Shown: positions 1-12,874, counted from the stretch's first letter. The stretch: DNA of 12,874 nt from Candidatus Bathyarchaeia archaeon (GCA_050015395.1 JBEKBM010000040.1:1-12874), one strand, 5' to 3'. The notes: generated by a model not told the origin, from the letters alone. A program made the numbers and translations.

Positions 1-1
1 T

Positions 2-142
2 AACCTTCGAAGCGTCAAGCGCAACACAGCCTGTGCTAACACAAACCGAGACGCTGGATTTACTCGGTTTTCTCTTGGACTTGATTTCTTCGCGAAGCTT
101 TTCGAGGTCTTTAGGTGATCGTATACATTTAATGGTTCCCAT
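2..142 (-). CDS. NuoF/HydB-like NADH-binding subunit, N-terminal part (runs off the window edge)
   Basis: Manual translation from ATG 142: MGTIKCIRSPKDLEKLREEIKSKRKPSKSSVSVCVSTGCVALDASKV. The 'I.SP.DLE.LR.EI...V.VC..TGC.A' pattern is typical of the N-terminal thioredoxin-like [2Fe-2S] domain of HydB/NuoF-type proteins. SD-like AGGTGA lies just upstream, and it directly follows the nuoE-like gene. Confidence 0.8.
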   Translation of the reverse strand, partial: MGTIKCIRSPKDLEKLREEIKSKRKPSKSSVSVCVSTGCVALDASKV

Positions 143-155
143 GTTTATTCACCTG

Positions 156-803
156 CTATGTGTATTTAGATAGAATTCTTTTTACGGCGAGCAGCTTTAA
201 GTTTCCATAGTATTCGCCGTCAATAGTCATCATTGGGCCGAGAGCGCAACCGCCTAAACAGTAAACTGTTTCAAGACTGAATCTGCCGTCTGTGGTGACT
301 TCACCCGTATCTATGCCGAGAATGCTCTGCAACTTCTCAAGGATTGTTGGCGCACCTCTCACTTTACAGGAAGTTCCCGTGCAAACCCTTATTAGATGTC
401 TCCCTCGAGGACTGAGAGAGAAGGCTTTGTAAAAAGTTGCGACTTGGTATACTTGATTGATAGGTATTCCCAGCTGTGTGCTTACTTCTAATAGCATTTC
501 CATCGGAAGCCAGCCGAAATTCTTTTGCAATCTCAAAAGGATTTGAATTAACATGCTTTTGTCGTATTGGTAGTCCTCTATTGTCTTATTCACTATTCCA
601 GCAATACCACGTAATTTTACAGGTTGCTCTTTTAATGAGAATTTGCTTTTCAACTCCATATCCAACCCTTTTCGACGTAACATTTGAGCTTTTTCTTCAG
701 GGATCCTAACCTTGTAACGGCATGTAGGGCAGGTGGCATAATGCTCGTTCTCGCCTTGGTAATCCCATTTATAGTCACAATGTTGACATATGAGCAATAC
801 CAT
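156..803 (-). CDS. nuoE: NuoE/HydC-like [2Fe-2S] subunit with N-terminal Zn-ribbon extension
   Basis: LIQILLRLQKNFGWLP...VYQVATFYKAFSLSPRGRHLIRVCTGTSCKVRG...FSLETVYCLGGCALGP shows the NuoE motifs with all four cluster Cys. Residues 1-35 add CQHC..W...CPTC. Confidence 0.9.
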   Translation of the reverse strand: MVLLICQHCDYKWDYQGENEHYATCPTCRYKVRIPEEKAQMLRRKGLDMELKSKFSLKEQPVKLRGIAGIVNKTIEDYQYDKSMLIQILLRLQKNFGWLPMEMLLEVSTQLGIPINQVYQVATFYKAFSLSPRGRHLIRVCTGTSCKVRGAPTILEKLQSILGIDTGEVTTDGRFSLETVYCLGGCALGPMMTIDGEYYGNLKLLAVKRILSKYT

Positions 804-810
804 TTTACTA

Positions 811-832
811 CCTACCTACCTAGGTAGGTAGG
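811..832. repeat. Perfect 22-bp palindrome CCTACCTACCTAGGTAGGTAGG
   Basis: Read directly; it is its own reverse complement, is built from CCTA/TAGG tetramers and lies 7 bp upstream of the nuoE-like ATG. Confidence 0.95.
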
Positions 833-835
833 CAT

Positions 836-860
836 CTATAAGTGCTATAAGAGCTTTGCG
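836..860 (-). promoter_or_regulatory. Putative archaeal BRE/TATA promoter for the nuoE/F-like operon
   Basis: The - strand reads CGCAAAGCT-CTTATAG-CA-CTTATAG: a purine-rich BRE-like stretch followed by a duplicated TATA-like heptamer (836-842 and 845-851). Confidence 0.5.
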
Positions 861-924
861 ATTTAGAGCGCTGCACGAGAAACGGCTGGGCACATTGACG
901 AACGGATTTTTATTTCGGACGCGA

Positions 925-1074
925 ACTTTGAAGTTTAAGTATTTGAGCAAGATGGCTGCTGATGAGCAACTGGACGAGTACGTTCTTAATGGGCAGTCAT
1001 TGCTTGACTTGCCATCCGATAACAAGGCGTATGTTTCAGTGAAAGCTATAATGAAAAGCTTGGGCTACTTGTAG
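925..1074 (+). pseudogene. 3' remnant of a CooC/AcsF-like Ni-insertion ATPase gene
   Basis: LKFKYLSKMAADEQLDEYVLNGQSLLDLPSDNKAYVSVKAIMKSLGYL* resembles the CooC/MinD-family C-terminus (xLGxIxxDxxLxEYxxxGxSLLDLPxDSxAYxxVxxI). No P-loop or CxC region is present upstream. It sits directly before cdhA. The 5' boundary is approximate. Confidence 0.65.
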
Positions 1075-1149
1075 GCACAAGTGTTTTTACACAATTTTTC
1101 GGAAACCTTCCATATTTATAGCTTCTCCCTGACTTTTGCCTTTAAATCT

Positions 1150-1204
1150 GGAAAGGTTTAAAAAGATTGTAATGGAGTTTATAGCTAAACCTTTACAGAG
1201 GTTT
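1150..1204 (+). promoter_or_regulatory. Putative cdh operon promoter (BRE-TATA) and RBS
   Basis: GGAAAGG-TTTAAAAA (TATA-like at 1157-1164); GAGGT SD-like at 1198-1202 ahead of TTG 1211. Confidence 0.55.
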
Positions 1205-1210
1205 CTTAAT

Positions 1211-3559
1211 TTGACGACTAAAAACGTTAATATAAAAATTGATGAAATGAAGACCAATACTGGTTTCATTAAAAATCTTGAGTTATCTATAGGCAAAGTT
1301 ACCACTGACAACTGGACTGAACCTATGGGTCCAACCCCCATGCCATCACTAACTGCCCTGAGAGACTGGGACATGAAACTCCTCACCAAGTACAAGCCCT
1401 TTTACATGCCTGATTGCGACCTCTGCTGTCTCTGCACTTATGGAAAATGTGATTTGACAGCTGGTAAACGTGGCGCTTGCGGCTTAGACATCGCTGCCCA
1501 ATCATCTCGTATAGTGCTTTTGGCTTGTAGTATTGGAGCGGCAACTCACACAGGTCACGCCCGTCATGTTGTTGATCACTTGATCGAGAAATATGGTCGA
1601 AAGCATCCTATTGATGTAGGTGGCTTAAACGTTAAGGTCGAAGCTCCAGTCACAAGACTTGTCACTGGAATAAAACCTGAAACTCTTGGCGATCTAGAGG
1701 AAGTTTTGGAATACTGCGAAATGCAGATTACTCATTTACTCTCAGTTGCGCATACAGGCCAGGAAGGAAACAATTTGGACTTTGAATCAAAGGCTTTTCA
1801 TGCTGGTAGAATTGACCAAGTAGGCATGGAAGTCGCGGATATAGCTCAAATCTCAACACTAAACTTCCCGAAAGCTGATCCTGAAGCACCACTCATCAAA
1901 ATGGGTATTGGATCTGTCGACACATCAAAACCAGTCATCATGTGCATCGGTCACAACGTCGTGCCCTCAGTTGGAATTATCGATTACATGAAAGAAAGCA
2001 AGCTTGATGACAAAATGGAAGTCGTGGGATTATGTTGTACTGCCTTCGACAATACAAGATATTACAACCGAGCAAAAATCGTCGGTCCAATCTCATGGCA
2101 ACTACGCTTTATACGTGGAGGATTCGCAGATGTAGTCGTCCTTGACGAGCAATGTGTCCGAACAGATGCTTTTGATGAAGCACGCAAAGTTCGCGCTCCG
2201 GTCATCGCCGCGTCAGAGAAGAACTGTATGGGCTTTAAGAACCGCACAAACGACCCGGCAGACGAAATCGTCGCTGACCTTGTAAGCGGCAAAGTACTTG
2301 GTGTACTCATTCTTGACCCTGAAAAAGTCGGCGAAGTAGCAGTCAAAGTTGCAAAGCAAATAGCGCCTATACGCAAGAAAATGAATAACCTGCCCACAAT
2401 CGACGAAATAAAATCTCTTGCCAAAACATGCAGACAATGCAACCTTTGCCAGAGAAGTTGCCCGCAAGACCTCCAAATCCCAGCAGCACTCAAAGCTGCA
2501 GCTGAAGGCAATCTTGCACCACTAACCGACCTATATGAAGAATGCATTGGATGTGGACGCTGCGAAGAAGCATGCCCCGTCAAACTGCAAATACACAGCT
2601 TCATAGTCAAAGCCGGCGAAAAATTCATGTTAGAAGAATCTAACTTGTGCCGTGCAGGCAGAGGCGCTGTCCAAGATGTGGAAATACGCAATGTCGGCAG
2701 CCCAATCGTACTCGGAGAAATCCCCGGCATACTTGCAGTTGTAGGGTGCGCTAATTACCCGCACGGCGGCAAAGATGTCTATGACATATGCAGAGAATTT
2801 GCCAGCCGACGCTTCATCGTTGTCACATCAGGATGCTCGGCCATGTCCGCGGGAAGCTACAAAAACGAAGAAGGCAAAACATTATACGAGGAATTCTCAG
2901 GCGGATTTGAGGCTGGAGGAGTACTTAACGTCGGTTCATGTGTTGCAAATGCGCATATTGCAGGCGCCGCCATCAAAGTCGCTAACATCTTTGCAAAGAG
3001 GAACTTGCGAGGTAACTACGAGGAAATAGCTGATTATATCCATAACCGTGTAGGCGCAGTCGGCTTAGCTTGGGGTGCATACTCGCAGAAAGCGGCGTCA
3101 ATTGCTTCTGGCTTCTGGAGTTTAGGCGTTCCAGTACTCGTCGGTCCACACGGCAGCAAATACCGGCGTATGCTCCTTGGTAGAGAGGACAAGCCTGAAG
3201 ATTGGGAAGTTTACGATGCACGCACAGGCAACAAAGTAAACGTCGGACCGTCTCCCGAACACTTGTTTCAAACAGTTGAAACACCACAAGAAGCAATGGT
3301 TTCAATCGCAAAACTATGCATTAGACCAAACGACACTTGGAAAGGTCGCAGCATAAAACTAAGCCACTACGTTGACCTACACAAACGACACTACGGATGC
3401 ATGCCGCTGGACTTACACTTGTTCGTGCGAACAATGGCTGATGTGCCAATGACAATGAAAGATGAATTTACCAAGATACTGGAAGCACACGATTGGAAGG
3501 AAACAGTAATTCCTGACCCGACATTGCTTCCAAGAATGATCCGTAAAATGAAGGAGTGA
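1211..3559 (+). CDS. cdhA: ACDS complex alpha subunit (archaeal Ni-CO dehydrogenase)
   Basis: GPTPMP, CDLCCLCTYGKCDL..GACG (D/B clusters), C-cluster ligand motifs GHN, CCT, DEQC, GCANY, SGCS and GSC, and two ferredoxin motifs CRQCNLCQRSCP and CIGCGRCEEACP. Start moved from ORF-track 1136 to TTG 1211 because of the SD and promoter positions. Confidence 0.97.
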   Translation: MTTKNVNIKIDEMKTNTGFIKNLELSIGKVTTDNWTEPMGPTPMPSLTALRDWDMKLLTKYKPFYMPDCDLCCLCTYGKCDLTAGKRGACGLDIAAQSSRIVLLACSIGAATHTGHARHVVDHLIEKYGRKHPIDVGGLNVKVEAPVTRLVTGIKPETLGDLEEVLEYCEMQITHLLSVAHTGQEGNNLDFESKAFHAGRIDQVGMEVADIAQISTLNFPKADPEAPLIKMGIGSVDTSKPVIMCIGHNVVPSVGIIDYMKESKLDDKMEVVGLCCTAFDNTRYYNRAKIVGPISWQLRFIRGGFADVVVLDEQCVRTDAFDEARKVRAPVIAASEKNCMGFKNRTNDPADEIVADLVSGKVLGVLILDPEKVGEVAVKVAKQIAPIRKKMNNLPTIDEIKSLAKTCRQCNLCQRSCPQDLQIPAALKAAAEGNLAPLTDLYEECIGCGRCEEACPVKLQIHSFIVKAGEKFMLEESNLCRAGRGAVQDVEIRNVGSPIVLGEIPGILAVVGCANYPHGGKDVYDICREFASRRFIVVTSGCSAMSAGSYKNEEGKTLYEEFSGGFEAGGVLNVGSCVANAHIAGAAIKVANIFAKRNLRGNYEEIADYIHNRVGAVGLAWGAYSQKAASIASGFWSLGVPVLVGPHGSKYRRMLLGREDKPEDWEVYDARTGNKVNVGPSPEHLFQTVETPQEAMVSIAKLCIRPNDTWKGRSIKLSHYVDLHKRHYGCMPLDLHLFVRTMADVPMTMKDEFTKILEAHDWKETVIPDPTLLPRMIRKMKE

Positions 3560-3565
3560 TAAGAC

Positions 3566-4108
3566 ATGTCATGTGAACCTTGGCAATGTGCAGAAATAGC
3601 CGCAACAAAGAAAGCAAACCCCATACAGAAACCTGAGATAGTAGTAGCAATGATAAAGAAAGCATCACGTCCCATCCTCATTGTAGGTAGCAATGCTACT
3701 GAACGCTGGATGGAAGGCAAACAACTAATCGAGTACCTGATTGACTTCGCTAAAGCATCAAAAGTCCCAGTTGTAGCCACAGCCCACATGGTCGGCGAAT
3801 TCATAAAACGCGGTTACCAACCAGCAGGCTTCATGTCCGCAATGGACATTGGTAACAGGCTTGTAGATCCAGAGTGGCAAGGAATCGACGGTAAAGGACA
3901 CCCTGATTTAGTATTACTCATCGGGCTGCCATATTATATGGAGGCATTAATCTTGTCAGGTCTCAAGCACTTTGCTCCAGACCTCAAGACTATGACTCTG
4001 GACAACATGTATCATGCACACGCAAGCTGGTCTTTCCCAAACGCAACCCTTGAGGAATGGGCTGCAAATCTCAAAGTCATAACTTCAAAATTTGAAGGAG
4101 GACAATAA
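3566..4108 (+). CDS. cdhB: ACDS complex epsilon subunit
   Basis: PWQ.A..., MIKKASRPILIVG, PVVATAH, DPEWQGIDGKGHPDL, LSGLKHFA, ASWSFPN; SD GGAGTGA; position directly after cdhA. Confidence 0.95.
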   Translation: MSCEPWQCAEIAATKKANPIQKPEIVVAMIKKASRPILIVGSNATERWMEGKQLIEYLIDFAKASKVPVVATAHMVGEFIKRGYQPAGFMSAMDIGNRLVDPEWQGIDGKGHPDLVLLIGLPYYMEALILSGLKHFAPDLKTMTLDNMYHAHASWSFPNATLEEWAANLKVITSKFEGGQ

Positions 4109-4112
4109 AAAA

Positions 4113-5528
4113 ATGTCAATGTTTAAAGATATACCTGTTGATGTTGGCGTAATCTACGAAGGCGAACGCATTAGAAGAAACGACATGCAAGTAGAACTTG
4201 GTGGACCAAATGTTAAAGAAAAGTTTGAACTAGCAAAAGTAAAACCAATGGACGAAATAGAAGACGGCAAAATCACCATAATAGGCCCAGACATAAAAGA
4301 CCTCAAAGAAGGCGGCGCATATCCACTCGGCATTCTCGTTGAAGCTGCAGGTGCAACTCTTGATCAAGGACTCGAAGGCGTCATCGAAAGACGCATTCAC
4401 GGCTACCTAAACTACATTGAAGGCTTCATGCACCTAAACCAACGCTATGACATCTGGATACGCCTGGGCAAAAAATCATTCCAAAAAGGCTTAAACAGTT
4501 TTGAACCAATCGGAAAAGTACTCTACCGCCTATTCAAAAGTGAACTCCCCATAATCGAGAAAGTGCAAATAACCTTCATAACAGATCCAGCTAAATTGTC
4601 AGAACTCTACTCGAATGCAATGCAAGATTACGAATCACGCGACGCCAAAGCAAGAGGCCTCAAAGACGAAGACGTCGACAAATTTTACGGTTGCACCCTG
4701 TGCCAATCGTTTGCTCCAACCCATGTTTGCATCATCACCCCGCAAAGATATTCTAACTGCGGAGCCATCAGCTGGTTTGACGGAAAAGCCTCAGCAAACA
4801 TTGATCCTAAAGGACCAGTATTCGCAATAGACAGAGGCCAATTATTGAATGCTGAAAAGGGCGAGTTTAGCGGCGTTAACGAAATGGCTAAAAAACACAC
4901 TATGGGCGAAGTGAACCAAGTCTGGCTATACACAGCGTTCGATCACCCACACACTTCATGCGGATGCTTCGAGGCAGTAGCATTCTACATTCCAGAAGTA
5001 GACGGCTTTGGCGTAGTAAACAGAAGCTTCAAAGGCGTAACAGTAAACGGTTTACCATTCTCAACAATCGCTGACTCCACCGCTGGCGGACGACAAATAG
5101 ACGGCTTCCACGGAATGTCAATTGAATACATGCGTAGCAAGAAGTTCCTATCTGCAGACGGTGGATGGAACCGCATAGTTTGGCTTCCAAAAGAAGTTAA
5201 AGAACGAGTAAAAGACTTCATACCCCAAGACATCGTTGACAAAATTGCCACTGAAGAAAACGCAACAAGCGTCGACGTATTGAAAGCATTCCTAAAGGAC
5301 AAAAATCACCCAGTAGTCGCAAGATGGACAGCCGAAGAAGCACCAGCAGCAGAAGCAGAAGCCTTAGAGGTTAAAGAAGAAGCAGCAGGTACAATGATGC
5401 CGGTTGCCACAGCAGCGTCGTTGCCAATAATGGCTGGCGGATTCAAAATCATTCTCAAAGACGCAAAAATCTACGCTAAAACAGTCATAATCCAAGTTGT
5501 AAAGAGCGAAAAAACTGAGAAGCGGTGA
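4113..5528 (+). CDS. cdhC: ACDS complex beta subunit (acetyl-CoA synthase)
   Basis: YEGERIR, HLNQRYDIWIR, A-cluster motifs FYGCTLCQSFAP, CGAISW and HTSCGCFE, and an Ala/Glu-rich C-terminal linker. Start set at ATG 4113 after SD GGAGGA (ATG 4119 also possible). Confidence 0.97.
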   Translation: MSMFKDIPVDVGVIYEGERIRRNDMQVELGGPNVKEKFELAKVKPMDEIEDGKITIIGPDIKDLKEGGAYPLGILVEAAGATLDQGLEGVIERRIHGYLNYIEGFMHLNQRYDIWIRLGKKSFQKGLNSFEPIGKVLYRLFKSELPIIEKVQITFITDPAKLSELYSNAMQDYESRDAKARGLKDEDVDKFYGCTLCQSFAPTHVCIITPQRYSNCGAISWFDGKASANIDPKGPVFAIDRGQLLNAEKGEFSGVNEMAKKHTMGEVNQVWLYTAFDHPHTSCGCFEAVAFYIPEVDGFGVVNRSFKGVTVNGLPFSTIADSTAGGRQIDGFHGMSIEYMRSKKFLSADGGWNRIVWLPKEVKERVKDFIPQDIVDKIATEENATSVDVLKAFLKDKNHPVVARWTAEEAPAAEAEALEVKEEAAGTMMPVATAASLPIMAGGFKIILKDAKIYAKTVIIQVVKSEKTEKR

Positions 5529-6754
5529 CCCAATTGCCTCAAGACAGCGCCAAGAAAAAAGACGATGAAGGATTAAAACTCAGCAGTGACCTATTGGAAG
5601 CGCTTGCAAAATTCCAGCAGATCGAGCTGCAAGATTTCGAAATGGACGTCAAGGAACTGGAAATAATCTTTGAGCCGGGAATGGCTGGGCAAATGATGCC
5701 CAAGATAAAGCTTCCAGGCTTAGCAGGCGGGAAACCCACTGCCATGTTGCAGGCAGCTTTTGTACCTCCAGTTGAAACCTATGCAAACAAGATCACTGAA
5801 GTAAGACTTGGGGCAACCAGAAGCGAAGGCGGAACACGCGGAAAATCACTCATAGTAGGCGGCGAGACTTCGCCTGCATTCTACAATTTTGAGCGACCAA
5901 CCACTCACAAACCAGTAATCACTCTTGACGTTTTCGACATGGAAGTTCCACTAAGCAAAGCAGTCAAAATGCACGTCAAAGACGTTGTCGGTGACCCAGC
6001 GGCATGGGCAAAACTTGCAGTGGACAAGTTCGGTGCAGATATGGTTACAATTCACCTAATCAGCATTGATCCGCTACTCAAAGATGCTACACCAAAAGAC
6101 GCGGTGAAAACAGTTGAAAAAGTTCTGCAAGCCGTTGACGTTCCGCTAGTTATCGGCGGTTGCGGTGACCCAGTTAAAGACGCAGACGTTTTCGAGGCAA
6201 TCTGCGAGGCTTTCCCAGGCGAACGTTTCCTCATTAGCTCAATAACAAGGGATATGGATGTTGAGCGCTGTGCAAAGTACGTTAAAAAGAACGGGCATGC
6301 CGCGCTATCCTTCACTCCTATGGACTTGAATTTGGCACGGGAACTTAACAGGCGACTATACGACTTCTTGGGAAGAGAAGACATTGTCATGGACTTAACC
6401 ACTGCCGCGTTAGGCTACGGCTTAGATTACGCATTCACTAACATGGAGCGTGCAAGGCTCGGTGGATTAATGGGTGACGTTGAATTAGCTCACCCAATGT
6501 CTTCAGGAACAACTAATGCTTGGGCGGCACGTGAGGCTTGGCTCAAAATGTCTGCTGAATGGGAACCACGCGAGCTCCGAGGTCCACTTTGGGAAGTAAC
6601 AACAGCCTTAACACTTTTGCTTGCTGGTGTTGACTTATTCATGATGATGCACCCCGCTGCCGTAAAAACACTAAAAGACGTTACAAACTATCTAACAAGC
6701 GGCAAGAAAGCAGATGCTTCCAAATTTGCTGATTGGGTCAGCGTAAAGGCTTAA
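5525..6754 (+). CDS. cdhD: ACDS complex delta subunit (corrinoid Fe-S protein small subunit)
   Basis: LGATRSEGGTRG, VLQAVDVPLVIGGCGDP, MDLTTAALGYGLDY, TTNAWAAREAW, RGPLWE, DLFMMMHP; GTG start overlaps the cdhC TGA stop. Confidence 0.96.
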   Translation: MTQLPQDSAKKKDDEGLKLSSDLLEALAKFQQIELQDFEMDVKELEIIFEPGMAGQMMPKIKLPGLAGGKPTAMLQAAFVPPVETYANKITEVRLGATRSEGGTRGKSLIVGGETSPAFYNFERPTTHKPVITLDVFDMEVPLSKAVKMHVKDVVGDPAAWAKLAVDKFGADMVTIHLISIDPLLKDATPKDAVKTVEKVLQAVDVPLVIGGCGDPVKDADVFEAICEAFPGERFLISSITRDMDVERCAKYVKKNGHAALSFTPMDLNLARELNRRLYDFLGREDIVMDLTTAALGYGLDYAFTNMERARLGGLMGDVELAHPMSSGTTNAWAAREAWLKMSAEWEPRELRGPLWEVTTALTLLLAGVDLFMMMHPAAVKTLKDVTNYLTSGKKADASKFADWVSVKA

Positions 6755-6769
6755 GGGAGTTTGAATGGG

Positions 6770-8194
6770 ATGAGCGAAAAAAAGAAAGCTGGATTAAAAG
6801 AATTAAGCCCCATAGACGTTTACAAGCTTCTTCCAAAAATTAACTGTAAAGAATGCGGTCAAGACAACTGCATGGCTTTTGCCACAAAAATTGTCAACCG
6901 CGAAGTAAACATTGACCAGTGCCCACCGCTGTTAAAGAAAGAAAACGAGAAAGCCTACAACCAACTGAAAGAACTTCTGAAGCCAGCAGTCAAAGAAGTC
7001 ACCGTGGGCGTAGGAGACAAAGCTATGAAACTAGGCGGCAAACTAGTCATGTACCGTCATGAATTCACCTATAATAACCCGACAGCCATCGCAATCGACG
7101 TAACCGACGAAATGACCGCGCAGGAAGTTGAAAGCCGAATAAAACGCATAGAAAACTATAGCTTCGAATACATCGGCTACACGCTAAAGCTGGACATGAT
7201 TGCTGTCCGCTCAACATCAGGCGACGCTGAAAAATTTAAAGCCACCGTGAAAAAAGTCGTTGAAACAACCAAACTACCCATGATTCTGTGCGCATTAAAC
7301 TCGAATGTTCTTGAAGCAGGATTAATTGCGGCGCCAAAAGCACGACCACTACTTTATGCGGCTAACAAAGAAAACTGGAAAGACATGGCGGAACTCGCCT
7401 TAATGTACAGTTGCCCACTGGTGGTTTCTGCACCAAACGACCTAAACACGCTGGTTTCGCTCGCTAAAACATTGATGGCTTATGGTGTAACTGACTTGGT
7501 TTTAGACCCAGGTACATTCGCGAATGAAGGATTACCAGATACTATTAACAACTTTACGATGCTACGCAGAGCAGCAGCTAAAGGCGGAGAAGAGCTTGCT
7601 GGCTTCCCATTGATGGGTGTTCCAATGGTTGCTTGGCTGGGCAAGGGCGAAACAGCTGAAGACCTCCTAAAATGGCGTGAAGCATACTTAGCCGCAATGC
7701 TCATTGTACGGTACGCTGACGTACTTATAATGCACGGCGCTGACGGATGGTCACTGCTGCCGATTACGGTGCTAAGACAAAACATTTACACTGACCCACG
7801 CAAACCAGTCGCGGTTGCTCCAGGACTCAAAGTGTTCGGGACTCCAGACGAAAACTCTCCAGTGTTCTTTACATCCAACTTTGCCTTAACATACTACACA
7901 GTCGCTTCAGACATAGAAAACAGCAAACTAAACGCGTATCTCATTGTTGTTGACACTGAGGGCTTAGCAATCGACAGCGGAGTCGCAGGACGAAAACTAA
8001 CCGCTGAAGGCGTAGCCGACGCCATAAAAGCTTCAGGCGTAGAAAGCAAAGTTAAACACAGAACAATAATTATCCCTGGCAAAGCATCACGCATAAGCGG
8101 CGAAATCGAAGAACTCAGCGGCTGGAAAGTTCAAGTTGGACCACGCGACAGCAGCGAGATACCCAAGTATCTCATTGAGAAATGGCAACCCTAA
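6770..8194 (+). CDS. cdhE: ACDS complex gamma subunit (corrinoid Fe-S protein large subunit)
   Basis: LPKINCKECGQDNCMAFA...CPPL ([4Fe-4S]), RQNIYTDPRKP, NFALTYYTV, VGPRDSS. ATG 6770 is preferred to TTG 6761 by spacing from GGGAG. Confidence 0.97.
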   Translation: MSEKKKAGLKELSPIDVYKLLPKINCKECGQDNCMAFATKIVNREVNIDQCPPLLKKENEKAYNQLKELLKPAVKEVTVGVGDKAMKLGGKLVMYRHEFTYNNPTAIAIDVTDEMTAQEVESRIKRIENYSFEYIGYTLKLDMIAVRSTSGDAEKFKATVKKVVETTKLPMILCALNSNVLEAGLIAAPKARPLLYAANKENWKDMAELALMYSCPLVVSAPNDLNTLVSLAKTLMAYGVTDLVLDPGTFANEGLPDTINNFTMLRRAAAKGGEELAGFPLMGVPMVAWLGKGETAEDLLKWREAYLAAMLIVRYADVLIMHGADGWSLLPITVLRQNIYTDPRKPVAVAPGLKVFGTPDENSPVFFTSNFALTYYTVASDIENSKLNAYLIVVDTEGLAIDSGVAGRKLTAEGVADAIKASGVESKVKHRTIIIPGKASRISGEIEELSGWKVQVGPRDSSEIPKYLIEKWQP

Positions 8195-8196
8195 CA

Positions 8197-8230
8197 ACTC
8201 TTTCTTTTCTTTTATCTTTTAATCTTTTTA
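8197..8230 (+). terminator. T-rich archaeal-type terminator after cdhE
   Basis: CTCTTTCTTTTCTTTATCTTTTAATCTTTTT immediately follows the TAA. Confidence 0.65.
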
Positions 8231-8258
8231 AAGCCCTTTAATGTCTAATAGCTTGCTC

Positions 8259-8314
8259 GGATAATGTTAATTCTTTTGCCATAACCTCATAAAGCGGTTT
8301 TGCACTTTTTACTA
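8259..8314 (+). repeat. Imperfect direct repeat, copy 1 (56 bp)
   Basis: Ungapped manual alignment to 8762-8817 gives 46/56 identical; a third partial copy lies at 8326-8349. Confidence 0.9.
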
Positions 8315-8345
8315 TGACCATTATAGAATACTGTTAAGAGTTTGG

Positions 8346-8663
8346 TTATCCCTTACATTCTCGGTAGTTGCCGCTAAGTTCATTTTCCGACAAATCTGAT
8401 TTAATCGCCTTTCGTAAGTTCTGAGAAGGGTATGGACAAATGATATGACCAAGACCGCTTGTAATGAAAGGTTCATGTTTTAACGCGCTTTTTATTGGTG
8501 CACATAATAGGTAATTCTCACAAATGCCTGTTTCCTCGCCTGTTTTTTGTGAGAAGGAACCACAGGTATGTACGGTCATGACTTTTAGACAACTATCGAC
8601 ATTGTTATGCTTCTGGCAAAGGATGCTACTTTCTGTTTTTTCACCGCAAATAAGACATTTCAT
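8346..8663 (-). CDS. Small Cys-rich hypothetical protein, possible Zn finger
   Basis: 105 aa, ATG start, N-terminal CLIC-x9-CQKH, 9 Cys in total, purine-rich AGGTGG/AAGG upstream. No family recognised. Confidence 0.6.
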   Translation of the reverse strand: MKCLICGEKTESSILCQKHNNVDSCLKVMTVHTCGSFSQKTGEETGICENYLLCAPIKSALKHEPFITSGLGHIICPYPSQNLRKAIKSDLSENELSGNYRECKG

Positions 8664-8735
8664 AAACCTTCAACCTTACCACCTATTATAATTTGGTTAA
8701 AAATTTAAGACTTGCCCTTGGCATAAATTTGCTTG

Positions 8736-8763
8736 CCAAACGGTTTTAAGTTTCACCGTTTGG
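8736..8763. repeat. 9-bp perfect inverted repeat CCAAACGGT-N10-ACCGTTTGG
   Basis: Read directly; the right arm overlaps the start of direct-repeat copy 2. Confidence 0.85.
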
Positions 8764-8817
8764 ATACTGTTAAGTCTTTTGTCATGACCCCGAAAAGCGG
8801 TTTTTAGCTTTTTACTA
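8762..8817 (+). repeat. Imperfect direct repeat, copy 2 (56 bp)
   Basis: GGATACTGTTAAGTCTTTTGTCATGACCCCGAAAAGCGGTTTTTAGCTTTTTACTA compared with copy 1 at 8259-8314. Confidence 0.9.
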
Positions 8818-8847
8818 CCTTAGCCTTTTGCTAGAACTATTACTTCG

Positions 8848-8897
8848 TTTAAAATTTTATATTGTAAACCCCGTATACTAATTAACCCATTGGAGGG
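8848..8897 (+). promoter_or_regulatory. Putative TATA box and RBS for the ParB-like operon
   Basis: AAAA-TTTTATAT (TATA-like at 8855-8862); GGAGG at 8892-8896, 9 nt before TTG 8906. Confidence 0.5.
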
Positions 8898-8905
8898 CAG
8901 AACGA

Positions 8906-9730
8906 TTGGTACGTTACGACAATACTAAGCAATTGATTCCAAAGTCTATACCCATTGATAAAATAGTCTTAAGCAAAAACAATGTAAGAAAAACCTTAGA
9001 TGATTTCTTAGCAATAGATGAGCTTGCTAAGAGCATTAAAGAAAATGGGCTTTTACAACCAGTAGTTGTTTTCCATGATGAAGGGCAGGAAACATATGAA
9101 CTAATTATTGGACAGCGGAGATATCAAGCTTGCAAGAGCATAGGCTTGAAAACAATTCCTGCAATCATTAGAAAGCCTATGAATAGTATAGATGCTATTG
9201 CATTATCGTTTATAGAGAATATACATAGAAAAGAATTGGGTTATAAAGACAAAACAGAAGTGGCTTTAGCTTTACTCAATGAACTTGGAACAATTCAATC
9301 AGTAGCCGACAAACTCAATGTATCGGATACTGCTGTTAGAAACTACCTAGGCTACAACGCGGTTCCTGACCCAATTAAAAAGATGGTTGAAGAGGGAAAA
9401 CTTTCAAGAATTGTAGCGGTCAGGATAGCTAAAAATAACCCAGTTACCGAAAAGGCAGTTGCAATTGCTGAAAAAATAAAAGAAATACCGCAAAGAAAAT
9501 TACGAAAACAAATTCTCCAAACAAATACAGCATACCCAGACTACAGCGTAGAACAGGTTGTCAAAGAAGCACCAGATATCAAGTTTAAACGAGTCACCAT
9601 AGATTTAACAAGCGCTGCTGCTGAAGCTTTGAAAATGGCAAGCGTAAAATACGAAATGGAACCTGAAGAAATCGCATTAAACGCGCTCCTAGATTACTTA
9701 ACAAATGAAGGATTTTACGGAAAGAAGTGA
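8906..9730 (+). CDS. ParB/RepB/Spo0J-family protein (ParB/Srx domain + HTH + C-terminal RHH-like segment)
   Basis: IPIDKI....NVR, ELAKSIKENGLLQPVVV, YELIIGQRRYQAC (GxRRxxA arginine patch), IPAII, ENIHRKEL, HTH TIQSVADKLNVSDTAVRNYL, C-terminal RVTIDL-helix-helix. Confidence 0.9.
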   Translation: MVRYDNTKQLIPKSIPIDKIVLSKNNVRKTLDDFLAIDELAKSIKENGLLQPVVVFHDEGQETYELIIGQRRYQACKSIGLKTIPAIIRKPMNSIDAIALSFIENIHRKELGYKDKTEVALALLNELGTIQSVADKLNVSDTAVRNYLGYNAVPDPIKKMVEEGKLSRIVAVRIAKNNPVTEKAVAIAEKIKEIPQRKLRKQILQTNTAYPDYSVEQVVKEAPDIKFKRVTIDLTSAAAEALKMASVKYEMEPEEIALNALLDYLTNEGFYGKK

Positions 9731-10296
9731 GCACAAAAATGGATGAAGAAAGTGCTCTAGCCGTTATTTATTCTAATACTAAAAGACATAAACGGTCACT
9801 AGATTTACTCACCATTGCGGAAAATTTTGCCTATCTGAAAAAGCTTTATGGAACTCAAGAAGCGGTTGCCCAAAAAACGGACCTTTCGAGAGAGATGGTT
9901 CGAGAATTTCTTCAAATACTGACCTTACCTGATTTTGTACAACAATTGATAAAGACTAGAAGAATTGACAGCATAGACGTAGCTTATAGACTGTCAAAAA
10001 TTAGAGACATTAATACTCTTGAAAACTCAACATCCCAACTTCTAAACTTACCAGCACACGACATTCGAGATATTATACAAGCAACAAGGGAAAACATTGG
10101 ATTATCAGTCGATAGCGCTAGGGAGATTATTCTAAAAACTAAACCGACTAACCTTCACTTATTCATTCTTGATTTTAGCGAAATGGATTACAAGAAATTG
10201 AATATTGTTGCTAAAAATAATCAGTGCTCCCCTGCTGAAATAATTAAAAAAATAACCGAAGACTGGCTAAAGAGCACAAAAGGAGAGAAGAAGTAA
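9727..10296 (+). CDS. ParB-like HTH protein lacking the N-terminal ParB/Srx domain
   Basis: YGTQEAVAQKTDLSREMVREFLQILTLPDFVQQLI is a Spo0J-type HTH region; C-terminal LFILDF-helix-helix is RHH-like. The GTG overlaps the upstream TGA (ATG 9739 is an alternative start). Confidence 0.75.
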   Translation: MSTKMDEESALAVIYSNTKRHKRSLDLLTIAENFAYLKKLYGTQEAVAQKTDLSREMVREFLQILTLPDFVQQLIKTRRIDSIDVAYRLSKIRDINTLENSTSQLLNLPAHDIRDIIQATRENIGLSVDSAREIILKTKPTNLHLFILDFSEMDYKKLNIVAKNNQCSPAEIIKKITEDWLKSTKGEKK

Positions 10297-10298
10297 AC

Positions 10299-11240
10299 GT
10301 GAGTGCATGCCAAACTATTCGGAAAAACATTAAGGATGTTGACAGCTTTATTGCTAGTTTTCGCCATGAAGAGCAAAGTGCTAGGGTTGAACTTCTCTTT
10401 TCTAAAGCGTTAAGTTACATGTTTCATTTGCCATTTTATACATTTCCAACCAATAATCCCTACGTACAACACAAGGTTGTTTGGTATGGCGAGAAAGAAA
10501 TGTGTCCCATAGGCGCTCCAGCTAATTATCCTGATGCCATTGTTTACGCTAGGCATTTTGATGTTTTAATGGAAGTAACACGTAATACTGGAACAAGGCA
10601 ATGGGACAGAGAGTATGCTCGTACAGTAAGGCATTTCCAAGATTACATAAAAAAGTGGAAGAAAGAAAGAGATTCGGTTTTCTTATTGTTAATTGTTAAT
10701 GACATAAACAGGGATACTTTTACTTCGGTACAAGCAAAGAACAGGGAAGGCTATAACATACTGCCGATAACTTTTCAGAATTTTGAAAGGATACTTGAGG
10801 TTTGTGACCTTGCTGTTGGATTAAGGCATTTTGATTTGAGGATTTTATTTAGCAGACTAATAAGAAATCTAATTGATTCCCAAAGTTTGACAGCTTACAA
10901 CAAGTGTGCAAAAAGGTCTGTTTTAGATTGGAGAGTTACTCTTTTAGACCGTTATCGGCTTGCATATGTCGCCGTTAAAGGCTACCAAGTATTTGTAACG
11001 GAGAACAGGCAACACTTAGGCGCTTCAGAGATTGCCACTGAAATCTATACAGAAAGAGACGTTAAAAACTATTTCAAAATATTAGGTAAAACGCCTCAAA
11101 AAGAGGATGTTATAGACGGCATGTTAACATTTGGTTTTGCAAGTGACGCAGGATTGCCACAAACGGATATGATTCTTTCTCTTGTAAGCCCTCTTGAAAT
11201 ACGAGAAAGAATTAAGGAAATCATGGAAACGATTGATTAG
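10299..11240 (+). CDS. AlwI/Nt.BstNBI-like PD-(D/E)xK endonuclease-domain protein
   Basis: GAPANYPD(79)AIVYARHFDVLME(92)VTRNTGTRQWDRE(105)YARTVRH(112) fits the AP..PD..EVT...G..Q...E...V.RH signature of RE_AlwI-family catalytic domains. It starts 2 nt after the upstream stop. Confidence 0.7.
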   Translation: MSACQTIRKNIKDVDSFIASFRHEEQSARVELLFSKALSYMFHLPFYTFPTNNPYVQHKVVWYGEKEMCPIGAPANYPDAIVYARHFDVLMEVTRNTGTRQWDREYARTVRHFQDYIKKWKKERDSVFLLLIVNDINRDTFTSVQAKNREGYNILPITFQNFERILEVCDLAVGLRHFDLRILFSRLIRNLIDSQSLTAYNKCAKRSVLDWRVTLLDRYRLAYVAVKGYQVFVTENRQHLGASEIATEIYTERDVKNYFKILGKTPQKEDVIDGMLTFGFASDAGLPQTDMILSLVSPLEIRERIKEIMETID

Positions 11241-11252
11241 AAGATAGAATAA

Positions 11253-12029
11253 TTAAATTAAACATTCGCTACTGCACAAACGTTTGACATGAACTTCTGG
11301 GATAGGCTCGTTTGCTTCAAGCTTCTCTTGTAAACCCCTTAAGGTAAACTTCATTAAGCGTTGTTTTGGAAAATGCTTAGAGTTCTCTTCTAACAGCATT
11401 GCTTTTATAAAAAGGTCTTTATGCTGTTCAAATAGCTCTGTCCACCTAGATAGAGAATTGAAAGGGCAGAAAAAGCAACCGCTTCTAACAGGCATTGAGA
11501 AGTCATAATCGCTTGCTAAAATTATGTCAACGCAATCTTGGCGTGAAAACTTTTTGTCTATTAAGGGAAAAGTATTAGTAACATATTCGACGCCACTTTC
11601 ACGCTTTCTGTCTCTTTCTTCATAGGCTATACCTAAATATTGGTTGACATGGGCTTCTAAAGAACGATAATGAGAATAGATTGGCGTAATTTTAAAGTCT
11701 CTTGTAGACCAACGCCAAAGTTGTGAAGGTATCACCTTTCTGCTCATACACTTATCGTATAAGGTTTTCCCACTTTTCGACCTAACGATTGTTAGAAGTA
11801 TCCCATATCTCGACAGGTAAGTATCAACGTTTTTTAGATGTGTGTAAGTTTCGGGTATCTCGCCACCTGTGTCTGCAAAAACGACTTCATCTAGCGGAAA
11901 ACCATTATCAACTAAATAAATGAGCAAAGCGGTTGAATTTAAACCAGCACCAAAGCTGAGTACATACTTTTCATCGGTTGTTGTATTGCTGTTATTGTGT
12001 TTAGGTTCCAAGCAAGAGTTCTCCTGCAA
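11253..12029 (-). CDS. PAPS-reductase-family (PP-loop adenine nucleotide alpha hydrolase) protein
   Basis: VLSFGAGLNSTAL, VVFADTGGEIPETY, RWSTRDFKITPI, YLGIAYEERDR, FPLID...SRQDC, PVRSGCFFCPF, C-terminal CSSEC. The true start may be TTG 12011, which has better spacing from AGGAG. Confidence 0.85.
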   Translation of the reverse strand: MQENSCLEPKHNNSNTTTDEKYVLSFGAGLNSTALLIYLVDNGFPLDEVVFADTGGEIPETYTHLKNVDTYLSRYGILLTIVRSKSGKTLYDKCMSRKVIPSQLWRWSTRDFKITPIYSHYRSLEAHVNQYLGIAYEERDRKRESGVEYVTNTFPLIDKKFSRQDCVDIILASDYDFSMPVRSGCFFCPFNSLSRWTELFEQHKDLFIKAMLLEENSKHFPKQRLMKFTLRGLQEKLEANEPIPEVHVKRLCSSECLI

Positions 12030-12086
12030 TTCTCCTGCATAAACCCTTTATTGTTCGTTCCCAATAAAAGTTTTGCGATTGCATTT

Positions 12087-12554
12087 TTACACTACAAGGA
12101 AAAGGTTGATGCCACTTGGGTAATAGAAGAAAATTATTTGCGATATTATAAAAAGGGATAGTAGCACTATAAAGGCGATTGGAAGACAATATACAAGCTT
12201 GCGCATTTCAATCCCTTTCAGCTCCTTAGGATAAAATTCTGGAGTTTGAGTATCCTTCGAGAGGTTGTTGGCCTGATTCTTGTAATATTCGATGTATTGA
12301 CTGCTTCTTTGCTGAATTAGAAGCCACACAATGCTCAGAAAGACTCCTGCGCTTGATATCATAATTTTATAAAAAGTTAGTTGGGTTAAGTTGCTTACGG
12401 GGTTTTGACTATACGCTAAAGTCAAGAGGCTTAGTACAACCAAAAAGTAACTGTTGCGACTCCAATTGAGTGTTGCTTCGCTTTCCTGTCTACTCTTTAT
12501 TAACTCTAAAGATTTCATGTTAGTTGAGTTTGCGCTGTCTTGCTGGTTTGACAT
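12087..12554 (-). CDS. 3-TM membrane protein of unknown function
   Basis: Hydrophobic segments YFLVVLSLLTLAY, IMISSAGVFLSIVWLLI and LVYCLPIAFIVLLSLFIISQIIFFYY. ATG 12554 is preferred to ORF-track TTG 12614. Confidence 0.75.
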   Translation of the reverse strand: MSNQQDSANSTNMKSLELIKSRQESEATLNWSRNSYFLVVLSLLTLAYSQNPVSNLTQLTFYKIMISSAGVFLSIVWLLIQQRSSQYIEYYKNQANNLSKDTQTPEFYPKELKGIEMRKLVYCLPIAFIVLLSLFIISQIIFFYYPSGINLFLVV

Positions 12555-12700
12555 GCTAAAACATATCAACTTCTTTTGCTTATTTGATTTTCGATAGATA
12601 TGAGGCGCTTCCAAGTTTTATAATGACTTGCCAAAGAAAACAGGCGAGAGTTTGTACATAGAAAAAGCACTATTTCATGTTGAAAGTGCGGGCATTAATT

Positions 12701-12720
12701 CTATGTTGAACTATGTTGAA
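12701..12720 (+). repeat. Perfect 10-bp tandem duplication CTATGTTGAA x2
   Basis: Read directly. Confidence 0.9.
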
Positions 12721-12734
12721 TCATATTTGGAGTC

Positions 12735-12874
12735 GAGGGGTGTGCACAATTTTAAATCTAGAGAGCGCCTTCTTGTCATCATGGAAGCCTGTGAACTCGT
12801 CAGGCTAATCGTCAACAAAACAGTCATTCCAGCAGAACCCAAAAGACGCGGAAACCCAGGCTACGGACAACTCA
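12735..12874 (+). mobile_element. Probable left end of an insertion sequence with DDE transposase N-terminus (CDS from ATG 12781, runs off the window)
   Basis: GAGGGGTGTGCACAA resembles IS5/IS1182-type terminal inverted repeats. TTTTAAAT lies ~25 bp before the ATG. The peptide MEACELVRLIVNKTVIPAEPKRRGNPGYGQL has the 'KRRG.PGY' style of transposase N-termini. No catalytic domain or right end is visible. Confidence 0.5.

What the first reader, a model, noticed from the sequence alone, without database searches (positions are those of the whole stretch)
8906..11240. Candidate new defence system: ParB + truncated ParB paralog + stand-alone AlwI-type nuclease
Seen: three same-strand, translationally coupled genes (GTGA overlap, then a 2-nt gap) in an AT-rich island, with no parA and no DNA methyltransferase in the window. 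Known: ParB proteins are CTP-gated sliding clamps, ParB/Srx domains recur as nucleotide sensors in conflict systems (DndB, SspE, GmrSD), and AlwI-family domains cut or nick DNA. Inference: the two ParB-like proteins form a site-loading or nucleotide-sensing module that targets or licenses a nuclease lacking its own recognition domain, e.g. an anti-virus/anti-plasmid or addiction system. I know of no named system with this composition.
Basis: partly seen in the sequence, partly recalled or inferred. Interest (0 to 1): 0.85.

Follow-up and report, generated by a model that had tools for sequence, protein, structure and literature searches.

The report
Mobile ParB–nuclease–PAPS-reductase conflict cassette
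The three genes are real and stay together, but they are part of a five-gene mobile cassette in a peat archaeon that also carries a DNA-sulfur-modification-type enzyme, so it looks like a new variant of modification-linked defence or addiction systems, not a stand-alone trio.

Summary
Three tightly coupled same-strand genes encode a canonical ParB, an HTH-only ParB paralog ("ParB2") and a 313-aa protein holding only the AlwI/Nt.BspD6I-type catalytic domain. They lie in a low-GC insertion.

The unit is five genes. An SspD/DndC-like PAPS-reductase-fold enzyme and a small 8xMP membrane protein converge on the trio. In one relative, 33-nt inverted repeats with a 9-bp target duplication bracket exactly these five genes, and 11 of 11 related genomes show the empty site.

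A ParB2-based search of the genus found 9 loci in 8 of 120 genomes. Every locus has a PAPS-reductase-family gene beside it.

The nuclease is not constant. In 5 other loci a proteasome-like Thr-peptidase follows ParB2 instead, and ParB and ParB2 co-vary with that third gene while the PAPS reductase does not.

PADLOC names no system, and my literature searches found none described.

Best reading (about 0.4): a mobile, modification-linked conflict cassette in which a ParB pair is matched to a swappable effector. The mechanism is inferred, not shown.

The parts
8195..8345 (.). Start of the inserted low-GC region just after the cdh operon. It holds a degenerate 56-nt copy (8259-8314, 82%) of the cassette's left end.
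   Evidence: Direct repeat D1. In G019 and G003 the cdh 3' end is followed within 6 nt by the purF-upstream sequence, and nothing in those loci matches 8195-8905.
8346..8663 (-). 105-aa Cys-rich ORF with no family match. It lies inside the inserted region but outside the cassette's inverted repeat, and is bracketed by the 56-nt direct repeats.
   Evidence: Searches gave no family. Repeat D1.
8763..8788 (+). Left terminal inverted repeat of the cargo element (GATACTGTTAAGTCTTTTGTCATGAC), reading inward.
   Evidence: The same motif stands upstream of ParB in L005 and L007. In L007 it is paired with an inverted copy at the right end. It occurs 6 times in the own genome against 0 for the reversed control.
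8906..9730 (+). Canonical ParB (274 aa): ParB_N with GQRRYQA and ENIHR motifs, an HTH domain, and a C-terminal region that may be ribbon-helix-helix.
   Evidence: Pfam 4.2e-22 and TIGR00180 1.6e-30. It aligns to the Noc/ParB/Spo0J structures 7ol9, 7bnk and 6sdk with both motifs in register.
9727..10296 (+). ParB2 (189 aa): a paralog of the ParB HTH and C-terminal half that lacks the N-terminal CTPase-type domain.
   Evidence: HTH_ParB 3e-6. It aligns to ParB residues 128-265. Its profile hits the Spo0J DNA-binding domain at 4.5e-5, and gives only sub-threshold hits to the RHH proteins ParG (0.097) and CopG (0.5). The family has 31 clusters.
10299..11240 (+). Stand-alone AlwI/Nt.BspD6I-type catalytic-domain nuclease (313 aa), with unassigned N-terminal (1-65) and C-terminal (about 215-313) regions.
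   Evidence: PF09491 positions 335-441 only. PDB Nt.BspD6I 1e-10 and its small subunit 3.2e-4. Foldseek finds only those two. D79 and Q101 are invariant, and E92, T94, E105 and H112 are at least 90% conserved, in 53 diverse relatives.
11253..12029 (-). PAPS-reductase-fold PP-loop enzyme (258 aa), SspD/DndC/BrxP-like, with six invariant cysteines.
   Evidence: PADLOC SspD 2.6e-29 and BrxP 6.4e-11; phrog_424 1.1e-35; Pfam 2.4e-7. Invariant C94, C166, C185, C188, C252 and C256. The AF2 model (pLDDT 80) matches CysH and the TtuA/NcsA/LarE enzymes.
12087..12614 (-). Small membrane protein of Pfam family 8xMP. The likely true start is the ATG at 12554.
   Evidence: PF24838 5.6e-11. It is 84% identical to the G016 homolog, with the alignment starting at residue 21.
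12660..12874 (+). Start of a multi-copy IS (DDE transposase) that interrupts the right side of the cassette. No right inverted repeat is found.
   Evidence: Contig depth rises about 10-fold and loose ends lie at 12659-12683 in 4 of 4 runs. L008:5038-6045 is DDE_Tnp_1 at 1e-14. No right-end motif was found with up to 8 mismatches.

Best explanation
The finding is part of a five-gene, horizontally mobile conflict cassette of Bathyarchaeota.

The conserved core is a PAPS-reductase-fold, Cys-rich PP-loop enzyme (SspD/DndC-like), a canonical ParB with intact CTPase-type motifs, and an HTH-only ParB paralog. A third-slot effector is attached to the ParB pair. Here it is a recognition-domain-less AlwI/Nt.BspD6I-type nuclease; elsewhere it is a proteasome-like Thr-peptidase. 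A small 8xMP membrane protein often accompanies them.

Inferred mechanism:
- The ParB/ParB2 pair supplies the DNA binding and loading that the nuclease lacks, much as the large subunit of R.BspD6I does for its small catalytic subunit.
- The PP-loop enzyme marks resident DNA with a sulfur-type modification, as DndC and SspD do.
- The nuclease nicks or cuts DNA that lacks the mark.
- The result protects the host and also makes the cassette addictive to it.

Shown: gene content, folds, conserved catalytic residues, co-occurrence, mobility and unit boundaries. Inferred: DNA modification, CTP dependence, ParB-nuclease contact, and defence or addiction.
For: - Unit boundaries: a 33-nt inverted repeat (91% complementary) brackets exactly ParB..8xMP in L007. 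It has a 9-bp duplication, CCAATTTAC. The empty site is present in 11 of 11 related loci examined.
- The window's own copy lies in an insertion absent from G019 and G003, 2 of 8 loci examined.
- ParB2 to PAPS linkage: a ParB2 profile found 9 loci in 8 of 120 genus genomes. All 9 have a PAPS-reductase-family gene in the cluster.
- AlwI-like to PAPS and ParB2: all three are adjacent in 3 of 3 intact loci found with the nuclease. Contig lengths coincide for 6 of 11 nuclease clusters with ParB2 clusters, and for 4 with PAPS clusters.
- Swappable effector: a proteasome-like gene follows ParB2 in 5 loci, with invariant Thr2, D18 and K37.
- Co-variation: ParB and ParB2 are 27-37% identical between nuclease-type and peptidase-type loci of the same genus, while the PAPS reductase stays 70-76% identical.
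- The nuclease's catalytic residues are conserved.
- ParB keeps its GxRRxxA and ENxxR motifs.
- Conflict context: the same inverted-repeat element family carries a DNA methylase cassette and TA-like genes. PAPS+ParB2 sits beside BrxB and a PglX-like methylase in G739, and PAPS+8xMP sits beside a BrxC/D-type ATPase in G511.
Against: - There is no experimental datum for any component.
- The peptidase-type loci have no nuclease. If the core modifies DNA, restriction cannot be its universal partner.
- No cysteine desulfurase and no DndD/SspC-type ATPase is in the cassette, so a Dnd/Ssp-like chemistry would have to be minimal or host-assisted.
- The window's flanks are housekeeping genes (cdh, purF), not a defence island.
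- Most loci were found with PAPS or ParB2 as the query, and 9 of the 14 come from one genus. Counts are therefore not independent.
- One copy (G796) has the nuclease and ParB each in three ORF pieces. This is decay or assembly error.
- The window cassette holds no parS-like palindrome: 0 found, against 1.5 expected from shuffles.
- The nuclease's C-terminal third could not be modelled.
Confidence: 0.4

Rival explanations
1. Modification-only module. The AlwI-type protein acts as a nickase (its closest solved relative is a natural nickase) that opens the backbone for the PAPS-reductase-fold enzyme, as the SspB nickase does for SspD. ParB and ParB2 provide site choice or regulation, as DndB does. 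There is no restriction arm. The cassette protects its carrier's DNA or acts epigenetically.
For: - The closest solved relatives are the nickase Nt.BspD6I and its partner subunit.
- The PAPS enzyme's best defence-library match is SspD.
- A 2026 NAR survey describes BREX type 4 BrxP fused to DUF4007 (passages read). That DUF4007 is the SspB nickase domain is recalled, not from a call. Nickase plus PAPS reductase would then be a recurring pair.
- A distant SspD-like gene in G777 sits among two DNA methylases and a HerA-like ATPase.
- Homologs occur in 20 phage or archaeal-virus records.
Against: - The core PAPS+ParB+ParB2 exists without any nuclease in 5 loci, so a nickase is not required by the core.
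- The nuclease diverges with ParB and ParB2, not with the PAPS enzyme.
- No SspA, SspB or SspC homologs were detected.
Confidence: 0.2
2. The trio alone is a self-contained system in which the ParB pair senses or loads on foreign DNA and licenses the nuclease. The PAPS reductase and 8xMP are an independent neighbouring module.
For: - The trio evolves as one block at a different rate from PAPS and 8xMP.
- ParB and ParB2 track the effector type rather than the PAPS gene.
- The two gene sets are separate, convergent transcription units.
- ParB-superfamily sensors with polymorphic nuclease effectors exist in Menshen (abstract and passages read).
Against: - A PAPS-family gene accompanies ParB2 in 9 of 9 loci found without using PAPS as the query.
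- The transposon boundaries enclose all five genes.
- In peptidase-type loci the PAPS gene is co-directional with, and immediately upstream of, ParB.
Confidence: 0.15
3. Element-maintenance and regulatory module. ParB and ParB2 act as KorB/KorA-like or RHH-type transcriptional regulators of the cassette. The nuclease (or peptidase) is a toxin-like addiction factor that stabilises the cargo transposon or a virus, with no role in defence against other elements.
For: - The cassette is cargo of a TIR/TSD element whose relatives carry TA-like and R-M cargo.
- A version is on two predicted viral contigs.
- KorB is among ParB's structural relatives, weakly (9.4e-6).
- The ParB2 C-terminus gives sub-threshold RHH hits.
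Against: - ParB keeps the full CTPase-type motifs of clamp-forming ParBs rather than a reduced regulator form.
- This reading gives no role to the strictly co-occurring PAPS-fold enzyme.
- No operator-like palindrome was found in the window cassette.
Confidence: 0.15
4. An ordinary chromosome or plasmid partition locus (parB) next to an unrelated orphan restriction fragment.
For: ParB scores well against partition and Noc models.
Against: - No ParA was found among the ORFs scanned, and no parS-like palindrome.
- The locus is absent from most of the genus: 112 of 120 genomes lack ParB2.
- It lies in a 4.1-kb transposon-like insertion.
- The nuclease family is full-length and conserved, not a fragment: 74 representatives at E<=1e-30, mostly 310-330 aa.
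Confidence: 0.03

Closest known systems
Dnd and Ssp phosphorothioation systems (DndB/DndC; SspB/SspD) and BREX type 4 (BrxP)
   Same: They share a PAPS-reductase-fold PP-loop enzyme (PADLOC SspD 2.6e-29, BrxP 6.4e-11) working beside a ParB-superfamily protein and a DNA-nicking or cutting activity. They are also mobile and defence-linked.
   Different: - ParB here is the canonical PF02195 CTPase type, not DndB or DUF262.
- No cysteine desulfurase, DndD/SspC ATPase, DndE, SspB (DUF4007) or PglZ is in the cassette.
- The nuclease is AlwI-type.
- An HTH-only ParB paralog and an 8xMP membrane protein are present.
- The third gene can be a peptidase.
Heterodimeric type IIS enzyme R.BspD6I (Nt.BspD6I large subunit plus small catalytic subunit) and the AlwI family
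   Same: The catalytic domain is homologous, with the D...E-V-T...E residues in register. As with the small subunit, it has no recognition domain and so presumably needs a DNA-binding partner.
   Different: There is no large subunit and no cognate methyltransferase. The protein carries extra N- and C-terminal regions of unknown fold. The candidate partner is a ParB pair, not an AlwI-type recognition domain.
ParB-superfamily sensor plus effector systems (Menshen NsnABC, GmrSD, SspE)
   Same: A ParB-fold NTPase with a DNA-binding domain is paired with polymorphic effectors (PMC12065111, abstract and passages read).
   Different: Those systems use the DUF262 branch and, in Menshen, an ABC ATPase. 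No PADLOC model of them matched here. None includes a PAPS-reductase-fold enzyme inside the unit.
PAPS reductase + Arc + ParBc operons next to YejK-like nucleoid proteins ('PANGU-like' clusters 8-9), and E. coli IbrAB (recalled)
   Same: A PAPS reductase sits in an operon with a ParB-domain protein and a small RHH-type protein, in a defence-linked context (bioRxiv 10.64898/2026.04.06.716658, section 11 read).
   Different: - Those operons are bacterial and centred on a nucleoid protein that is absent here.
- No nuclease or peptidase is mentioned.
- They rest on a bioinformatic listing only.
- IbrAB is recalled from memory and was not checked; the IbrA/IbrB search returned only unrelated papers.
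CTP-dependent ParB clamps (ParB/Spo0J, Noc, KorB-KorA)
   Same: The N-domain motifs GxRRxxA and ENxxR and the HTH align to solved clamps. Pairing with a small second DNA-binding protein recalls KorB-KorA (recalled).
   Different: There is no ParA, no parS-like palindrome in cis, and no SMC or membrane-targeting role is evident. The genes sit on a transposon with enzyme partners.

Membership tests
AlwI-family type IIS restriction endonuclease (PF09491) | C-terminal catalytic/dimerisation domain with conserved acidic residues | tested here: met
   PF09491 E=1.9e-11. Nt.BspD6I 1e-10 with D/E-V-T/E aligned. Foldseek E=4e-8. The residues are conserved in 53 relatives.
AlwI-family type IIS restriction endonuclease (PF09491) | N-terminal sequence-recognition domains (model positions about 1-330) | tested here: not met
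   Only model positions 335-441 of 441 match. PDB alignments cover only chain residues 445-603.
AlwI-family type IIS restriction endonuclease (PF09491) | Adjacent cognate DNA methyltransferase | tested here: not met
   No methyltransferase family was found in the 7 ORFs of 8346-12873, nor in the cassette genes of L005.
ParB/Spo0J/Noc CTPase clamps | ParB_N domain with GxxRxxA and ENxxR motifs, plus an HTH domain | tested here: met
   Pfam 4.2e-22 and TIGR00180 1.6e-30. GQRRYQA and ENIHR align to 7ol9 and 7bnk.
ParB/Spo0J/Noc CTPase clamps | ParA partner and parS centromere | tested here: not met
   No ParA was found among the ORFs scanned. There are 0 palindromes with arms of at least 7 nt in the cassette. 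The rest of the genome was not searched for ParA.
ParB/Spo0J/Noc CTPase clamps | CTP binding, clamp closure and sliding | not testable with these tools
   This needs biochemistry.
Ssp (SspABCD) phosphorothioation | SspD-type PAPS-reductase-fold ATP pyrophosphatase | tested here: met
   PADLOC SspD 2.6e-29, profile positions 1-204 of 277. PP-loop fold confirmed.
Ssp (SspABCD) phosphorothioation | SspA desulfurase, SspB (DUF4007) nickase and SspC ATPase in the operon | tested here: not met
   No PADLOC or Pfam hit to these in the other cassette proteins.
Dnd (DndABCDE) phosphorothioation | DndB, DndD and DndE alongside DndC | tested here: not met
   No Dnd model matched ParB, ParB2, the nuclease or 8xMP at E<=0.1.
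BREX type 4 | BrxP with PglZ, BrxC and BrxL-type partners | tested here: not met
   BrxP gives only a partial match (profile positions 134-248 of 779, 6.4e-11). No BREX genes are in the window. BrxB and PglX-like genes lie next to a relative's PAPS+ParB2 (L037).
Menshen (NsnABC) | ParB-DUF262 sensor plus ABC ATPase plus inPIN effector | tested here: not met
   No PADLOC Menshen model matched. ParB here is the PF02195 type.
R.BspD6I-type heterodimeric endonuclease | Small catalytic subunit paired with a large AlwI-type recognition and nicking subunit | tested here: not met
   The protein resembles the small subunit (3.2e-4; Foldseek 1e-4). No large subunit is in the window, and the own genome holds only this one match to the nuclease protein.

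The most novel reading that the evidence does not exclude
This is a previously undescribed family of archaeal and archaeal-virus immune or addiction systems. A CTP-gated ParB clamp and an HTH-only paralog act as the DNA-loading sensor. The pair is matched to interchangeable effectors, either a recognition-less AlwI-type nuclease or a proteasome-like Thr-peptidase. It works with a Cys-rich PP-loop enzyme that writes a sulfur-type (or as yet unknown) mark on DNA. The whole system rides on a new kind of cargo-carrying, transposase-less element with 26-33-nt inverted repeats and 9-bp target duplications, which also shuttles R-M and toxin-antitoxin cassettes among Bathyarchaeota.
Probability: 0.22. 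Interest if true: 0.85.

Novelty: new variant of a known kind. Interest (0 to 1): 0.62.

Why it matters
If the reading holds, three things follow.
- It would link the CTP-dependent ParB clamp to effector delivery. That mechanism is known so far from chromosome segregation, nucleoid occlusion and plasmid gene silencing.
- It would add an archaeal, minimal relative to the PAPS-reductase-based DNA-marking systems (Dnd, Ssp, BREX type 4).
- It would give a natural example of an AlwI-type catalytic domain re-targeted by a separate DNA-binding module, which is of interest for programmable nickases.

The inverted-repeat cargo elements found in passing would be a simple, traceable vehicle for exchange of defence genes in an uncultured archaeal lineage. 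They have clean empty and occupied sites to study.

Tried and rejected
- Complex prediction of ParB2 (29-row alignment) with the nuclease (10-row alignment): verdict 'no answer', score 0.00. This is not evidence either way.
- Expression: no RNA holder was listed among 24 runs. Only DNA contigs could be laid.
- The nuclease profile found no relative in viral contigs, and the nuclease protein found none by tblastn in plasmids or phages. The single-protein PAPS query in viral contigs also found nothing. The alignment query worked.
- AF2 of the nuclease was poor (mean pLDDT 62; residues 48-86 and much of 221-313 below 50), so nothing is claimed for the N- and C-terminal regions.
- The ~450-aa relatives of the nuclease were checked for a fused ParB-HTH ('Rosetta stone'). 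In 3 of 10 proteins scanned (2 of the 9 of about 450 aa, plus the 428-aa P0239) the extension matches more of the AlwI model. No ParB domain was found in any.
- PDB hit 'PptA' (21fy_C, E=0.0011): two literature searches did not identify it, and I dropped the lead.
- 8xMP: a search for '8xMP', a search for 'octameric membrane protein' and a PDB search gave nothing usable. Its function stays unknown.
- The IbrA/IbrB search returned only unrelated papers.
- parS-like palindromes: none in the window cassette.
- The proteasome-like gene was compared with the nuclease profile and is unrelated.
- Weak PAPS matches in five other genomes of the phylum (E about 1e-21): in 4 of the 5 short loci scanned the PAPS-like gene had no ParB-like ORF beside it, and in L016 no PAPS ORF was recovered.
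The metagenomic contigs behind P0002-P0011 and the 522 PAPS clusters could therefore not be read. Their linkage rests on coinciding contig lengths only.
- Supplementary files of the papers were not consulted. They may list PAPS/ParB operons.
Full report
**Observation**

The window is a whole 12,874-bp contig of a 2.59-Mb genome. Close relatives are titled Candidatus Bathyarchaeota MAGs.

Three same-strand ORFs lie at 8906-9730, 9727-10296 and 10299-11240, with a GTGA overlap and then a 2-nt gap. GC falls from 0.40-0.50 to 0.35-0.38 across 8501-12500.

- The first protein is a canonical ParB: ParB_N 4.2e-22 and TIGR00180 1.6e-30. GQRRYQA and ENIHR align to the CTP-binding motifs of the solved Noc/ParB/Spo0J clamps.
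- The second has only the ParB HTH domain (3e-6). It aligns to the C-terminal half of the first.
- The third matches only the last quarter of the AlwI model (positions 335-441 of 441). It aligns to the catalytic domain of the nickase Nt.BspD6I (1e-10) and to its stand-alone small subunit (3.2e-4). Foldseek on a modest model finds only these two.
- D79 and Q101 are invariant, and E92, T94, E105 and H112 are at least 90% conserved, in 53 relatives of 21-47% identity. The family therefore looks catalytically active.

Two genes converge on the trio.
- 11253-12029 is a PAPS-reductase-fold PP-loop protein. Its best matches are PADLOC SspD (2.6e-29), phage family phrog_424 (1.1e-35) and BrxP (6.4e-11). 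It has six invariant cysteines. A pLDDT-80 model resembles CysH and the [4Fe-4S] thiolases TtuA, NcsA and LarE.
- 12087-12614 is a small membrane protein of Pfam family 8xMP.

All five genes recur in the same order in G016 (L005) and in G823 (L007/L056), each time between different housekeeping genes.

**Unit and mobility**

In L007 a 33-nt inverted repeat (91% complementary) brackets exactly ParB..8xMP, 4,136 bp from end to end. The 9-bp word CCAATTTAC is duplicated at both junctions.

In 11 of 11 related loci examined, including the window's own genome, the two flanks abut with a single copy of the target.

The window keeps the left repeat (8763-8788) and a degenerate 56-nt copy (8259-8314). 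Its right side is cut by a multi-copy IS from about 12660.

In G019 and G003 the cdh operon runs straight into the purF-upstream sequence, so about 5.6 kb is an insertion here. In 4 of the other 6 loci a different 0.7-1.35 kb lies between cdh and purF. In the remaining 2 the purF-upstream sequence was not found.

The same end motif occurs 6 times in the own genome, against 0 for a reversed control. Two inverted pairs there enclose other cargo:
- a DNA methylase, a weak PD-(D/E)xK candidate and an unknown protein;
- a wHTH/UPF0175-like set.

Each pair has 8-9-bp duplications. A single end lies beside a PIN gene.

**Distribution and linkage**

The close nuclease family is rare.
- It has 11 clusters among 5.8 billion proteins.
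- It was found in 1 of 36 other genus genomes and in 0 of 24 genomes from other families of the order.
- It was found in 0 of 400 other genomes drawn from the phylum.

A profile search shows a wider family of about 315 aa: 225 representatives at E<=1e-3 and 74 at E<=1e-30. An Atlas lead suggests it is partly bacterial.

The PAPS clade is larger, with 522 clusters.

A ParB2 profile, used independently of PAPS, found 9 loci in 8 of 120 genus genomes. All 9 have a PAPS-family gene in the cluster. Seven loci in six genomes were hit by the PAPS profile. One is a contig-end fragment in G796. One is a distant homolog in G786 (hhalign 93.5%).

Across the 14 distinct loci I read:
- ParB2 accompanies PAPS in 11.
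- The nuclease is present in 4. One of these, G796, has the nuclease and ParB each broken into three ORFs.
- A proteasome-like protein takes the slot after ParB2 in 5: G268, two near-identical viral contigs counted once, G026, G823:C21 and G771.

That protein keeps Thr2, D18 and K37. G823 carries both types.

Between types within the genus, PAPS stays 70-76% identical, but ParB drops to 30-37% and ParB2 to 27-32%. Peptidase-type ParB and ParB2 of the genus are closer to those of the distant G268 (45-48%).

So ParB, ParB2 and the third gene form a co-evolving module that docks onto a more conserved PAPS gene. Relatedness and the way the loci were found limit the weight of these counts.

**Context**

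- In G739, ParB2+PAPS lies beside BrxB, a PglX-like methylase and a large AAA protein.
- In G511, 8xMP+PAPS lies beside a BrxC/D-type ATPase.
- A distant SspD-like gene in G777 sits with a HerA-like ATPase and two methylases.
- The window's own flanks are housekeeping genes.
- The cassette is present, invariant and on one 4.6-kb unitig in 4 of 4 peat and wetland runs laid.

**Mechanism**

Shown: folds, motifs, conserved catalytic residues, unit boundaries, mobility and co-occurrence.

Inferred:
- The ParB pair supplies DNA targeting to a nuclease that has none, by analogy with R.BspD6I.
- The PP-loop enzyme marks DNA, by analogy with DndC and SspD.
- The nuclease acts on unmarked DNA, giving defence and addiction.

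I put this at about 0.4. The rivals are:
- an Ssp-like modification-only module with the nuclease as nickase (0.2);
- a regulatory and addiction module of the element (0.15);
- ordinary partition (0.03).

**Known systems**

PADLOC (2023) names no system for the trio or for the peptidase variant.

Full-text searches found no description of this composition. The searches were:
- ParB + PAPS reductase + DNA modification;
- ParB-like + phosphoadenosine phosphosulfate reductase + virus;
- AlwI + ParB;
- ParB + CTP + anti-phage defense.

The nearest item in print is a preprint's listing of bacterial operons with PAPS reductase, Arc and ParBc domains next to a nucleoid protein (section 11 read).

The cassette fails membership of Dnd, Ssp, BREX-4, Menshen and classical AlwI R-M on tested features. 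It works most like the PAPS-reductase-based marking systems.

I file it as a new variant of a known kind.

Noticed in passing
L007:6485-6517 and 10588-10620; own genome G000:C21:9324-9349(+)/13080-13105(-) (L046 3326/7105); G000:C1:26658(+) and its partner (L047 4660/7200); G000:C13:30002(-) (L048 4527); window 8763-8788: A family of transposase-less cargo elements, 2.5-4.1 kb long. They are bounded by inward-reading GATACTGTTAAGT(T/C)(A/T)TTTG... inverted repeats with 8-9-bp target duplications. Cargo includes the five-gene cassette, a DNA methylase cassette and wHTH/UPF0175-like genes. One single end lies beside a PIN gene. No matching autonomous transposase was identified.
   Followed up: partly
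window 8195 to beyond 12874 (continues in L008 to about 6248); L073-L080: The gap between the cdh operon and purF is an insertion hot spot. It is empty in G019 and G003. In G004, G016, G020 and G023 it is filled by a different 0.7-1.35 kb. G004, G021 and G023 carry partial duplicates of the cdh 3' end.
   Followed up: partly
L019:11124-11771; L022:7151-7858; L038:5876-6544; L055:9899-10573; L057:2985-3659: A proteasome-subunit-like protein of about 220 aa, with invariant Thr2, D18 and K37, always follows ParB2 in PAPS>ParB>ParB2 operons. It has no PADLOC match. It may be a peptidase effector.
   Followed up: partly
L037 (G739:C2) 215-9911; L039 (G511:C8) 6215-12208: PAPS+ParB2 lies directly beside BrxB, a PglX-like methylase and a 1140-aa AAA protein. 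In a second genome, 8xMP+PAPS and a second 8xMP copy lie beside a BrxC/D-type ATPase.
   Followed up: no
window 8259-8314 and 8762-8817, around the ORF at 8346-8663(-): A 56-nt direct repeat (82% identical, 503 nt apart) brackets a 105-aa Cys-rich ORF with no family. It may be a remnant of a second element end.
   Followed up: no
L085 (G796:C13) 301-2666: A nuclease-type cassette in which the AlwI-like gene and ParB are each split into three ORF pieces, while ParB2 is intact. This is decay, or assembly error in a MAG that is 75% complete.
   Followed up: no
L058 (G777:C63) 5207-10499: A distant SspD-like PAPS gene sits in one operon with a HerA/mad8-like ATPase and two DNA methyltransferases. 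This looks like a separate DNA-modification module.
   Followed up: no
L086 (G786:C80) 3301-8788: A third arrangement: a distant PAPS-fold gene, a 234-aa ORF, ParB, a 245-aa ParB2-like protein, then a 357-aa protein with a ParB-like part and a 246-aa ORF.
   Followed up: no
window 12540-12874: Contig depth is about 10 times that of the cassette in four runs, with many different loose ends at 12659-12683. This is a multi-copy IS (DDE_Tnp_1/DUF772 type), and it explains why the contig ends here.
   Followed up: partly
L005:10935-10950 and L007:9717-9732: A 16-bp perfect palindrome, CTCCTGCATGCAGGAG, lies at the 5' end of the PAPS gene in the two relatives. It is absent from the window's copy.
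   Followed up: no
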